A DNA stretch of 64,000 nucleotides from Flavobacterium sp. Lineage in GTDB: Bacteria; Bacteroidota; Bacteroidia; Flavobacteriales; Flavobacteriaceae. The notes beneath the pieces are model-generated. The model worked only from the letters and a program-made list of their open reading frames with translations. It was not told the DNA's origin and searched no databases. Position 1 is the stretch's first letter. Each line of letters starts with the position of its first letter. Of this stretch, positions 1 through 64,000 are shown piece by piece. Both the position numbers and the translations under genes were made by a program. The stretch covers positions 22,693 to 86,692 of the forward strand of contig NZ_JAYSPC010000028.1 of the NCBI RefSeq assembly GCF_043722275.1. The letters run 5' to 3'.

Positions 1-69
1 GTATTCGTAGATTTCAAATACTGCTGTGAGCCATCCTTCGTAGGTACTGTCGTAAATTACTTGTGTCAT
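1..69 (-). CDS. 5' end (partial, runs off window) of TIGR03915-like putative DNA metabolism protein
   Basis: Manual translation MTQVIYDSTYEGWLTAVFEIYEY; begins 5 bp after the radical SAM stop; N-terminus and position match the usual TIGR03916 partner. Confidence 0.8.
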   Translation of the reverse strand, partial: MTQVIYDSTYEGWLTAVFEIYEY

Positions 70-74
70 TTTGA

Positions 75-1334
75 TTAAAATAAAGCAAGTTGGTTCGAGA
101 AATCGTTTTTATATTTGCTTTTTTGAGAGTTTAAAATATGACTTTTGATTTGTATCGAAGTTAAATCTTTCTGCAATTGAAACGGAGTCGCAAATGCCAG
201 AAAATATTTGGCGCGCGAATACGCAATTCCTAATTTTTGCAAATCCTGAGGCATTAGTTTTTTAAATTGTCGTGCCGCCACAATTTTATTGGCACTTAAA
301 AAACCAATTCCGGGAATTCGTTTTATGAGTTCTAAATCAGCAGTATTGATATCGACCGGAAATTGATTCAGGTTTCGCAACGCCCATCCTAATTTAGGAT
401 CTATATCCAGATCAAGATTAGGCTGATTGAATCCTACCATTTCATTTACATTAAATCCGTAATAGCGAATCAGCCAATCTGCCTGATACAAACGGTTTTC
501 GCGAATTATAGGAACCGGCGTTCCTATTGCCGGAAGTCGGTTATCATCGCTAATAGGCACATATCCTGAATAATACACGCGTTTCATATTCATTTGCTGG
601 TAAAAATAATTTGCCATGCCTAAAATTTCAAGATCACTTTCCTTAGTTGCACCAATTACCATTTGTGTACTTTGACCTGCGGGAGCAAAAAGCGGTGCTT
701 TATAATTGAGTTTCTTTTCTTCTTTATACCCTACTATTGCATTTTTAAGGTATTCCATTGGTTTAATCACATCTTTGTGATTTTTATCAGGCGCCAGTAA
801 TTTCAGACTTTGTTCTGTTGGCATTTCGACATTTACACTTAAACGATCTGCATATAATCCAGCTTCCTTCAGCAATTCGTCGCTTGCTCCGGGAATGGCT
901 TTTAGGTGAATATATCCATTAAAATTATGTTCTAATCTTAATTTTTTTGCGATTCTAACCAAACGTTCCATTGTATAATCGGCGTTATCAAAAATGCCGG
1001 AACTTAAAAAAAGTCCTTCAATATAATTTCTTCTGTAAAATCCTATGGTAAGATCAACAACCTCTTCAACCGTAAAAGCAGCGCGTTTAATGTCGTTGCT
1101 TTTTCGGCTTACACAATATGCGCAGTCAAAAATGCAATAATTTGTCAGTAAAATTTTTAGCAGAGAAACACATCGGCCATCTTCTGTAAATGAGTGGCAA
1201 ATACCATATCCTTTAGCGTCGCCTAATCCTTTATCTTTATTTTTTCGATTGCTTAAAGCGGAGGAACATGACACATCATATTTTGCGGCATCAGCTAAAA
1301 TGCCCAACTTCTCCATCACTCTTTCATGTACCAT
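75..1334 (-). CDS. Putative DNA modification/repair radical SAM protein (TIGR03916-like) with C-terminal helix-hairpin-helix
   Basis: CxxxCxxC motif (YCIFDCAYC), N-terminal LADAAKYDVSCSS, HhH DINTADLELIKRIPGIG. Confidence 0.92.
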   Translation of the reverse strand: MVHERVMEKLGILADAAKYDVSCSSALSNRKNKDKGLGDAKGYGICHSFTEDGRCVSLLKILLTNYCIFDCAYCVSRKSNDIKRAAFTVEEVVDLTIGFYRRNYIEGLFLSSGIFDNADYTMERLVRIAKKLRLEHNFNGYIHLKAIPGASDELLKEAGLYADRLSVNVEMPTEQSLKLLAPDKNHKDVIKPMEYLKNAIVGYKEEKKLNYKAPLFAPAGQSTQMVIGATKESDLEILGMANYFYQQMNMKRVYYSGYVPISDDNRLPAIGTPVPIIRENRLYQADWLIRYYGFNVNEMVGFNQPNLDLDIDPKLGWALRNLNQFPVDINTADLELIKRIPGIGFLSANKIVAARQFKKLMPQDLQKLGIAYSRAKYFLAFATPFQLQKDLTSIQIKSHILNSQKSKYKNDFSNQLALF

Positions 1335-1377
1335 TTTGCGTCTTTTTAGTGGTTTAAAAACTAAATTTGTTTAACGT

Positions 1378-1385
1378 CAAAACTA
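1378..1385 (-). promoter_or_regulatory. Bacteroidota -7 promoter box (TAGTTTTG) for the radical SAM operon
   Basis: Matches TAnnTTTG, 43 bp upstream of the ATG. Confidence 0.5.
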
Positions 1386-1517
1386 CTATTTAAAGACAAA
1401 AAAAGATTGATTTTAGTTGTTCCAAATTGTATCAAATTTCAACAACTCAATCACAAATAACTGATTATTAAATTGAAGTCCTGTTTTTTCTTCTGCCAAT
1501 TAGATGGTGTCTAAATA

Positions 1518-1558
1518 TAAAAACGCCTTTAATCTTAAACTGATTAAAGGCGTTTTTA
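1518..1558. terminator. Rho-independent terminator-like hairpin downstream of the TonB receptor
   Basis: Perfect 17-bp inverted repeat taaaaacgcctttaatc/gattaaaggcgttttta, 7-nt loop. Confidence 0.75.
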
Positions 1559-1633
1559 TATTTTATTAATATTCAAAATGGAAAACATTAATTTAGAAAT
1601 TATTTAACCCTTTTACCGAGAAATTAATTGGAA

Positions 1634-1743
1634 AAATCCGTTTTTATCAGCGTTTTCGCTTTAGCGAATCAGTAAAATCAGCGACTAATTTGACGCGGAT
1701 AAAACAGATTTACTTCGTAAAAAACACGGATAAAAACAGATTT
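1634..1743. repeat. Imperfect palindromic intergenic repeat (ACGCGGAT/ATCCGCGT family)
   Basis: Complementary arms; related arms at 42724-42845 and 61429-61478. Confidence 0.75.
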
Positions 1744-1799
1744 GATTTGCAATAATTTTATTTCTAAGATTATCATTTTAGAAGTTCTTAGATTTAACT

Positions 1800-3662
1800 T
1801 TAAAAAGTTACAAATTTTACTCCTAAACTAAACCATCTTGAAGGAAGCGGAACCGCGCCAACTTCATAATATGTTGTATTGAAAATATTTTGTGCATCAA
1901 CATAAACGGTAAATTTTTTAATAGATTGGCTTACTCTAAAATCATTCACCCAATATGATGGTCCGGTTACTCTTTGACTAAAACGAGTCGCAAATAAAGC
2001 CGTAAAATTTTTATGCTGAAAATCGATTGTATTCGTTATTTGATGTTCTAATGATGAAACCGAATATTTTGAATAAACTACCGGAATAACATCCTGAAAT
2101 TCAAAATCTAAATACGAATATGCAAGACTAATATTCAGTTTAGATTCGCTGGATAAATTAGCATTGTAATTCGTACGCAAGTTGAAACCATTGGTATTCA
2201 GGTTTCCGTAATTATTACTTTGGTAAGGTTCTGTGGTTACGTTTCTTGTCCAGTCTATAAAATTCTTGATTTTTCTATAGAAATAATTCGCATTAAAATT
2301 AAAATTACGTTTGATGTATTTGAAACCAATTTCGCTTTGAAAAGCATTTTCGGTTTCAAGATTAGGATTCCCAATATTTCCCGGACGCTGGTTTAAATAT
2401 AAATCTGTAAACGACGGAATACGTTGGCTTGTTCCAATATTCCCGATGATTTTAAAAGCATCTGTAATGGCGTAACTTGCGTCAAATCCCGGATAAACCT
2501 GCCATTTATAATCTGAATTATAATTTAAATAGGCGCCAAAATTCACATCAAGTTTCTCTATAAAAGTGGTTTTATATTGCATATAAAGTCCGTAATTCTC
2601 CCGATTATGATCGCCAATATTTGATGAACTTATATCTTCGCTTCTTGCTTCGGCTCCAAAACCAAGTTCTCCGTTTTCCATTTTATATGATGTATTCACT
2701 TCGGCCGCAAATGAGTTGGTATAATGCTGGCTTCTGCCCGCTTTAAGATTGGCAATTCCGTAATAACGGTAATCGTCATAATTATATCTGTAGCTCAATC
2801 TGGGCATTAACGTCCATTTTTCAGATAACTGATGTTTCGATTGCACATTTGCAAAAGTAGTCTGTACAACTTCGCTTGAGTTTTTATCGCCCGGAGCAGC
2901 ATAAAATCCGTTCGCGCCAAAACCATTATTGATGTAACCAAATGAACTTAAAATTTCGTTTTTATCGTTCAATTGATAATTTCCCTGATAAAATATTTTA
3001 TTATTTTCAAAAGCGGTATTGTAACGATATCCGTTGCTTTTATCGTGAGATGCAAAAAGCGAATGTTGCTGTTTTTCCTTGCTCAAAACTCCGCCAACCT
3101 GAATTCCGCTGCCATAAAAAGTATCTCCGGTATCTTGTGTATCTTTTTCAAAATTTGAACCAGCATACGTATTTACTAAAATTCCGGATTTCATTGGTTT
3201 TTTAGTAATAATATTAATCGCGCCGGTCAAACTATTGATTCCATAAGTCATCGCTGCCGGACCACGAATTATTTCGATTCTTTCGATTACCTCAACCGGA
3301 ATAGGCAGATTCAGCATATTGTGCGCCGTTTGAGAATCGATAATTTTACTTCCGTTTAAAAGTACAACGGTTTGTTCAAAGCTTCCGCCGTCAATACTTA
3401 CGTCAGCCTGACTCCCAAAAGGTCCTCTTTGTCTTAAGTCAACGCCATTTGCATATTGCAGAATTTCCTGAACAGATCGTCCCGGTAATTTTGCAATTGT
3501 GGCTTTATCAATTACATAAACGTTTCGGTTTTTCTTAGAAATTGGCGTGCTAAATCTATTTTCATGAATAATTACTTCATCAATATTAATGGTGTCTTTT
3601 TGCACCTGAGCTTGTAAACCAAGACTTAAGAGAGTCAGTATTGCAAAATAAAGTTTTGTCAT
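1800..3662 (-). CDS. TonB-dependent receptor (short, BtuB-like size class)
   Basis: Signal peptide, plug motifs (IERIEIIRGPAA..YG..GAINIITK), C-terminal DAQNIFNTTY and terminal Phe. Confidence 0.92.
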   Translation of the reverse strand: MTKLYFAILTLLSLGLQAQVQKDTINIDEVIIHENRFSTPISKKNRNVYVIDKATIAKLPGRSVQEILQYANGVDLRQRGPFGSQADVSIDGGSFEQTVVLLNGSKIIDSQTAHNMLNLPIPVEVIERIEIIRGPAAMTYGINSLTGAINIITKKPMKSGILVNTYAGSNFEKDTQDTGDTFYGSGIQVGGVLSKEKQQHSLFASHDKSNGYRYNTAFENNKIFYQGNYQLNDKNEILSSFGYINNGFGANGFYAAPGDKNSSEVVQTTFANVQSKHQLSEKWTLMPRLSYRYNYDDYRYYGIANLKAGRSQHYTNSFAAEVNTSYKMENGELGFGAEARSEDISSSNIGDHNRENYGLYMQYKTTFIEKLDVNFGAYLNYNSDYKWQVYPGFDASYAITDAFKIIGNIGTSQRIPSFTDLYLNQRPGNIGNPNLETENAFQSEIGFKYIKRNFNFNANYFYRKIKNFIDWTRNVTTEPYQSNNYGNLNTNGFNLRTNYNANLSSESKLNISLAYSYLDFEFQDVIPVVYSKYSVSSLEHQITNTIDFQHKNFTALFATRFSQRVTGPSYWVNDFRVSQSIKKFTVYVDAQNIFNTTYYEVGAVPLPSRWFSLGVKFVTF

Positions 3663-3678
3663 TTGTTTTATTTTTTTG

Positions 3679-3704
3679 CAAAAGTAGTATCTTGCCGTAC
3701 TACT
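3679..3704. promoter_or_regulatory. Divergent promoter region: -7 box TACTTTTG (minus, 3679-3686) overlapped by inverted repeat AGTAGTA-N8-TACTACT (3683-3704)
   Basis: Read directly between the TBDR and MocR starts. Confidence 0.5.
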
Positions 3705-3726
3705 AATGTATACCAGTTTTACAAAA

Positions 3727-5205
3727 ATGGATAGTCCGGTTCAAATTCCTTTTAAAAGTTTCATTCAGCTTAAGCCCGAAGATGCAACTGCTTTATATCT
3801 GCAAATTGTTTTTGAGTTTATAAAAGCGATACAAACAGGTTTACTTCCTGAAGGCACAAAACTTCCGGGAACCCGCATTTTATGCAAATTATTACAGATT
3901 AACAGAAACACTTTGATTAAAGCTTTTCAGGATTTAGAACTGCAAGGCTGGATCGAAATTTTACCCAATAAGGGAACTTTTATCTTATCAGAAAAAAAAG
4001 AAAAAAAGAAAACCGATTATATTTCCGCAGAAAAAAATAGTTCACAAAGTGCCGCTTTTACCTTTAAACATTCGACGATTCTTGAAGATCCAAAAGAAAT
4101 AAGCACTTTACCATATCAATTCAACGACGGTTTACCCGATTTACGGTTGGTACAAACTGATGTTCTCGCAAGGCTTTATGTTTCAAAACTAAAAAGCCAG
4201 AAAAGCACTAAAACATGGGAACAAGTTCAAACAGCATCTCATTTGAATTTTAAAACCCAATTTTCTAATTTTTTAAATGTAACACGAGGAATTCGGATTT
4301 CGACCTCAAATTTACTCACCACAAATAGTCACGAAATTAGTTTGTATCTGGTTACCAAATTATTGATTTCGCCGGGCGATAAAGTAGTGGTTGCTTCTCC
4401 GGGTTATTATATTTCAAACATGACATTATCTGATAGTGGCGCACAAATTATCACGATACCGGTTGATAAGGACGGAATCAATACGGAAGATCTCAAACAA
4501 ATTTGCGAGAAACATCAAATCAGAATTTTGTATCTGACCTCAAATTATCATTATCCTACAACAACTTCGCTGAGCGCTAAAAGACGTATGGAAATTTTAG
4601 AATTGGCTAATCGCTACGGATTTGTGATTATAGAGGATGATTATGATTTTGATTTCCACTATGATAACAATCCCGTATTGCCTCTCGCCGCTTTAGATTC
4701 AAATGAAAGGGTGGTTTATATCGGGTCATTTGGCAGGTCTTTGCCGGCGGGTTTTGGTTATGGTTTTATTGCAGCGCCTTCAGCATTTATAAAGGAACTT
4801 GAAAAACACCAAAATATTCTTGAACCGGGAATTGATGTTATCAAGGAACAGGTTTTAACCGATTGGATTAAGGAAGGTGAAGTACATCGTCTTTCTAAGA
4901 AAAATAAAAAGATTTACAAAGAACGCCGGGATTATTTTGTTTTGTTGCTGAAAGAAAAACTGGAAGGGAAAATTAAATTTCAGGTTCCGGTTCGGGGTTT
5001 GGCAATTTGGGTGGAATGGCTGGATAATTTCAATTTGATAAGGCTGCAAAAACAATGTGCTATAAATGGTTTATTTTTACCGAAGACGATTTTATATCAA
5101 ACTAAAAATCTTACGGCCACGCGTTTGGGTTTTGGACATTTTAACGAAGCTGAAATGAAAAATGCGGTTGAAATTTTACGCCAATCTCTTGATGAGATTA
5201 TTTGA
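3727..5205 (+). CDS. MocR/GabR-family regulator (GntR wHTH + PLP-dependent aminotransferase-like domain)
   Basis: LPGTRILCKLLQINRNTL..GKGTF wHTH; IIEDDYD and YIGSFGR motifs; ATG 3727 preferred over track start 3706. Confidence 0.92.
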   Translation: MDSPVQIPFKSFIQLKPEDATALYLQIVFEFIKAIQTGLLPEGTKLPGTRILCKLLQINRNTLIKAFQDLELQGWIEILPNKGTFILSEKKEKKKTDYISAEKNSSQSAAFTFKHSTILEDPKEISTLPYQFNDGLPDLRLVQTDVLARLYVSKLKSQKSTKTWEQVQTASHLNFKTQFSNFLNVTRGIRISTSNLLTTNSHEISLYLVTKLLISPGDKVVVASPGYYISNMTLSDSGAQIITIPVDKDGINTEDLKQICEKHQIRILYLTSNYHYPTTTSLSAKRRMEILELANRYGFVIIEDDYDFDFHYDNNPVLPLAALDSNERVVYIGSFGRSLPAGFGYGFIAAPSAFIKELEKHQNILEPGIDVIKEQVLTDWIKEGEVHRLSKKNKKIYKERRDYFVLLLKEKLEGKIKFQVPVRGLAIWVEWLDNFNLIRLQKQCAINGLFLPKTILYQTKNLTATRLGFGHFNEAEMKNAVEILRQSLDEII

Positions 5206-5384
5206 AATAATTTATTAATCACATAGAAATATAGATTTTATAGAAAAAGAAACATGTCTTTCAAATAGCCATTTCAATTTCATTAAGTCAAGAAAAAATC
5301 AATAATGTTATGCCGAACAAATCTCTCGCAAAATCGCCATGCATTGTCATCCGATTTCTATGATAAAACCAAATCTTTTTTTCA

Positions 5385-5484
5385 GGAGCTAATCCCGCTA
5401 CCGAAGCCTCGGGACGTTCCAATCTTTTGTGGCTCCCGAAGCCTCGGGACCGCCACAAAAGGATTTTCACTTCTATCGGGGCTA
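5385..5484 (-). repeat. AGCCCYGATAGAAGTG...TAGCTCC-family intergenic element
   Basis: Reverse complement aligns with 28366-28457. Confidence 0.8.
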
Positions 5485-5520
5485 GGGCAATCATTTTCAT
5501 AATAATGTTTTCGTTTAGTA

Positions 5521-5619
5521 TGTCATTTCGACGAAGGAGAAATCTCCACAAGTAACTCCGTGATGTGAATCCAATCTTTGTCGAGCTTCTCACGGAAATT
5601 TCTCCTGCGTAAATGACAA
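5521..5619. repeat. ~100-bp GTCA-ended hairpin element (MITE/REPIN-like)
   Basis: tgtcatttcgacgaaggagaaatc...atttctcctgcgtaaatgaca; homologs at 6624-6718, 21065-21164, 26934-27038, 61537-61640. Confidence 0.8.
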
Positions 5620-5969
5620 GATTGCGTTCGAGCTTTGGGTCTAACACCTTTACGAGATTAATTTTATTTTCTAAAAAGCTTAACTTAATAACATAGATAC
5701 TAACACGCCTTTTTTAGGTATAAAAAATCTATGTTTCTATGTGTTGAAATAATTAGCCTAAAATCTAAACTGCTTTTATATTTTTTTAGATTTAAATTTT
5801 ATTCTAAAAAAACAGGTATTTATACGTAGTGTTATAAATGTTAAAATAACGATTTTTGTTTCAGATTACGAGAAACCGTAAACTATTCTTAATAAAGTGT
5901 CATAAATTAGCTAAACATTAGCTCAAAAATCATAAATCGTTACACATTTAAACCTGAAAATTTAAAACT

Positions 5970-6359
5970 ATGAAAAACCTTTGGTGTTGGCGTTGTAAAA
6001 TGGAAGTTCCTATGCTTAATGAAGAGGAATATAAAGTTGCGTCTAAACTCTATCGTGATGGTTTTGAGAAAGGTAAATGCAGTATGACCAGAAAAATACG
6101 TTTCAAAGATTTACTTGACTATTATAAAGATCTGACAGGATTTGAAATAAACAATCCTAACGCAATTATGCATCATCGCATAGAACTTTACGGTTCTGAA
6201 TGCGAAAGTTGTTCTAAACCTTACAGAACTCCTAAGGCTTCTTTTTGTGCCGCATGCGGAAATAAAAGAGAATCTAAATTAATTAACTACGCTGAAACTT
6301 TACACGAAGAATCTCCAAAATGGTGGCAAAGATTATTGGTTTTAAATAGAGCTGATTAA
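5970..6359 (+). CDS. Hypothetical protein, probable zinc-binding (CxxC ... CxxC-x12-CxxC)
   Basis: WCWRC, CESC, CAAC motifs in a 129-aa ORF with A-rich leader. Confidence 0.75.
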   Translation: MKNLWCWRCKMEVPMLNEEEYKVASKLYRDGFEKGKCSMTRKIRFKDLLDYYKDLTGFEINNPNAIMHHRIELYGSECESCSKPYRTPKASFCAACGNKRESKLINYAETLHEESPKWWQRLLVLNRAD

Positions 6360-6404
6360 TTATTATTATTATGTAATTTTACTTACATTTAGAAGAAAAC
6401 TTAA

Positions 6405-6605
6405 ATGATAAGGATCAATTATAAAATTCAATTTTGTCTGTTTGCCATTTCCCTTTTCTTTATTGGAATTGGAATCTACGATACGTCAAATGATGGATTA
6501 AAAACAGGAAAAGAACTTTTTTGGCAAATTTCTCATTTTGTTCCGTTTGTAATGGGAGCAATTATTTTTGGAAGTAATTTATATTTTAAACGAATTGAAA
6601 ATTAA
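6405..6605 (+). CDS. Small hypothetical membrane protein (2 TM)
   Basis: Two hydrophobic segments, ATG after A-rich leader. Confidence 0.6.
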   Translation: MIRINYKIQFCLFAISLFFIGIGIYDTSNDGLKTGKELFWQISHFVPFVMGAIIFGSNLYFKRIEN

Positions 6606-6623
6606 TTACTACAAACCTTTACA

Positions 6624-6900
6624 ATTCCGACAAAGGAGGAATCTCATGTGCTGAATCGACAAAGAATTACTTTCTTACGGAGTTTCTTGCGAAGATTCCT
6701 CCTTCGTCGGGAATGACAGATTATGGTAATTGCTAAATCTAAAAATAATCGCTTTTCTTTATGGAGTTTCTTGATGAGATTCCTCCTTCGTCGGAATGAC
6801 AAGATTATGGTAATTGCTAAGTTTAAAAAGAATCACTTTTCTTTATGAAATTTCTTGATGAGATTCTTCCTTCGTCGGAATGACAAGATTATGGTAATTA
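6624..6900. repeat. Hairpin element followed by an 84-bp tandem array (about 2.7 units) of its right arm
   Basis: GATTC(C/T)TCC core recurs at 6694, 6778, 6862; intervening sequences homologous. Confidence 0.85.
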
Positions 6901-6969
6901 GGATTTTTCCATAATGTCAAAAAATGCGTTAAAATACTTTTTGGATAGTTGTTTTTCGACAATAAAAAA

Positions 6970-6977
6970 TACTTTTG
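6970..6977 (+). promoter_or_regulatory. -7 promoter box TACTTTTG
   Basis: TAnnTTTG match 46 bp upstream of ORF 7024. Confidence 0.5.
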
Positions 6978-7023
6978 TTAGAAAGGAAAAACAACGACTT
7001 ATTACAACCAGAAAATATAATGT

Positions 7024-7587
7024 ATGGATTACGAAAAATTCATCTTCTGCCTCGAAGGTGTTCCGGACGTAGACAACGACACGGCAACTCTAGCGGTAAA
7101 GAACTTAGAAGAAATTGCAATTGACCAGGGAATTTCCAGTATTTATAAAACCTGCGATACCATTGAAGGTCTCGAAGAAAGCCTGAATGTATTGCTTTAT
7201 GAAGATCATAATTTTAAAGATTATGAAATTATCTATTTGGTTATGCCAGGCGAAGCAAATAATATTTGCCTTCACGATTATTATTATAGTCTTGAAGAAA
7301 TAGCGGAACTTTTTGAAGGCAAAATGAAAGGCAAAATTATTCATTTTGCTAATCTTAAAGTATTGGATTTAAATAATGATGAAGCTCAATATTTTCTTGA
7401 TATAACTGGTGCCCGTGCCATTTCCGGTTATGGTTCAACATATAATAAAATTGCAAGTTCCAGTACAATCGACAAAGCTTTTTTTAGCCTTTATCAGGAT
7501 AATGATGATATTACAGAAGTTGTAGAAGAGTTGTATCAAAAACATTATGCTTTGTGCAAATTACTCGATTTTAGATTGTATTATTAA
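7024..7587 (+). CDS. Conserved hypothetical protein (DUF6642-like)
   Basis: Acidic alpha/beta protein; FIFCLEG, GKIIHF, ISGY segments resemble DUF6642 from memory. Confidence 0.55.
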   Translation: MDYEKFIFCLEGVPDVDNDTATLAVKNLEEIAIDQGISSIYKTCDTIEGLEESLNVLLYEDHNFKDYEIIYLVMPGEANNICLHDYYYSLEEIAELFEGKMKGKIIHFANLKVLDLNNDEAQYFLDITGARAISGYGSTYNKIASSSTIDKAFFSLYQDNDDITEVVEELYQKHYALCKLLDFRLYY

Positions 7588-7589
7588 TT

Positions 7590-8510
7590 ATGACGGCAAA
7601 GACATCTGAAAACGTAAAAACATATGGAGCAAAGGGATTTCGTGAAAAATTTCTTGGTCCGGAAAATCCTATGCAATTACTTTTCAAATCAAATTCTGAT
7701 CATTTTTTTTGTTTAAAGATGGAAGAAATGATGCAGCTTCAATATGCTGTTCCGCCTTCAAAACACAGTTGTCATACTATTCTTTTTTTAACATCAGGAA
7801 CGCATATCATAAAAATTGGTTTTGAAGAATACCGAAGCAAGGCAAATGAAATGATTATAGTTCCGGCAGGTCAGATTTTTGCAATCGAACATATCAATAC
7901 AAAACATGTTGGTTTTATTTGCCAGTTTCATCCTGAGGTTTTAATTGGAAAATATGGTAATACCGAAATGTTAAATGATTTTGATTTCCTGAAGATTGGA
8001 GGAAATCCGAAGATTAGCCTTTCAGAAAGTAATGCTGTTTTTATAACCAATCTTTTTATTCGGTTACAAGCTGCATATATTGAACCTGGAATTACCAATT
8101 TTAATATTGTACAATCCTATTTGATGGCTTTGTTTTTTGAAATGAATAAAAACAATGTCAAAATTGCTAAAACAGGAAATGCTTCTGCTGTTCTTTCATC
8201 GAAGTTTAAAGAGCTAATTTTAGCTCATATAAAAATAAATCATGAAGTAAATTATTATGCTTCGTTATTAAATGTTACGCCTAATCATTTAAACAAATCG
8301 GTAAAATCTACCACGGGCAAACCTGCTACTAAATGGATTGATGAAACCATTTTACTTGAAGCAAAGTATTTACTGTTTCAAACTACTCTTTCTATCAGCG
8401 AAATAGCAATGCAGGTAGGACACGAGGATCATTCTTACTTTAGCCGATTCTTTAAAAAACATGAAGGAATTACGCCTATTCAATATCGGAAAATGATTGA
8501 TAAGTCCTAA
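7590..8510 (+). CDS. AraC-family transcriptional regulator
   Basis: N-terminal cupin, C-terminal YASLLNVTPNHLNK..SISEIAMQVGHEDHSYFSRFFKK. Confidence 0.92.
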   Translation: MTAKTSENVKTYGAKGFREKFLGPENPMQLLFKSNSDHFFCLKMEEMMQLQYAVPPSKHSCHTILFLTSGTHIIKIGFEEYRSKANEMIIVPAGQIFAIEHINTKHVGFICQFHPEVLIGKYGNTEMLNDFDFLKIGGNPKISLSESNAVFITNLFIRLQAAYIEPGITNFNIVQSYLMALFFEMNKNNVKIAKTGNASAVLSSKFKELILAHIKINHEVNYYASLLNVTPNHLNKSVKSTTGKPATKWIDETILLEAKYLLFQTTLSISEIAMQVGHEDHSYFSRFFKKHEGITPIQYRKMIDKS

Positions 8511-8579
8511 TTATTGCTTATAAAATCCTATTTACTCCAAAAGCATTTGTTGAAATTTGTACCGTAAAAAAAGCAAATT

Positions 8580-8780
8580 ATGATTTATGTTTTTAAAACT
8601 TCTGTTGATTCAAAATCAAAATTAGATTTCGCAAATGTATTGATTGGGGAATTACTGCCAAATGCTGTTTGGAATTTTGATCTTGAGGATTGTGATAATA
8701 TTTTAAGAATTGAAAGCGAAGACGAAATAAACGAAATAGCTCTTCAAAATGAAATTTTCGATTGTATCGAATTAGAATAA
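8580..8780 (+). CDS. Small conserved Bacteroidota protein (VFKTSV...WNFDLEDCDNILRI)
   Basis: Recognisable recurring small-protein motif downstream of AraC. Confidence 0.75.
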   Translation: MIYVFKTSVDSKSKLDFANVLIGELLPNAVWNFDLEDCDNILRIESEDEINEIALQNEIFDCIELE

Positions 8781-8821
8781 ATTCGCTTTTCAAAAACACT
8801 TTTCAACATCAACAAAATATT

Positions 8822-9394
8822 ATGGATACTGCATTGCATCAAAACAAAACTTTTGACACTATCGATTATTCGGATCAAAAATTATCTGATAATGAATTTA
8901 TAAACTGTGAATTTATCAATTGTAATTTCTCGAAAAGTGATTTTAGTTATATTGACTTTTTAGATTGTACTTTTAAAAATTGCAATCTTTCGCTTTCTAC
9001 ACTTAAAAGTACCGGATTAAAAAACATTAAATTTATTGGTTGTAAATTAATGGGACTTGATTTTAGCGCGAGTAATAGTTTTTTATTTTCAATGTCTTTT
9101 CAGGATTGTCTACTTGATTATTCGACTTTTATTTATAAAAAATTAAAGAAAACAAACTTCATTGACTGCTCTCTAAAAGATGTTGATTTTTCAAATACTG
9201 ATTTGTCTCTGTCTCTTTTTAAAAACTGTGATCTTGCCAATGCGACTTTCCAGGATTGTATTTTAGAGAAAACTGATTTTCGTTCTTCAAGAAATTATGC
9301 TTTTGATCCATCTGAAAATAAAATTAAGAGAACCAGAGTTTCTCAAGCTGCACTTGCGGGTTTGCTTGAAAAATTTGATTTGGATATTGAATAA
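8822..9394 (+). CDS. Pentapeptide-repeat protein (Qnr/MfpA/McbG-like fold)
   Basis: Continuous [F/L]xx[C/T/S]x pentapeptides (CNFSKSDFS, VDFSNTDLS, CDLANATF); ATG 8822. Confidence 0.9.
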   Translation: MDTALHQNKTFDTIDYSDQKLSDNEFINCEFINCNFSKSDFSYIDFLDCTFKNCNLSLSTLKSTGLKNIKFIGCKLMGLDFSASNSFLFSMSFQDCLLDYSTFIYKKLKKTNFIDCSLKDVDFSNTDLSLSLFKNCDLANATFQDCILEKTDFRSSRNYAFDPSENKIKRTRVSQAALAGLLEKFDLDIE

Positions 9395-9449
9395 GTTAGA
9401 AAAGTTTTCAGTAGCAGCTTTCAGTCTTCAGTTTGTGGATAATTATAAC

Positions 9450-9485
9450 AAAAAAAGGGATGCAAAATTTTGCATCCCTTTTTTT
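9450..9485. terminator. Bidirectional terminator between convergent genes
   Basis: aaaaaagggatgcaaa/tttgcatccctttttt inverted repeat with A/T tails. Confidence 0.8.
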
Positions 9486-9487
9486 AA

Positions 9488-11074
9488 TTAAAAACTTAAA
9501 AAAGAACTATATCTCCAGCGTGGATCTCCCACTTTGTTGTCTATTAATGTTTGATTTTTAATTGTAAAATTACCTGTTGCTGCACCCACAAATTGCGGAT
9601 CTAATGCAGTTCCAGATGTATCTGGTCTGTTATTGGCAAGTGCATTTGGGTTAGCAATTAGATTTGGCGAATTATAATAATTATTACTTGCAAAAGTTGG
9701 ATTTGCCGTAACAGCTTCTCTTGTATATGGTGCAGGTGTATTTGCAAACAATGTATTTCTAACAGCTATAACATTGGTAACAAAACGCGTATATAAAATT
9801 GAATTAGCGGCAGTACCTAACATATTTGGGTTTGAGATCGTACAGCTATCAATTAATATATTGGTAGTTAAGCCTGTAAGACCGGCATCCATACGGATAA
9901 AATATCTTGCTGTTGCACAATTATTAAAAGTACTATTTTTAAGGGTTAATTGTGCTATTTGAGAACCTCTGACATCTATAAATTCTCCACCAGTTGTTAA
10001 TACATTTGTCACAATAGTATTCTCAACTATTACGGAAGTGATTTTAGCAGCGGTTAAATTTGCACTGATTAATGATATACCATAATCATGTATATTAGAA
10101 CCACTTATTAAAAGTGAACCGTATGTAATACTGTTGTCATTGTATTTAATAACTGAAACCGCAGCTCCCGCAGCTCCTTTATCGCCTTTTAAATCCAGAT
10201 CGATTAAACTAATATTAGCGGCTCCGTTAGTTAATACAAAATTCACATGAAGTTTAGGTTTGTCATAACTGCGCAATCCTCTTAATGTAATTGCTTTATT
10301 TACAGTAATTGCTCCTATTTGATTTGCCGCTGTATAATCACCTGGCTCTAAAACTAATATTGCACCAGATGCGGCATCAGCGATTTTTTGCATTAAGTCA
10401 TCAGTAACTTTAACTAAAATACCGGTTCCAATATCGATTCCGGTTGTAAATGTAGCAACACCTCTCTTTTTCGCACCGTTAAGCAAAGTAGCCGTATAAG
10501 CAGTTTCTGCAGTTAATCCGGTTACAATTGCAACCCCTGCCGTTTTTTCTGCTGGTGTTATTGCATGTGTAATACCACCCGGAGCAACGGTAATTTGCGT
10601 TACATTACTATTTGGCGTCCATCTTAAAGTAACTTGTTTGGCTTCTATATCAATTGGCTGTACAGGTAAAAAAAGTTGTTCTGATAAGGTTGTTGCTGTT
10701 GTAACAGACCATTTAGAATCTGCCAATCCTGAAGCGCTAACTGATTTTATTCTTATTGAATACGTGGTTTCACCTTCTAAAGCTACCGAAACAGGCAATT
10801 GAGCAGGAGTTACCTCAACAGTTTTATAGATTGTTTTGAATTCAGAATCATCTGCACTAAATTCTACAACATAATGATCTGCCTCTTCTTTTGTCGTCCA
10901 GTTTAACTCGACTGTTGTTTGATTTCTAACTTTTGCTGTAAGACCAATTGGGGAAAACTCTCTTGTATTTCCAATTCCGTCTAACAGTTGCTCATTATAA
11001 CTATCACAACTTGTGATTGCAAATGCCAGTAATAATGTGGCTATTAATCCTTTTAGTATATATTTTGTTTTCAT
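9488..11074 (-). CDS. PUL lipoprotein with fibronectin-III domains and C-terminal parallel beta-helix (DUF4957/DUF5123-like)
   Basis: Lipobox AITSC after ATG 11074; Fn3 (VELNW..YVVEF); C-terminal VGDPRW. Confidence 0.8.
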   Translation of the reverse strand: MKTKYILKGLIATLLLAFAITSCDSYNEQLLDGIGNTREFSPIGLTAKVRNQTTVELNWTTKEEADHYVVEFSADDSEFKTIYKTVEVTPAQLPVSVALEGETTYSIRIKSVSASGLADSKWSVTTATTLSEQLFLPVQPIDIEAKQVTLRWTPNSNVTQITVAPGGITHAITPAEKTAGVAIVTGLTAETAYTATLLNGAKKRGVATFTTGIDIGTGILVKVTDDLMQKIADAASGAILVLEPGDYTAANQIGAITVNKAITLRGLRSYDKPKLHVNFVLTNGAANISLIDLDLKGDKGAAGAAVSVIKYNDNSITYGSLLISGSNIHDYGISLISANLTAAKITSVIVENTIVTNVLTTGGEFIDVRGSQIAQLTLKNSTFNNCATARYFIRMDAGLTGLTTNILIDSCTISNPNMLGTAANSILYTRFVTNVIAVRNTLFANTPAPYTREAVTANPTFASNNYYNSPNLIANPNALANNRPDTSGTALDPQFVGAATGNFTIKNQTLIDNKVGDPRWRYSSFLSF

Positions 11075-11105
11075 CGTAATAACTTTATTAATTTTTTCTA
11101 AGATC

Positions 11106-12905
11106 TTAATAACCGTAATCATTAGTTAATTGATTATTGCTTCCATCAATAAATACTTGCCATATTGGCCAGAATTGTCTGTTATCAGGATTAACTCCCG
11201 GCTTATACAATGAATTTATTTTAGCATCTGCTGCGGTTCCTGTCCACGTCCAGGTAACAGATGAATATAGTGCTCCGGGATTTGTTATCTCTCCTCTATT
11301 TAATCCGTAGATATCAAGAGATACATTATCTGCTTTATATTTATAGTACAAAGTTGATGGTACATTAGCATATTCTCCTGTGCGGGCTGATAAATTGGTC
11401 ATTTTTTGTTTTGCCTCATCTAATTTTGCTTTCAGTAAATTCCAACGGATAAGTGCTTGTTTACGCTCCATTTCTCCGGTAAACTCAAATTTATTTTCTT
11501 CAACAAGAGCATTGAACATTGCTTCTTTACTCGTTAAAGCATTTACGTAATCATCCACTTTTACAGTCTGAGAAGTAGGGAATGCTCTTCTGCGAATTTC
11601 TTTTAAATAAGGCGCTGCTGCACCTGGACCTTCTAATTCGTTAGCTGTTTCAGCAGCAATCAAAAGTACTTCTGCATAACGCATGTAGATTTTATTAACT
11701 CCATCATCATTTGTAGAAGTAATATAACGTTTCATCCATTCGTAACGATATTTACCAAAATACCAGGTATCTAATGTATTCAACTCTTGTTTAGCTATAT
11801 TATTAACTGCTGCACCATATTTGTAAGGCACACAAGTAACATCTCTACGGGCATCAGCCTGATCATAATCATAAAAAACAAATGGTAATGGTCCTGCAAC
11901 TCCGCCACGATTAGCTCCATTAGCTTGAAACTGATCACTAGCTGCGGTGTGTTTTACAGCAAAAGTGAACAACATTCTACCACGTCCATCAGCAAAAGGA
12001 AGCTCCCAAAGAGATTCTCCTCCGGCAATAGTATTTTCCTCATTGTATTTTCTCCATAATCCTTCAAAAGTAGATTCTAAATGAGCGGAACCACTTTGAA
12101 TTACTTCACGAGATTCTTTTAATGCCAATGCATACATAATACCAACTGAAAGTTCCGGATCAGTACTTCTTCTTACTCCGTTAGGATATTGTTGATAGCC
12201 ACTTGCCGCCAAAGCCAAACGTGCTCTAAATGCTTTTACAAATGCTTTATTTATGTGCTCTACAGTACTGGTATATGCAGTTTCGTTAGGCCATGCAACT
12301 AATGTTGATGCTTCTCCTAAGTCTGCAATTAATTGTTTATACAGAATATCTCTACTTGATTTAGGCAAATATAAAGTTGCTGAAGTAATAGGTTCAAAAC
12401 GAGCCGGAACATCACCCCATGCTTTAATTAAATCAGCATAATAAATTGCTCTCAGCGTTAAGGCTTCTCCTAATAATTGACCCATTTCTGTTCCCGGCAA
12501 AGGATTTCCATACTGACGTAAACCTTTAATACAAACATTAGCACGTTCAATACCTGAGTACATCATTGAATATGCATTATTAGTGGTATTCATTTCTGTA
12601 TTACTTGGCTTTGCATCGTAAACAGACAAATCAGACTTATCTCCTGCTGTTTGCGAAGTATTATACCATTCTACGTCAGTATTTAATCCGTAATAGGGTA
12701 AAAAACGCCCTCTGTAAGAGTTAGTCTCGGCAAATGGTACTTTTATTCCATCAATAGCACCTTTTGCAAGTCCGGCTGTAGAGAAAATTACAGACGCATC
12801 TAATGTTGATTGTGCAGGTGTCTCTAAATAATCCTCTTCAAATTGTTGACAAGAACTGAATAAACCAGAAATAATCAATCCTGCTATTATTATTTTATGT
12901 TTCAT
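11106..12905 (-). CDS. susD: SusD/RagB-family nutrient-binding lipoprotein
   Basis: Lipobox LFSSC; GEALTLRAIYYADLIKAWGDVP; MRYAEVLL; EFTGE..R..LIRW; FWPI. Confidence 0.93.
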   Translation of the reverse strand: MKHKIIIAGLIISGLFSSCQQFEEDYLETPAQSTLDASVIFSTAGLAKGAIDGIKVPFAETNSYRGRFLPYYGLNTDVEWYNTSQTAGDKSDLSVYDAKPSNTEMNTTNNAYSMMYSGIERANVCIKGLRQYGNPLPGTEMGQLLGEALTLRAIYYADLIKAWGDVPARFEPITSATLYLPKSSRDILYKQLIADLGEASTLVAWPNETAYTSTVEHINKAFVKAFRARLALAASGYQQYPNGVRRSTDPELSVGIMYALALKESREVIQSGSAHLESTFEGLWRKYNEENTIAGGESLWELPFADGRGRMLFTFAVKHTAASDQFQANGANRGGVAGPLPFVFYDYDQADARRDVTCVPYKYGAAVNNIAKQELNTLDTWYFGKYRYEWMKRYITSTNDDGVNKIYMRYAEVLLIAAETANELEGPGAAAPYLKEIRRRAFPTSQTVKVDDYVNALTSKEAMFNALVEENKFEFTGEMERKQALIRWNLLKAKLDEAKQKMTNLSARTGEYANVPSTLYYKYKADNVSLDIYGLNRGEITNPGALYSSVTWTWTGTAADAKINSLYKPGVNPDNRQFWPIWQVFIDGSNNQLTNDYGY

Positions 12906-12922
12906 TTTGTAATAATTTAAAA

Positions 12923-15900
12923 TTAGAAATTAAGATTCATCCCAAAAATCATTTGTCTGCTTCTTGGATAAGGACTTGAATCAACCCCAGGTGTAAGTGG
13001 ATTTTTTCTTCTTGTTGAAACTTCCGGATCAGAACCTGAGTAGTTAGTCCAAACAAAAACATTGCTTGCCGTTAGATAGAATCTCAATTTAGAAACTCCA
13101 AGTTTAGAAGTAAACATCTCAGGAGCCGTATAGCCTAATGTTAAAGTATTCAATCTTAAAAACGATGCATCCTCAACTGCCCAATCAGTAAAAATAGCGC
13201 TTCGCATATACGGAGACCACATTGTTGTAGTAGCATTAAGTTGTGTTAATGCAGCAGGATCTGTTACTAACTGACCTGAAACAGGATCTAAATTTGTCCA
13301 TCTCTGCCCGTCAGCCATCGTAGAATTTAAATTTTTGTACTTCCCTGAAGCAGTTGCTGTCGAAAATTCAATTTTATCAGCATTATATACTTCATTTCCA
13401 ATACTCCAGTTAAAAGCAGCCATTAAATCGAATCCATACGCATTTCCATTAATGACAAAACCGCCGGAACTTTTAGGATTAACATTTCCAATAACTGTTT
13501 TGTCATTTAAATCTACTTTACCATCTCCATTAACATCTTTCAATTTCATATCTCCTGGCTTAAGAGAACTTCCGTCTCCAACTAAAGTTGTAGCAGTACT
13601 AATTACTCCACTTTTTAAAGTATATTTTCCTCCCACATAATCAAAGTCAGATACTTCGTATCTACCATCATTTTTATAACCATACATAGAACCTAATGAA
13701 GAACCAACCTCTATAATATAATCATCGCCAATTTGTGAAGAGGCCCATCCTGTAGCCTGTCCAAAATTATTCATAACGCCTAATGAGTTAATACGGTTTT
13801 TGTTTATTCCCATATTGAATGAAAAATTCAATCCGTATTTTGCTTTTTCAATTGCAACAACATTTATCGTAGCCTCGAAACCTGTGTTTTGTGTTTCACC
13901 CATGTTACGATATTGATAATCGTATCCAGATCCCGGAACTAGAAAATTAATTAATAAATCACTGGTAACATTTTTATAGATATCAAAAGAACCATTTAAA
14001 CGATTTTTGAAAAATCCAAAATCCAAACCAACATTTTGAGTAACTGTTGTTTCCCATTTCAAATCAGGATTAGGCATTGTTTTAGAAGGCGCCCAAACAC
14101 TGGTAACTCCATTAATCCATGGTGTTGGTGTAGATTGAAAAATTTGAATTTGTTGACCAACAGGTATGTTATTATTTCCTGCTTCACCATAACTTGCTCT
14201 TACTTTTAAAAGATTGATCCAGGTTTGATCTTTTAGAAAATTCTCTTCAGAAATTTTCCATCCTGCTGCAAAAGCAGGGAAATATCCCCAACGATTTTCT
14301 TTTAAAAATTTACTTGAACCATCTGCACGAAATGTAGCGGTTAATAAGTAACGATTTTTGTAGTCATAATTTGCACGTCCAAAAAACGACAATAATTTGT
14401 CATCCGGGCTGTAATAATTATCTACTGATTGTGGTGTTCCCTGTGTTGTTAATTTTTTTGCCTGATCAAAATCAAAAAATGTAGGATATCCATGAATAGT
14501 ACTAGTAACGCTATTTGAATTATATGAAATACTTTCTTCTCCTAAAAGAGCACTCAAATGGTGATTTTCGCCCATTATTTTTTTGAAATCATAATTTAGT
14601 GTATTAGCATTTCTAAAACGTCTCTCTTTAGTATCAGACATAATCATTGCAGGCATACCCTGCAATGGACCTAGTGGAGCATTAGCTACATAATAAGTAG
14701 TTCGTCCGTAAAAACGATAATCCAGATTGTTATAATTGTCCAAACCTAAATCTACTTTCAATTTTAAATTTTCTGCAAGCTCCCATCCAAAGCTACCTAA
14801 CATATTATAGTTTTTACGAAACTGTTGACGATCATTATCAGAAACAGATGTTAAAGGATTTATCAATACATCTGAGCCATCTCCAGTTACATCTTCTGAA
14901 GTTAAACCTGCTACCGGAAGTGGCGCATAACCAACAATATTACGCATACGCGAATCTGTTGAAGATTTTTCATTTTGTTCATTTACACCTCCACCGTTAA
15001 TTTCAGTATCTGAATAACGCATAGTAAAACTAACATCAATTTTATCATTTAATTTACTTTTTAAAGCCAGGGAAAGGTTATTACGTTTATAATCTGAACC
15101 TATCATAATAGCTTTTTCATCATAATGAGCGTAATTAAAATTATAATTAACCTTATCAGTTCCGCCTCTAATTCCTAAATCACGACTTTGTACCTCACCA
15201 GTACGTCCAAAAATTTGTTTTTGCCAATTATCCCCTTTCAAACCTTTGTACATATCCTGATCTTGCCAATTTCCAAAATACCTAGTATATGAAGATGGAT
15301 CAGAAGCTACTTTAGTTCCTGTTTGTGAAAGCAAAGCATATTCGTATTGCCATTTAGTATAATCATCCGGCGACAAAACATCAATTTGATTAGCCACCTT
15401 TTTCATCCCATAAAACATGTTAAAATTGACCGCAATTTTGCCGTCTTTTCCGCTTTTAGTTGTAATGATAATTACCCCATTTGCACCACGTGATCCATAT
15501 ATTGCAGTTGAAGCAGCATCTTTTAAAACCGTCATTGAGTCAATATCAGATGACGAAATATCATTCATACTATTTATTGGAAATCCATCTACAATAATCA
15601 AAGGCGAAGCATCCTGAGTAAGAGAACCACCTCCGCGAACTCTGATTTTTATATCAGCATCCGGAGAACCCTCTGATGAAGTTACTTGTACACCTGCAAT
15701 TCGGCCTGTTAAGGCTTCAGCTACATTTGCAACTGGAACTTTTTTCAAATCGTTACCCGAAATAGTAGAAACTGCTCCTGTTAAATCTGATTTTTTTGCT
15801 GTTCCATATCCAATAACAACAACTTCATTCAGGCTGTTAGAATCTTCAGATAAGGCAACATCAATTTTAGTTTTTCCATCTACGGCTACTTCTTTGGTTT

Positions 15901-16165
15901 TAAAACCTATAAAAGAGAAGGTTATAACTGCTTTCGGATTTGAAAGTTTTAATTTATAACGTCCGTCAAAATCCGTTGAGGTTCCATTTTTTGTTCCTTT
16001 TTCTAAAATATTAACTCCCGGCAATGTTAGCCCTGCAGCATCTTTAACCGTTCCTTCAAGTGTTCCTGTCTGAGCATTCATCTGATTGCTCGTGAGTAAA
16101 CACAATAAAAAAACAACTGCAAAGTAACAATGTGCTCCTTTGTTAAATAAATCTTTAAAATTCAT
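12923..16165 (-). CDS. susC: SusC/RagA-family TonB-linked outer membrane transporter
   Basis: LNEVVVIGYG, VLKDAASTAIYGSRGANGVIIITTK, NPDLKWETT, terminal Phe; no N-terminal signalling extension. Confidence 0.95.
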   Translation of the reverse strand: MNFKDLFNKGAHCYFAVVFLLCLLTSNQMNAQTGTLEGTVKDAAGLTLPGVNILEKGTKNGTSTDFDGRYKLKLSNPKAVITFSFIGFKTKEVAVDGKTKIDVALSEDSNSLNEVVVIGYGTAKKSDLTGAVSTISGNDLKKVPVANVAEALTGRIAGVQVTSSEGSPDADIKIRVRGGGSLTQDASPLIIVDGFPINSMNDISSSDIDSMTVLKDAASTAIYGSRGANGVIIITTKSGKDGKIAVNFNMFYGMKKVANQIDVLSPDDYTKWQYEYALLSQTGTKVASDPSSYTRYFGNWQDQDMYKGLKGDNWQKQIFGRTGEVQSRDLGIRGGTDKVNYNFNYAHYDEKAIMIGSDYKRNNLSLALKSKLNDKIDVSFTMRYSDTEINGGGVNEQNEKSSTDSRMRNIVGYAPLPVAGLTSEDVTGDGSDVLINPLTSVSDNDRQQFRKNYNMLGSFGWELAENLKLKVDLGLDNYNNLDYRFYGRTTYYVANAPLGPLQGMPAMIMSDTKERRFRNANTLNYDFKKIMGENHHLSALLGEESISYNSNSVTSTIHGYPTFFDFDQAKKLTTQGTPQSVDNYYSPDDKLLSFFGRANYDYKNRYLLTATFRADGSSKFLKENRWGYFPAFAAGWKISEENFLKDQTWINLLKVRASYGEAGNNNIPVGQQIQIFQSTPTPWINGVTSVWAPSKTMPNPDLKWETTVTQNVGLDFGFFKNRLNGSFDIYKNVTSDLLINFLVPGSGYDYQYRNMGETQNTGFEATINVVAIEKAKYGLNFSFNMGINKNRINSLGVMNNFGQATGWASSQIGDDYIIEVGSSLGSMYGYKNDGRYEVSDFDYVGGKYTLKSGVISTATTLVGDGSSLKPGDMKLKDVNGDGKVDLNDKTVIGNVNPKSSGGFVINGNAYGFDLMAAFNWSIGNEVYNADKIEFSTATASGKYKNLNSTMADGQRWTNLDPVSGQLVTDPAALTQLNATTTMWSPYMRSAIFTDWAVEDASFLRLNTLTLGYTAPEMFTSKLGVSKLRFYLTASNVFVWTNYSGSDPEVSTRRKNPLTPGVDSSPYPRSRQMIFGMNLNF

Positions 16166-16333
16166 GGTTGATTGTTTAAGTTATTAATTAGTTTTTGTGG
16201 TTTTTTGTGGTTATTCTAATTTTAATCTTTCGGGCTTTCTTTTATTATTCAAGATCATTTCTTCAATAATAACTTGGGATTTCGTCTGTTATAAATTTCA
16301 AAACAGATTCATTTTTTAAGTTTAATTAAAAGT

Positions 16334-16355
16334 TGTAATCGATTACACAAACATA
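16334..16355 (-). promoter_or_regulatory. Perfect 14-bp palindrome TGTAATCGATTACA (LacI-type operator) abutting the susC -7 box TATGTTTG (16348-16355)
   Basis: Read directly; partial second site AATCGATTACA at 16521-16531. Confidence 0.7.
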
Positions 16356-16799
16356 AATATTTTTTTGATATAAAAAATTAAAATTCATAAAAATTTCCTA
16401 AAATAAATTTAATATGAAAAATAAAAGCGCTTTTTTATATGACATGTGTAATTTAAGTTCAATATAAATATTAAATATATTTTCAATATTTAATAATTTG
16501 TTGCGATTATCTAAAAAAACAATCGATTACACTAAAACTGTTTGCAGTATTATAAGTGTTGTATTTAGATTTCTAATACGCAAAAAAATCAAAAATCTAT
16601 TCATAATCAAACCATAATATCTAAATTGATTTGAATTTTAAAACATCATCAGGAATAAAAACAATATTATTCTTACGAATAAAAAAGTTCAACAACTCTG
16701 TATTAGAACTTTACAGAAGAAATAAGGTAAAATTGAGCATAAAAAAACCCTTAAACGAAATTCCGTTTAAGGGTTATATTATTTATAAAGCAGATTATA

Positions 16800-17966
16800 T
16801 TAAGCGCGCTGCAATTGTAAATTATTTTTATGTTTTTGCATTAAGATAAAAGTAATACCCATTCCAATCACGGCCATTACAACACCAATAAGATTTGGCG
16901 ATGCATAACTATATCCCGCAGCCAATGGCAAACCTCCCAAAAAAGCTCCTAAAGCATTACCAATATTAAAACTTCCCTGAAGTGCTGCCGAAGCTATCAT
17001 TTCAGCATCTTTTGCGGTACGGATCATTAACATTTGAATAGGCGCAATAACCGAAAAAGAAATTGCTCCGGTTAAGAAAGTCAGAAATAACGAAACATAT
17101 TGATTATAGGAGAACAAATAAACTAAAACCAAATCAATTGACATTACAAACAACAATGCCAAAACGGTTGGTGCCGGAGAATATTTATCGGCAAGTTTGC
17201 CTCCTAAAAAGTTTCCAACAACCATTCCTAAACCTGCAAGAATTAAAATATATGAAACATCTTCGGGTGAAAATTGAGATACATTTGTTAATAAAGGCGC
17301 GATATAACTAATCCACGCAAATAATCCTCCAAATCCTACCGCGGTAATCCCGATGATTAACCAAGCTTCTGTTTTCCTGAAAAATTGTAATTGAGTTTTC
17401 ATATTTACGTTTCCGCTTTTTTCCAGATTTGGCATCCATAAAGAGATAAACAAAAACGTAAGCAAACCAACAACCGTAATCAATATAAAAGTATAACGCC
17501 ATATAAAATTGTGTCCTATATAGGTACCAATTGGAACCCCAATTAAATTCGCCAGGGTTAAACCCGAAAACATAATTGCAATTGCCTGAGCTTCCTTGCC
17601 TTTATCAGCTAATCGGCTTGCAACAACTGCTCCAACGCCAAAAAAGGCTCCGTGTGGTAAACCGGAAAGAAATCTTGAAGCGAATAAAAAATTATAGGTT
17701 GGTGCAATGATCGAAAGCGAGTTAAAAACGGTTAACATTAAAGCTAATATTAAAAGCATTTTCTTTGGAGCAAAATTTCTCCCTAAAATAACTAACAACG
17801 GAGCGCCAATAACAACACCAAGCGCATAAGCAGAAATTAAATATCCTGCTACGGGAATTGAAACTTTCATATCTGAGGCAATATCCGGCAACAAACCCAT
17901 CATAACAAATTCGGTAATACCGATCGTTAAACCTCCTAATGAGAGTGCGATAAGACTTTTTTTCAT
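16800..17966 (-). CDS. MFS transporter, DHA1/AraJ-like
   Basis: LGGLTIGITEFVMMGLLPDIA N-terminus, 12 TM pattern, GGKLADK motif. Confidence 0.9.
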   Translation of the reverse strand: MKKSLIALSLGGLTIGITEFVMMGLLPDIASDMKVSIPVAGYLISAYALGVVIGAPLLVILGRNFAPKKMLLILALMLTVFNSLSIIAPTYNFLFASRFLSGLPHGAFFGVGAVVASRLADKGKEAQAIAIMFSGLTLANLIGVPIGTYIGHNFIWRYTFILITVVGLLTFLFISLWMPNLEKSGNVNMKTQLQFFRKTEAWLIIGITAVGFGGLFAWISYIAPLLTNVSQFSPEDVSYILILAGLGMVVGNFLGGKLADKYSPAPTVLALLFVMSIDLVLVYLFSYNQYVSLFLTFLTGAISFSVIAPIQMLMIRTAKDAEMIASAALQGSFNIGNALGAFLGGLPLAAGYSYASPNLIGVVMAVIGMGITFILMQKHKNNLQLQRA

Positions 17967-18001
17967 TTGTTTTACAAGAAAGGATTAGACTTTCTATGGT
18001 G

Positions 18002-18061
18002 CAAATTTAACACAATCACACATGAAAATAGTTGTATATTTGCGATATAAACTTGTACATT
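18002..18061. promoter_or_regulatory. Divergent MFS/AraC promoters (TAAATTTG minus 18002-18009; TATATTTG plus 18035-18042) with TTGTAYATT direct repeats 21 bp apart
   Basis: Repeats start at 18032 and 18053. Confidence 0.6.
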
Positions 18062-18067
18062 TAAGCT

Positions 18068-18901
18068 ATGCCGAAATTTAATCAGTTTGAAAAACTTGTT
18101 ATTCATGAATTTGAAGATGACGTATTTCCTCATGTTCCGCACACACATACTTATTATGAAATCATTTATATTAAAAAAGGAAGCGGAATCCATCATTTAA
18201 ATCACAACCCGCTTCCGTATAAAACCGGAGATTTATTTGTGATTTCTCCCGAAGATTATCATTATTTTGATATCAAAAAAAGAACTCGTTTTGTATACAT
18301 CAAGTTCACGGACAATTATTTTGATTCAAATAAAAACCTTTTTTGTGATGATTTGCTTTTGAATACGCCGGAAGATTTCATGCGAAACAAATTGCTCAAA
18401 GAAACCGTTTTAAAATTAGACGATCCGTGCAAAACGATTTTAAAAAATACTGTCGAAAACATTACGGCTTATAATTGCAAAACCGATGTTTCGACTTCGC
18501 CAATTGTTTTTTATCAGATTCTCTCCATTTTTGGATTAATCAAAGAAACTATCCGATGCATGAATTTGCAAATGAAATCGACGCATATAGATAACGAACA
18601 AATTGCAACTTATATTCATCAGAATATTTACCAGCCCAAACTGGTTCAAATTAAGGTAATCGCCAATCATTTTAATATTGCCGAATCTTATTTTAGTGCT
18701 TATTTCAAAAGGACTTTTGCGATTAGTTATCGTGATTACATTCATAATTTAAGAACTACTTTGATCGAAAAACGAATTCATAACGATCAATTACCGATTA
18801 AACAAATTGCTTACGAATTTGGTTTTACAGATGAAAGCCATTTATCGAACTATTTTAAAAAGAGAAAAAACATGAAACCTAGTGATTTTAAGAAAACTTA
18901 A
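18068..18901 (+). CDS. AraC-family transcriptional regulator
   Basis: Cupin HTHTYYEIIYI; C-terminal IKQIAYEFGFTDESHLSNYFKK. Confidence 0.92.
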   Translation: MPKFNQFEKLVIHEFEDDVFPHVPHTHTYYEIIYIKKGSGIHHLNHNPLPYKTGDLFVISPEDYHYFDIKKRTRFVYIKFTDNYFDSNKNLFCDDLLLNTPEDFMRNKLLKETVLKLDDPCKTILKNTVENITAYNCKTDVSTSPIVFYQILSIFGLIKETIRCMNLQMKSTHIDNEQIATYIHQNIYQPKLVQIKVIANHFNIAESYFSAYFKRTFAISYRDYIHNLRTTLIEKRIHNDQLPIKQIAYEFGFTDESHLSNYFKKRKNMKPSDFKKT

Positions 18902-18971
18902 AATTTGAAATCTTAAATAAATAGCAGCTCTAAAAAATTATTTCTAAATTTGTCATTCTAAAAACAATTCA

Positions 18972-19355
18972 TTGACGAAAAAATTCCACATATTATTTCT
19001 CTTTATAACCCTTGGCTTATTTTTGATGTCCAATTCAGGTTATGCCTGCGGAAGAGTCGAACAAAAAATGGATTGTGAGAAGAAATCATCTTCAAAAGAA
19101 GAAACTTCTGATTCTTGCCAGAAAGATTGTTGCAAAAAAGATAAATCTTCTAAGAAAGATCATGGCTGTAACGGAAAATGTGATCATTCAGGGTGCACAA
19201 CTTCTGGACTTTCATTTAGTTTGATTTCAATAAATGAATTTGATTTTAATGCTAATCTATTTAATTTCTCTCTTGAGAAATCTATTTCATATCACAAAAC
19301 CGCTAGTATTTCTGATGGTTTTACTTCGATCTGGTTGCCACCAAAAATAAAATAA
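18972..19355 (+). CDS. Cys-rich exported protein at the head of the copper cluster
   Basis: TTG start, signal-like N-terminus, SCQKDCCKK..HGCNGKCDHSGC, C-terminal IWLPPKI. Confidence 0.75.
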   Translation: MTKKFHILFLFITLGLFLMSNSGYACGRVEQKMDCEKKSSSKEETSDSCQKDCCKKDKSSKKDHGCNGKCDHSGCTTSGLSFSLISINEFDFNANLFNFSLEKSISYHKTASISDGFTSIWLPPKIK

Positions 19356-19524
19356 TTCTATTGCTGACAGCCATATTTGGGTTTAACTCCTAAGTTCCTA
19401 AGTCGCTAAGGTTCTAAGCAAAAAATTAAACTTTGCTTTCTGCTTCTCTGCGAGAAGCAACTTCAATAAAATAAAATTATTTAACTTAGAGATAAAATTT
19501 ACATTCTCTACAAAATCACATAAA

Positions 19525-20055
19525 ATGAAAAATTCAATATTAAATATAGCAGCAGTAATTGTATTAGTATTCTCTGCAAATTTCGTTCAGGCAAATACTG
19601 TCAAAACAGAAAAGACTTCGATTGAAATTGCTGATGCAAGTCAGTTACAATCTGTTTATGATGCGTATTTCACAGTAAAAGATGCATTAATTAAAAGTGA
19701 TGCTAAATTAACTTCGGCGAAAGCTACAGATTTATTGACCGCAATTAATGCCATAAAAATGGACAAATTAAAAAGTACTGAACATACTGTTTGGATGAAA
19801 GTGGTAAAAAAATTAACTGCTGACGCAAAAAGTATTTCGTCTAGCACAGACATCAAAAAGCAACGTGAGACTTTTAAATCACTTTCAAAAAACACTTATG
19901 ATTTAATTAAAGTTTCTAAATCTGATGTGGCGGTTTACAAACAATATTGTCCAATGGCAGATGCTGACTGGTTAAGTAAAGAAAAAGCAGTTAAGAATCC
20001 GTATTACGGCTCATCAATGTTGACTTGCGGAAATGTGGTAGAAACCATCAAATAA
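19525..20055 (+). CDS. DUF3347-like exported metal-cluster protein
   Basis: YFTVKDALIKSD, KQRETFKSLS, YKQYCPMA..WLS..KNPYYGSSMLTCG. Confidence 0.85.
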   Translation: MKNSILNIAAVIVLVFSANFVQANTVKTEKTSIEIADASQLQSVYDAYFTVKDALIKSDAKLTSAKATDLLTAINAIKMDKLKSTEHTVWMKVVKKLTADAKSISSSTDIKKQRETFKSLSKNTYDLIKVSKSDVAVYKQYCPMADADWLSKEKAVKNPYYGSSMLTCGNVVETIK

Positions 20056-20057
20056 AT

Positions 20058-20618
20058 ATGACATTCTACATCAAAAATATGGTGTGTGGTCGCTGTAAAA
20101 TGGTTGTGAAGTCTGAGTTTGAGAAACTCGGACTTCATACTATTTCAGTTGAATTAGGTGAAGTTGAATTAAAAGATACAATTACCGAAAATCAAAAGGA
20201 AATTTTACTTAAAAACCTTCAGGAATTAGGTTTCGATTTTATTGATGACAAAAAAACCAAAACTATTGAGAGAATAAAAAATCTCATTGTTGATTTAGTT
20301 CATCATAAAAACAACGATCTCAAAGTAAACCTATCTGATTTTTTGGTTGAAAACCTCAACCAGGATTATAGCACGCTTAGTAATTTATTCTCGGAAGTTG
20401 AAAACACCACAATCGAAAAGTATTTTATCAGTCAGAAAATTGAAAAAGTAAAAGAGTTATTGATTTACAACGAACTTTCGTTAAGCGAAATTGCTGATAT
20501 TTTAAACTACAGTAATGTGGCACATTTAAGCAATCAGTTCAAGAAAATTACTGGTTTCACTCCTACTTCATTCAAGCAATTGAAAGATAAAAACCGTATT
20601 CAGATTGAGGATTTGTAA
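20058..20618 (+). CDS. AraC-family regulator with N-terminal HMA-like metal-binding segment
   Basis: KNMVCGRC; C-terminal LSLSEIADILNYSNVAHLSNQFKK; ATG 20058. Confidence 0.88.
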   Translation: MTFYIKNMVCGRCKMVVKSEFEKLGLHTISVELGEVELKDTITENQKEILLKNLQELGFDFIDDKKTKTIERIKNLIVDLVHHKNNDLKVNLSDFLVENLNQDYSTLSNLFSEVENTTIEKYFISQKIEKVKELLIYNELSLSEIADILNYSNVAHLSNQFKKITGFTPTSFKQLKDKNRIQIEDL

Positions 20619-20631
20619 TTATAATTTATAA

Positions 20632-20661
20632 AAAAACGTGCTAATAATTTAGCACGTTTTT
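20632..20661. terminator. Bidirectional terminator-like hairpin
   Basis: aaaaacgtgcta/tagcacgttttt. Confidence 0.7.
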
Positions 20662-20886
20662 ATTTCAGCCCTAAACTTCCCCATATATCATTAGGATCAA
20701 CTGTTATACTTTTAGATTTGCCACTTTTGTAATCTGCATATGATTTCTTAACCTTTGCAACAAATTCAGGGTTGTAAAACTTTCTTCCTGAATTTTTACA
20801 CCTTTATTTCTAACCGCTAATAGCTTTGCTAGTTCTAGCAATATTTTACCAGCTTTAGTACGCTCATTTATAGTAATAGTTGTCAT
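20660..20886 (-). pseudogene. Frameshifted DUF2683-like antitoxin (or assembly indel)
   Basis: MTTITINERTKAGK.. continues in another frame as YNPEFVAKVKKSYADYKSGK..DPNDIWGSLGLK*; one extra T in the run at 20776-20779 joins them. Confidence 0.75.
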
Positions 20887-21015
20887 TCTCTTATTTTATT
20901 ATTACAACAACAATAGTGATATTTTCTTACGCATTTATGCTAAAAGGATAATATATATTTTTTGTATAACATTCAAAACATAAAGTATTAAATCAAGATT
21001 TGTAAAGAGTTTATT

Positions 21016-21207
21016 TCTCGCAGGTGCAGAAGCGCAAAGTTTTTCCACTAATTAAACGTGTGTTTTGTCATTTCGACGAAGGAGAAATCACACGAGAAAC
21101 TCCGCTCCTAATTGCCAATCTTTGTCGAATACCAGATGTGATTTCTCCTTCGTCAGAAATGACATAAAATGAGAAAAAAAACTTTGCGCTTTTGCGTCTT
21201 TGCGAGA
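21016..21207. repeat. CGCA-type inverted-repeat element with a GTCA hairpin element (21065-21164) nested inside
   Basis: tctcgcaggtgcagaagcgcaaagt / actttgcgcttttgcgtctttgcgaga outer arms. Confidence 0.8.
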
Positions 21208-21333
21208 TTATTTATCAAACCCAACAATAAATCTTTACGATTAAAATAATATTACAAATCATTCTCAAAATTATGCAAACCAAACTAAACCATACTTCGG
21301 AAATTTGCATTGTAATACTTAAAAATAGAAACA

Positions 21334-23868
21334 ATGACTCATCAATATATAATTTCAGGAATGTCGTGCGATGGCTGTCGGAAAAAAGTCGAAAAAACTT
21401 TGAATACGGTGGCAGGAATTCAGGCTGAAGTAACTTTAAATCCTCCATTGGCAACCATAACAATGGAAAAACATGTTCCAACTGAAAAATTTCAGGAAGT
21501 CTTAACCGAAGCCGGAAAATATACTATTGAGATGACTTCTTCTAAAAATCATACAGAACCTGCCGTTAAATCGTGTTGTTCTGGTCAGAAGAAAGACAAT
21601 TCTACAGAACATCAACACAAAAAAGAATCTACTGTAAATCATAATACAACCGGAGTTTTTTATTGCCCAATGCATTGTGAAGGTGATAAAACATACAACA
21701 AACCTGGAGATTGTCCGGTTTGCGGAATGGATTTAGTTCCTGAAGTTGCAATAAATGCTACGCAATTTACCTGCCCAATGCATCCTGAAATTGTTTCGAA
21801 TGAACCTGGTGACTGCACAATTTGCGGAATGGATCTTGTCCCGATGCAAGCTTCTGAAAATGAAGAGAACAAAACCTATACTGACTTATTAAAGAAAATG
21901 AAGATTGCGATTTTATTTACGCTTCCCATCTTTATTATTTCAATGTCAGAAATGATTCCTAACAATCCTCTTTATAATATAATGTCTGTTGAAAAATGGA
22001 ATTGGGTTCAGTTTTTATTTTCGATTCCGGTTCTTTTTTATGCGGGTTGGATGTTTTTTGTCCGTGCCTACAAATCCATTATTACATGGAATCTAAATAT
22101 GTTTACGTTAATTGGAATTGGAACAAGCGTTGCTTTCTTATTTAGTATTGCCGGAATGTTTTTTCCCGATATTTTCCCTACCGAATTTAAATCACATCAC
22201 GGAGCAATTCATCTTTATTTTGAAGCGGCGACCGTAATTATAACGTTGGTTTTATTAGGACAATTATTAGAAGCCAAAGCACACGGACAAACAAACGGAG
22301 CAATAAAAGCATTACTAAAACTCGCTCCAACCGAAGCTACTTTGGTGGAAAACGGAAATGATAAAACAATCTCAATTCATACTATTAAAAAAGGAGATTT
22401 ATTACGTGTAAAACCAGGAGAAAAAATTCCGGTCGACGGAAAAATTACAACGGGAGAAAGCAATATTGATGAAGCTATGATTACCGGAGAACCAATTCCG
22501 GTTGACAAAAAGATTGGTGATAATGTCATTGCAGGAACCATAAACGGAACAAAATCATTTGTGATGATTGCCGAAAAAGTGGGTTCAGAAACCTTGCTCT
22601 CGCAAATTATACAAATGGTTAATGATGCAAGCCGTTCAAGAGCTCCAATCCAGAAATTAGCAGATCGTGTGGCAAAGTATTTTGTACCAACGGTTGTCAT
22701 TATTTCTATTTTGACGTTTTTTATCTGGGCTAAATTTGGTCCGGAACCTTCATACATTTACGGATTAATTAATGCAATTGCGGTTTTAATTATTGCTTGT
22801 CCTTGCGCTTTAGGATTAGCAACTCCAATGTCGGTTATGGTTGGCGTAGGTAAAGGAGCACAATTCGGAATCCTGATAAAAAATGCTGAAGCCTTAGAAA
22901 ACATGAGCAAAATAGATGTTCTGATTACAGATAAAACCGGAACGATCACAGAAGGAAAACCATCTGTAGAAAAAATCTATGCCATTAATAATAATGAAAA
23001 TTTCTTATTACAAAATATCGCCTCGCTAAACCAACATAGCGAACATCCTTTGGCGCAAGCCGTAGTTAATTTTGCTAAAGCCAAAAATCAAACTTTAATT
23101 GAAGTTCCGGACTTTGAAGCCATTGCCGGAAAAGGAGTTATAGGAACGGTAAACAACTCAAAAATAGCTTTGGGAAATAAAAAACTAATGATTGAGGTTG
23201 GCGCTTCGGTTTCTGAAGATATTGAAAACAAAATTATTGCCGAACAAAATTTAGGTAAAACCGTTTCGTATATTGCTGTAAATAAAGTCGTTTTGGGTTA
23301 TGTAACGATTACCGATGCAATTAAGGAAAATAGTGTAAAAGCGATTAAGGAATTAATCGATCAGGGTGTTGAAGTGATTATGATGACGGGCGATAATGCA
23401 AATACGGCAAAAGCTGTTGCGAATCATTTGCATTTAAGTTCGTTTAAAGCAGATTGTCTTCCTGAAGATAAACTAAAAGAAATTCAGCGCTTGCAGGCCG
23501 AAGGTAAAATCGTTGCAATGGCGGGTGACGGAATCAACGATGCTCCGGCTTTGGCGCAAGCCAATATTGGAATCGCAATGGGAACCGGAACCGATGTTGC
23601 AATACAAAGTGCAAAAATTACGCTTGTCAAAGGCGACTTGAACGGAATTGTAAAAGCTAAAAAACTAAGTTTTTCGGTTATGAAAAATATAAAACAAAAT
23701 TTATTTTTTGCTTTTATATATAATGTATTGGGCGTTCCCATTGCCGCGGGAATTTTATATCCTGTATTTGGGATTTTGCTTTCGCCGATGTTAGCAGCTT
23801 TGGCAATGAGTCTGAGTTCAGTTTCTGTAATTGTAAATGCTTTGCGATTACGCAATCTAAATCTTTAA
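21334..23868 (+). CDS. copA: Copper-translocating P1B-type ATPase
   Basis: GMSCDGC HMA, two CPMH..CGMDL domains, TGE, CPC, DKTGT, SEHPLA, GDGINDAP, YN and MxxSS Cu(I) ligands. Confidence 0.95.
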   Translation: MTHQYIISGMSCDGCRKKVEKTLNTVAGIQAEVTLNPPLATITMEKHVPTEKFQEVLTEAGKYTIEMTSSKNHTEPAVKSCCSGQKKDNSTEHQHKKESTVNHNTTGVFYCPMHCEGDKTYNKPGDCPVCGMDLVPEVAINATQFTCPMHPEIVSNEPGDCTICGMDLVPMQASENEENKTYTDLLKKMKIAILFTLPIFIISMSEMIPNNPLYNIMSVEKWNWVQFLFSIPVLFYAGWMFFVRAYKSIITWNLNMFTLIGIGTSVAFLFSIAGMFFPDIFPTEFKSHHGAIHLYFEAATVIITLVLLGQLLEAKAHGQTNGAIKALLKLAPTEATLVENGNDKTISIHTIKKGDLLRVKPGEKIPVDGKITTGESNIDEAMITGEPIPVDKKIGDNVIAGTINGTKSFVMIAEKVGSETLLSQIIQMVNDASRSRAPIQKLADRVAKYFVPTVVIISILTFFIWAKFGPEPSYIYGLINAIAVLIIACPCALGLATPMSVMVGVGKGAQFGILIKNAEALENMSKIDVLITDKTGTITEGKPSVEKIYAINNNENFLLQNIASLNQHSEHPLAQAVVNFAKAKNQTLIEVPDFEAIAGKGVIGTVNNSKIALGNKKLMIEVGASVSEDIENKIIAEQNLGKTVSYIAVNKVVLGYVTITDAIKENSVKAIKELIDQGVEVIMMTGDNANTAKAVANHLHLSSFKADCLPEDKLKEIQRLQAEGKIVAMAGDGINDAPALAQANIGIAMGTGTDVAIQSAKITLVKGDLNGIVKAKKLSFSVMKNIKQNLFFAFIYNVLGVPIAAGILYPVFGILLSPMLAALAMSLSSVSVIVNALRLRNLNL

Positions 23869-23877
23869 AAAATCAAT

Positions 23878-26157
23878 ATGAAACTACAAATTATCCTATT
23901 TACTTTTTTGATTGCCTTTTCAGTAAAAGCTCAAAAAGTAGTTCGTTATGATTTACACGTTCGTGATACGATTGTAAATTTTTCCGGAAAAGAAAAACGC
24001 GCTCTTACTGTTAACGGACAAATCCCGATGCCGACATTGACTTTTACCGAAGGTGATATTGCCGAAATCTATGTACACAACGATTTAAAAAACGAAGATA
24101 CCGCGTTGCATTGGCACGGATTATTTTTACCGAATAAAGAAGATGGTGTTCCGTATTTGACTCAAATGCCAATAAAACCAGGAACAACACATAAATATTC
24201 TTTCCCAATTATCCAGAATGGAACGTATTGGTATCACAGTCATTCGGGTTTGCAGGAACAAATAGGTTTGTACGGACTTTTCATTATCAATAAGAAGAAA
24301 GACGATCCGACTTTTCGAAAAGGAATTGATGATTTACCAACTGTTCCGGTAATTTTAAGTGAATGGACGGATCTAAAACCGGAGAATATTCAGCGAATGC
24401 TGCACAATGCCAATGATTGGTTTGCGATAAAAAAAGGAACTACTCAAAGTTATGCCGAAGCCATAAAACATGGTGAGTTTTCGACAAAAGTCACGAACGA
24501 ATGGAAACGCATGAATGCGATGGATGTTAGCGATGTTTATTATGAGAAGTTCTTGATTAACGGAAAAAACGAACAACAGCTTTCACAATTTAAAGCGGGT
24601 GATAAAGTCAGATTGCGAATTGCAAATGGGGGCGCTTCGAGTTATTTCTGGCTGACTTATGGCGGCGGAAAAATTACTGTCGTGGCAAGTGACGGAAACG
24701 ATGTTGAACCTGTCGAAGTCGACCGATTGATTATTGCGGTTTCTGAAACTTATGATGTTGTGGTTACAATTCCTGAAGATAAAAAATCCTTTGCTTTTTT
24801 GGCTACAGCCGAAGACAGAACCGGATCTGCTTCTTTATTTTTAGGGGGAGGAACGAAACAATCCGTTTCACATCTTCCGAAATTAAAATATTTTGAAGGG
24901 ATGAAAATGATGAACGGCATGATGAAAATGAACGGTGAATTGAATGATATGGGCATGCAAATGTCTCTCAACAAAATGGACATGAATGCTGTGATGTATC
25001 CTGAAATTTCCGGAGAAGATAAATCTATAAAAACCCAAGATCATTCCAGTCATAATATGGAAGGAATGAAAATGGAAAATATGAAAATGGATGATATGCA
25101 AATGTCCAGCGACACTACAGAAGTTGGTCAAATAACAACTCTAAATTACGGAATGCTGAAATCGCCTAATAAAACCACTCTTCCAACTCCCGCTTCGGGG
25201 GCTGGGGGGCTAAAAGAATTACGCTTTGAATTATCCGGAAATATGAATCGTTATGTTTGGAGTTTAGACAATAAAGTAGTTTCTGAAACGGATAAAATTT
25301 TAATTAAAAAAGGTGAAAACGTTCGAATCGTATTGTACAACGGATCGATGATGCGTCACCCAATGCATTTACACGGTCATGATTTCAGGATTATTAATGA
25401 ACATGGCGATTATTCTCCGCTAAAAAATGTGATTGATATTATGCCCATGGAAACCGATACGATCGAATTTCAAGCCAATGCCGATGGCGATTGGTTTTTT
25501 CATTGTCACATTTTATATCACATGATGGCTGGAATGGGTCGTGTTTTTAGTTATGAAAATTCGGCGCCAAATCCGCTGATTCATGATCCTGAAATGGCGT
25601 ATAAAATGCTAAAAATGGACGATCGTATGTTTCATTTTATGGGCGAAAATGATTTTGCTTCAAACGGAAACGACGGTGAAGCAATGTACAGCAACACGCG
25701 TTGGAGCATTGGAACGGAATGGAGATTGGGTTATAATAACGAACATGGTTATGAAACCGAAACTCATATTGGTCGCTACATTGGAAAAAATCAATGGCTG
25801 ATGCCATTTATCGGTTTTGACTGGCGATATCGAAGAATGGGAATGGACGAACAGGAACAAAACCTTTTCGGACAAATCAATACTAAAGACAATCGTTCGG
25901 TTTTTAGCGCTGGTTTAGAATATACTTTGCCAATGCTTGTAAAAGCTCAGGTTGAGGTTTACACCGATGGAAATGTGAGAGTTCAGTTTGAACGAAAGGA
26001 TATTCCGCTTTCCAGACGTTTGCGAATGAATTTAATGTGGAATACAGATAAGGAATATATGGCTGGATTGAAATATATAGTTGCCAGAAACTTTGGAATT
26101 ACGACGCATTATGATAGTGATATGGGAGTTGGTTTTGGATTGAATCTGAATTATTAG
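23878..26157 (+). CDS. Multicopper oxidase (PcoA/CopA-type) with Met/His-rich insert and C-terminal beta-barrel-like domain
   Basis: HWHG, WYHSH, HPMHLHGH, HCHILYHM; amphipathic strands ending GLNLNY. Confidence 0.92.
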   Translation: MKLQIILFTFLIAFSVKAQKVVRYDLHVRDTIVNFSGKEKRALTVNGQIPMPTLTFTEGDIAEIYVHNDLKNEDTALHWHGLFLPNKEDGVPYLTQMPIKPGTTHKYSFPIIQNGTYWYHSHSGLQEQIGLYGLFIINKKKDDPTFRKGIDDLPTVPVILSEWTDLKPENIQRMLHNANDWFAIKKGTTQSYAEAIKHGEFSTKVTNEWKRMNAMDVSDVYYEKFLINGKNEQQLSQFKAGDKVRLRIANGGASSYFWLTYGGGKITVVASDGNDVEPVEVDRLIIAVSETYDVVVTIPEDKKSFAFLATAEDRTGSASLFLGGGTKQSVSHLPKLKYFEGMKMMNGMMKMNGELNDMGMQMSLNKMDMNAVMYPEISGEDKSIKTQDHSSHNMEGMKMENMKMDDMQMSSDTTEVGQITTLNYGMLKSPNKTTLPTPASGAGGLKELRFELSGNMNRYVWSLDNKVVSETDKILIKKGENVRIVLYNGSMMRHPMHLHGHDFRIINEHGDYSPLKNVIDIMPMETDTIEFQANADGDWFFHCHILYHMMAGMGRVFSYENSAPNPLIHDPEMAYKMLKMDDRMFHFMGENDFASNGNDGEAMYSNTRWSIGTEWRLGYNNEHGYETETHIGRYIGKNQWLMPFIGFDWRYRRMGMDEQEQNLFGQINTKDNRSVFSAGLEYTLPMLVKAQVEVYTDGNVRVQFERKDIPLSRRLRMNLMWNTDKEYMAGLKYIVARNFGITTHYDSDMGVGFGLNLNY

Positions 26158-26293
26158 TTGTTTTTAAGCCATATAAGTAATTTAAGTTCATATCAAACGT
26201 GTGTCTAAATATCTGCGATTATGTTCTAAAAATAAGTTTCACATATCAACAAAAAGATTTTGAATATATTCGAAGACCTTTTAAGGTTTTTTC

Positions 26294-26402
26294 GCCACGA
26301 ATTTCACGAATTTGCATTAATTTTTAAACTCATTGCGAAAAATAATTTGCGGAAATTTTTGGAATTCGTGGCAAAAATTATGTGTCTAACTTTGACAAAG
26401 TT
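26294..26402. repeat. GCCACGAATT-family palindromic element, copy 1
   Basis: gccacgaatttcacgaattt...gaattcgtggcaaaa..tttgacaaagtt; direct-repeat partner at 26785-26920. Confidence 0.85.
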
Positions 26403-26562
26403 CTTCGTCTGGAAATCTTTTAAATTCTATAATCTATATCTAAAAACACTTTAAGCTTTATTAACAATTATTATAGAAACATTAACTTCTTGTAAGAATC
26501 AACCTTAACAAATACTCTTATATTTGAATCACCATAAAAACAAAAAATTAAAATTATCTAAA

Positions 26563-26718
26563 ATGACAAAAGTAATTACTGTTTTAACGATTGCCTTATT
26601 TACAATTGGCGTGAGTGCACAGGAAACTAAACCTGCTAAAAAAGAAAAAGCTAAAAAGGAATCTTGTTGCAAGAAAACTGATGCAAAAGACAAAAAAGCA
26701 TGTTGCGCTAAAAAATAA
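26563..26718 (+). CDS. Tiny secreted Lys/Cys-rich peptide with two CC pairs
   Basis: MTKVITVLTIALFTIGVSA|QETKPAKKEKAKKESCCKKTDAKDKKACCAKK; -7 box TATATTTG at 26519-26526; terminator at 26737-26768. Confidence 0.8.
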   Translation: MTKVITVLTIALFTIGVSAQETKPAKKEKAKKESCCKKTDAKDKKACCAKK

Positions 26719-26736
26719 TCGCAACGTATTTAACAG

Positions 26737-26768
26737 AAAAAGGCTTCGAAATATATTCGAAGCCTTTT
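26737..26768 (+). terminator. Terminator after the CC peptide
   Basis: aaaaggcttcgaa/ttcgaagcctttt followed by a T-run. Confidence 0.8.
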
Positions 26769-26784
26769 TTTATTGTTTTTGTTT

Positions 26785-26920
26785 GCCACGAATTTCACGA
26801 ATTTGCACTAATTTTTAAAATCAATGCGAAAAAATAATTCGCGGGAATTCGTGAAATTGCTTCGCCTGTTCGCTATCGCTCGGGCCGTGGCAAAAATATG
26901 TTTCTAAATTTGACAAAGTT
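26785..26920. repeat. GCCACGAATT-family element, copy 2, with an internal ~27-bp insertion
   Basis: Aligns with 26294-26402 plus the insert gcttcgcctgttcgctatcgctcgggc. Confidence 0.8.
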
Positions 26921-26933
26921 TTTTTGCGCATTT

Positions 26934-27038
26934 TTGTCTTCCCGAGGAACGAGGGATCTCCGCAGGTAGCTCGACAATTCAAGAAAAAATACTTTGCGGT
27001 AGTTTCTTGCGGAGATCCCTCGTTCCTCGGGAGGACAA
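26934..27038. repeat. ~105-bp GTCA-type hairpin element (GAGGAACGAG subfamily)
   Basis: Near-identical, including the internal spacer, to the reverse complement of 61537-61640. Confidence 0.88.
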
Positions 27039-27103
27039 TAATTGTGGTTACTTTATGTTTAATCTTTTTATGGGATAACTATTAAGAGTGGCAAAAAATA
27101 AAA

Positions 27104-27556
27104 CTATTTAATCCTTACGCTCCATTCAAAATCCATTTCAGAAACCTGGATTCCTTTTTCATCTGTTCCTATGGATTTCATCCAGAAGGTTTGCCCCTCG
27201 CCTGTTTCGATTGTTTTTTTGATTGCATCGGCAATTAAATGTCCGTCGTTACAAACAAATGTGATTCTTCCGGTTGCTTTTTTTGTGAAGTTCCCTTTAT
27301 TATTTGCTACCAGCATTGAGATTTTTTTTCCGCTTTGCTGAATCTGTGAAATTACCAATGCTCCGGTTGTTAATTCTGCTGCCATTGCCTGAACTGCAAA
27401 ATACATGGAGTTAAAAGGATTTTGATTGATCCATCTGTGTTTGACACTTACCACGCATCTATCGTCGTCGATTGCCTTTACGCGTACACCGCAAATGTAT
27501 GCTGATGGTAGTTTGAATAATACAAATTTGTTGAGTTTAGAAACCGATAATGCCAT
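27104..27556 (-). CDS. DUF4442-like hotdog-fold/thioesterase protein
   Basis: NQNPFNSMYFAVQAMAAELTTG; FTKKATGRITF. Confidence 0.8.
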   Translation of the reverse strand: MALSVSKLNKFVLFKLPSAYICGVRVKAIDDDRCVVSVKHRWINQNPFNSMYFAVQAMAAELTTGALVISQIQQSGKKISMLVANNKGNFTKKATGRITFVCNDGHLIADAIKKTIETGEGQTFWMKSIGTDEKGIQVSEMDFEWSVRIK

Positions 27557-27720
27557 GTGATTGTTTTTTTATGTAAAAATACAAAAAAACTATGCACGCA
27601 CAATAAATTGGAAATACTTTCATAAACACCCAATAATAACAAGGGTTGCAGATGATTTTCAATGCGTTATAAGTTGTATTATAATTTTAACTTTGTTAAT
27701 ATTTTGTTAATATTTAGTAC

Positions 27721-27772
27721 TATGCAAAACAAGATACTGTTCTTTAGATATATATTTGCATAAGAAAATACT
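27721..27772 (+). promoter_or_regulatory. -7 box TATATTTG (27751-27758) flanked/overlapped by two imperfect 17-bp direct repeats (candidate PadR sites)
   Basis: tatgcaaaacaagatac (27721) vs tttgcataagaaaatac (27755), 13/17 identical. Confidence 0.4.
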
Positions 27773-27786
27773 ATATACTTTTAATC

Positions 27787-28266
27787 ATGGAAACAACAAC
27801 ACCACTCATCATGGAAAAAACATCAGAAAAGAACACTGCGGCGTTCACTCATTTAAGTACTTTAAGTCAATATGTCATTCCGTTTGGGAATTATATCTTC
27901 CCAATATTAATATGGACGAGTTACAAAGACAAATCAGAATTTGTAAACGATCACGGAAAGCAAACGTTGAATTTTCAATTAAGTCTTTTGCTTTATACTT
28001 TAGTTTTGGCTTTAATTGCAATTCCGATTTTTGCGTTCGTATTGTTAAAAAACCTTCCAATAAATACTGTTTTTAACGATGAGGATTTAATCATCAGAAA
28101 TCTAAACATCGACGGAAATATTGGGATCTTAAGTATTGGTGCAACGGCTGTTTTACTTTTTGGATTATTAAAATTTGTTGAATTCTTTTTAGTGATTTAC
28201 GCTTCAATCAAAGCTTCAAACGGAGAGTTATACAAATATCCGCTTGCGATTCCTTTTATAAAATAG
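27787..28266 (+). CDS. DUF4870-like membrane protein
   Basis: AAFTHLS..PFGNYIFPILIW..KSEFVNDHGKQTLNFQLS..ASNGELYKYPLAIPF. Confidence 0.85.
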   Translation: METTTPLIMEKTSEKNTAAFTHLSTLSQYVIPFGNYIFPILIWTSYKDKSEFVNDHGKQTLNFQLSLLLYTLVLALIAIPIFAFVLLKNLPINTVFNDEDLIIRNLNIDGNIGILSIGATAVLLFGLLKFVEFFLVIYASIKASNGELYKYPLAIPFIK

Positions 28267-28267
28267 A

Positions 28268-28331
28268 GGCTTCGACTTCGCTCAGCCTGACATAAGTATT
28301 CAGCCTGACATTGAGTTTGCTCAGCGTGAAA
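28268..28331. repeat. REP-like GGCTTCGACTTCGCTCAGCCTGACA unit plus two degenerate tandem copies
   Basis: cagcctgaca at 28283 and 28301; gctcagcgtga at 28319. Confidence 0.65.
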
Positions 28332-28365
28332 TAAAAGAATAAAAGTTATAGAGTATTTTAGGGTT

Positions 28366-28457
28366 TAGCCCTGATAGAAGTGGAAATCCTTTTATTTTTT
28401 TCTTTAAAAAATAAAAGATTGAAACGTCCCGAGGCTTCGGGAGCAGGAAATAGCTCC
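28366..28457 (+). repeat. AGCCCYGATAGAAGTG...TAGCTCC-family element with embedded mini-palindrome
   Basis: Homologous to 5385-5484 (opposite strand). Confidence 0.8.
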
Positions 28458-28548
28458 AAAAAAAACGATCAATCATCAAAATCATCATCAATCAATCATC
28501 ATCAATCAAAAAACGAATTGTTCAATCTAAAAAAAACAAAATGAAATT

Positions 28549-28881
28549 ATGAACATTGAAAACACAAAAGCACAGATGCGCAAAGGTGTTCTTGAGTTTT
28601 GCATCTTATCTGTATTAAAAGAAAAAGACGCATACACATCAGAAATATTAGACACTTTAAAAAACGCAAAATTACTGGTTGTTGAGGGAACTGTTTACCC
28701 GCTTTTGACCAGGCTTAAAAACGACGGTTTGCTTAATTATCGTTGGGAAGAATCGACATCAGGACCACCACGAAAATATTATGGATTAACCGAAATAGGA
28801 CAAACATTTTTAAACGAACTTAGCGGTACCTGGACAGAATTGTCTGACGCCGTTAATCTAATCACCAATCAAAACCAATAA
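28549..28881 (+). CDS. PadR-family transcriptional regulator
   Basis: MRKGVLEFCIL..EGTVYPLLTRLK..GPPRKYY..G. Confidence 0.93.
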   Translation: MNIENTKAQMRKGVLEFCILSVLKEKDAYTSEILDTLKNAKLLVVEGTVYPLLTRLKNDGLLNYRWEESTSGPPRKYYGLTEIGQTFLNELSGTWTELSDAVNLITNQNQ

Positions 28882-28883
28882 TC

Positions 28884-30614
28884 ATGAACAAAACAGTAAA
28901 TATTAACTTAGGCGGTATGGTTTTTCATATAGATGAAGACGCATATTTAAAATTGACACGCTATTTTGACGCTATAAAAAGGTCTCTTAACAACTCATCA
29001 GGACAAGATGAAATTATTAAAGATATCGAAATGCGTGTTTCTGAATTATTACTTGAGAAACAAAAAAGCGACAAACATGTTGTGGGATTGAAGGATGTTG
29101 AGGAAGTGATTGTGGTTATGGGTCAACCTGAAGATTATATTCTTGAAGATGAAGAAAAAACGCATCAGTCGTTTGATTACGCTACAAGAAAGCATAAAAA
29201 ATTATACCGCGATAAGGAAAAAGGTATGATTGGTGGTGTTGCAACTGGTTTAGGACACTATTTTGGGATTGACGCTGTATGGATAAAAATCATTTTCCTT
29301 GTATTTGTTTTTGCAGGTTTTGGAACTGGAATTTTAGCTTATTTCGTTCTTTGGATCGTTACTCCGGAAGCCATTACAACATCTGAAAAGTTAGAAATGA
29401 CTGGTGAACCGGTTACGATTTCGAATATTGAAAGAAAAGTACGTGAGGAAATTGAGTCATTATCAGACAAATTTAAAAATGCTGATTATGATGCAATGGG
29501 AAACCAGGTAAAGTCAGGAGCTGAGAGAATAAGTAGTTCATTTGGAGACTTTGTAATGACGATTTTTAAAATCTTTGCTAAATTTTTAGGAGTAATTTTA
29601 ATCATGTCAGGTATTAGTGTTTTAATCATGTTATTGATTGGAGTTTTTACTTTAGGAACGAATGTTTTTGTTGATTTTCCCTGGCAAAACTTTATTGACG
29701 CAGGAAACTTTACAGATTATCCTCTTTGGTCATTTGGTTTATTAATATTTTTTGCAATTGGGATTCCGTTTTTCTTTTTGACACTTTTAGGTTTCAAATT
29801 ATTATCTCCAAACCTAAAATCTATCGGGAATATTACAAAATATACTTTGTTAGCGATTTGGATTATTGCGGTTGCTATTGCAATTAGCATTGGAATTAAA
29901 CAAGCAACTGAGCTTTCATATGACAATAAAACGGTTGAGAAAAAAGAAATCGGAATTAGTCCACAAGATACTTTGTACGTAAAATTCAGATACAATGATT
30001 ATTATTCAAAAGATTTAAATCAACACAGAGATTTTGAATTTGTACAAGATTCCGCCAACAACCAATTGATTTATTCAACTGACGTTCGCCTGCATGTTTT
30101 GCACACAGATAATAAGACAGCTTATTTACAAATAGAAAAAAGTGCAAGAGGAAATTCATTTGTAAATTCTAAAAAAAGAGCTGAAAAAATCAATTATAAA
30201 ATGCAGCTTGAAGGGAATCATTTAGTTCTTGATAATTATTTTTTAACCGATGTAAAAAACAAATTCAGAGGTCAGGAAGTTGATGTATATTTGTATTTAC
30301 CGGAAGGACAATTGTTTAAACCAGATGCATCTATACAGAATTATGATGATTCTGACGATGATTTCTTCAACTTACACTTTAGTGGTAATTACAATTATAA
30401 AGTTGAAGGTTCTAAAATTAAATGTTTGAATTGCCCATCAGAAGAAGATGAATATAATGATGTAAATGAAGATGTGCACGAAGATGTAAACATTCAAAAT
30501 GATACAGTAAACGAAGTTTCGGTTAAAATTAATGGAAAAGAAATTTTAAACGGAAAAAAAACCAAAGGCAGATTAACCACTGACAAAAACGGAGTTATAA
30601 TCAAAATTAACTAA
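28884..30614 (+). CDS. PspC-domain membrane protein
   Basis: KLYRDKEKGMIGGVATGLGHYFGID..ILAYFVLWIVTPEA. Confidence 0.9.
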   Translation: MNKTVNINLGGMVFHIDEDAYLKLTRYFDAIKRSLNNSSGQDEIIKDIEMRVSELLLEKQKSDKHVVGLKDVEEVIVVMGQPEDYILEDEEKTHQSFDYATRKHKKLYRDKEKGMIGGVATGLGHYFGIDAVWIKIIFLVFVFAGFGTGILAYFVLWIVTPEAITTSEKLEMTGEPVTISNIERKVREEIESLSDKFKNADYDAMGNQVKSGAERISSSFGDFVMTIFKIFAKFLGVILIMSGISVLIMLLIGVFTLGTNVFVDFPWQNFIDAGNFTDYPLWSFGLLIFFAIGIPFFFLTLLGFKLLSPNLKSIGNITKYTLLAIWIIAVAIAISIGIKQATELSYDNKTVEKKEIGISPQDTLYVKFRYNDYYSKDLNQHRDFEFVQDSANNQLIYSTDVRLHVLHTDNKTAYLQIEKSARGNSFVNSKKRAEKINYKMQLEGNHLVLDNYFLTDVKNKFRGQEVDVYLYLPEGQLFKPDASIQNYDDSDDDFFNLHFSGNYNYKVEGSKIKCLNCPSEEDEYNDVNEDVHEDVNIQNDTVNEVSVKINGKEILNGKKTKGRLTTDKNGVIIKIN

Positions 30615-30617
30615 GCC

Positions 30618-31352
30618 ATGATAAAAATAATCATTCATATTACAAAATTCATTATTGCGACTGTTACCGCATTATTGTTTGCCTCATGTAACCTTAACGT
30701 GAACTCAGTTGAAGGAAGCGGAAATATTACAACTGAAAAAAGAATTGTTCAGGGAGATTTTAGTAAAGTATCCGTTAGCAATGCGATCGATTTAGTAATT
30801 ATTCAATCTGATACTACAGAAATTGTGGTTGAAGCCGATGATAATTTACAGAAGGAAATTACAACAAAAGTTGAAAATGGAACTTTAGTTATTAAATGTA
30901 AATACAGTTCTTTTAGAAATGTTACCAAGAAAACAGTTACCGTAAAAATGCCTAAAATTAACAAGATCGAAGCTTCAAGCGCTGCATCTGTTATGAGTAA
31001 AGGCCTATTGCAAGGTGAGGATATTGATCTGGAAACTTCAAGCGCTTCAACAATGGATATTGATTTAGAATCTGATAATGTTTCGGCTGAGTCAGCAAGC
31101 GGAAGCACGATTAACCTAAAAGGAAAAGCATTAAGAATAAGAACTTCAGCGTCAAGCGGTTCAAGCATAAATGCTAATAAATTATTTGCTAATGAAGTTC
31201 AGGCAGAAGTTTCAAGCGGCGGAAGCACAAATGTTCATCCTATTTTAAGTTTAAAAGCGGAGGCAAGCAGCGGCGGAAGCATTAATTATGACATTACACC
31301 TAAAACAATCGAGAAAACTGCAAGTTCAGGAGGAAGTATCAGTCAGGGATAA
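30618..31352 (+). CDS. Head GIN domain (DUF2807-like) lipoprotein
   Basis: Lipobox LFASC; EGSGNITTE; ASSG repeats. Confidence 0.85.
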   Translation: MIKIIIHITKFIIATVTALLFASCNLNVNSVEGSGNITTEKRIVQGDFSKVSVSNAIDLVIIQSDTTEIVVEADDNLQKEITTKVENGTLVIKCKYSSFRNVTKKTVTVKMPKINKIEASSAASVMSKGLLQGEDIDLETSSASTMDIDLESDNVSAESASGSTINLKGKALRIRTSASSGSSINANKLFANEVQAEVSSGGSTNVHPILSLKAEASSGGSINYDITPKTIEKTASSGGSISQG

Positions 31353-31375
31353 AATGATATTTATCTGTTAAATAT

Positions 31376-31410
31376 AAAAAAATCATTCATCGAAAGTGGA
31401 TGATTTTTTT
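31376..31410 (+). terminator. Terminator hairpin with GAAA loop
   Basis: aaaaaatcattcatc-gaaa-gtggatgatttttt; next -7 box TATATTTG at 31410-31417. Confidence 0.7.
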
Positions 31411-31438
31411 ATATTTGTGAAAATCAAATCTAGAATTA

Positions 31439-32320
31439 ATGAAAAAAAATACAGCCTTACTCCTATTATTATTGGTTACGACGCTAACTTTTGCTCAAAG
31501 AAGAGAAAAAATAAAAGGATCTAAAATCGTAACTACTTCCATTAAAGAAGTAGGAGAATTTGACGGTATTGAAGCAGATGATAATTTAGAAGTTTACCTT
31601 GAAAGAGGAGAAAAAAACGAAATTAAAATCGAAGCCGATGATAATTTACATGAAATTATCGGGATGGATTTAAGAGAAAAAGTGCTTCGGTTATATACCT
31701 CTAAAGAAAGTACTATTTTTAAAAAACTTACTGTTCGGGTTACTTATACAAAATCATTAAAAACTGTAATCACAAAAAATGATGCCATTGTATATGCAAT
31801 TCAGGAACTGCAATTAGATGATATTACGTTTAATAGTTTTGATTACTCGAAATTATTCCTGAACGTAAACTCAAAAAAATTCACTTTGTTTGCTGATGAT
31901 AAAACAAGAACCGAATTGAACTTAAAATCTGAAGATGCTAATTTACAGTTGAGCAAAAACTCAGCGATTAAAACATTAGTTTCTGCAATAAAATTCAAAT
32001 GTGATTTATACCAAAAAGCCGCTGCAAATATTGAAGGTATTGCTGATAAAGCAACGATTCGTTTAGATAATAATTCGGTTTTTAACGGAACAAAATTTAC
32101 TTTGAAAGAAGCTAATCTTACTACCGAAGGTTCATCAGTTGCTACGGTTTTAGGCGGAACCAGTATTTCAATCGCAGCCGGAGATAAAAGTGAAGTTTCA
32201 TTATTTGGAAATCCAAAAATAGAACTTACTCGTTTTAGCGAAGAAGCAAAACTGATTAAAAAACCAAGTGCTGTAAAAGATAAGGATAAGGAAAAAGAAA
32301 AATCATCTTTACCACAATAG
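31439..32320 (+). CDS. GIN domain (DUF2807-like) exported protein
   Basis: Signal peptide; EKIKGSKIVT, IEADDNLHE; beta-solenoid repeats. Confidence 0.8.
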   Translation: MKKNTALLLLLLVTTLTFAQRREKIKGSKIVTTSIKEVGEFDGIEADDNLEVYLERGEKNEIKIEADDNLHEIIGMDLREKVLRLYTSKESTIFKKLTVRVTYTKSLKTVITKNDAIVYAIQELQLDDITFNSFDYSKLFLNVNSKKFTLFADDKTRTELNLKSEDANLQLSKNSAIKTLVSAIKFKCDLYQKAAANIEGIADKATIRLDNNSVFNGTKFTLKEANLTTEGSSVATVLGGTSISIAAGDKSEVSLFGNPKIELTRFSEEAKLIKKPSAVKDKDKEKEKSSLPQ

Positions 32321-32359
32321 ATTTCTGAAAGATTATTCCTCAAGCAATCTCACATAAAA

Positions 32360-32389
32360 AAAGTCCCATTCTTAATTGAATGGGACTTT
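32360..32389. terminator. Bidirectional terminator
   Basis: aaagtcccattc/gaatgggacttt. Confidence 0.75.
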
Positions 32390-32463
32390 CTCGTTTTATA
32401 AAATATTATATTTCAATTCCAACAACTTGAAACCTGAAACAATAAAAACCTGAAACAAATTTT

Positions 32464-33411
32464 TTATTCTTTCGATGCTAAATATCTTTCAGCATCTAAT
32501 GCAGCCATACATCCTGTTCCGGCAGCAGTAATTGCCTGACGATAAACATGATCAGCAGCATCACCGGCTACAAAAACACCTTCAACATTTGTTTTAGATG
32601 TTCCCGGAATATTTATAATATAACCAGTTTCATCCAGAGTAATTTGATCTTTAAAGATATCTGTATTTGGTTTGTGACCAATGGCTACGAAAAATCCTGT
32701 TGCAGGAATTTCAAGAACTTCCCCAGTAGTTTTATTCAACGCTTTAATTGCGTGAACTACTTGGTTATCACCTAATACTTCAAGAGTATCATGGTTCATT
32801 AATATTTCGATATTTTCGGTTTTGCGAACGCGATCTTCCATAATTTTCGAAGCTCTGAATTTTTCGCTTCTTACCAACATCGTTACTTTTTTACAAAGTT
32901 TAGATAAATAATGAGCTTCTTCACAAGCAGAATCTCCTGCTCCTACGATTACAACTTCCTGATTACGGTAGAAAAATCCATCACAAACGGCGCAGGCAGA
33001 AACTCCGCCGCCCATGTTTAAATAATGTTGTTCTGATGGTAACCCTAAATATTTAGCCGATGCTCCTGTAGAAATAATTACTGTTTCGCAGTGCAATTCG
33101 ATTGAATCGTTAATCCAAACTTTTTTAATATCTCCTGAAAAATCAACTTTAGTTGCCCATCCATCACGAATATCTGATCCAAAACGTTTTGCTTGTTCTT
33201 GTAATTGAACCATCATTTCCGGACCTGTAACACCATCAACATATCCCGGAAAATTTTCTACTTCGTTTGTTGTAGTTAATTGACCACCAGGTTGCATTCC
33301 TTGATATAAAACCGGATTCATATTTGCTCTGGCTGCATAAATAGCCGCAGTATAACCCGCTGGACCAGAACCTATAATTAGGCATTTAATTTTTTCGATT
33401 GTATCTGACAT
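32464..33411 (-). CDS. trxB: Thioredoxin-disulfide reductase
   Basis: IIGSGPAGYTAA, CAVC active site, VGAGDSA, FVAGD..RQAITAAGTGC. Confidence 0.97.
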   Translation of the reverse strand: MSDTIEKIKCLIIGSGPAGYTAAIYAARANMNPVLYQGMQPGGQLTTTNEVENFPGYVDGVTGPEMMVQLQEQAKRFGSDIRDGWATKVDFSGDIKKVWINDSIELHCETVIISTGASAKYLGLPSEQHYLNMGGGVSACAVCDGFFYRNQEVVIVGAGDSACEEAHYLSKLCKKVTMLVRSEKFRASKIMEDRVRKTENIEILMNHDTLEVLGDNQVVHAIKALNKTTGEVLEIPATGFFVAIGHKPNTDIFKDQITLDETGYIINIPGTSKTNVEGVFVAGDAADHVYRQAITAAGTGCMAALDAERYLASKE

Positions 33412-33563
33412 AATATGTATAGTTTTAAGTGATGCAAAGGTAAACTTTATTATAAAAAATTACGACCAAATCAAATCCTAAATAACTATCTCAAAATAAG
33501 TTTTATTTATTTTCAGATTTTCCTTTTCTAAACCAAATTTATTACTATATTTGCATCCGCTTA

Positions 33564-33638
33564 CGGGGTGTAGCGTAGCCCGGTTATCGCGCCTGCTTTG
33601 GGAGCAGGAGGCCGCAGGTTCGAATCCTGCCACCCCGA
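33564..33638 (+). tRNA. tRNA-Pro(UGG)
   Basis: Acceptor CGGGGTG/CACCCCG, anticodon arm CCTGC-TT-TGG-GA-GCAGG, T-loop GTTCGAATC; -7 box TATATTTG at 33546-33553. Confidence 0.97.
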
Positions 33639-33671
33639 CAAAAGTCTTTTCATTTTCTTGAAAAGACTTTT
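33638..33671. terminator. Hairpin after tRNA-Pro (identical to the reverse complement of 38224-38257)
   Basis: acaaaagtcttttca-ttttct-tgaaaagactttt. Confidence 0.85.
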
Positions 33672-33709
33672 TTTTTGCTTTAAATTGTCTTAAAAAAAAC
33701 GTAAGTATA

Positions 33710-34033
33710 TCATTCTTTTTGCCTTAGCAATTTTATGATATCATCTTTTTCTTTTATTCGAAGTTCATACTGTTCAATAAATTTATGTTGTATTGTTATG
33801 TATTTTATTAAATCTTCTGGATCTGAGTCATTTGGTTTATTAATTTCTTCTCCAAAAAAGCTTGCAATGTTGGTTTTTAACAATTGAGCAATTTTTATAA
33901 TTTCGTCAGAAGTAAATTGTATTTCACCTTTTTCTCTTCTGCAATATTGTGATTGCTCTAATCTTAACTCATGAGCAATGTAACTTTGAGATAATTTTTT
34001 CTCCATTCGTATGGCTCTTATTTTTTTATTCAA
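33710..34033 (-). CDS. XRE-family HTH transcriptional regulator
   Basis: KIRAIRMEKKLSQSYIAHELRLEQSQYCRREKGE; C-terminal coiled coil; TTG start. Confidence 0.85.
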   Translation of the reverse strand: MNKKIRAIRMEKKLSQSYIAHELRLEQSQYCRREKGEIQFTSDEIIKIAQLLKTNIASFFGEEINKPNDSDPEDLIKYITIQHKFIEQYELRIKEKDDIIKLLRQKE

Positions 34034-34301
34034 TTTTCATAATTATAAAAAACCATTAATTTTATCAATATTATTTAGCAGAAATAGTGTATTAAAAACA
34101 AAGAGGACAGTTATTATTTTTCATACTCACTAAGAGATACTATTTTAATGATTAAACTTTAATCATTATGTGATTTGCACATTTTGTAAGAAAAATTAAT
34201 GTTGTTTATTTGAAATCTATTAACTGAAAACTTTTTGAATATTCAAAAGCGCTTTTGATAATTTGAGAGTCTAAGTATGTCGAATTTTAAAAACTTAATT
34301 T

Positions 34302-34655
34302 ATGAAAAAATTATTATTGACATTGTGTTTGTCGATGTTTGCTTCTGGAGCGTTCGCATCAGAATCCTTGGATTACAAAAAAATTGGAAACAGTAAAACA
34401 ACTGAAATCCAGCATTTTGAAAATGGCTTTGCCGTAATTTATGGCTGCTCAGTATATATAGCCTGGCATGATGGTCACGGAAGTTACTCCAATACATGGA
34501 GTTTCCCAAATGTTAGTTCTCAAAGTGGCTGCAATCAAATGATGAGAGAACTTTTAGCCGTTTTTCAGTCAGTTGAAGCACCAACAGCTTTTCCAGACGA
34601 TTTTATAGGTGAGGAGCCTCGTATTCGCTTCACTCCAGAAGAGGTGCAACCATAG
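34302..34655 (+). CDS. Small secreted hypothetical protein with two Cys and an acidic Pro-rich tail
   Basis: Sec signal MKKLLLTLCLSMFASGAFA; C49 and C77; first gene of a three-gene run. Confidence 0.8.
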   Translation: MKKLLLTLCLSMFASGAFASESLDYKKIGNSKTTEIQHFENGFAVIYGCSVYIAWHDGHGSYSNTWSFPNVSSQSGCNQMMRELLAVFQSVEAPTAFPDDFIGEEPRIRFTPEEVQP

Positions 34656-34714
34656 TTCAAAAACAAAACCTAAAATGCGATTTAGAATATTTCTAAATCG
34701 TATTTTATTAAAAA

Positions 34715-35494
34715 ATGAAAATGAAAAATTTTGCTTTTACAATAATTTTACTTTTTACAATTTCGGCGAAAGCTCAGGTAAAAAATGTAGTGATTGAATA
34801 CAACTTAAATGTATCTAATGAAAATTATGTACAGAAAAAAGTTATTACAAACTGCACAAAAAACATATCAATTTCAAAAACTTTTGCAAATAATTCTAAA
34901 GCAGGTATTGAATCTAATGAGCATACGAATTCAATATATATAAATGAAAAAGAGATTGACACTTATGAATCTGTTGATTTAGTGAGTAACAATATTATTT
35001 CTGTAGATAATATAAAAAACAGCAATTACAAAATCACTGAACAACTTCCAGTAATGAATTGGAAACTTTCAAAGGATAATGAAGTAAAAAAAATAGATAC
35101 TTTTATATGCAATAAAGCTTTTTTGAGTTTTAGAGGCCGCAATTACATTGCCTGGTACACTCCGTATGTTGCTTTGCCATTTGGACCTTGGAAATTTTAT
35201 GGTCTCCCTGGTTTAATTCTTGAAATATATGACACCAATAATAATTACCATTGGACAGTATCAAAAATAACATATCCTTCAACAAAAACATTTGATCTAA
35301 GCGTTTTAGATAAGCAAAACACAAAAGATATAACCTTAAAAGGATTTGTTGAAGAAATCGAAAAACAAAAGCAAATAATGTATGCCCGCATTATGAAAGT
35401 AATGCCACGTGGCACAACAATGGAGCAAGGAACTGATACAAGAACAAGTGTGGAATTAGTTTATGATTGGGAAACCGAAAAGAAAAACAAATAG
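34715..35494 (+). CDS. GLPGLI-family protein (TIGR01200-like)
   Basis: Signal peptide; FRGRNYIAWYT..PFGPWKFYGLPGLILE. Confidence 0.93.
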   Translation: MKMKNFAFTIILLFTISAKAQVKNVVIEYNLNVSNENYVQKKVITNCTKNISISKTFANNSKAGIESNEHTNSIYINEKEIDTYESVDLVSNNIISVDNIKNSNYKITEQLPVMNWKLSKDNEVKKIDTFICNKAFLSFRGRNYIAWYTPYVALPFGPWKFYGLPGLILEIYDTNNNYHWTVSKITYPSTKTFDLSVLDKQNTKDITLKGFVEEIEKQKQIMYARIMKVMPRGTTMEQGTDTRTSVELVYDWETEKKNK

Positions 35495-35499
35495 ATATT

Positions 35500-38178
35500 T
35501 TGAATATTAACCGTGTCCGAGTTTTGCTTTTTTTGCTCATGCAAATTTTAACTGTTAACTTTTTAAACTCTCAAACATCCATTTCCGGAATTGTTCGGGA
35601 TAAGGATTCTAATCCGGTTTCTTTTAGCAATGTATTTATTAAATCGCAAGTCAATAATTCTATAGTGGCTTTTACACGTACACTTAAAGATGGAAGTTAC
35701 GTCTTGGAGGTTGAAGAATCAGGTAATTATGAAATTAGTTTTACAGCAATATTATATAAACCAACTATATTCCAAATTGCTATAGAAACTGGTAAAAAAT
35801 ATATTCAAAATGTAATACTTCAGGACGAAACAACTTTTCTTGACGAAGTTGTAATCAAAACTGAAAAACCAATAACAGTAAAAACCGATACAATTGTTAT
35901 TAATGCAAAAGCATTTGCCCAAGGAAATGAAACTGTTCTTGAAGATTTATTGAGAAAAATACCCGGACTAAATATTTCTGAAAACGGAACGATTAAAGTT
36001 GGCACTAAAGAAGTTGAGAAAGTAATGATTGACGGCGATGATTTTTTTGAGCATGGTTATAAACTTCTCACAAAAAATTTGAACGCATCTACGGTTGATA
36101 AAATTGAGATTTATAAAAAATATTCAAATAACCGATTGCTAAAAAACATTGAAAATAGTGATAAAGTAGCGCTGAATCTTACTTTAAAAGATGAAATTAA
36201 ATCTCAATGGTTCGGAAACATGAGTTTAGGCTATGGCGTTGCATCAGAGAATAGGTATGATGTAAGAACTAATTTGATGTCGTTTGAAAAAAAAGCAAAA
36301 TTTTATGCAATAGGAAATCTTAACAACGTAGGAGTTGATGCCGTAGGAGATATAAATTACATCATCAGACCTGTGAATTTAGATGGAATAAGCAGTATTG
36401 GAGACGATGAAAACTCTGAAACATTGCTCAGTTTAAACACTTCAAAACCCAATTTAAAAGAAGAAAGAACGAATTTTAATAATGCCGAATTAATATCCTT
36501 AAATTCTATATTTACGATTTCTTCAAAAGTAAAATTAAAAGTTATAGGATTTTATAATTCAGATAAAAATGATTTTTTCAGAAAAGGAATAGATGAATAT
36601 CATTTTGAAAATACTGCGTTTACTAATTTTGAAGATTACAATTTAAGTAAGAAAAAAAAGATTGGCTTTGCAAAAATTAATTTCAATTATGATATCTCCA
36701 GTAATGAATCGTTTGAATTTATAAGTAAATACAGTTTAGAAAACGGTAATACAAACACAAATTTAATTTTTAATGAAGAAAAATCCTGGGAAAAACTTAA
36801 TGAAAAAACACAACTCATCGACCAAAAAGCGGTTTATACCAATAGATTTAGAAGCAATAAAGTTTTAATTTTTACAGGAAGAATAATAAATGAAAAGGCA
36901 CCGCAAAATTATTACAATAACGTTTTTCTTTTCAACGATATATTACCAGGTGGCGTTACTGCAAATAACGTAAGTCAGGGAAGTAATGACAAGCTGAATT
37001 TTTTGGGTTTTGAAACTCATTTTTTTGATAAAAAACAAAAAGGAAATCTTTTAGAATTTAAGGCAGGATATGAAAACAGGCAAGATTATTTTAATTCGGA
37101 ATTAGAGTTTTTAGAGAACGATAATAGTATTATTGCTCCCGCAGATTATGCTAATAAAGTAAATTTTGGCACTCAGGATATTTATTTTAAATCAAAATAT
37201 AATTATTTTTTCAGAAAATTTGCAATAGAAGCCAAGGTCGAATTACATGACTTTATTTCAGATCTGAAGACTACTGAAATTGTTGAAAAAAATAATAATT
37301 TATTCATAAATCCATCTTTGGTTTTAAGTTGGGAAATTAACCAAAACAATAAAATTAGCACTTCGTTTTCTTATAATACAACAAATGCCAAAATTTTAGA
37401 TGTCTACAACGGGTATGTATTGACAAGTTATAAAAGCTTTCAAAAAGGAACAGGACAATTTAATCAGCTACAATCAAATGTATTTTTTCTAAAATATGGA
37501 TTAGGAAACTGGGAAAGTAAATTTTCATCAAATGCCTCTATTTATTATTATAAAAATTTTGACTTTTATTCTACAAATGCCGTTATTCTACAAAATTATT
37601 CTCAGTTAGAAAAAATTATAATTAAAAACAGATCTATGTTTAGAGCAGATCTTGATATGAGTTATTTTTTTAGCGATATTTCATCTACTTTAAAAGTTGA
37701 GGCAAATTATTCTAAAAGCAACTATAAAAACATTGTAAATAATGAATTAAGAGAAGTAGAATCAGGAATTACAGTTTCAAGTATAGAAATAAGATCAAAT
37801 TTTAAAGGTTTTTTAAATTATCATTTGGGAACTAAATGGACTATAAATGAAATTAGAACATCGGATCTTAATAAAAATACTGACAATCTCACCTTTTTTG
37901 ATCTTTTGCTAAGCTTTAATAAAAATTTAAATGCTGAATTTCAGACTGAAAGATATCATTTTGGCAATTTAGAGGCTAGCAGTAGTAAATATTATTTCCT
38001 TGATATTAAAGCCAATTATATATTTAAAAAAAACAAACTTTCTTTTTCATTATCGAGTAATAATTTATTCAATACTAAAACTTTTAGGCAGTCATATATA
38101 AGTGATGTCGTTACTTCGAAAACAGAATATAGGATTCTTCCAAGATATGTTCTTTTAAAAATGGATTATAAATTTTAG
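35500..38178 (+). CDS. Large outer-membrane beta-barrel protein with N-terminal carboxypeptidase-regulatory-like domain and plug-like region
   Basis: ISGIVRDKDSNPVSFSNV, EDLLRKIPG..IKVG..VEKVMIDGDDFF, LSSNNLFN, terminal YKF; TTG 35500 avoids overlap with GLPGLI (track start 35467). Confidence 0.85.
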   Translation: MNINRVRVLLFLLMQILTVNFLNSQTSISGIVRDKDSNPVSFSNVFIKSQVNNSIVAFTRTLKDGSYVLEVEESGNYEISFTAILYKPTIFQIAIETGKKYIQNVILQDETTFLDEVVIKTEKPITVKTDTIVINAKAFAQGNETVLEDLLRKIPGLNISENGTIKVGTKEVEKVMIDGDDFFEHGYKLLTKNLNASTVDKIEIYKKYSNNRLLKNIENSDKVALNLTLKDEIKSQWFGNMSLGYGVASENRYDVRTNLMSFEKKAKFYAIGNLNNVGVDAVGDINYIIRPVNLDGISSIGDDENSETLLSLNTSKPNLKEERTNFNNAELISLNSIFTISSKVKLKVIGFYNSDKNDFFRKGIDEYHFENTAFTNFEDYNLSKKKKIGFAKINFNYDISSNESFEFISKYSLENGNTNTNLIFNEEKSWEKLNEKTQLIDQKAVYTNRFRSNKVLIFTGRIINEKAPQNYYNNVFLFNDILPGGVTANNVSQGSNDKLNFLGFETHFFDKKQKGNLLEFKAGYENRQDYFNSELEFLENDNSIIAPADYANKVNFGTQDIYFKSKYNYFFRKFAIEAKVELHDFISDLKTTEIVEKNNNLFINPSLVLSWEINQNNKISTSFSYNTTNAKILDVYNGYVLTSYKSFQKGTGQFNQLQSNVFFLKYGLGNWESKFSSNASIYYYKNFDFYSTNAVILQNYSQLEKIIIKNRSMFRADLDMSYFFSDISSTLKVEANYSKSNYKNIVNNELREVESGITVSSIEIRSNFKGFLNYHLGTKWTINEIRTSDLNKNTDNLTFFDLLLSFNKNLNAEFQTERYHFGNLEASSSKYYFLDIKANYIFKKNKLSFSLSSNNLFNTKTFRQSYISDVVTSKTEYRILPRYVLLKMDYKF

Positions 38179-38216
38179 ATAATGTGAATTTGCATGAGAT
38201 GTCTTTTGAACTGGAA

Positions 38217-38262
38217 ACACAACAAAAGTCTTTTCAAGAAAATGAAAAGACTTTTGTTGTGT
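38217..38262. terminator. Bidirectional terminator, perfect 20-bp stem
   Basis: acacaacaaaagtcttttca-agaaaa-tgaaaagacttttgttgtgt. Confidence 0.88.
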
Positions 38263-38278
38263 CTAATTCTCTCTATAA

Positions 38279-38677
38279 TTAAACAGTTTTCAACATAGCA
38301 ATTACTTCTATTTCAATAAAGATATCGCTTCTAAACAATCCTTTAACTTCTAAAAGTGTACTTGTTGGTGGCTCATCAAGGTTGATAAACTGATCTCTGG
38401 CTTCTCTATATCCTGCAATTTGAGAAATATCCGAAGTAAAAATTCCCAGTTTTACAATATCATTTAAATTGGCGCCGCATGTTTCTAAGATGTTTTTAAT
38501 ATTTTCGAAAATTTGAATTGTTTGGGTTTTTACATCATTTCCAACTAATTCTCCTTGTTTATTAAACGGAATTTGCCCGGAAAGCATAATCATTTTCTGA
38601 TTCTCAAACGGAATAACAACTGCTTGAGATAAACCTTTAATATTTAATACTTTTTCTGAATTTTTAAATTTTGACAT
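38279..38677 (-). CDS. RidA/YjgF family protein
   Basis: SGQIP, QTIQIFENIKNILE, PPTSTLLEVKGL..IEIEVIA. Confidence 0.9.
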   Translation of the reverse strand: MSKFKNSEKVLNIKGLSQAVVIPFENQKMIMLSGQIPFNKQGELVGNDVKTQTIQIFENIKNILETCGANLNDIVKLGIFTSDISQIAGYREARDQFINLDEPPTSTLLEVKGLFRSDIFIEIEVIAMLKTV

Positions 38678-38840
38678 AATATCTATAAATTAATTTTTAA
38701 CAAAGATCTGTTACATTCTTTATTTTGATTTTTCTTAAAATGTCTTATTTCATGACTATTTGTTTCAATTACAACTTATTTACATTTGTAAAAATCAAAT
38801 CAGTGGTAAGAAAATTTATACATTCGTAAAAAAAAATATC

Positions 38841-39737
38841 ATGAACGTTATAAAGCAAACGGGAGATCAGGATTCATATCCGGGAACACATATTATTATA
38901 ACATCTGATAAAATTGGTAAAACAGAAATTTGCCGACAACAACATAAAACTCCATTTCATAAACAGAATTTGTTGAAAGATCATTTTTTGTTATTTGCTG
39001 TAGAAGGTTTAAATGAATTGCAGATTGGAAATCAGCAATTTTCATTAAAAAAAGGTGAAATGTTATTAATAAAAAAAGCGACTTACGTTGAAATTGTAAA
39101 AACCGGAGATCCTTTAAATAATTTCATGTACGAAAGTGTGTCTTTTTCACTTAAGAAAGATATAATTATCGATTTTATTAAATTAATAGAAATGGATAAT
39201 TATCAAGAAGCAGGAAATTATGATAAAGCAATTATTCACCCATATGGAGAACGTTTAAAATCATTTCTCACCTCGTTGAAACCTTATTTTGAAGATAACG
39301 AAACCATAAAAACGGGATTATTCAAACTAAAAATATTAGAATTACTTTATGATCTTTCACAAGCAAATCAATCATTTTTGAATGAGTTAATAAACATCGA
39401 TCGCAATGAAACTAAAGATTTATTGAAAACCATAGAACAACATTATCTACAACCTTATTCTCTTCAGGAACTTGCCTATATTTCCGGAAGAAGCTTATCG
39501 AGTTTCCGCAGGGAATTTGAATCTTTGTTTCATACAAAACCTGCAAAATGGATTCAGGAAAAGCGATTAAATAAAGCAAAGGAATTGTTTCTTACCACTC
39601 AATTAAAAATTGCAGATGTTTGTGATGAAGTTGGATATGAAAACGTTTCGCATTTTTCACGCCTGTTTAAAAGTCATTTTGGATACAATCCAAGTGAAAC
39701 TAAAAAAACAGATAAATTGAAAATTAAGGTTGATTAA
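38841..39737 (+). CDS. AraC-family regulator (ExsA-like N-terminal domain), divergent from ridA-like gene
   Basis: ELAYISGRSLSSFRREF; VCDEVGYENVSHFSRLFK; ATG 38841. Confidence 0.9.
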   Translation: MNVIKQTGDQDSYPGTHIIITSDKIGKTEICRQQHKTPFHKQNLLKDHFLLFAVEGLNELQIGNQQFSLKKGEMLLIKKATYVEIVKTGDPLNNFMYESVSFSLKKDIIIDFIKLIEMDNYQEAGNYDKAIIHPYGERLKSFLTSLKPYFEDNETIKTGLFKLKILELLYDLSQANQSFLNELINIDRNETKDLLKTIEQHYLQPYSLQELAYISGRSLSSFRREFESLFHTKPAKWIQEKRLNKAKELFLTTQLKIADVCDEVGYENVSHFSRLFKSHFGYNPSETKKTDKLKIKVD

Positions 39738-39791
39738 AATAATGTACAGGATTTTAAAAACAGGTATTAAGACATGTTTTACTTAATTAAA

Positions 39792-40652
39792 TCATCCCTT
39801 TTGATTGAGCAATCTAAACTCAGAAGGAGACAAACCTATAGCTTTACGAAATGATCTTGTGAAATAAGAATAGTCACTGAAACCTAATTTGTAAGCAATT
39901 TCTTTTACATCCATATCACTATAGTACAATAATCTTTTGGCTTCAATGAATATTTCCTGTTGAATCCAATAACTCACGGTTGAACCTGTAACCTCCTTTA
40001 TTACCTCATTAAGATAACCTGTTGATACATTAAGTTTTGATGCATAAGCAGACGGACTTTTTGTATTATGAATATTAATTACAAGCAGATTTTTAAACTG
40101 TTTAGCAAGCTCAGCCTGCCTGTTACGCGTATTTGATGTTGTTTCTAAAGAATTATAAGTACTGGCTGCCATCCCTAAAAATGACTGAACAAGCGTGTGG
40201 ATAATTGAAATATAGAATCTATCTCCTTGTCGCAGAACAAATTCGGTTTGTAATACTCCTAGTAAGCTTTTATATTGAGTTAACTCATATTCTGACAATT
40301 TACATGGCAGTTGTAAATTAAGCCTAAATTCAAAAACTCCTCGAAAATCCGTATGAATCAACGAGGTGTCTACAGCAATAAACCATCCCTCGGCATTATT
40401 TGCCTTTATTCGGGAATGGATTTGTGAAGGTAATATATAATATAGGTGTCCGGCAGTAATTAAAACATCCTGAAAATCAATCTTTAATGTTCCTGAACCT
40501 TTTGTTAACAAAAAAAAGATATAATGATCATCCCTATGAGCAATATCATAATCCCTCTCTTGCTGAAGTTCATTTTCAGGTTCGAAAATTTTAATTTGCA
40601 AACCTGTATTTGTCTTTTTTTGTAACTCATCTATTGGAATGTTTTTCATCAA
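39792..40652 (-). CDS. AraC-family transcriptional regulator
   Basis: HRDDHY cupin; YASKLNVSTGYLNE; KEIAYKLGFSDYSYFTRSF. Confidence 0.92.
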   Translation of the reverse strand: MMKNIPIDELQKKTNTGLQIKIFEPENELQQERDYDIAHRDDHYIFFLLTKGSGTLKIDFQDVLITAGHLYYILPSQIHSRIKANNAEGWFIAVDTSLIHTDFRGVFEFRLNLQLPCKLSEYELTQYKSLLGVLQTEFVLRQGDRFYISIIHTLVQSFLGMAASTYNSLETTSNTRNRQAELAKQFKNLLVINIHNTKSPSAYASKLNVSTGYLNEVIKEVTGSTVSYWIQQEIFIEAKRLLYYSDMDVKEIAYKLGFSDYSYFTRSFRKAIGLSPSEFRLLNQKG

Positions 40653-40664
40653 TACAAAATATCT

Positions 40665-41651
40665 TTATTTATTTAATTTCAATAGTTTATCAGCATTTCC
40701 ATGAGCAATCTTTAACAGTTGCTCTTCCGGAAGGTCGATAGCATTCAAAAAATCGATACCCATTTCGTTTGTACTGAACGGATAATCTACAGAAAACATA
40801 ATGTTGTCGATACCAAAAGTATCTAAAGCAATTTTTAGCGGTGGCTGGGTAAAAAAACCACTTGTGGTAATATGAACCTGCTGATGAAAAGTATCCGTTA
40901 GCGATCGTTGGTTGGCGCCGCCATTGCCAGGCTTGAATGCCCGTTCTGATCGTGCCATCATCATGGGTAACATTTCTCCCATATGTCCTATAATTAAATT
41001 TAATTTGGGATATTGATCAAAAATACCCGAATACAGCAAGCGTAAAACATGAAGCGCAGTTTCTGAATGCCAACCCCAACCGTAACAAGCCAAAGCTTCT
41101 GCCATGCCTGAATGATTTGGTAATCCGTTATAATAAATATCCGATACTCCTTTTGGCGGCAATCCCGGATGAAGATATATAGGAACTCCCAACTTCTCGG
41201 CGCGCTCAAATATCGGGGCAAATTCAGGCTGATCCAGAAACTTTTCCTGAGTAAGTCCGCGAATCATAGCGCCACGAAAATGATATTCGGTCACAGCACG
41301 TTCTAATTCATCTGCGGCCGCAATTGGCGCTGTCATTGGCAAATGGGCAAAAGCTGTAAACCGATTTTCAAAACCGGATATTCGTTTAGCAATCATATCA
41401 TTGTATTGCCTTGCAAAAGCAGGACCGTCTTTTGGGCTTAATAAATTAGCCCCTGAACTATCAACAGATAATACCTGGGTGCTAATGCCATTCGCATCCA
41501 TAGAATCCAGGCGAGCTCCTGTTATATCAGCCAATTTTGCCGAAAGCTGTTGCATTCTTTCTGATTCTCCAAACCCACCTAAAGCTGCCTTAGGAATTTG
41601 ACCTGCCATTTCAGGAAATGAAATATGTTCTTCAAGAGTTACTATACGCAT
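40665..41651 (-). CDS. Amidohydrolase_2-family protein (non-oxidative aromatic acid decarboxylase/ACMSD-like)
   Basis: LEEH, IYLHP, GHMGE, FSVDYPF. Confidence 0.88.
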   Translation of the reverse strand: MRIVTLEEHISFPEMAGQIPKAALGGFGESERMQQLSAKLADITGARLDSMDANGISTQVLSVDSSGANLLSPKDGPAFARQYNDMIAKRISGFENRFTAFAHLPMTAPIAAADELERAVTEYHFRGAMIRGLTQEKFLDQPEFAPIFERAEKLGVPIYLHPGLPPKGVSDIYYNGLPNHSGMAEALACYGWGWHSETALHVLRLLYSGIFDQYPKLNLIIGHMGEMLPMMMARSERAFKPGNGGANQRSLTDTFHQQVHITTSGFFTQPPLKIALDTFGIDNIMFSVDYPFSTNEMGIDFLNAIDLPEEQLLKIAHGNADKLLKLNK

Positions 41652-41704
41652 ATTATTCTTTTTTTTTAAAATCCATTTTTCAATGACTTAATAATTAGTT
41701 CTGG

Positions 41705-42423
41705 TTACCAGGGAGCTTCACCTCCGTCTTTAAAGAACTTTCCGGTTATACCCAAATTAGATTCTATTGCCAATTTTACAATTGGATGAGCGCCTTGTTC
41801 CGGCGTTTTCTTCCCTGAAAGTTATTTAGCTCAGTAGCAGTAAATCCCGGTGTAATACTATTAACACTAATTCCTTCTTTCCTAAGTTCGCTGGACAACA
41901 TTAAAGTTACCGCATTTATTGCTGTTTTTGAAGATCCATAAACATGAAAATTACTACGACTGGAATTTTCTTCCGGATCTGCAAGTAAAGTAAGAGAGCC
42001 AACCTCGCTTGAAACGTTAATAATTGACGGATTCAATGATTTTTTTAAAAGAGGAAGAAATTCCTGAATGGTTTGTAAAGTCCCGAAAACATTTGTATCA
42101 AATATCTTTTTAAGATTATCAATATTACAAGTAGAAATATGAGGTTCATCTCCGGCAATACCCGCATTATTGATTAAAATATCTAAGAAAATAGTTTTAG
42201 ACTCTAATTCTACCCTGGCTTTACGGATAGAATTACCATCTGCAATATCTATCAAAATACCCTCTACGTTTTCCAGCCCAATATCTTTTAGTTTCTTAAC
42301 TGCTTCAAGTCCGCGTTCCTGATTTCTATATCCCAAATACACAAAATAACCCAATTGTGCTAATTGCAAGGCTGTTTCAAAACCTATTCCTTGATTTGCT
42401 CCTGTAATCAATACTTTTTTCAT
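41705..42423 (-). pseudogene. Short-chain dehydrogenase/reductase with a -1 frameshift near the 3' end (or assembly indel)
   Basis: TGANQGIG, NNAG, YGSSK; the missing tail TPEQGAHPIVKLA..TGKFFKDGGEAPW* lies in another frame after the A4 run at 41806-41809; ATG 42423. Confidence 0.8.
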
Positions 42424-42447
42424 AAAAATAGCCTTTAATTTTTTAAA

Positions 42448-42514
42448 CAAAGGTATTGGTAACACATCGAACCGTTACGAGATATTCATGGAATTTGTAG
42501 GACAATTCACGGAA
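42448..42514 (-). promoter_or_regulatory. -7 box TACCTTTG (42448-42455) with upstream TTCAYGGAA repeats 21 bp apart (42485, 42506)
   Basis: Read directly upstream of the SDR operon. Confidence 0.55.
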
Positions 42515-42681
42515 CATCATTTTCAATACGTTTGATCCAAAATATTCTATTTAAGAAAGTAACATGAGAAAAATCGAAATTTTCAATAATTGATAAAAAA
42601 TTGTTTCAAGCATGAAATTTCAAACAATTTAAAAACTATCGTAGAATAATAAACTCCCTTTCAAAATTCAGTTTCTATTAA

Positions 42682-42900
42682 TACTTGTATACTCGTTGGG
42701 TGTATTAAACAAAACATATATTTCGACGCGGATTTGACGGATTCGTTATCACGAAGACACAGATTTACACGGATCTTCTTTAAATTCTATATAAAAATCA
42801 GCGAAAATCTGCGTTTTTGCAAAGCAAATCTGTTTTATCCGCGTTCTAATTTATACAGTTTGTATTTTTAACTTAATTGCACCCAACGGGTTACTTGTAT
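42682..42900. mobile_element. MITE-like 201-bp element (42691-42891) with imperfect terminal inverted repeats and flanking 9-bp direct repeats
   Basis: TACTTGTAT at 42682-42690 and 42892-42900; ends actcgttgggtgtattaa / ttaattgcacccaacgggt; internal palindrome 42724-42845. Confidence 0.5.
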
Positions 42901-43042
42901 GAAAAATTGTATTTTTGTTTTATACATTTCAGTAATCCAGTTTATTACATTTTTCAATATTACTTTTATTGGTATCAAAAAGTAATGACGATGTATTTTA
43001 CCTTTTTATCAATTTATTATTTGTAATTATTATCTTTGAGCT

Positions 43043-43468
43043 ATGAGCACATTAACAAAACCAAGTCATATAGGGCGAAAAATTAGCCGTATTCGTGAAC
43101 TGAAAGACATGAAACAAGAAGCATTGGCACAAGCTTTAGGAACTAACCAACAGGCAATTTCGGCTATTGAAAACAGCGAAACAATAGATGATGAAAAACT
43201 TGCTGATGTCGCAAAAGCACTTGGCGTAACGGTTGAAGCAATCAAAAATTTCTCTGAAGAAAATATGATTAACTATTTCAATACTTTCACTGATAATGAT
43301 TTCAGCAACAGTCAAGGTGCTAATTTTGGACATGTCAATGCATGTACATTTAATCCGCTTGATAAATTAATTGAATCTCAAGAGGAAATCAAAAAGCTTT
43401 ACGAACGTTTATTACAAGCCGAAAAAGATAAAATCGAGTATCTGGAAAATATAATAAAGACGAAATAA
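43043..43468 (+). CDS. XRE-family HTH regulator (Bacteroidota type with C-terminal NPxDK coiled coil)
   Basis: HIGRKISRIRELKDMKQEALAQALG..FNPLDKL..LYERLL. Confidence 0.9.
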   Translation: MSTLTKPSHIGRKISRIRELKDMKQEALAQALGTNQQAISAIENSETIDDEKLADVAKALGVTVEAIKNFSEENMINYFNTFTDNDFSNSQGANFGHVNACTFNPLDKLIESQEEIKKLYERLLQAEKDKIEYLENIIKTK

Positions 43469-43494
43469 TCTTTGTAAAAACATACAATTACGAC

Positions 43495-43520
43495 AAAAGA
43501 GGTTCGAAAGAGCTTCTTTT
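43495..43520 (+). terminator. Terminator with GAAA loop
   Basis: aaaagaggttc-gaaa-gagcttctttt followed by a T-run. Confidence 0.7.
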
Positions 43521-43654
43521 TTTTGGTTTAAAACCAAAGATTTTTAGCACTCAACAAACCAAAAATATGTCCTTATATAATACAAAAATATCTTTTATGA
43601 CCTTCTGGATTTCTTGCAAATAGTTCTCTTTGCGCAAAATTTAGAAATCTAAAA

Positions 43655-44059
43655 ATGAAAAAAATAGTACTATATATTGTCTTTTTAATCGCCATATCAG
43701 CAAATGCGCAACAAAATCCAACATCAACAATTGAAGAAATTAAAATTGAGAAGTTAAAACCCTACAAAGAAAACGTTCATGCGTCGTATTATCATGATAA
43801 ATTTACCGGAAGAAAAACAGCAAGCGGCATAAAATTCGACAACAATAAATTGACCGCAGCGCATAAAAAACTACCGTTTGGTACGATGTTAAAAATCACC
43901 AACAAAATCAATCAAAAATCTGTAATTGTAAAAGTCATCGACAGAGGTCCATTTATTAACGGACGAGAAATTGACCTGTCTAAAAAAGCTTTTATGGATA
44001 TTACTTCAAACAAAAAAAGTGGCGGAATGATTGTAAAAATTGAGATTCTTGAAAATTAA
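43655..44059 (+). CDS. rlpA: Septal ring lytic transglycosylase RlpA family (DPBB domain)
   Basis: ASYY..TASG..LTAAHKKLPFGT..VIDRGPF..REIDLSKKAF. Confidence 0.9.
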   Translation: MKKIVLYIVFLIAISANAQQNPTSTIEEIKIEKLKPYKENVHASYYHDKFTGRKTASGIKFDNNKLTAAHKKLPFGTMLKITNKINQKSVIVKVIDRGPFINGREIDLSKKAFMDITSNKKSGGMIVKIEILEN

Positions 44060-44236
44060 AAATAATCTTAAACGCTTCTAAAAACCGAATAAAAATTACA
44101 TATAAATCTTAAAACATCACGAAATATTCTATTTATTTTAAAACGGTTTCCATTTTGGCTTCTTTTTAAGCAAAAAAAACTTACCGCATTAAAATGTTAT
44201 TATATTTACCACTTATAACACAATACTTATTTGTTT

Positions 44237-46798
44237 ATGGAAGGTTTTCTTTTAGCTGCGTTATTTGGCTTTTTAATCTATATTTCTAATAAAATCAAAG
44301 GTCGTTTTGATCATCTTGAAAATGATATTCAAAAACTGAGTAAAAAACTAGATCTTTTAAAAGCAACAGAAAAACCTATTGAAATTATTCCGGTTGCTCC
44401 AATTCCTGCTGTTAAAAAAGAAGAATTTAAAATAACTCCTGATCAATCAAACGATGCTACTTTTGAACCTGCGAAAACAGAAATTGCAGCACAAGTTATT
44501 GATGAAAAAATTACAGATGAACAATTAGAAAAAATTGCATTATCATCTCATATTGAAAACATAGGAAAACCTGTTGAAATCAAACCGATTGAAAGCAATC
44601 CAGTTGAACCAAAACCTGTTCAAAAACCAATTATTCCTGCTGAACCCGAAAAATCATTCTGGGAAAATTTCAAAGAACAAAATCCTGATTTAGAAAAATT
44701 TATTGGAGAAAATTTAATCAATAAAATTGGAGTTTTAATTCTGGTTTTAGGAATTAGTTATTTTGTAAAATATGCCATCGACAAAGACTGGATCAACGAA
44801 CCTGCACGTGTAGGAATCGGCGTTTTATGTGGCGTCCTGGTTATGGGAATTGCTCATAAATTACGTAAAAATTACGCAGCTTTTAGTTCTGTAATTGTTG
44901 CCGGCGCCATTGCTATTTTCTATTTTACGATTGGGATCGCGTTTCATGATTATCATTTATTCAATCAAACCGTCGCCTTTAGTATTATGGTGATTATTAC
45001 GGCTTTTAGCGCTTTAATATCCTTATCCTACAACCGACTCGAATTAGCGGTTCTGTCCTTAATTGGCGGATTTGCAGTTCCGTTTATGGTCAGTACCGGC
45101 GAGGGAAATTATGTCGTGCTGTTTACATATATCATTATTTTAAACATCGGAATTTTGGCTTTAGCCTATTATAAAAAATGGAATCTCGTTAATATTCTCG
45201 CCTATATATTTACCGTACTTTTATATGGCGCGTGGTTGTCTAAAGAATTAAGTTCAGGCAAACCCCATTATTTAGGCGCGCTTATTTTTGGTTTTGCCTT
45301 TTATTTTATTTTCATTTTAATGAATATTATAAACAACATTCGATCAAAAGGAGAATTTTCTAAAACTCAGCTTACCATTTTAGCCAGTAATACATTCTTA
45401 TTTTATGGCGCAGGAATGGCAATTTTAAGCCATTATCATCCGGAATTAAAAGGTTTATTCACAACAATTCTTGCCGTTTTAAATTTAGTTTATGCCTGGA
45501 TTTTATACAAAAAATTCGACCTCGATCAAAAAGCCGCTTATTTATTAATTGGCTTGACATTGACTTTTATAACATTGGCAATTCCTATTCAGTTTGAAGG
45601 CAATTATATTACTTTATTCTGGGCTGCCGAAGCTGTTTTGTTAGTATGGCTTGCACAAAAATCAAAAATTTCAAGTTATCGATTTGGTTCTTTAGCCGTT
45701 CATATTTTAATGGTTTTTAGTCTGATAATGGATTGGAACAAATATTACAAAGGCACTTTACAGCTTAATATTATTATTAATCCAATATTTATTACAGGAC
45801 TTTTTGCTTCGTTTTCATTATTTGCCGTTTGGTATTTATTAAAAAACGAATCCGAAGACACAAACGAAAACCCAACTACATTTAATACCCTATTTAATAC
45901 GGATAATTACAAAGAATATCTGTTAGGAACTGGACTTTTAATAACCTATTTAACAGGTTTATTTGAAGTTATATTTCAGTCAAACAGCCATATTCCAAGT
46001 ATTTACAGCTCGATTTCATTACCAATATTATATCATTTAATATTTTCGGTAATATTTTCTACTTTCATGATCAGGAAAAAAACCGAATCAGCATATCAGG
46101 CTGCAACTTTAATAATTATTGCAAATATTGTTTTGTTTGCCTTTTGGTTTTCGAATTATCCATTTTTCGAACACGAGGAAATTATGAGTTCAGGAACCGG
46201 AAAGTCAATCGCATTTTATATACATTACATTTCATTGATTATCACGATTTATTCAGGATATCAATTGTTTTTAATCAGCAGGAAATTCAGTTTTTCGTTT
46301 TTTAAAAGTCCTTATTTTATGTGGATTGTTGCTTTTTTCATCATATATATCGCCAGTTCAGAGGTTATGCTTCACGGACTTGTGTTAATGAATTCTGCCA
46401 TCACGCCTGAGGACATACAAGCAAGCCCAATGTTTGCGAGTTATAAAACAAACTTGCCGTATTTACGTGATTTTATTGCCGATGATTTTATTGGACTTGC
46501 AAGAACAAAAATCATCAAAACAGGATTTCCGGTGCTTTGGGGAATTCTTGCTTTTGTATTTTTAATTATCGGAATAAAAAAACAATACAAATCACTTCGA
46601 ATTATCGCTTTGACTTTACTTGGATTAACTATTTTAAAATTATTTTTATACGATATCAGCAATATATCCGAAACCGGAAAAATCATATCTTTTATCCTTT
46701 TAGGAATTTTAATTTTGATTATATCTTTTGTATATCAAAAAATCAAAGTTTTAGTTATTGATGAAAACAAGCCACAGGAAGACAATGAAACTAAATAA
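44237..46798 (+). CDS. DUF2339-like polytopic membrane protein
   Basis: LEKFIGENLINKIGVLILVLGISYFVKYA; many TM helices; C-terminal KLFLYDI..KIISFILLG. Confidence 0.85.
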   Translation: MEGFLLAALFGFLIYISNKIKGRFDHLENDIQKLSKKLDLLKATEKPIEIIPVAPIPAVKKEEFKITPDQSNDATFEPAKTEIAAQVIDEKITDEQLEKIALSSHIENIGKPVEIKPIESNPVEPKPVQKPIIPAEPEKSFWENFKEQNPDLEKFIGENLINKIGVLILVLGISYFVKYAIDKDWINEPARVGIGVLCGVLVMGIAHKLRKNYAAFSSVIVAGAIAIFYFTIGIAFHDYHLFNQTVAFSIMVIITAFSALISLSYNRLELAVLSLIGGFAVPFMVSTGEGNYVVLFTYIIILNIGILALAYYKKWNLVNILAYIFTVLLYGAWLSKELSSGKPHYLGALIFGFAFYFIFILMNIINNIRSKGEFSKTQLTILASNTFLFYGAGMAILSHYHPELKGLFTTILAVLNLVYAWILYKKFDLDQKAAYLLIGLTLTFITLAIPIQFEGNYITLFWAAEAVLLVWLAQKSKISSYRFGSLAVHILMVFSLIMDWNKYYKGTLQLNIIINPIFITGLFASFSLFAVWYLLKNESEDTNENPTTFNTLFNTDNYKEYLLGTGLLITYLTGLFEVIFQSNSHIPSIYSSISLPILYHLIFSVIFSTFMIRKKTESAYQAATLIIIANIVLFAFWFSNYPFFEHEEIMSSGTGKSIAFYIHYISLIITIYSGYQLFLISRKFSFSFFKSPYFMWIVAFFIIYIASSEVMLHGLVLMNSAITPEDIQASPMFASYKTNLPYLRDFIADDFIGLARTKIIKTGFPVLWGILAFVFLIIGIKKQYKSLRIIALTLLGLTILKLFLYDISNISETGKIISFILLGILILIISFVYQKIKVLVIDENKPQEDNETK

Positions 46799-48011
46799 AT
46801 TTATACTCTTATTATTTATTGCAAACCTTTCGTTTGGGCAATATCAAACGACCGGAAAATTAAAAAAGGTTGCAGAAAATGGTTTTCATGAAATCATTTT
46901 GTCGCCGGAAATCAGGTCATATTCAAAACAGGATTTGAGCGATATCAGAATTTTTGATTCCAAAGGAAATGAGATTCCGTATTTTATCCAAAGCGATAAT
47001 ACAGTTTCAAAAAATACTTTTGAAGAATATGCAATTGTTTCAAAAACGGTTTCCCCGAAGAAAAGCACTTCGATTATTATTGCAATTCCGCCAAATAAAA
47101 GCAACAATCAGCTTTCGCTTTTTATTGCTAATTCTAATGTCGAAAAAAAGTATTCGATTTCCGGAAGTGACGATCAAAAAGAATGGTTCGGAATCTCTGA
47201 CGCACAATATTTATCTGATTTAAACAGCTCTACAGAAACAAGCGTTGTAAAGAATATTTCCTATCCGTTAAGCACATATCATTATTTAAGAATTGATTTT
47301 GATGATCGAAAAACGCTTCCGATAAACATTTTGAAAATTGGAAATTTCACCACACAATTGCCCAGAAGTTTAGTGCAGGAAACTGTTCCGAAAAAATCTG
47401 TAACGACCGAAATTCCTTCAGAAAAAGAAACTCAAATTCATGTTCTTTTTGATGCGCCACAAGTTATCAATCAAATTACTTTTGAAGTTTTAAAACCTAC
47501 CTATTATAATCGTAGGGCTATTTTATACAAAAAAGTAAAACGAGATGTAAAAAGAAAATCGCAGATATTTGATGAAGAAATCATTTCTTTTGAACTGAAT
47601 TCGAACACAAAAAACATATTTACAATTCCTGAGATATTCGAAAAGGAATTCTATATAAAAATTGAAAATCATGACAATCAGCCTTTGTCAATTTCAAAAA
47701 TAAAATACGATCAAAAGTTAATTTCTGTAATTGCAGATTTAAATATAAATGAAAGTTATATCCTGAAAACAGGCAATAAAAACCTGACGGAACCGGAATA
47801 TGATCTTTCGAATTTTAAAAATAAAATTGCCGCTATTTTACCACAAACATTCGTTTATGATATTGAGCAAAGAACGAATGCAAAAAGTGAAATTCAGAGC
47901 AAATCATTTTGGCAACAACCCTGGTTTATGTGGATTTGCATAATCCTGGGCGGAATTACAATTCTATTTTTTACGGCGAGCTTAGTAAAAGATTTAAAAA
48001 GAAAGAATTAA
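46785..48011 (+). CDS. Exported, C-terminally anchored protein (DUF3999-like partner of DUF2339)
   Basis: Signal after ATG 46785; DLSDIRIFDSKGNEIPY; IENHDNQPL; PEYDL; C-terminal TM; start overlaps the upstream stop. Confidence 0.7.
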   Translation: MKLNKFILLLFIANLSFGQYQTTGKLKKVAENGFHEIILSPEIRSYSKQDLSDIRIFDSKGNEIPYFIQSDNTVSKNTFEEYAIVSKTVSPKKSTSIIIAIPPNKSNNQLSLFIANSNVEKKYSISGSDDQKEWFGISDAQYLSDLNSSTETSVVKNISYPLSTYHYLRIDFDDRKTLPINILKIGNFTTQLPRSLVQETVPKKSVTTEIPSEKETQIHVLFDAPQVINQITFEVLKPTYYNRRAILYKKVKRDVKRKSQIFDEEIISFELNSNTKNIFTIPEIFEKEFYIKIENHDNQPLSISKIKYDQKLISVIADLNINESYILKTGNKNLTEPEYDLSNFKNKIAAILPQTFVYDIEQRTNAKSEIQSKSFWQQPWFMWICIILGGITILFFTASLVKDLKRKN

Positions 48012-48253
48012 AACAGAAATCAATTTTAACGTTTCAGTCTTTTTTAAGATTTAAACTTGCGATTGGTTCTTTTATACTAAAAACAAGAAAAAAATAGTAC
48101 AGGTTTTCGTTGCTATTTTTGATTAAGTGAGAAATAAAATCCCGCAAAACATGCGCCATACAACGGTTAATGGAAGTTTCTTAAATGTTAACAAAATAGA
48201 TTTTCAGAAACCATAAATAATTGTATTTTTACGGTTCAAAATTCAGAAAATAA

Positions 48254-49021
48254 ATGGGCAAAATCATTGCGATTGCTAATCAAAAAGGAGGCGTTGGAAA
48301 GACTACTACATCAGTAAATCTTGCGGCCTCATTGGGTGTTTTAGAAAAAAAAGTATTATTGATTGACGCTGATCCTCAGGCAAATGCTACATCTGGTCTT
48401 GGGATTGATGTAGAATCTGTTGAAATAGGGACCTACCAGATACTTGAACATAGTAATACTCCAAGAGAAACTATTATTAAATGTTCAGCTGTAAATGTTG
48501 ACGTAATTCCTGCGCACATTGACCTTGTTGCCATCGAAATCGAATTGGTTGATAAAGAAAACAGAGAATACATGCTTAAAAAAGCATTAGAAAGTGTAAA
48601 AGACGAATATGATTATATCATTATTGACTGCGCGCCTTCATTAGGTTTATTAACCTTAAATGCTTTAACAGCAGCAGATTCAGTAGTTATTCCTATTCAA
48701 TGTGAATATTTTGCACTTGAAGGATTGGGAAAATTATTGAACACTATAAAAAGTATTCAAAAAATACATAATCCGGATCTTGATATTGAAGGTTTGTTAT
48801 TAACAATGTACGATTCAAGATTACGTTTATCAAATCAGGTTGTTGAAGAGGTTCAAAAACACTTTAACGATATGGTTTTTGATACCGTTATACAGCGTAA
48901 TGTAAAATTAAGTGAAGCTCCAAGTTTTGGTGAAAGCATCATTAATTATGACGCAACAAGCAAAGGAGCAGTTAATTACATTAATCTGGCTCAAGAAATT
49001 ATAAAGAAAAACAGCAAATAG
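48254..49021 (+). CDS. parA: Chromosome partition ATPase ParA/Soj
   Basis: NQKGGVGKTT, DADPQAN, IDCAP, QCEYFALEG, LSEAPS. Confidence 0.96.
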   Translation: MGKIIAIANQKGGVGKTTTSVNLAASLGVLEKKVLLIDADPQANATSGLGIDVESVEIGTYQILEHSNTPRETIIKCSAVNVDVIPAHIDLVAIEIELVDKENREYMLKKALESVKDEYDYIIIDCAPSLGLLTLNALTAADSVVIPIQCEYFALEGLGKLLNTIKSIQKIHNPDLDIEGLLLTMYDSRLRLSNQVVEEVQKHFNDMVFDTVIQRNVKLSEAPSFGESIINYDATSKGAVNYINLAQEIIKKNSK

Positions 49022-49026
49022 TTTTT

Positions 49027-49929
49027 ATGACAAAAGCAATTAAAAAACAAGCCTTAGGAAGAGGATTATCAGCATTATTAAAAGATCCGGAAAACGACAT
49101 TACATCAGTTGAAGACAAAAACGCTGATAAGGTTGTTGGAAATATTATTGAGCTTGAAATAAGTGCTATAGAAATAAATCCTTTTCAGCCAAGAAGTAAT
49201 TTTAATGAAGAATCGTTACGCGAATTAGCCACTTCTATTAAAGAACTTGGTGTGATTCAACCTATTACTGTTCGAAAATTAGAATTTAATAAATACCAGT
49301 TAATTTCCGGAGAGCGTCGTTTGCGTGCTTCGACTTTAATCGGCCTGACACATGTTCCGGCATACATTCGTATTGCAAATGACAATGAATCACTGGTTAT
49401 GGCTCTGGTTGAAAATATTCAGCGTCATGACTTAGATCCTATTGAGATTGCACTTTCATACCAGCGTTTAATTGACGAAATTCAATTGACACAGGAACAA
49501 ATGAGCGAGCGCGTAGGAAAAAAACGTTCTACAATTGCCAATTATTTACGTCTTTTAAAACTGGATCCAATTATTCAAACGGGTATTCGCGATGGTTTTA
49601 TTAGTATGGGTCATGGTAGAGCAATTATCAACATTGAAGATTTAGACATTCAAACTGATATTTATCAAAAAATAGTGAGCCAGAATTTATCTGTTCGTGA
49701 AACAGAAACTTTGGTGAAAAACTATCACGAAAGCTTAAAACCAAAAGAAGAAGGAAAGCCAAAAGCAGAATCTTCTTTTGTAATTAGAGAAACACAAAAA
49801 AATACTTTCAACGATTATTTTGGTGCGAAAGTTGATGTGAAAGTCGCTGGTAACGGAAAAGGAAAAATTACAATTCCGTTTAATTCTGAAGCCGACTTTA
49901 ATCGAATTATAAAATTAATAAACGGATAG
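49027..49929 (+). CDS. parB: Chromosome partition protein ParB/Spo0J
   Basis: LGRGLSAL, QPR, GERRLRA, ENIQR, HTH. Confidence 0.96.
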   Translation: MTKAIKKQALGRGLSALLKDPENDITSVEDKNADKVVGNIIELEISAIEINPFQPRSNFNEESLRELATSIKELGVIQPITVRKLEFNKYQLISGERRLRASTLIGLTHVPAYIRIANDNESLVMALVENIQRHDLDPIEIALSYQRLIDEIQLTQEQMSERVGKKRSTIANYLRLLKLDPIIQTGIRDGFISMGHGRAIINIEDLDIQTDIYQKIVSQNLSVRETETLVKNYHESLKPKEEGKPKAESSFVIRETQKNTFNDYFGAKVDVKVAGNGKGKITIPFNSEADFNRIIKLING

Positions 49930-50489
49930 TGAATAAGATTGTCCCCATAAGTCTATTGTTCTTTATCATAGGAACCGTTTCTCTTTTTGCCCAGGTAAAA
50001 AAAGACACGGTTTTGGTCGTTAAAGACACTAGCAAATTAAAAGAAATAGACCCGCTTACGCCAGCAAAAGCAGCTTTTTACTCGGCAATACTACCAGGTT
50101 TGGGTCAGGCATACAATAAAAAATACTGGAAAATCCCTTTGGTTTACGGAGCAATTGGCACCAGCTTATATTTTTATATCGATAATAATAACAAATACCG
50201 CGATTATCGCAGAGCTTACAAACGAAGACTTGAAGGTTATAATGACGACGCTTACCAGTTTCTGGACGAAAGCAGACTTGTTGCCGGTCAGAAATTTTAT
50301 CAGCGAAACAGAGATTTATCTGCTTTGTTTGTCGTAGGTTTTTACGTTTTAAACATTATCGATGCCAATGTTGATGCGGCTTTAATTCAGTTTAACGTAA
50401 ACGAAAGATTATCAATGCGTCCGGAAATTTATCCAAACGATGTAACTTTTCGTCCAAACGTAGGACTAACCTTTAATTACCAATTTTAA
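49929..50489 (+). CDS. DUF5683-like protein
   Basis: AAFYSAILPGLGQAYNKKYWKIP; IIDANVDAAL; conserved position after parB. Confidence 0.8.
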   Translation: MNKIVPISLLFFIIGTVSLFAQVKKDTVLVVKDTSKLKEIDPLTPAKAAFYSAILPGLGQAYNKKYWKIPLVYGAIGTSLYFYIDNNNKYRDYRRAYKRRLEGYNDDAYQFLDESRLVAGQKFYQRNRDLSALFVVGFYVLNIIDANVDAALIQFNVNERLSMRPEIYPNDVTFRPNVGLTFNYQF

Positions 50490-50527
50490 ATAGCTCTGGT
50501 TATTTAAAAAATTTAAATATTTACAAA

Positions 50528-51229
50528 ATGAAAATTGCGCTTTTAGGATACGGAAAAATGGGTAAAGTAATTGAACGAATTGCTTTAGAAAGAGGTCATG
50601 AAATTGTTCTGAAAAAAGACGAATCCAATACCTACGACGGACTTTCTACTGCTGATGTTGCAATTGATTTTAGCGTTCCCACTGCAGCCGTAAGCAACAT
50701 TTCGAATGCTTTTAACAATAATGTGCCTGTAGTTTCAGGAACAACCGGATGGTTAGAACATTATGATGAAATGGCTGCACTTTGCAATGAAAAACAAACT
50801 GGCTTTATATCAAGTTCAAATTTTAGTTTAGGAGTTAATATTTTCTTCGAATTAAATGAATATTTGGCTAAAATAATGTCTCAGTTTGACACCTATAAAG
50901 TTACGATGGAGGAAATTCATCATACTCAAAAATTAGATGCTCCAAGCGGAACTGCAATTTCTTTAGCAAAAGGTGTTATCGAAAACAGCAATTATGCAAA
51001 CTGGACTCTTGATGAAGCTAAAAACAACGAAATTCATATCGAAGCTAAAAGAATTGGCGATGTTCCCGGAACTCATACCGTAAATTATGAATCAACTGTT
51101 GACAGCATCGAATTAAAACATACTGCTCACAATCGTGAAGGTTTTGCTCTTGGAGCTGTAATTGCTGCTGAATGGCTTGCCGGTAAAAAAGGTATTTACA
51201 GCATGAAAGATGTTTTAAACTTAAAATAA
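50528..51229 (+). CDS. dapB: 4-hydroxy-tetrahydrodipicolinate reductase
   Basis: GYGKMG, VSGTTG, EIHHTQKLDAPSGTA. Confidence 0.95.
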   Translation: MKIALLGYGKMGKVIERIALERGHEIVLKKDESNTYDGLSTADVAIDFSVPTAAVSNISNAFNNNVPVVSGTTGWLEHYDEMAALCNEKQTGFISSSNFSLGVNIFFELNEYLAKIMSQFDTYKVTMEEIHHTQKLDAPSGTAISLAKGVIENSNYANWTLDEAKNNEIHIEAKRIGDVPGTHTVNYESTVDSIELKHTAHNREGFALGAVIAAEWLAGKKGIYSMKDVLNLK

Positions 51230-51294
51230 CAAAACTAAAAGCATAAGGTTTTCAATCAATATAACCTGAAGCCTGAAACATAAAACAAAAAATT

Positions 51295-52851
51295 ATGACA
51301 CTATATCTTTGGTTCGTATTTTTCTTAGCCGTACAAATTATTCACTTTCTGGGAACCTGGAAATTGTATAAAGCAGCAGGAAGAAAAAGTTGGGAAGCTG
51401 CAATTCCGGTTTACAATTCAATAGTTTTAATGAAAATTATCAGTCGCCCAACATGGTGGACAATATTACTTTTCATCCCGATTATTAACCTGATTATGTT
51501 TCCTGTTGTTTGGGTGGAAACCTTAAGAACTTTTGGAAAAAAATCTACTTTAGATACTTTATTAGGGATCTTTACTTTTGGGTTTTACATTTACTACATC
51601 AATTATACGGAGAAATTAGTATATAATGCAGATAGAGAATTAAGACCGCAAAATAAAACTGCTGATACTGTTAGTTCATTACTTTTTGCTATTATCGTAG
51701 CAACATTGGTACATACTTATGTTGTACAACCTTACACAATCCCGACTTCATCATTAGAAAAATCATTATTAATTGGTGACTTTTTATTTGTAAGTAAAGT
51801 AAATTACGGTCCTCGCGTACCTATGACAACTATTGCGTTGCCAATGGTTCACGATACTATTCCGTTTTTAAAAAGAAAATCATATTTAAGCTGGCCGCAA
51901 TTACCATACTTTAGATTGCCGGCTATAGAAAAAATAAAACGAACAGATATCGTTGTTTTTAACTGGCCTGTTGATACGGTTCATTATTTTTATGAGCCAA
52001 AAGGAAGACCAGGAGTTATTAAACCTATCGATAAAAAATCGAATTACGTAAAAAGATGTGTTGGTATTCCTGGTGATAGCTTGTCTATCGTAGACGGATT
52101 TGTTTTCATTAACGGAAAAAAATTAGTTTTACCGGAAAGAGCCAGACCTCAATATTCTTATGCTGTAGCCTTAGACGGAAAAACATCTATTGATTTTGAA
52201 TCATTGATGAAAGAATTAGATATTACTGATGGCGCTTATATCAAAGATCAGGAGAAAAAAGACACAATTTATTTCAGAGCTTTAACAGAAGCTAGTGCAG
52301 AACGTTTTAAAAATACTCCTGGAATTACTGCTGTAAAAAGAGAAATCGCCAGAGGAAATGACAACTCGATTTTCCCTCATATCAACAAGTGGAATCAGGA
52401 TAATTTTGGTCCAATCTACATTCCTGAAGCAGGAAAAACAGTTGCATTAACAAATGAATCTTTGCCATTTTACAAAGAAATCATCACAAAATACGAAGGA
52501 AACACTTTAGAGTTAGACGGTTCTCATTTTTTAATAAACGGAAAACAAGCTACTACATACACTTTCAAACAAAACTATTACTGGATGATGGGAGACAATC
52601 GTCATAACTCTGAAGATAGTCGTTATTGGGGTTATGTTCCTGCAGATCACATCGTAGGAAAACCTGTTTTTATCTGGATGAGCTGGGACACTAACGGAAA
52701 AGGAATCAACAAAATTCGCTGGAACAGAGTTTTTACAACTGTTGATGGTGAAGGACAACCACAATCTTACTTTAAATACTTCCTGTTTATTCTTGCAGCT
52801 TATTTTGTTGGAGAATATTTCTGGAAAAAAAGAAGAGAAAATAAAGCATAA
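51295..52851 (+). CDS. lepB: Signal peptidase I with N-terminal membrane extension
   Basis: IPTSSLE (Ser), YVKRC (Lys), MGDNRHNSEDSRYWG. Confidence 0.94.
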   Translation: MTLYLWFVFFLAVQIIHFLGTWKLYKAAGRKSWEAAIPVYNSIVLMKIISRPTWWTILLFIPIINLIMFPVVWVETLRTFGKKSTLDTLLGIFTFGFYIYYINYTEKLVYNADRELRPQNKTADTVSSLLFAIIVATLVHTYVVQPYTIPTSSLEKSLLIGDFLFVSKVNYGPRVPMTTIALPMVHDTIPFLKRKSYLSWPQLPYFRLPAIEKIKRTDIVVFNWPVDTVHYFYEPKGRPGVIKPIDKKSNYVKRCVGIPGDSLSIVDGFVFINGKKLVLPERARPQYSYAVALDGKTSIDFESLMKELDITDGAYIKDQEKKDTIYFRALTEASAERFKNTPGITAVKREIARGNDNSIFPHINKWNQDNFGPIYIPEAGKTVALTNESLPFYKEIITKYEGNTLELDGSHFLINGKQATTYTFKQNYYWMMGDNRHNSEDSRYWGYVPADHIVGKPVFIWMSWDTNGKGINKIRWNRVFTTVDGEGQPQSYFKYFLFILAAYFVGEYFWKKRRENKA

Positions 52852-52869
52852 AAAAAATAAAGTTTTTTT

Positions 52870-52926
52870 TGTTTCAGGTTTCAAGTTTCAAGTTCTTTGC
52901 GAACCTGAAACTTGAAACCTGAAACA
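52870..52926. repeat. Heptad-unit palindromic repeat (TTTCAGG/TTTCAAG family)
   Basis: tgtttcaggtttcaagtttcaag..cctgaaacttgaaacctgaaaca; half-copies at 32424-32456, 51263-51279, 53606-53620. Confidence 0.75.
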
Positions 52927-52950
52927 TTTAACGCAAAAATTAAAGAAAAC

Positions 52951-53571
52951 ATGAACTCTCTATTACTTCCTACCTATTTTCCGTCGATTAGCCATTTTGC
53001 AGTTATGGCTCAATCTGAAAATATTACTTTTGAAATGGAAGATAATTTTCAGAAACAAACGAATAGGAACCGTACTTATATCTATAGTCCAAATGGTATT
53101 CAGTTATTGAATATTCCTGTCAAACATTCGAAAACATTACATCAAAAAACAAAAGATGTTTTAATCGAAAATGATTTTGACTGGCAAAAACAGCACTTTA
53201 AATCCTTAGAAGCCGGATATAGAAGTTCGCCTTTCTTTGAGTTTTTTGAAGATGATATTCGACCTGTTTTCGAAAAACAACATATTTTCCTAATGGATTT
53301 AAATATGGAAGTGCTGGATATTGTGACAAAGTGTTTAAGAATGAAATTAGACTTTGCAAAAACGACTGAGTATTTTGTTGAAACAAAAAATACATCTGAC
53401 TTTAGATTTCTTGCAAACGGAAAAAAAGATCCGAATTCATTTGAAAAATACACTCAGGTTTTTGATGACAAACACGGATTCATTAATAATTTAAGTGTTC
53501 TGGATTTACTTTTTAACGAAGGTAAATTTGCAATGGATTATTTAAAAAGCCAAAAATTGGAATTACTTTAG
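52951..53571 (+). CDS. WbqC-like family protein
   Basis: PTYFP, QKQTNRNR, LNIPV, YTQVF..NLSVLDLLFNEG; ATG 52951. Confidence 0.88.
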   Translation: MNSLLLPTYFPSISHFAVMAQSENITFEMEDNFQKQTNRNRTYIYSPNGIQLLNIPVKHSKTLHQKTKDVLIENDFDWQKQHFKSLEAGYRSSPFFEFFEDDIRPVFEKQHIFLMDLNMEVLDIVTKCLRMKLDFAKTTEYFVETKNTSDFRFLANGKKDPNSFEKYTQVFDDKHGFINNLSVLDLLFNEGKFAMDYLKSQKLELL

Positions 53572-53631
53572 CATTTATATGCCAAGATTTCACATTCTGT
53601 AATAAACTTGAAACCTGACCTCAAACTTTTT

Positions 53632-54678
53632 CTACTCCATCGAAAGTCTCGCCATTATAGGATAATGATCTGAGTTTTCGAAATCAGGAAAACTTTCAAA
53701 TTGTTTGACTTTCATTTTACTGTCGGTAAAAATATAATCAATTCTGGCAGGATAGTAACGGAACTTATAAGTGGCTCCAAAACCTTCACCGGCTTCTTCA
53801 AAAGCATCTTTTTGTTTTCCTTTTATACTTCGGTAAACATAGGAAAATGGGCTATTATTCATATCTCCACAAATAATAAACGGCGTTGTACATTTTTTAA
53901 TATTCTCTTTAAAAATTTCTGCCTGTTCCTGTTGTTGTCTGAATCCTTTACTGATTCTGGTATAAATAAGCTGTGATTTCTCCTGATTTACATTATCGAT
54001 ATTATTCGAAATATCACTCACATCAGGTGAAATTTTAATAGATTGCAAGTGCATATTATATACGCGAATTACATCTTTACCACGTTTTATATCAGCATAA
54101 ATAACGTTATTATCAGATTTTGGAAAAATAATATTGCCTTCGAAAATAATAGGGAATTTAGAAAAAATTGCCTGACCGGTTTTAATCTGGTTTCCGTCAA
54201 TAAAAATATAACGGTGAGGATATACTTTTAAATCGATATGAGCAGAACTTGAGTATTCCTGAATACATAGAATATCAGGATCTTTTTCGTCGATAAACGC
54301 TTTAATATTTGACGGAATATCATCACGATCGACCCATTTGAACACATTAAAAAGACGTACATTATAACTCATTATAGAGAAATCTTTTTCGTTTTTGACG
54401 TATTCTGTTCCTGTAAATTTATAAAACTTGCTGATAAAGGTAATTCCTGTAAGTAAAACCAAACCAGATAAAATAAGGCGTTTTTTAAACTGAATTGCCC
54501 AATAAACGAAGAACAACCCATTCAACACAAAAAAGGCTGGCATAAACAGCGTAAGCACCGATAAAAGCGGAAAGCTTCTAGGTGCTAAAAAAGGTAGAAT
54601 ATAAATACTAAATGTTACTACAGTAAGCACTATATTCAAAAAGAACATTATTTTATTAAACCACGAAAGGTTTTTCAT
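53632..54678 (-). CDS. Endonuclease/exonuclease/phosphatase family membrane protein
   Basis: N-terminal TMs; SYNV, CIQE, CGDMN, RIDYI, SDH. Confidence 0.9.
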   Translation of the reverse strand: MKNLSWFNKIMFFLNIVLTVVTFSIYILPFLAPRSFPLLSVLTLFMPAFFVLNGLFFVYWAIQFKKRLILSGLVLLTGITFISKFYKFTGTEYVKNEKDFSIMSYNVRLFNVFKWVDRDDIPSNIKAFIDEKDPDILCIQEYSSSAHIDLKVYPHRYIFIDGNQIKTGQAIFSKFPIIFEGNIIFPKSDNNVIYADIKRGKDVIRVYNMHLQSIKISPDVSDISNNIDNVNQEKSQLIYTRISKGFRQQQEQAEIFKENIKKCTTPFIICGDMNNSPFSYVYRSIKGKQKDAFEEAGEGFGATYKFRYYPARIDYIFTDSKMKVKQFESFPDFENSDHYPIMARLSME

Positions 54679-54696
54679 ATTTTCTTGCTAAAAGGA

Positions 54697-55557
54697 TTAT
54701 TTTCCAGCTTTAAATAAAAACTCTTTTTCTTCTTTTGTCAGACAATCATAACCGGACTGGCTAATTTTATCTAAAATTTCATCTATCTGTTGTTGCGTTT
54801 TGTCTTTCGTAACAATTCTTGATGTAACTTTTTCTGTAGGTTTTTTGTAATTCTTATGAACTTTTGTGAAAGGGGTCGTAGGGGATTTTCTAAAAAGATT
54901 AGTAAAGAAATCTAATGTTTTAGATATTACTATACTTAAATCAGTTCCGTTTTGAAGCAATTTTATAAATATAAATCCAAAAAATGCTCCGGCTAAATGT
55001 GATATATGTCCGCCAGTATTATCTAAACGGAATTGCATTAAATCAAGAACCAGAATTACCGCTGTAATATGCCAAAGTTTAACGTTGCCAATAAGCAATA
55101 ATCGTACATTCATTAATGGCTGATAGGTTGTTACCGCAACTAAAATTGCCATAATTGCAGCCGAAGCTCCAACAATAGATCCAGCAACATTTAAAAAATA
55201 AAAACTCAATGAAAAAACAACACCGGAAAAAATAGCGCTTAAAATGTATAAACCTAAATATTGTTTTTGAGTAAAAAAGGTCATGAATAAATTGCTGGCA
55301 AAATTCAAAACCATCATATTAAACAGTAAATGCAAAAATGTAGCATGAAAAAATGCATAAGTCAAAAATGTCCACGGTTTAAACATAAACACATTTGGAT
55401 CTGATGATAATGCAAGCCAATTTGGATACACAAAACTACCTCCGGAATATTGGAAGAATGCTAAAGAAATCAGGAAACAAGCAATATTCCAATAAATAAC
55501 ACGCATTGCGATACCGCCTAATTTATATTGTAGTTTTAAATCATCAAGAATATTCAT
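54697..55557 (-). CDS. Rhomboid family intramembrane serine protease with C-terminal soluble tail
   Basis: HLLFNM, GASAA, GHISHLAG; IDEILDKISQSGY. Confidence 0.9.
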   Translation of the reverse strand: MNILDDLKLQYKLGGIAMRVIYWNIACFLISLAFFQYSGGSFVYPNWLALSSDPNVFMFKPWTFLTYAFFHATFLHLLFNMMVLNFASNLFMTFFTQKQYLGLYILSAIFSGVVFSLSFYFLNVAGSIVGASAAIMAILVAVTTYQPLMNVRLLLIGNVKLWHITAVILVLDLMQFRLDNTGGHISHLAGAFFGFIFIKLLQNGTDLSIVISKTLDFFTNLFRKSPTTPFTKVHKNYKKPTEKVTSRIVTKDKTQQQIDEILDKISQSGYDCLTKEEKEFLFKAGK

Positions 55558-55600
55558 AAAAGCTTCTTTTGGTTTTTATTTGCGCTATTAAAATTAGAAA

Positions 55601-56350
55601 TTAATTCCAACGATTACTATTAAACTGATTCTTTTTCCAATACCACATAATTAAAAATCCAGTTAAAGCTCCGCCAACGTGTGCAAAATGAGCAATTCCT
55701 GTACCACCGCTTCCAAACAAAGAGTTGCCTCTAAATCCTAAAAATAAATCAATTGCTAAAATTCCGGGAACAAAATATTTAGCTTTAATAGGAATAGGGA
55801 TAAACATAAGAGCTAACTCAGCATTAGGAAACATAAAGGCAAAAGCGGTTAATAACCCATAAATTGCACCAGAAGCCCCTACGACTGTACCAATATAAGA
55901 ATCAGTAAAACTTTCAAATTGTGAAACCGAAACTAAATCCTGCCATCTCGTATCTATTTTGCCTTCGCTTAAAAGCTTCAAAATCTCCTCTTTTTGATAT
56001 CCATTAGTCATTAAAACATTCATTGTCTCATGAAAAGAGTAATAATTTACCGCTGTATGTAATAGTGCAGCTCCTAACCCACATGAAATATAAAAAAATA
56101 AAAACTTTTTACCTCCCCAAAAATGTTCTAACGCAGAACCAAAAGATACCATTGCAATCATATTGAAAGCAATATGCATAATGCCGCCATGCATAAACAT
56201 ATGTGTAATAGGCTGCCACGCTTTGAAACTTGGATTTTCCGGAAAAAACATAGCAAAATATTCATAAGAAACCGGAACTAATTGAGAACCAATAAAAAAT
56301 ATGATATTAATTATCAACAATTGTTTTACTACGGGAGTCATATTCATCAT
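55601..56350 (-). CDS. Rhomboid family intramembrane serine protease
   Basis: HIAFNM, VGASGA, AHFAHVGG. Confidence 0.9.
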   Translation of the reverse strand: MMNMTPVVKQLLIINIIFFIGSQLVPVSYEYFAMFFPENPSFKAWQPITHMFMHGGIMHIAFNMIAMVSFGSALEHFWGGKKFLFFYISCGLGAALLHTAVNYYSFHETMNVLMTNGYQKEEILKLLSEGKIDTRWQDLVSVSQFESFTDSYIGTVVGASGAIYGLLTAFAFMFPNAELALMFIPIPIKAKYFVPGILAIDLFLGFRGNSLFGSGGTGIAHFAHVGGALTGFLIMWYWKKNQFNSNRWN

Positions 56351-58266
56351 AAGGCAAACTTTTTATCTATATCTTCCACACGCATTGTGATGAAAGTTGG
56401 TTTTTGAAAAGGTGAAATATTTGGATCTTTACAAGCAAACAAACCGTTTACCAGATTATCTTGTTCTTTTTCGGTTAAATAAGATCCTGTTTTAACCGCT
56501 AAACTTTTTGCCATTGATTTGGCAATAGTATCGTTTTGACTGTAACTGCTTGCAGGAATTCCGTCTTGCAAATCGCTTAATAATTGTTCAATTACCATTG
56601 AAACTTCACTTTCAGTAATGTTTACAGGAATTCCCGAAATCACAATATGATCTGTTTGCGCGTCTTCAAAAACAAAACCTGTAGTTTCTAAAGATGGTTT
56701 CAATTCTTCGATCAGCGTCATTTCATCTGAAGAATAAAACAAATTCAACGGAAACAATAATTGCTGACTTGAAGCCTGATTCACAGTCATATTCAATAAA
56801 AATTGCTCGTACAAAATACGTTGATGCGCACGTTGCTGATCAACGATTACCATTCCGGATTTTATTGGCGAAACAATATATTTTTTATGAATTTGGTACG
56901 CTCCCTGACTTGCCTGCTCGATTTCATTATCATTAAACAATGACGAAGTTACTTCTTCCTCATTTTCGAATGTAAAAGGCGAACTTTCAATTGTATCAGT
57001 TTCTAAACCTACATATAAACTTTCCCATGTTGCCGTTGGTTCTACTCTTTTATTATATCCCGAATACGAACCTGAACCTGAACCCGATCCGGAACTGTAA
57101 ACAGAACCTGATCCTGAACCAGAACCGGATTTAGAATAATGCTGATTTGTTTTATCATCCGTAAACGGATTAAAACTTCCATCAACCTGAATTGTAGGCG
57201 TTTCACCTTCTAAATCTTTATAATGATATGGTGTATCTAAATTAGCATCACGATCAAAATCAAGAACAGGCGAAACATTAAATTGTCCTAAACTATGTTT
57301 GATCGACGCTCTTAAAATAGCGTATAATGCTTGTTCATCATCAAACTTAATTTCTGTTTTAGTGGGATGAATGTTGATATCGATTGTATTTGGGGGAACT
57401 TGTAAATAAAGGAAATAACTTGGTTGCGAGCCGTCTTTCAAAAGTCCGTCGTAAGCTGCCATTACCGCGTGATGCAAATAACCGCTTTTAATGAAACGAT
57501 CGTTTACAAAAAAGAATTGTTCTCCTCTATTTTTCTTCGCAAATTCGGGTTTTGAGACAAATCCCTGAATATTAATAATCTCTGTATCTTCGTTAACAGG
57601 TACTAATTTTTCATTGGTTTTACCGGACATAATCCCAACAATACGTTGACGATAACCTGCTGCGGGCAAATTATACATTTCGCTTCCATTATGATAAAAC
57701 GTAAAATGAATGTTTGGGTGCGCCAATGCTACACGCTGAAACTCATCCATCACATGACGAAATTCAACCGTATCTGATTTTAAGAAGTTACGTCGCGCCG
57801 GAATATTGAAAAATAAATTTTTAACGGCAAATGAAGTTCCTTTTGGTAAAACTGCCACTTCCTGTGAAACAAATTTACTTCCTTCAATTATAATATGTGT
57901 TCCCAGTTCTTCCTGATCCTGTCTGGTTTTCATTTCCATATGTGCAATCGCCGCGATAGAAGCCAGTGCTTCACCACGAAAACCTTTTGTACACAAGGAG
58001 AATAAATCTTCCGCCTGGCGGATTTTAGAAGTGGCGTGACGTTCAAAACACAAACGCGCATCAGTCACGCTCATTCCTGAACCATTATCGATAACCTGAA
58101 CTAATGATTTTCCTGCATCTTTAATAATCAATTTAATGTCAGTTGCTTTTGCATCAACAGCATTTTCTAACAGCTCTTTTACAACTGAAGCAGGTCTTTG
58201 AACCACTTCTCCAGCGGCAATTTGGTTAGCAACGTGATCAGGAAGTAATTGAATAATACTGGACAT
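56347..58266 (-). CDS. mutL: DNA mismatch repair protein MutL
   Basis: NQIAAGEVVQRPASVVKELLEN, GFRGEALASI, NIHPTKTEIKF, DQQRAHQRI. Confidence 0.97.
   Translation of the reverse strand: MSSIIQLLPDHVANQIAAGEVVQRPASVVKELLENAVDAKATDIKLIIKDAGKSLVQVIDNGSGMSVTDARLCFERHATSKIRQAEDLFSLCTKGFRGEALASIAAIAHMEMKTRQDQEELGTHIIIEGSKFVSQEVAVLPKGTSFAVKNLFFNIPARRNFLKSDTVEFRHVMDEFQRVALAHPNIHFTFYHNGSEMYNLPAAGYRQRIVGIMSGKTNEKLVPVNEDTEIINIQGFVSKPEFAKKNRGEQFFFVNDRFIKSGYLHHAVMAAYDGLLKDGSQPSYFLYLQVPPNTIDINIHPTKTEIKFDDEQALYAILRASIKHSLGQFNVSPVLDFDRDANLDTPYHYKDLEGETPTIQVDGSFNPFTDDKTNQHYSKSGSGSGSGSVYSSGSGSGSGSYSGYNKRVEPTATWESLYVGLETDTIESSPFTFENEEEVTSSLFNDNEIEQASQGAYQIHKKYIVSPIKSGMVIVDQQRAHQRILYEQFLLNMTVNQASSQQLLFPLNLFYSSDEMTLIEELKPSLETTGFVFEDAQTDHIVISGIPVNITESEVSMVIEQLLSDLQDGIPASSYSQNDTIAKSMAKSLAVKTGSYLTEKEQDNLVNGLFACKDPNISPFQKPTFITMRVEDIDKKFAL
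57058..57130 (-). repeat. In-frame Ser-Gly hexanucleotide tandem repeats in the MutL linker
   Basis: Encodes SGSGSGSVYSSGSGSGSGSYSG. Confidence 0.85.
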
Positions 58267-58374
58267 TAAGAAAAAAAGGTTTAAAGGTTAAGGTTAAAAA
58301 TTTTGAAACCAAGAAGCACAAATTTAATGAATTTCTCTTGGCTTTTAGAATAACTGCTATCATAAAAAAAACAA

Positions 58375-58408
58375 AAAACCTATACTATTTTTACACAGTA
58401 TAGGTTTT
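58375..58408 (-). terminator. Terminator-like hairpin between ribH and mutL
   Basis: aaaacctatact/agtataggtttt. Confidence 0.7.
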
Positions 58409-58430
58409 AGTATTTTAAAACAAATGTGCT

Positions 58431-59003
58431 TTATTCTTTCTCGATCTTTATTGGTGTTTCTTCAATTTGGATTGCTCCAGAAGACAACAAAGGTTGATTA
58501 AATGGGTGCGACATTGAAGCTTGCTGGCGAATATATGCCATTTTGATAGCAGCAATTGCAGCTTCAGTTCCTTTGTTTCCGTGAATTCCTCCACTTCTGT
58601 CAATTGACTGTTGGATATTATTATCTGTTAAGACACAAAAAATAACCGGGATATCAGTTTGAACATTCAAATCTTTAATTCCCTGCGTTACGCCTTCGCA
58701 TACAAAATCAAAATGCTTGGTTTGTCCCTGAATTACACATCCAATTACAATAACCGCATCTACATTTTGCGTTTGCAGCATTTTTTTTGCACCATAAATC
58801 AGCTCAAAACTTCCGGGAACATTCCAGCGGATAATTTGTCGGGCAGGAACTTCATTATCAATTAATGCATCAAAAGCACCATTGTAAAGTCCTTCAGTTA
58901 TAGTTTCATTCCACTCAGAAACAACAATCCCAAATCGAAAGTCTTTCGCATTTGGGATCGTGTTTTTATCGTATTCTGATAAATTTTTATTTTCGGTAGC
59001 CAT
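58431..59003 (-). CDS. ribH: 6,7-dimethyl-8-ribityllumazine synthase
   Basis: IVVSEWN, VPGSFEL, GCVIQGQTKHFDFVC, PVIFCVLT, NKGTEAA. Confidence 0.95.
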   Translation of the reverse strand: MATENKNLSEYDKNTIPNAKDFRFGIVVSEWNETITEGLYNGAFDALIDNEVPARQIIRWNVPGSFELIYGAKKMLQTQNVDAVIVIGCVIQGQTKHFDFVCEGVTQGIKDLNVQTDIPVIFCVLTDNNIQQSIDRSGGIHGNKGTEAAIAAIKMAYIRQQASMSHPFNQPLLSSGAIQIEETPIKIEKE

Positions 59004-59009
59004 CTGTAA

Positions 59010-59095
59010 TATTTTTGATTTTTGATTTTCGTCCCGAAGCCTCGGGATAGATTGTTAATACAAATCTACAATCTTAAATCTAAAGTCTAAAATTT
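59010..59095. repeat. Heptad GATTTTA/TAAAATC palindromic repeat carrying an embedded mini-palindrome (59031-59047)
   Basis: ttttgatttttgattttc[gtcccgaagcctcggga]tagattg..aatctacaatcttaaatctaaagtctaaaa. Confidence 0.7.
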
Positions 59096-59881
59096 TTATT
59101 GCGCTAATCCTATCAATACATCAACAGAAGCAGCTTCAGGAGTTGTATCGTAGTTATCTTTGATATCTGTTAAATACTTCAAAGCATCTTCTTTTTGACC
59201 TAAAGCCAAAGCAGTTTTACCGGCTTTTAATAAGAAACGAGGCGTTGTAAAGTCATTTTTGTTTGATTCAGCAGCTTTTACATAATAGTCTAAAGCTTCT
59301 TTTTGTTGGTTTTTTTGAGAATAAGCATCTCCAATTGCACCTTTTGCCAAAGCGCTTAAAATTAAATCATCTGATTTAAAATCACCTAAATACTTAATTG
59401 CATCATCAAATTTACCAGTATTTAAATATGCCATTCCAGCATAGTAATTCGCTAAATTTCCCGCATCAGTTCCAGAATATTCGTCAGCAATTTTCACGAA
59501 TCCGAATTTACCTTCAGAACCATTTAAAGCTAATTTATATAATGAATCGCTTGCTACACCATCAGTTGCTTTTTGAAAGTTTTGTTGAGCAACAAACATT
59601 TCTGTTGCAGCTTCGTCTTGTTTAGGAGCTTCAATGAATTTTTGGTAAGCCAAATATCCAATAGTAGCAATTGCAATACCGGCAACTAAACCAATAATGA
59701 TTTTTTGATTTTTAGCAACCCAATCCTCAGTTTTTGAAGCAGTTTCATCTAATTTAGAAAAAACGTCAGCTGTAGTACTATTTTTTCCATCAAGAATTAC
59801 TTGTTGTTCTTCATTTACAACTTCTTCTTTAACTTCCTTTTCCTTTGGTGCCTTATATCCTCTTTTATTGTAAGTAGCCAT
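59096..59881 (-). CDS. Membrane-anchored TPR protein (YfgM-like)
   Basis: Single TM followed by TPR helices (YYAGMAYL..AIKYL; GDAYSQ; LLKAG). Confidence 0.82.
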   Translation of the reverse strand: MATYNKRGYKAPKEKEVKEEVVNEEQQVILDGKNSTTADVFSKLDETASKTEDWVAKNQKIIIGLVAGIAIATIGYLAYQKFIEAPKQDEAATEMFVAQQNFQKATDGVASDSLYKLALNGSEGKFGFVKIADEYSGTDAGNLANYYAGMAYLNTGKFDDAIKYLGDFKSDDLILSALAKGAIGDAYSQKNQQKEALDYYVKAAESNKNDFTTPRFLLKAGKTALALGQKEDALKYLTDIKDNYDTTPEAASVDVLIGLAQ

Positions 59882-60111
59882 TTAAATTTAATTTAGTGAA
59901 CGGCAAAAATAAAATTTTTATTGAAACTAAAGCAAAAAAAAGCAAATTTATATCCATTTTAAAAAAATAATTCACTAAACAGCTTCTTCTTGCTGTTTTA
60001 CAGCGAAATAATTCGTCTTGAAACCCGCTAAAAATCTAATTATTTGGTAATTTGCATTTGATTATTTTCTACTCATTATTAAGTTGCAAATCTCCCAAAA
60101 AGTAATTTTTA

Positions 60112-60200
60112 GCCACAGATTTCACAGATTCTCACAGATTAAGAATTTATTAAATTAAATTTGCTGAAACAAAATCCTTTTTAATCCTTTCATCTGTGGC
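60112..60200. repeat. GCCACAGATT-family palindromic element
   Basis: gccacagatttcacagatt..aatcctttcatctgtggc. Confidence 0.75.
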
Positions 60201-60275
60201 AGAAAAAAACCTAATCTGCAGGGAAAAGTCATAATTTGGACACGTTAATTCTTATCATTACAGTTTCAAACAAAA

Positions 60276-61358
60276 ATGCATTTAAATAAAATTTCTTTAT
60301 TCAATTATAAAAATTTCTCCGAAGCCAGTTTTGATTTCGACCTGAAAATAAACTGCTTTGTGGGCAAAAACGGAATTGGAAAAACCAATGTACTTGACGC
60401 AATTTATCATTTAGCTTACGGAAAAAGTTATTTTAATCCGTTAGCAGTTCAAAATATCAAACACGGAGAAGAGTTTTTTGTAATTGATGCTGAATTAGAA
60501 AAAAACGACAGAACGGAACAAATTGTTTGCAGTTTAAAAAAAGGACAAAAGAAAATCCTGAAAAGAAACGGAAAAGCATACGATAAGTTTTCAGATCATA
60601 TTGGGTTTATTCCCTTAGTAATTATTTCTCCGGCAGATCGTGATTTAATTGTTGAAGGAAGCGAAACGCGCCGTAAATTTATGGACAGCGTGATTTCGCA
60701 ATTAGATTCTACCTATTTACATCAGCTTATTCAATATCAAAAAGTAATTGTACAGCGAAATGCGCTGCTCAAATATTTTGCATTGAATCATGTTTTTGAT
60801 AATGATACCTTATCTATATATAATGAGCAGCTGAATGGTTACGGAAAATCTATTTTTGAAAAACGAAAAGATTTTCTGGAACAATTTATACCTATATTTA
60901 ATGAACACCATAAAACCATAACCGGATCTGAAGAAACGGTACAATTGGTTTATGAAAGTCATTTATTCGAAAAAGATTTATTGACGCTTTTACAGGAAAA
61001 TATCAATAGAGATCGGGCGCTTCATTATACGAGCGTTGGAATTCATAAAGACGATTTATCTTTTGAAATTGATTCACATCCCATAAAAAAATTCGGATCA
61101 CAAGGTCAGCAAAAATCTTTTTTAATTGCTTTGAAATTAGCTCAATTTGAATTTTTGAAGAAACAAAGCGGCGTAAAACCTCTTTTATTATTTGATGATA
61201 TTTTTGATAAATTAGATGAAACTCGTGTTTCTAAAATTATCGAAATGGTAAACAGCGAAACTTTCGGACAGCTTTTTATTTCGGATACGCATCCAGAACG
61301 AACCGAAGCAATCGTGAAATCAACACATCAGAGTTATAAAATGTTTAATTTAGGGTAA
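60276..61358 (+). CDS. recF: DNA replication and repair protein RecF
   Basis: GKNGIGKTN Walker A, GSQGQQKS signature, [12 protein letters not shown]. Confidence 0.96.
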
Positions 61359-61367
61359 AGTTTTTTT

Positions 61368-61723
61368 TCGCCACGAATTTCACGAATTAACACGAATTAT
61401 AAAGTTACCATCCAAAATTCAAATAAAAAATCCGTTTTTATCCGCGTTTTTGCGAAGCGAATCAGTTTAATCCGTGTCTTATTTTGAGACAAGTAATCAC
61501 AAAGCAACAAAAGTCATCGCAAAGCAACCACAATCATTGTCATCCCGAGGAACGAGGAATCTCCACAAGAAACTAACACAAAGTATTTTTCTTAAATTGT
61601 AGAGCTGCTTGCGGAGATCCCTCGTTCCTCGGGATGACAAAAATGCGCAGACCAACTATGTCAAAGCTAAGCGTTAAGGCATTATTTATAAAAGTCATGC
61701 TAATTCGTGCATTTCGTGGCAAA
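61368..61723. repeat. Nested repeat cluster: GCCACGAATT outer arms enclosing an ATCCGCGT arm (61429-61478) and a GTCA hairpin (61537-61640)
   Basis: cgccacgaatttcacgaatt / aattcgtgcatttcgtggc outer inverted repeat. Confidence 0.8.
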
Positions 61724-61787
61724 CAAAACTCGAACATATAAAATCAAAATTCATTACTTTAGCAATACCATTTTTAAAATTCACCCC

Positions 61788-62486
61788 ATGAAATTGCCCA
61801 AAATTTTATTACTAATAGTTTCAGTTCTATTAATTTCGTGTAACGAAAAGAAATCGAATTCTATTGAATCAATTGCGCCAAAGGAATTTGCAGAAAAAAT
61901 TAAAACAACCGAAAATCCACAAATTTTAGACGTTAGAACTCCCGATGAATTTGAGTCGGAACATATTGATAATGCCCAAAACGTGAATTGGAATAGTGAA
62001 GATTTTGCATCAAAAGCAGGATCTTATGACAAATCAAAGCCTGTTTATGTGTATTGCTTAAGCGGAGGAAGAAGCAAAAAAGCAGCTACAAAACTGAACG
62101 AATTAGGCTTTAAGAATGTTTATGAACTCGAAGGCGGAATCATGAATTGGAATCAAGAAGGATTTGGAAAACCAACAACAACCGAAGTTGGAATGTCAAT
62201 GAACGACTTTAATGATTTATTAAATACAGATAAAAAAGTTTTGGTCGATTTTTATGCTGAATGGTGCGGACCTTGCAAACAAATGGAACCGTATATTTTG
62301 AAAATGCAAAAGGAAATGACAGATAAAGTTGTCATTATCAGAATTGATGTAGACAAAAATAAAACTCTGGCAACTCAACTTAAAATTGATCAGCTTCCGA
62401 CTTTGGTTTTATACGAAAACAAAGCGGTTCAATGGAAAAATACGGGACTTATCAGTGAAAAAGATTTAAAAAAACAACTGCAATAA
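61788..62486 (+). CDS. Lipoprotein with rhodanese-like and thioredoxin domains
   Basis: Lipobox LLISC after ATG 61788; LDVRTPDEF..HI; YCLSGGRS; WCGPC. Confidence 0.88.
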   Translation: MKLPKILLLIVSVLLISCNEKKSNSIESIAPKEFAEKIKTTENPQILDVRTPDEFESEHIDNAQNVNWNSEDFASKAGSYDKSKPVYVYCLSGGRSKKAATKLNELGFKNVYELEGGIMNWNQEGFGKPTTTEVGMSMNDFNDLLNTDKKVLVDFYAEWCGPCKQMEPYILKMQKEMTDKVVIIRIDVDKNKTLATQLKIDQLPTLVLYENKAVQWKNTGLISEKDLKKQLQ

Positions 62487-62496
62487 ATACAGAAAT

Positions 62497-63174
62497 ATGC
62501 TTACAAAAGAATCATTGCAATTTATAGACGACTTAAAAAAGAACAACAATAGAGATTGGTTTCAGGATAATAAAAAACGATATGAGATTTTCAAAAAAGA
62601 TTATCATCAATTAGTTAGTGATTTTCTGGATGCCATGAAACCGCTTGATCCTTCATTAGAATTACTTGAGATTAAAAACTGTACTTTCAGAATCAATCGT
62701 GATATTCGGTTTTCAAAAGATAAATCTCCTTACAAGGCACATTTAGGCGTTTGGCTGTCGTCTGGCGCAAAAGGTCAAAATCGTTCCGGATATTATGTAC
62801 ATATTGAAAAAGGCGCCAGTTTTATTGCGGGCGGATTTTACTCTCCGGACCCTGACCAATTAAAAAAGGTTAGAAAAGAAATCGCTTTCTTTCATGATGA
62901 TTTAGAAGTTATCTTAAAAGATAAAAACTTTAAAAAGGAATTTGGAAATTTAGATATCGACGAAAATAATTCGCTTAAAAATCCGCCAAGAGGTTACGAG
63001 AAAGACCATCCTGCAATTGAGTTTTTAAAATTAAAAAGTTTCACGACAACTCAAAAATTTGATATTTCTGAAGTCACTCAAAAAGATTTTGTCGCAAAAA
63101 TGAGCAAGAAATTAATCGCCTTAAAACCATTAAACGAATTTATTAATCGCGCTTTAGAAACAGAGGAATTTTAA
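62497..63174 (+). CDS. DUF2461 / TIGR02453-like protein
   Basis: LKKNNNRDWF; FRINRDIRFSKDKSPYK; LKNPPRGY..HP. Confidence 0.9.
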   Translation: MLTKESLQFIDDLKKNNNRDWFQDNKKRYEIFKKDYHQLVSDFLDAMKPLDPSLELLEIKNCTFRINRDIRFSKDKSPYKAHLGVWLSSGAKGQNRSGYYVHIEKGASFIAGGFYSPDPDQLKKVRKEIAFFHDDLEVILKDKNFKKEFGNLDIDENNSLKNPPRGYEKDHPAIEFLKLKSFTTTQKFDISEVTQKDFVAKMSKKLIALKPLNEFINRALETEEF

Positions 63175-63181
63175 AAATTTA

Positions 63182-63290
63182 ACCGCAAATTACGCAAATT
63201 CACAAATTTATTTAGAAAAACTAAACAGTCTAAAACTTTCAATTACAATTTCCAAAAATGCAATTTGTGCTAATTTGTGAAATTTGTGGT
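63182..63290. repeat. CGCAAATT/AATTTGTG palindromic element
   Basis: accgcaaattacgcaaattcacaaatt / aatttgtgctaatttgtgaaatttgtggt. Confidence 0.7.
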
Positions 63291-63306
63291 AAAAACCAAA
63301 TCCCAA

Positions 63307-64000
63307 ATGACTAAAAAGAAAATACTTTTTCTTGGAGAATCGTACCGTGCCGACGCTATTACATGGATGAATGGTTTGAAAGAATTTGGCGATTTTGAAA
63401 TTTGCACCTGGGAACTTCAAACGCCAAACAATACAAAACTCAACAGATTCAAGCGCATTTTAGAATACGCCTTCTCTCCTATTTCTATTCGGAAAACAAT
63501 TCGTGAGCAAAAACCCGATATGATTATCGCCGAAAGAACCACAAGTTATGGTTTTCTGGCTGCAATTTCAGGAATGCATCCTGTTGCAATCGCCCAGCAA
63601 GGCCGAACTGATTTATGGCCGGATGGTTCGGTTTTATTGCCTTTCAAGAAAATAATTCAGAAACACGCATTCAAAAAAGCCGATTTAATTCATGCCTGGG
63701 GTCCGGTTATGACAATTTCGATGAAAGCAATTGGCGTTGACATGAATAAAGTTTTGGTTATCCCAAAAGGAATTGACTTAACGCTTTTTTCGCCTTCAAT
63801 CAATAATTCGAATAAAATTGAGGCAATTGTAACGCGTTCTTTACAACCTGAATATCGACATGATTCAATCTTGAAGGCTTTTGCCATTTTACATAAAAAA
63901 GGAATTGATTTTTCTTTGACAATTGTTGGCGACGGAACTCGTTTACAATCCTTAAAAGATTTAGCCTCAGCTTTACAAATCGAAAATAAAGTAATTTTTA
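63307..64000 (+). CDS. Glycosyltransferase family 4 (partial, runs off window)
   Basis: Manual translation MTKKKILFLGESYRADAITW..VIPKGIDLTLF..TRSLQPEYRHD..LTIVGDG; missing from the ORF track. Confidence 0.85.
   Translation, partial: MTKKKILFLGESYRADAITWMNGLKEFGDFEICTWELQTPNNTKLNRFKRILEYAFSPISIRKTIREQKPDMIIAERTTSYGFLAAISGMHPVAIAQQGRTDLWPDGSVLLPFKKIIQKHAFKKADLIHAWGPVMTISMKAIGVDMNKVLVIPKGIDLTLFSPSINNSNKIEAIVTRSLQPEYRHDSILKAFAILHKKGIDFSLTIVGDGTRLQSLKDLASALQIENKVIF

Follow-up and report, generated by a model that had tools for sequence, protein, structure and literature searches.

A small secreted protein, a GLPGLI protein and a TonB-dependent-transporter-like barrel as a possible mobile envelope module in Flavobacterium

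Directly after a tRNA-Pro gene in the 64,000-nt stretch of Flavobacterium DNA analysed here (the window), four genes form a cassette of ~4.5 kb: a gene for an XRE-family regulator and, divergent from it, an operon coding for a small secreted protein, a GLPGLI-family protein and an outer-membrane barrel resembling TonB-dependent transporters (Table 1). A preliminary reading of the sequence alone (the sequence-only reading) had described this layout, and all of its features were found where it had placed them: the adjoining tRNA-Pro gene, the divergent XRE gene, the three-gene run with its two short gaps, Sec signals on the small protein, the GLPGLI protein and the barrel, and a low GC content (0.25-0.31 over 34-39 kb against ~0.33 for the whole window). 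The GLPGLI gene starts 59 bp past the end of the small open reading frame (ORF); the barrel gene starts at TTG 35500, leaving a 5-bp gap, or at TTG 35467, overlapping, and ends at 38178.

Table 1. Features of the locus in window coordinates.
Feature	Position	Strand	Details
tRNA-Pro (TGG)	33564..33639	+	ARAGORN
Native tRNA-Pro terminator hairpin	33640..33671	+	13-bp stem, T-run; copy 1 of exact 32-nt repeat
XRE-family HTH regulator, 107 aa	33710..34033	-	PF01381 HTH_3 E=3.3e-7
Conserved palindrome ATGTG-N5-CACAT, candidate operator	34168..34182		alignment of five cassette control regions
Conserved 16-bp perfect palindrome TCAAAAGCGCTTTTGA	34243..34258		alignment of five cassette control regions
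Small secreted protein, 117 aa	34302..34655	+	19-aa SPI signal, 98-aa mature form
Hairpin + T-run, candidate attenuator or terminator	34671..34707	+	17-nt arms, 94% complementary; MFE -17.4, z -9.5
GLPGLI-family protein, 259 aa	34715..35494	+	TIGR01200 E=1.5e-37; PF09697
Outer-membrane barrel, 892 aa from TTG 35500	35500..38178	+	CarboxypepD_reg; AF2 model; Foldseek
Copy 2 of 32-nt hairpin	38217..38262		inverted orientation, stem extended to 20 bp
Rest of ~9.8-kb strain-specific island	38279..43500		ridA, two AraC regulators, amidohydrolase, SDR, second XRE (Pfam)

A strain-specific island of ~9.8 kb is bordered on its left by the tRNA-Pro gene, and the cassette adjoins this gene because the island lies at an integration hotspot. 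The closest relative (G158) lacks the island at the same site, synteny resuming at about window position 43500. In relatives the tRNA-Pro gene is likewise an integration hotspot, and partial duplicates of its 3' end, each followed by the hairpin, lie downstream of their own tRNA-Pro copy. The hairpin after tRNA-Pro is kept in relatives with a varying loop; its second copy, between the barrel gene and ridA, splits the island into two blocks, and the 5.47-Mb genome has no third copy of the 32-nt repeat. The flanking hairpins are part of the insertion hotspot and not of the cassette, and the block from ridA onwards is also outside it.

At least five further Flavobacterium genomes (L025, L026, L028, L029 and L030) carry the XRE gene and the divergent three-gene operon as an intact unit, set in unrelated surroundings. 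The L028 copy sits within an ICE (conjugative element), the L026 copy adjoins MobC and a serine recombinase, and the L025 copy lies between an epimerase gene and tyrS. DNA similarity between genomes is bounded exactly by the XRE stop and the barrel stop (33716-38184), which bears out the earlier suggestion of a self-contained module. Purifying selection acts on each of the four genes, which travel together as a single unit. The XRE gene is kept in all cassette homologues (dN/dS 0.16), and its product has an RstR-like match below the cut-off. The sequence-only reading had listed the regulator as part of the system; it is no general component, being confined to this Flavobacterium subfamily. The five cassette control regions have an overall identity of 57-80%, and within them the core AAGCGCT.TTG of the palindrome TCAAAAGCGCTTTTGA, ~45 bp upstream of the small gene, is invariant; this palindrome may be an operator for the XRE protein or an element of the 5' leader.

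The small ORF is a real gene, strictly linked to the other cassette genes in every homologue found. Its product carries the signal peptide MKKLLLTLCLSMFASGAFA, cleaved before SE, and the mature protein has, as had been claimed, two cysteines and an acidic, proline-rich tail (7 D/E and 5 P in 34 residues). In the structural model a variable linker precedes a core of a four-strand beta-meander and a helix (residues 35-91), which holds C49 and C77, both invariant in the family; the tail that follows is disordered and contains a conserved P-[IV]-R-[FY]-x-P-E-E motif. Conservation within the cassette is highest in this core (83% amino acid identity, pN/pS 0.16). No family match was found in Pfam, NCBIfam or PADLOC, no structural neighbour of the model, and no cofactor- or metal-binding motif. 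The protein has a Sec/SPI signal only, with neither a lipobox nor a T9SS C-terminal domain, and therefore no evident exit from the periplasm except the co-encoded barrel.

By its TIGR01200 score (129.6 bits against a cut-off of 50 bits), the second gene of the operon codes for a bona fide member of TIGR01200 / PF09697 Porph_ging. The protein bears an SPI signal (MKMKNFAFTIILLFTISAKA, cleaved before Q) and the motif YGLPGLILE, and is not a lipoprotein. In PNGase F-II an N-terminal domain whose role is not established is fused to the glycosidase. The GLPGLI profile aligns to this domain of the Elizabethkingia enzyme (PDB 4R4Z/4R4X; residues 12-178 of 4R4Z, E=5e-5), whose Pfam family PF22252 also matches the L025 GLPGLI orthologue; a further relative is 7ZGN ('Glpgli family protein'). 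The window protein, in contrast to the fused domain, is a stand-alone exported protein encoded in a barrel operon.

The barrel of ~890 aa had been credited with carboxypeptidase-regulatory and plug-like domains, and indeed a CarboxypepD_reg domain and a sub-threshold Plug match (residues 140-217) were found. Its parts are a CarboxypepD_reg beta-sandwich, a TonB-box-like LDEVVIK (residues 114-120), the plug-like domain and a large beta-barrel whose last residue is F; 55-59 of 66 barrels keep the motif L-x-E-V-[VI]-[IV]. In Pfam the barrel stays below the thresholds of the Plug and TonB_dep_Rec models. The top 50 Foldseek matches of its AF2 model (pLDDT 88.2) are all TonB-dependent transporters (best E=4.8e-17), and the N-terminal domain matches SusC homologues (8aa4, E=2.1e-8); PDB 9HFJ was also matched. 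In fold, the model is a plug-in-barrel TonB-dependent transporter, extended at the N terminus in the manner of SusC and Oar and carrying the conserved TonB-box-like motif. The dedicated outer-membrane barrel of the sequence-only reading is present, but its predicted fold belongs to a class that canonically imports.

We surveyed 80 Bacteroidota GLPGLI loci, comprising 82 GLPGLI runs, alongside 334 control genes, using a crude small-ORF caller. The barrel follows GLPGLI in 67 of the 82 runs, in keeping with the earlier remark that GLPGLI genes are often beside such barrels. A small ORF with a signal peptide lies directly upstream in 43/82 runs as against 8/334 controls (Fisher OR 45, p 1.4e-27). 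The small ORF is consistently tied to GLPGLI and barrel in the Flavobacterium subfamily and, when such ORFs are taken as a structural class, throughout Bacteroidota; the linkage thus recurs well beyond this locus, and it greatly exceeds chance. The upstream ORFs code for acidic proteins (median pI of the mature forms 4.7), usually with two cysteines ~28 residues apart; a spacing of 22-32 was seen in 90% of them and in 26% of controls (p 9e-18). When the mature regions of the window protein and of the wider class were compared by hhalign, both cysteines were aligned (prob 71%, E 3.7e-5), whereas HMMER, with the signal peptide removed, did not link the two. The moderate hhalign score and the shared architecture suggest their homology. 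In L033, L047, L051, L082 and L103, small-GLPGLI pairs are interleaved before one barrel, which suggests cognate pairs with one common conduit. About half of the GLPGLI-barrel operons, including the second pair of the same genome (L024), have no small ORF by the crude caller; thus either barrel and GLPGLI apparently work without it, or the ORF was missed. The sequence-only reading had expected the small ORF to be upstream and to co-evolve with its neighbours: the upstream linkage stood, but small-GLPGLI co-variation was not seen at the scale of the phylum (Mantel r=0), where small-protein distances are saturated. GLPGLI and barrel co-vary with r=0.50. From one lineage to another the barrel is conserved, whereas the small proteins differ extremely (mean distance 0.92).

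A hairpin equivalent to that between the small gene and GLPGLI is found at 32/35 small-to-GLPGLI junctions elsewhere (median z -5.7) and at 0/6 GLPGLI-to-GLPGLI junctions. This recurrence points to an excess of the small protein, as would suit a cargo and not a 1:1 subunit. The hairpin could also be a full terminator, making the small gene a separate transcription unit. In some operons, such as those for lantibiotics or pilins, a highly expressed structural gene comes first and a hairpin behind it lowers expression of the accessory genes by attenuation, and the order found here, small structural gene, strong stem-loop with T-run, accessory or transport genes, is alike. Unlike those operons, the trio includes no modification enzyme, ABC exporter or usher, its transport part being the TonB-dependent-transporter-like barrel.

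That the small protein, GLPGLI and barrel are functional partners is highly probable. We propose, with a probability of roughly 0.42, that an envelope module of three parts, widespread in Bacteroidota, is represented at this locus by a copy that moves horizontally and brings its own regulation. The XRE protein would bind the conserved palindromes and gate the promoter before the small gene, and the junction hairpin would attenuate transcription, leaving the small protein in large excess over GLPGLI and barrel. Having reached the periplasm and formed a C49-C77 disulfide, the small protein may be captured by its cognate GLPGLI, a bowl-shaped domain, and handed over to the barrel, which, energised by TonB, would pass it to the cell surface or medium, the part that Oar plays for PopC in Myxococcus. 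A candidate for docking or threading is the disordered acidic tail, in which the conserved motif lies. Export as the direction of transport is tentative, at somewhat less than even odds.

To our knowledge, Oar-PopC is the only export precedent among TonB-dependent transporters, and it is by this analogy that the small protein would be the cargo, GLPGLI its periplasmic partner and the barrel an outer-membrane conduit. Oar and the window barrel are alike in being outer-membrane TonB-dependent transporters with a TonB box and an N-terminal CarboxypepD_reg extension, and in both systems the barrel would convey, or help to convey, a Sec-exported or periplasmic protein over the outer membrane. Oar mediates protein secretion in Myxococcus xanthus and has the same N-terminal domain, and the CarboxypepD_reg plus TonB-box architecture is the dominant one in Bacteroidetes (PMC6434023). 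The Oar family, however, meets the Pfam Plug and TonB_dep_Rec models, which the window barrel fails; PopC, a large protease, has its gene elsewhere, whereas the candidate cargo in the window, a disulfide protein of ~100 aa, is encoded directly upstream; and the dedicated GLPGLI partner is an addition to a system in which we infer export by the barrel.

It is rather unlikely that the barrel is instead a conventional importer, taking up the small protein as a ligand-binding 'phore' or signal, or having it and GLPGLI as periplasmic or surface accessories of a complex for nutrient uptake, analogous to hemophore-receptor, SusC/SusD or BtuB/BtuG systems. Import is the canonical direction of TonB-dependent transporters, and the fold, the TonB-box-like motif, the co-variation of GLPGLI with barrel and the absence of a small ORF from some operons (L024), as in a complete transporter with optional accessories, all fit it. 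A TonB-type barrel is likewise encoded beside a dedicated partner in SusC/SusD, BtuB/BtuG and HmuR/HmuY, where the partner, a lipoprotein of the cell surface, caps the barrel and binds nutrients. GLPGLI proteins differ in having SPI signals and no lipobox (71 SPI-type against 2 lipobox-like N-termini in the survey), and here GLPGLI is preceded by a small, probably abundant protein with a candidate attenuator between the two. Further against import, the small protein has no evident periplasmic exit save the barrel, its implied excess is unusual for a receptor accessory, it has neither a binding motif for cofactor or metal nor a structural neighbour, and it varies between lineages that conserve the barrel.

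An antibacterial role, with the small disulfide protein as effector, GLPGLI providing cognate immunity in the periplasm and the barrel as the release route, is unlikely. Carriage on an ICE and in other mobile contexts, a repressor-type regulator of its own, pairs duplicated as units ahead of one barrel, extreme divergence between lineages and a gene order resembling that of bacteriocin operons would suit it, and such a cassette would help its host to compete. However, the core is strongly conserved in the subfamily under purifying and not diversifying selection, the acidity of the mature proteins sets them apart from most membrane-active peptide bacteriocins, neither a toxin domain nor a structural match was found, nor any match in PADLOC or to other conflict systems, and an immunity protein of the size of GLPGLI (~250 aa, with a conserved fold) would be large. 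Very unlikely is a surface assembly of the chaperone-usher kind, in which the small protein would polymerise as subunit or adhesin, GLPGLI be the chaperone and the barrel the platform: gene order and size classes agree (an abundant subunit, then a hairpin, a periplasmic protein of ~250 aa and a plugged barrel of ~900 aa), but the barrel's structural neighbours are TonB-dependent transporters and not ushers, GLPGLI is related to the PNGase F-II domain and not to Ig-fold chaperones, the beta-meander and helix of the small-protein model are complete with no missing strand, and multi-copy GLPGLI operons differ from single-chaperone systems. An unrelated or spurious ORF, beside the pair by chance, is hardly credible: the protein belongs to no known family and about half of the runs lack such an ORF, but strict linkage, 45-fold enrichment over controls, purifying selection on the core and the conserved cysteine spacing and junction hairpin effectively refute it.

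As the sequence-only reading supposed, the system appears undescribed: no account of the small-GLPGLI-barrel trio was found in the literature open to search, and the GLPGLI-barrel descriptions found have neither the upstream small protein, the junction hairpin nor the mobility of the unit. The GLPGLI family is annotated only as 'function unknown', and the literature found mentions it only in tables. The trio, which recurs across Bacteroidota, gives this function-less family a testable role.

Each element of the cassette, namely tRNA-Pro, a divergent XRE gene, a small ORF, a GLPGLI gene and a barrel gene, was found where the sequence-only reading had placed it, with the two short intergenic gaps it had counted. 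The other details it had given also held: the small protein has a 98-aa mature form with C49 and C77 and an acidic, Pro-rich tail, and the GC content is low (0.25-0.31 over 34-39 kb against about 0.33 elsewhere). Sec signals are present on all three structural proteins; that of the small protein is SPI-type, with predicted cleavage between GAFA and SE.

Features of the tRNA-Pro region and the cassette (window positions)
Feature	Position	Strand	Remark
tRNA-Pro(TGG)	33564-33639		
32-nt hairpin	33640-33671		after tRNA-Pro
Insertion relative to the closest relative	33681 to about 43500		~9.8 kb
XRE gene	33710-34033	minus	107 aa, HTH_3, divergent
Palindrome ATGTG-N5-CACAT	34168-34182		
Palindrome TTTTGAATATTCAAAA	34233-34248		
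Palindrome TCAAAAGCGCTTTTGA	34243-34258		
Small ORF	34302-34655	plus	117 aa
Tail of the small protein	34590-34652		contains the conserved motif
Junction hairpin	34671-34707		z -9.5
GLPGLI gene	34715-35494	plus	starts 59 bp after the small ORF
Barrel gene	from TTG 35500	plus	~900 aa; 5 bp after the GLPGLI gene
32-nt hairpin, reverse complement	38224-38255		just past the barrel gene; extended 20-bp stem
Second block of the insertion	38279-43500		
DUF2339-DUF3999 pair	44231-48011		

The four genes form one mobile unit under selection. DNA similarity between genomes extends from the XRE stop codon to the barrel stop codon (33716-38184), which bears out the earlier proposal of a self-contained module with these limits. 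The small ORF is linked to GLPGLI and barrel genes elsewhere, as had been predicted: five other Flavobacterium copies (L025, L026, L028, L029 and L030) carry the XRE gene together with the small-GLPGLI-barrel trio, and in all copies with readable context the XRE gene lies on one strand and the trio on the other. The neighborhoods of these copies differ and are unrelated to one another. The L028 cassette lies within a conjugative element, with a TraG-type coupling protein on one side and relaxase, MobC, ParA and DUF3408 on the other; that of L026 adjoins MobC and a serine recombinase, and that of L025 is flanked by an epimerase gene and tyrS. Each of the four genes shows purifying selection (dN/dS of 0.16 for XRE, 0.20 for the small protein, 0.09 for GLPGLI and 0.11 for the barrel). 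The most conserved segment of the cassette is the folded core of the small protein (83% amino acid identity, pN/pS 0.16), and the linker and tail of that protein drift nearly neutrally (pN/pS 0.6-0.7). The copy from Flavobacterium chilense (L030, 5777-10545) is a variant with two GLPGLI genes in tandem; its small protein has extra cysteines, with five in the mature form and two of these adjacent (CC), and an unchanged YGC...W...G...S core.

In the window, the cassette is part of a ~9.8-kb insertion relative to G158, the closest relative, which also contains a second hairpin and, next to it, a block of ridA-AraC-AraC-amidohydrolase-SDR-XRE genes. The 32-nt hairpin directly behind tRNA-Pro serves as the native terminator of this gene; relatives have it behind their tRNA-Pro as well, with species-specific loop sequences. 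The exact hairpin occurs only twice in the 5.47-Mb genome, the second copy being the reverse complement beyond the barrel gene. Since the two copies are identical down to the loop and the loops of relatives differ, a recent duplication or gene conversion is indicated. We considered whether these inverted hairpins are the ends of the cassette and rejected the idea: the hairpin is the tRNA-Pro terminator, and other cassettes have no terminal inverted repeats. A second tRNA-Pro 3' fragment, which would be an att repeat, was not found within the window, nor was an integrase among the ORFs of 38-51 kb. For these reasons, the hairpins were assigned to the insertion hotspot rather than the cassette, and the island is no recognizable self-mobile element. 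That the tRNA-Pro site is a hotspot follows from remnants in relatives. Downstream of the intact tRNA-Pro, these carry partial tRNA-Pro 3' ends with the same hairpin, one to three in tandem (L110, L112, L113, L115, L118 and G122:C5:157541-157866), which mark repeated events of site-specific integration. The second block of the island encodes RidA, two AraC-family regulators (one ExsA_N-like), an Amidohydro_2 enzyme, a short-chain dehydrogenase and an XRE HTH protein; it is absent from the same site in G158 and has the look of a small module for catabolism or detoxification. Further on lies a DUF2339 (855 aa) and DUF3999 (417 aa) gene pair, which is present in G158 and replaced by other DNA in two other genomes (G122 and G129), so the variable zone after tRNA-Pro is larger in some relatives.

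We then asked how widely the small protein is distributed. It has about ten homologues at 57-76% identity, all from Flavobacterium, and both C49 and C77 are kept throughout the family. When the mature part was searched exhaustively against 1.8 billion representatives, only two further small proteins were added; hits of the mature part to large proteins (P0012 and others) were spurious, these being eukaryotic CUB or HYR repeat proteins. An iterative HMM built from the full-length family apparently united 53 small ORFs. This expansion was rejected as evidence of homology because a rerun without the signal peptide kept just 7 close relatives, indicating that the signal peptide had driven it; consequently, Cys-spacing statistics and hhalign on mature regions were used instead. 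No Pfam, NCBIfam or PADLOC family matched the small protein, including the toxin, bacteriocin and defense models of these collections, and PADLOC called no system, its sole matches being generic HTH hits to the XRE protein. In the predicted structure, the core (pLDDT about 80-87) is a four-strand meander plus a helix, with strand 3 beginning at C49 and the helix at C77; Foldseek found no significant neighbor in the PDB. The tail is modeled as disordered. It is acidic and evolves fast except for a motif, P-[IV]-R-[FY]-x-P-E-E, that is kept in 8 of 9 family members and may be a docking or threading element.

The association of such proteins with GLPGLI genes was examined in 80 loci fetched with a GLPGLI alignment from Flavobacteriia, Cytophagia, Sphingobacteriia, Chitinophagia, Saprospiria and Bacteroidia. 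These are the best tblastn matches to a Flavobacterium-centered alignment and thus a non-random sample, and both the ORF caller and the rather crude signal-peptide rule were home-made. They contained 82 GLPGLI runs with enough upstream sequence, each of 1-3 GLPGLI genes with 0-2 small ORFs. A homologous barrel follows 67 of the 82, in keeping with the earlier statement that GLPGLI genes often stand beside such barrels. The expectation that a small secreted ORF would consistently lie upstream held as a strong enrichment, not at every run: at least one ORF of 45-160 aa with a signal peptide, on the same strand and within 300 bp upstream, was present at 43/82 runs as against 8/334 control genes (odds ratio 45, p 1.4e-27). 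The only other GLPGLI gene in the genome of the window (L024, 3195-6884 on G000:C145) encodes a 301-aa protein with a Lys/Glu-rich insert and is followed by an 895-aa barrel gene; no small signal-peptide ORF was found upstream of this pair, where the neighbor is a divergent gene for a 240-aa secreted protein. At five loci (L033, L047, L051, L082 and L103), small and GLPGLI genes are interleaved ahead of a single barrel, showing that small-GLPGLI pairs duplicate as units. Two further loci, L019 (7478-8456, genome G058) and L023 (4910-5626, genome G021), have two to three small signal-peptide proteins, carrying 2, 4 or 5 cysteines, immediately upstream of a single GLPGLI-barrel pair; hence several different small proteins can precede one GLPGLI.

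The mature small proteins of the survey are acidic (median pI 4.7; 75% below 6 as against 34% of other proteins) and usually have exactly two cysteines. The Cys-Cys spacing has a median of 28 (IQR 26-29), the value of the window's protein, and falls within 22-32 in 90% of them as against 26% of control ORFs (p 9e-18). Homology across the class, judged from mature sequences, is weak. HMMER searches with the signal peptide removed stayed inside the close family, and profile-profile comparison of mature regions by hhalign aligned precisely the Cys-hairpin-Cys-helix unit with both cysteines in register (probability 71%, E 3.7e-5). A Mantel test of co-variation between small and GLPGLI proteins gave r=0; this result is uninformative because the distances were saturated, and it was not counted as support.

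The gap between the small and GLPGLI genes contains a strong stem-loop at 32 of 35 loci (median z -5.7), as a rule a perfect stem of 10-17 bp with a T-run behind it. Its position is constant and its sequence unrelated from locus to locus; none of six GLPGLI-to-GLPGLI junctions has one. The small gene is thereby insulated from the GLPGLI and barrel genes. A hairpin after the first gene is the typical layout for an abundant first product followed by attenuated accessory genes. Upstream, the divergent control regions of five cassettes share two palindromes, ATGTG-N5-CACAT and TCAAAAGCGCTTTTGA, the latter overlapped in the window by a further palindrome, TTTTGAATATTCAAAA. The XRE protein matches HTH_3 (PF01381, 30.7 bits, cut-off 23); its scores against the RstR and DicA models were far under the cut-offs, and it was therefore placed in no subfamily. 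A divergent HTH regulator was rejected as a general component of the trio, since 10 divergent ORFs at other loci lack an HTH domain; the XRE gene belongs to this Flavobacterium subfamily alone.

The GLPGLI protein is a clear member of its family by TIGR01200 (129.6 bits, cut-off 50, E=1.5e-37) and passes PF09697 narrowly (25.1 bits, cut-off 25). It has the signature G163 L164 P165 G166 L167 I168, of which G, L, P and G are invariant in the alignment. The N-termini of GLPGLI proteins in the surveyed loci were SPI-type in 71 cases and lipoprotein-type in 2. To our knowledge, this large, Bacteroidota-specific family has no known function. The barrel has a CarboxypepD_reg domain before the plug (PF13620, 38.1 bits, cut-off 32.3; PF13715, 34.6 bits, cut-off 32.2), and the profile of this N-terminal region matches the NTE of SusC homologues 8aa4 and 9hfj. 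Sequence and profile searches of the PDB matched this domain alone. Pfam Plug (PF07715) reached only 13.3 bits over residues 140-217 (cut-off 23.9, E=0.12), and TonB_dep_Rec (PF00593) and OMP_b-brl_3 (PF14905) gave nothing at E<=10. An AF2 model from 66 sequences (pLDDT 88.2, pTM 0.76) consists of a beta-sandwich, a plug-like domain and a large barrel. A PDB search with it gave 214 matches at E<=1e-3; the best 50 were all TonB-dependent transporters, among them FhuE, FauA, PfeA, FecA, PhuR, Cir and BtuB (E 5e-17 to 2e-14, probability 1.00, with modest TM-scores of 0.32-0.52). The predicted structure thus shows a TonB-dependent-transporter (plug-in-barrel) fold. Right behind the N-terminal domain, residues 114-119 read L-D-E-V-V-I, resembling a TonB box and aligning with LDEVVV in a SusC homologue; among 66 family members, 55-59 keep the L, E and V of the pattern L-x-E-V-[VI]-[IV], and Phe is the last residue in 50.

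The small protein, GLPGLI and barrel are very probably functional partners. We propose that the small protein would be an abundant periplasmic intermediate: its cognate GLPGLI would capture it, and the barrel, powered by TonB, would carry it through the outer membrane. The precedent is Oar of Myxococcus xanthus: this TonB-dependent transporter shares the N-terminal domain of the barrel, and secretion of the protease PopC requires it (PMC6434023). By definition, cargo release in secretion of this class would need a functional barrel, the TonB box of that barrel and ExbBD-TonB. That the barrel works in the export direction is a tentative assignment, to which we give somewhat less than even odds. 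TonB-dependent transporters canonically import, and a barrel operating in this way would make the small protein a recaptured binding factor or an accessory. The trio could also be read as a bacteriocin with its immunity protein and exporter, as the mobility of the cassette and the duplication of small-GLPGLI pairs would suit; this reading is weakened by the core of the small protein, which is acidic and strongly conserved. Chaperone-usher-like assembly is contradicted by the folds: no usher or chaperone families were found in Pfam, the structural neighbors of the barrel are TonB-dependent transporters, and the GLPGLI profile hits PNGase F-II in its N-terminal domain (4R4Z, E 5e-5). The fullest form of our proposal is that the trio serves Bacteroidota, throughout the phylum, as a TonB-powered route of protein export separate from the type IX system, with GLPGLI proteins as cognate periplasmic carriers and hypervariable small disulfide proteins as secreted products (effectors, signals or surface coats), and that the Flavobacterium version is packaged with its own repressor and moves on conjugative elements. 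Taken whole, this is rather unlikely to be right in every part (probability roughly 0.3).

In the literature searched, GLPGLI was mentioned only in tables, and neither the Pfam names nor related concepts led to an account of the trio, in which a TonB-type barrel is joined by two partners not described before. New from the window are the Flavobacterium subfamily packaged with an XRE regulator, its carriage on conjugative elements and location in a tRNA-Pro hotspot island, and quantitative evidence on the junction hairpin, the Cys spacing and the pattern of selection. As far as we know, the barrels that accompany GLPGLI are among the many TonB-type proteins of Bacteroidota lacking a known substrate, and TonB-dependent protein secretion is known from Oar-PopC alone. 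GLPGLI proteins and their barrels now appear in a conserved operon with a small, probably abundant two-Cys protein, the unit spreads horizontally with its own regulator, and a blank in GLPGLI annotation becomes a concrete hypothesis open to genetics. If the barrel imports, a new kind of transporter accessory would be defined; if it exports, a new class of secreted miniproteins would be defined and TonB-dependent protein secretion would extend to a phylum of gut, oral, fish-pathogenic and environmental bacteria.
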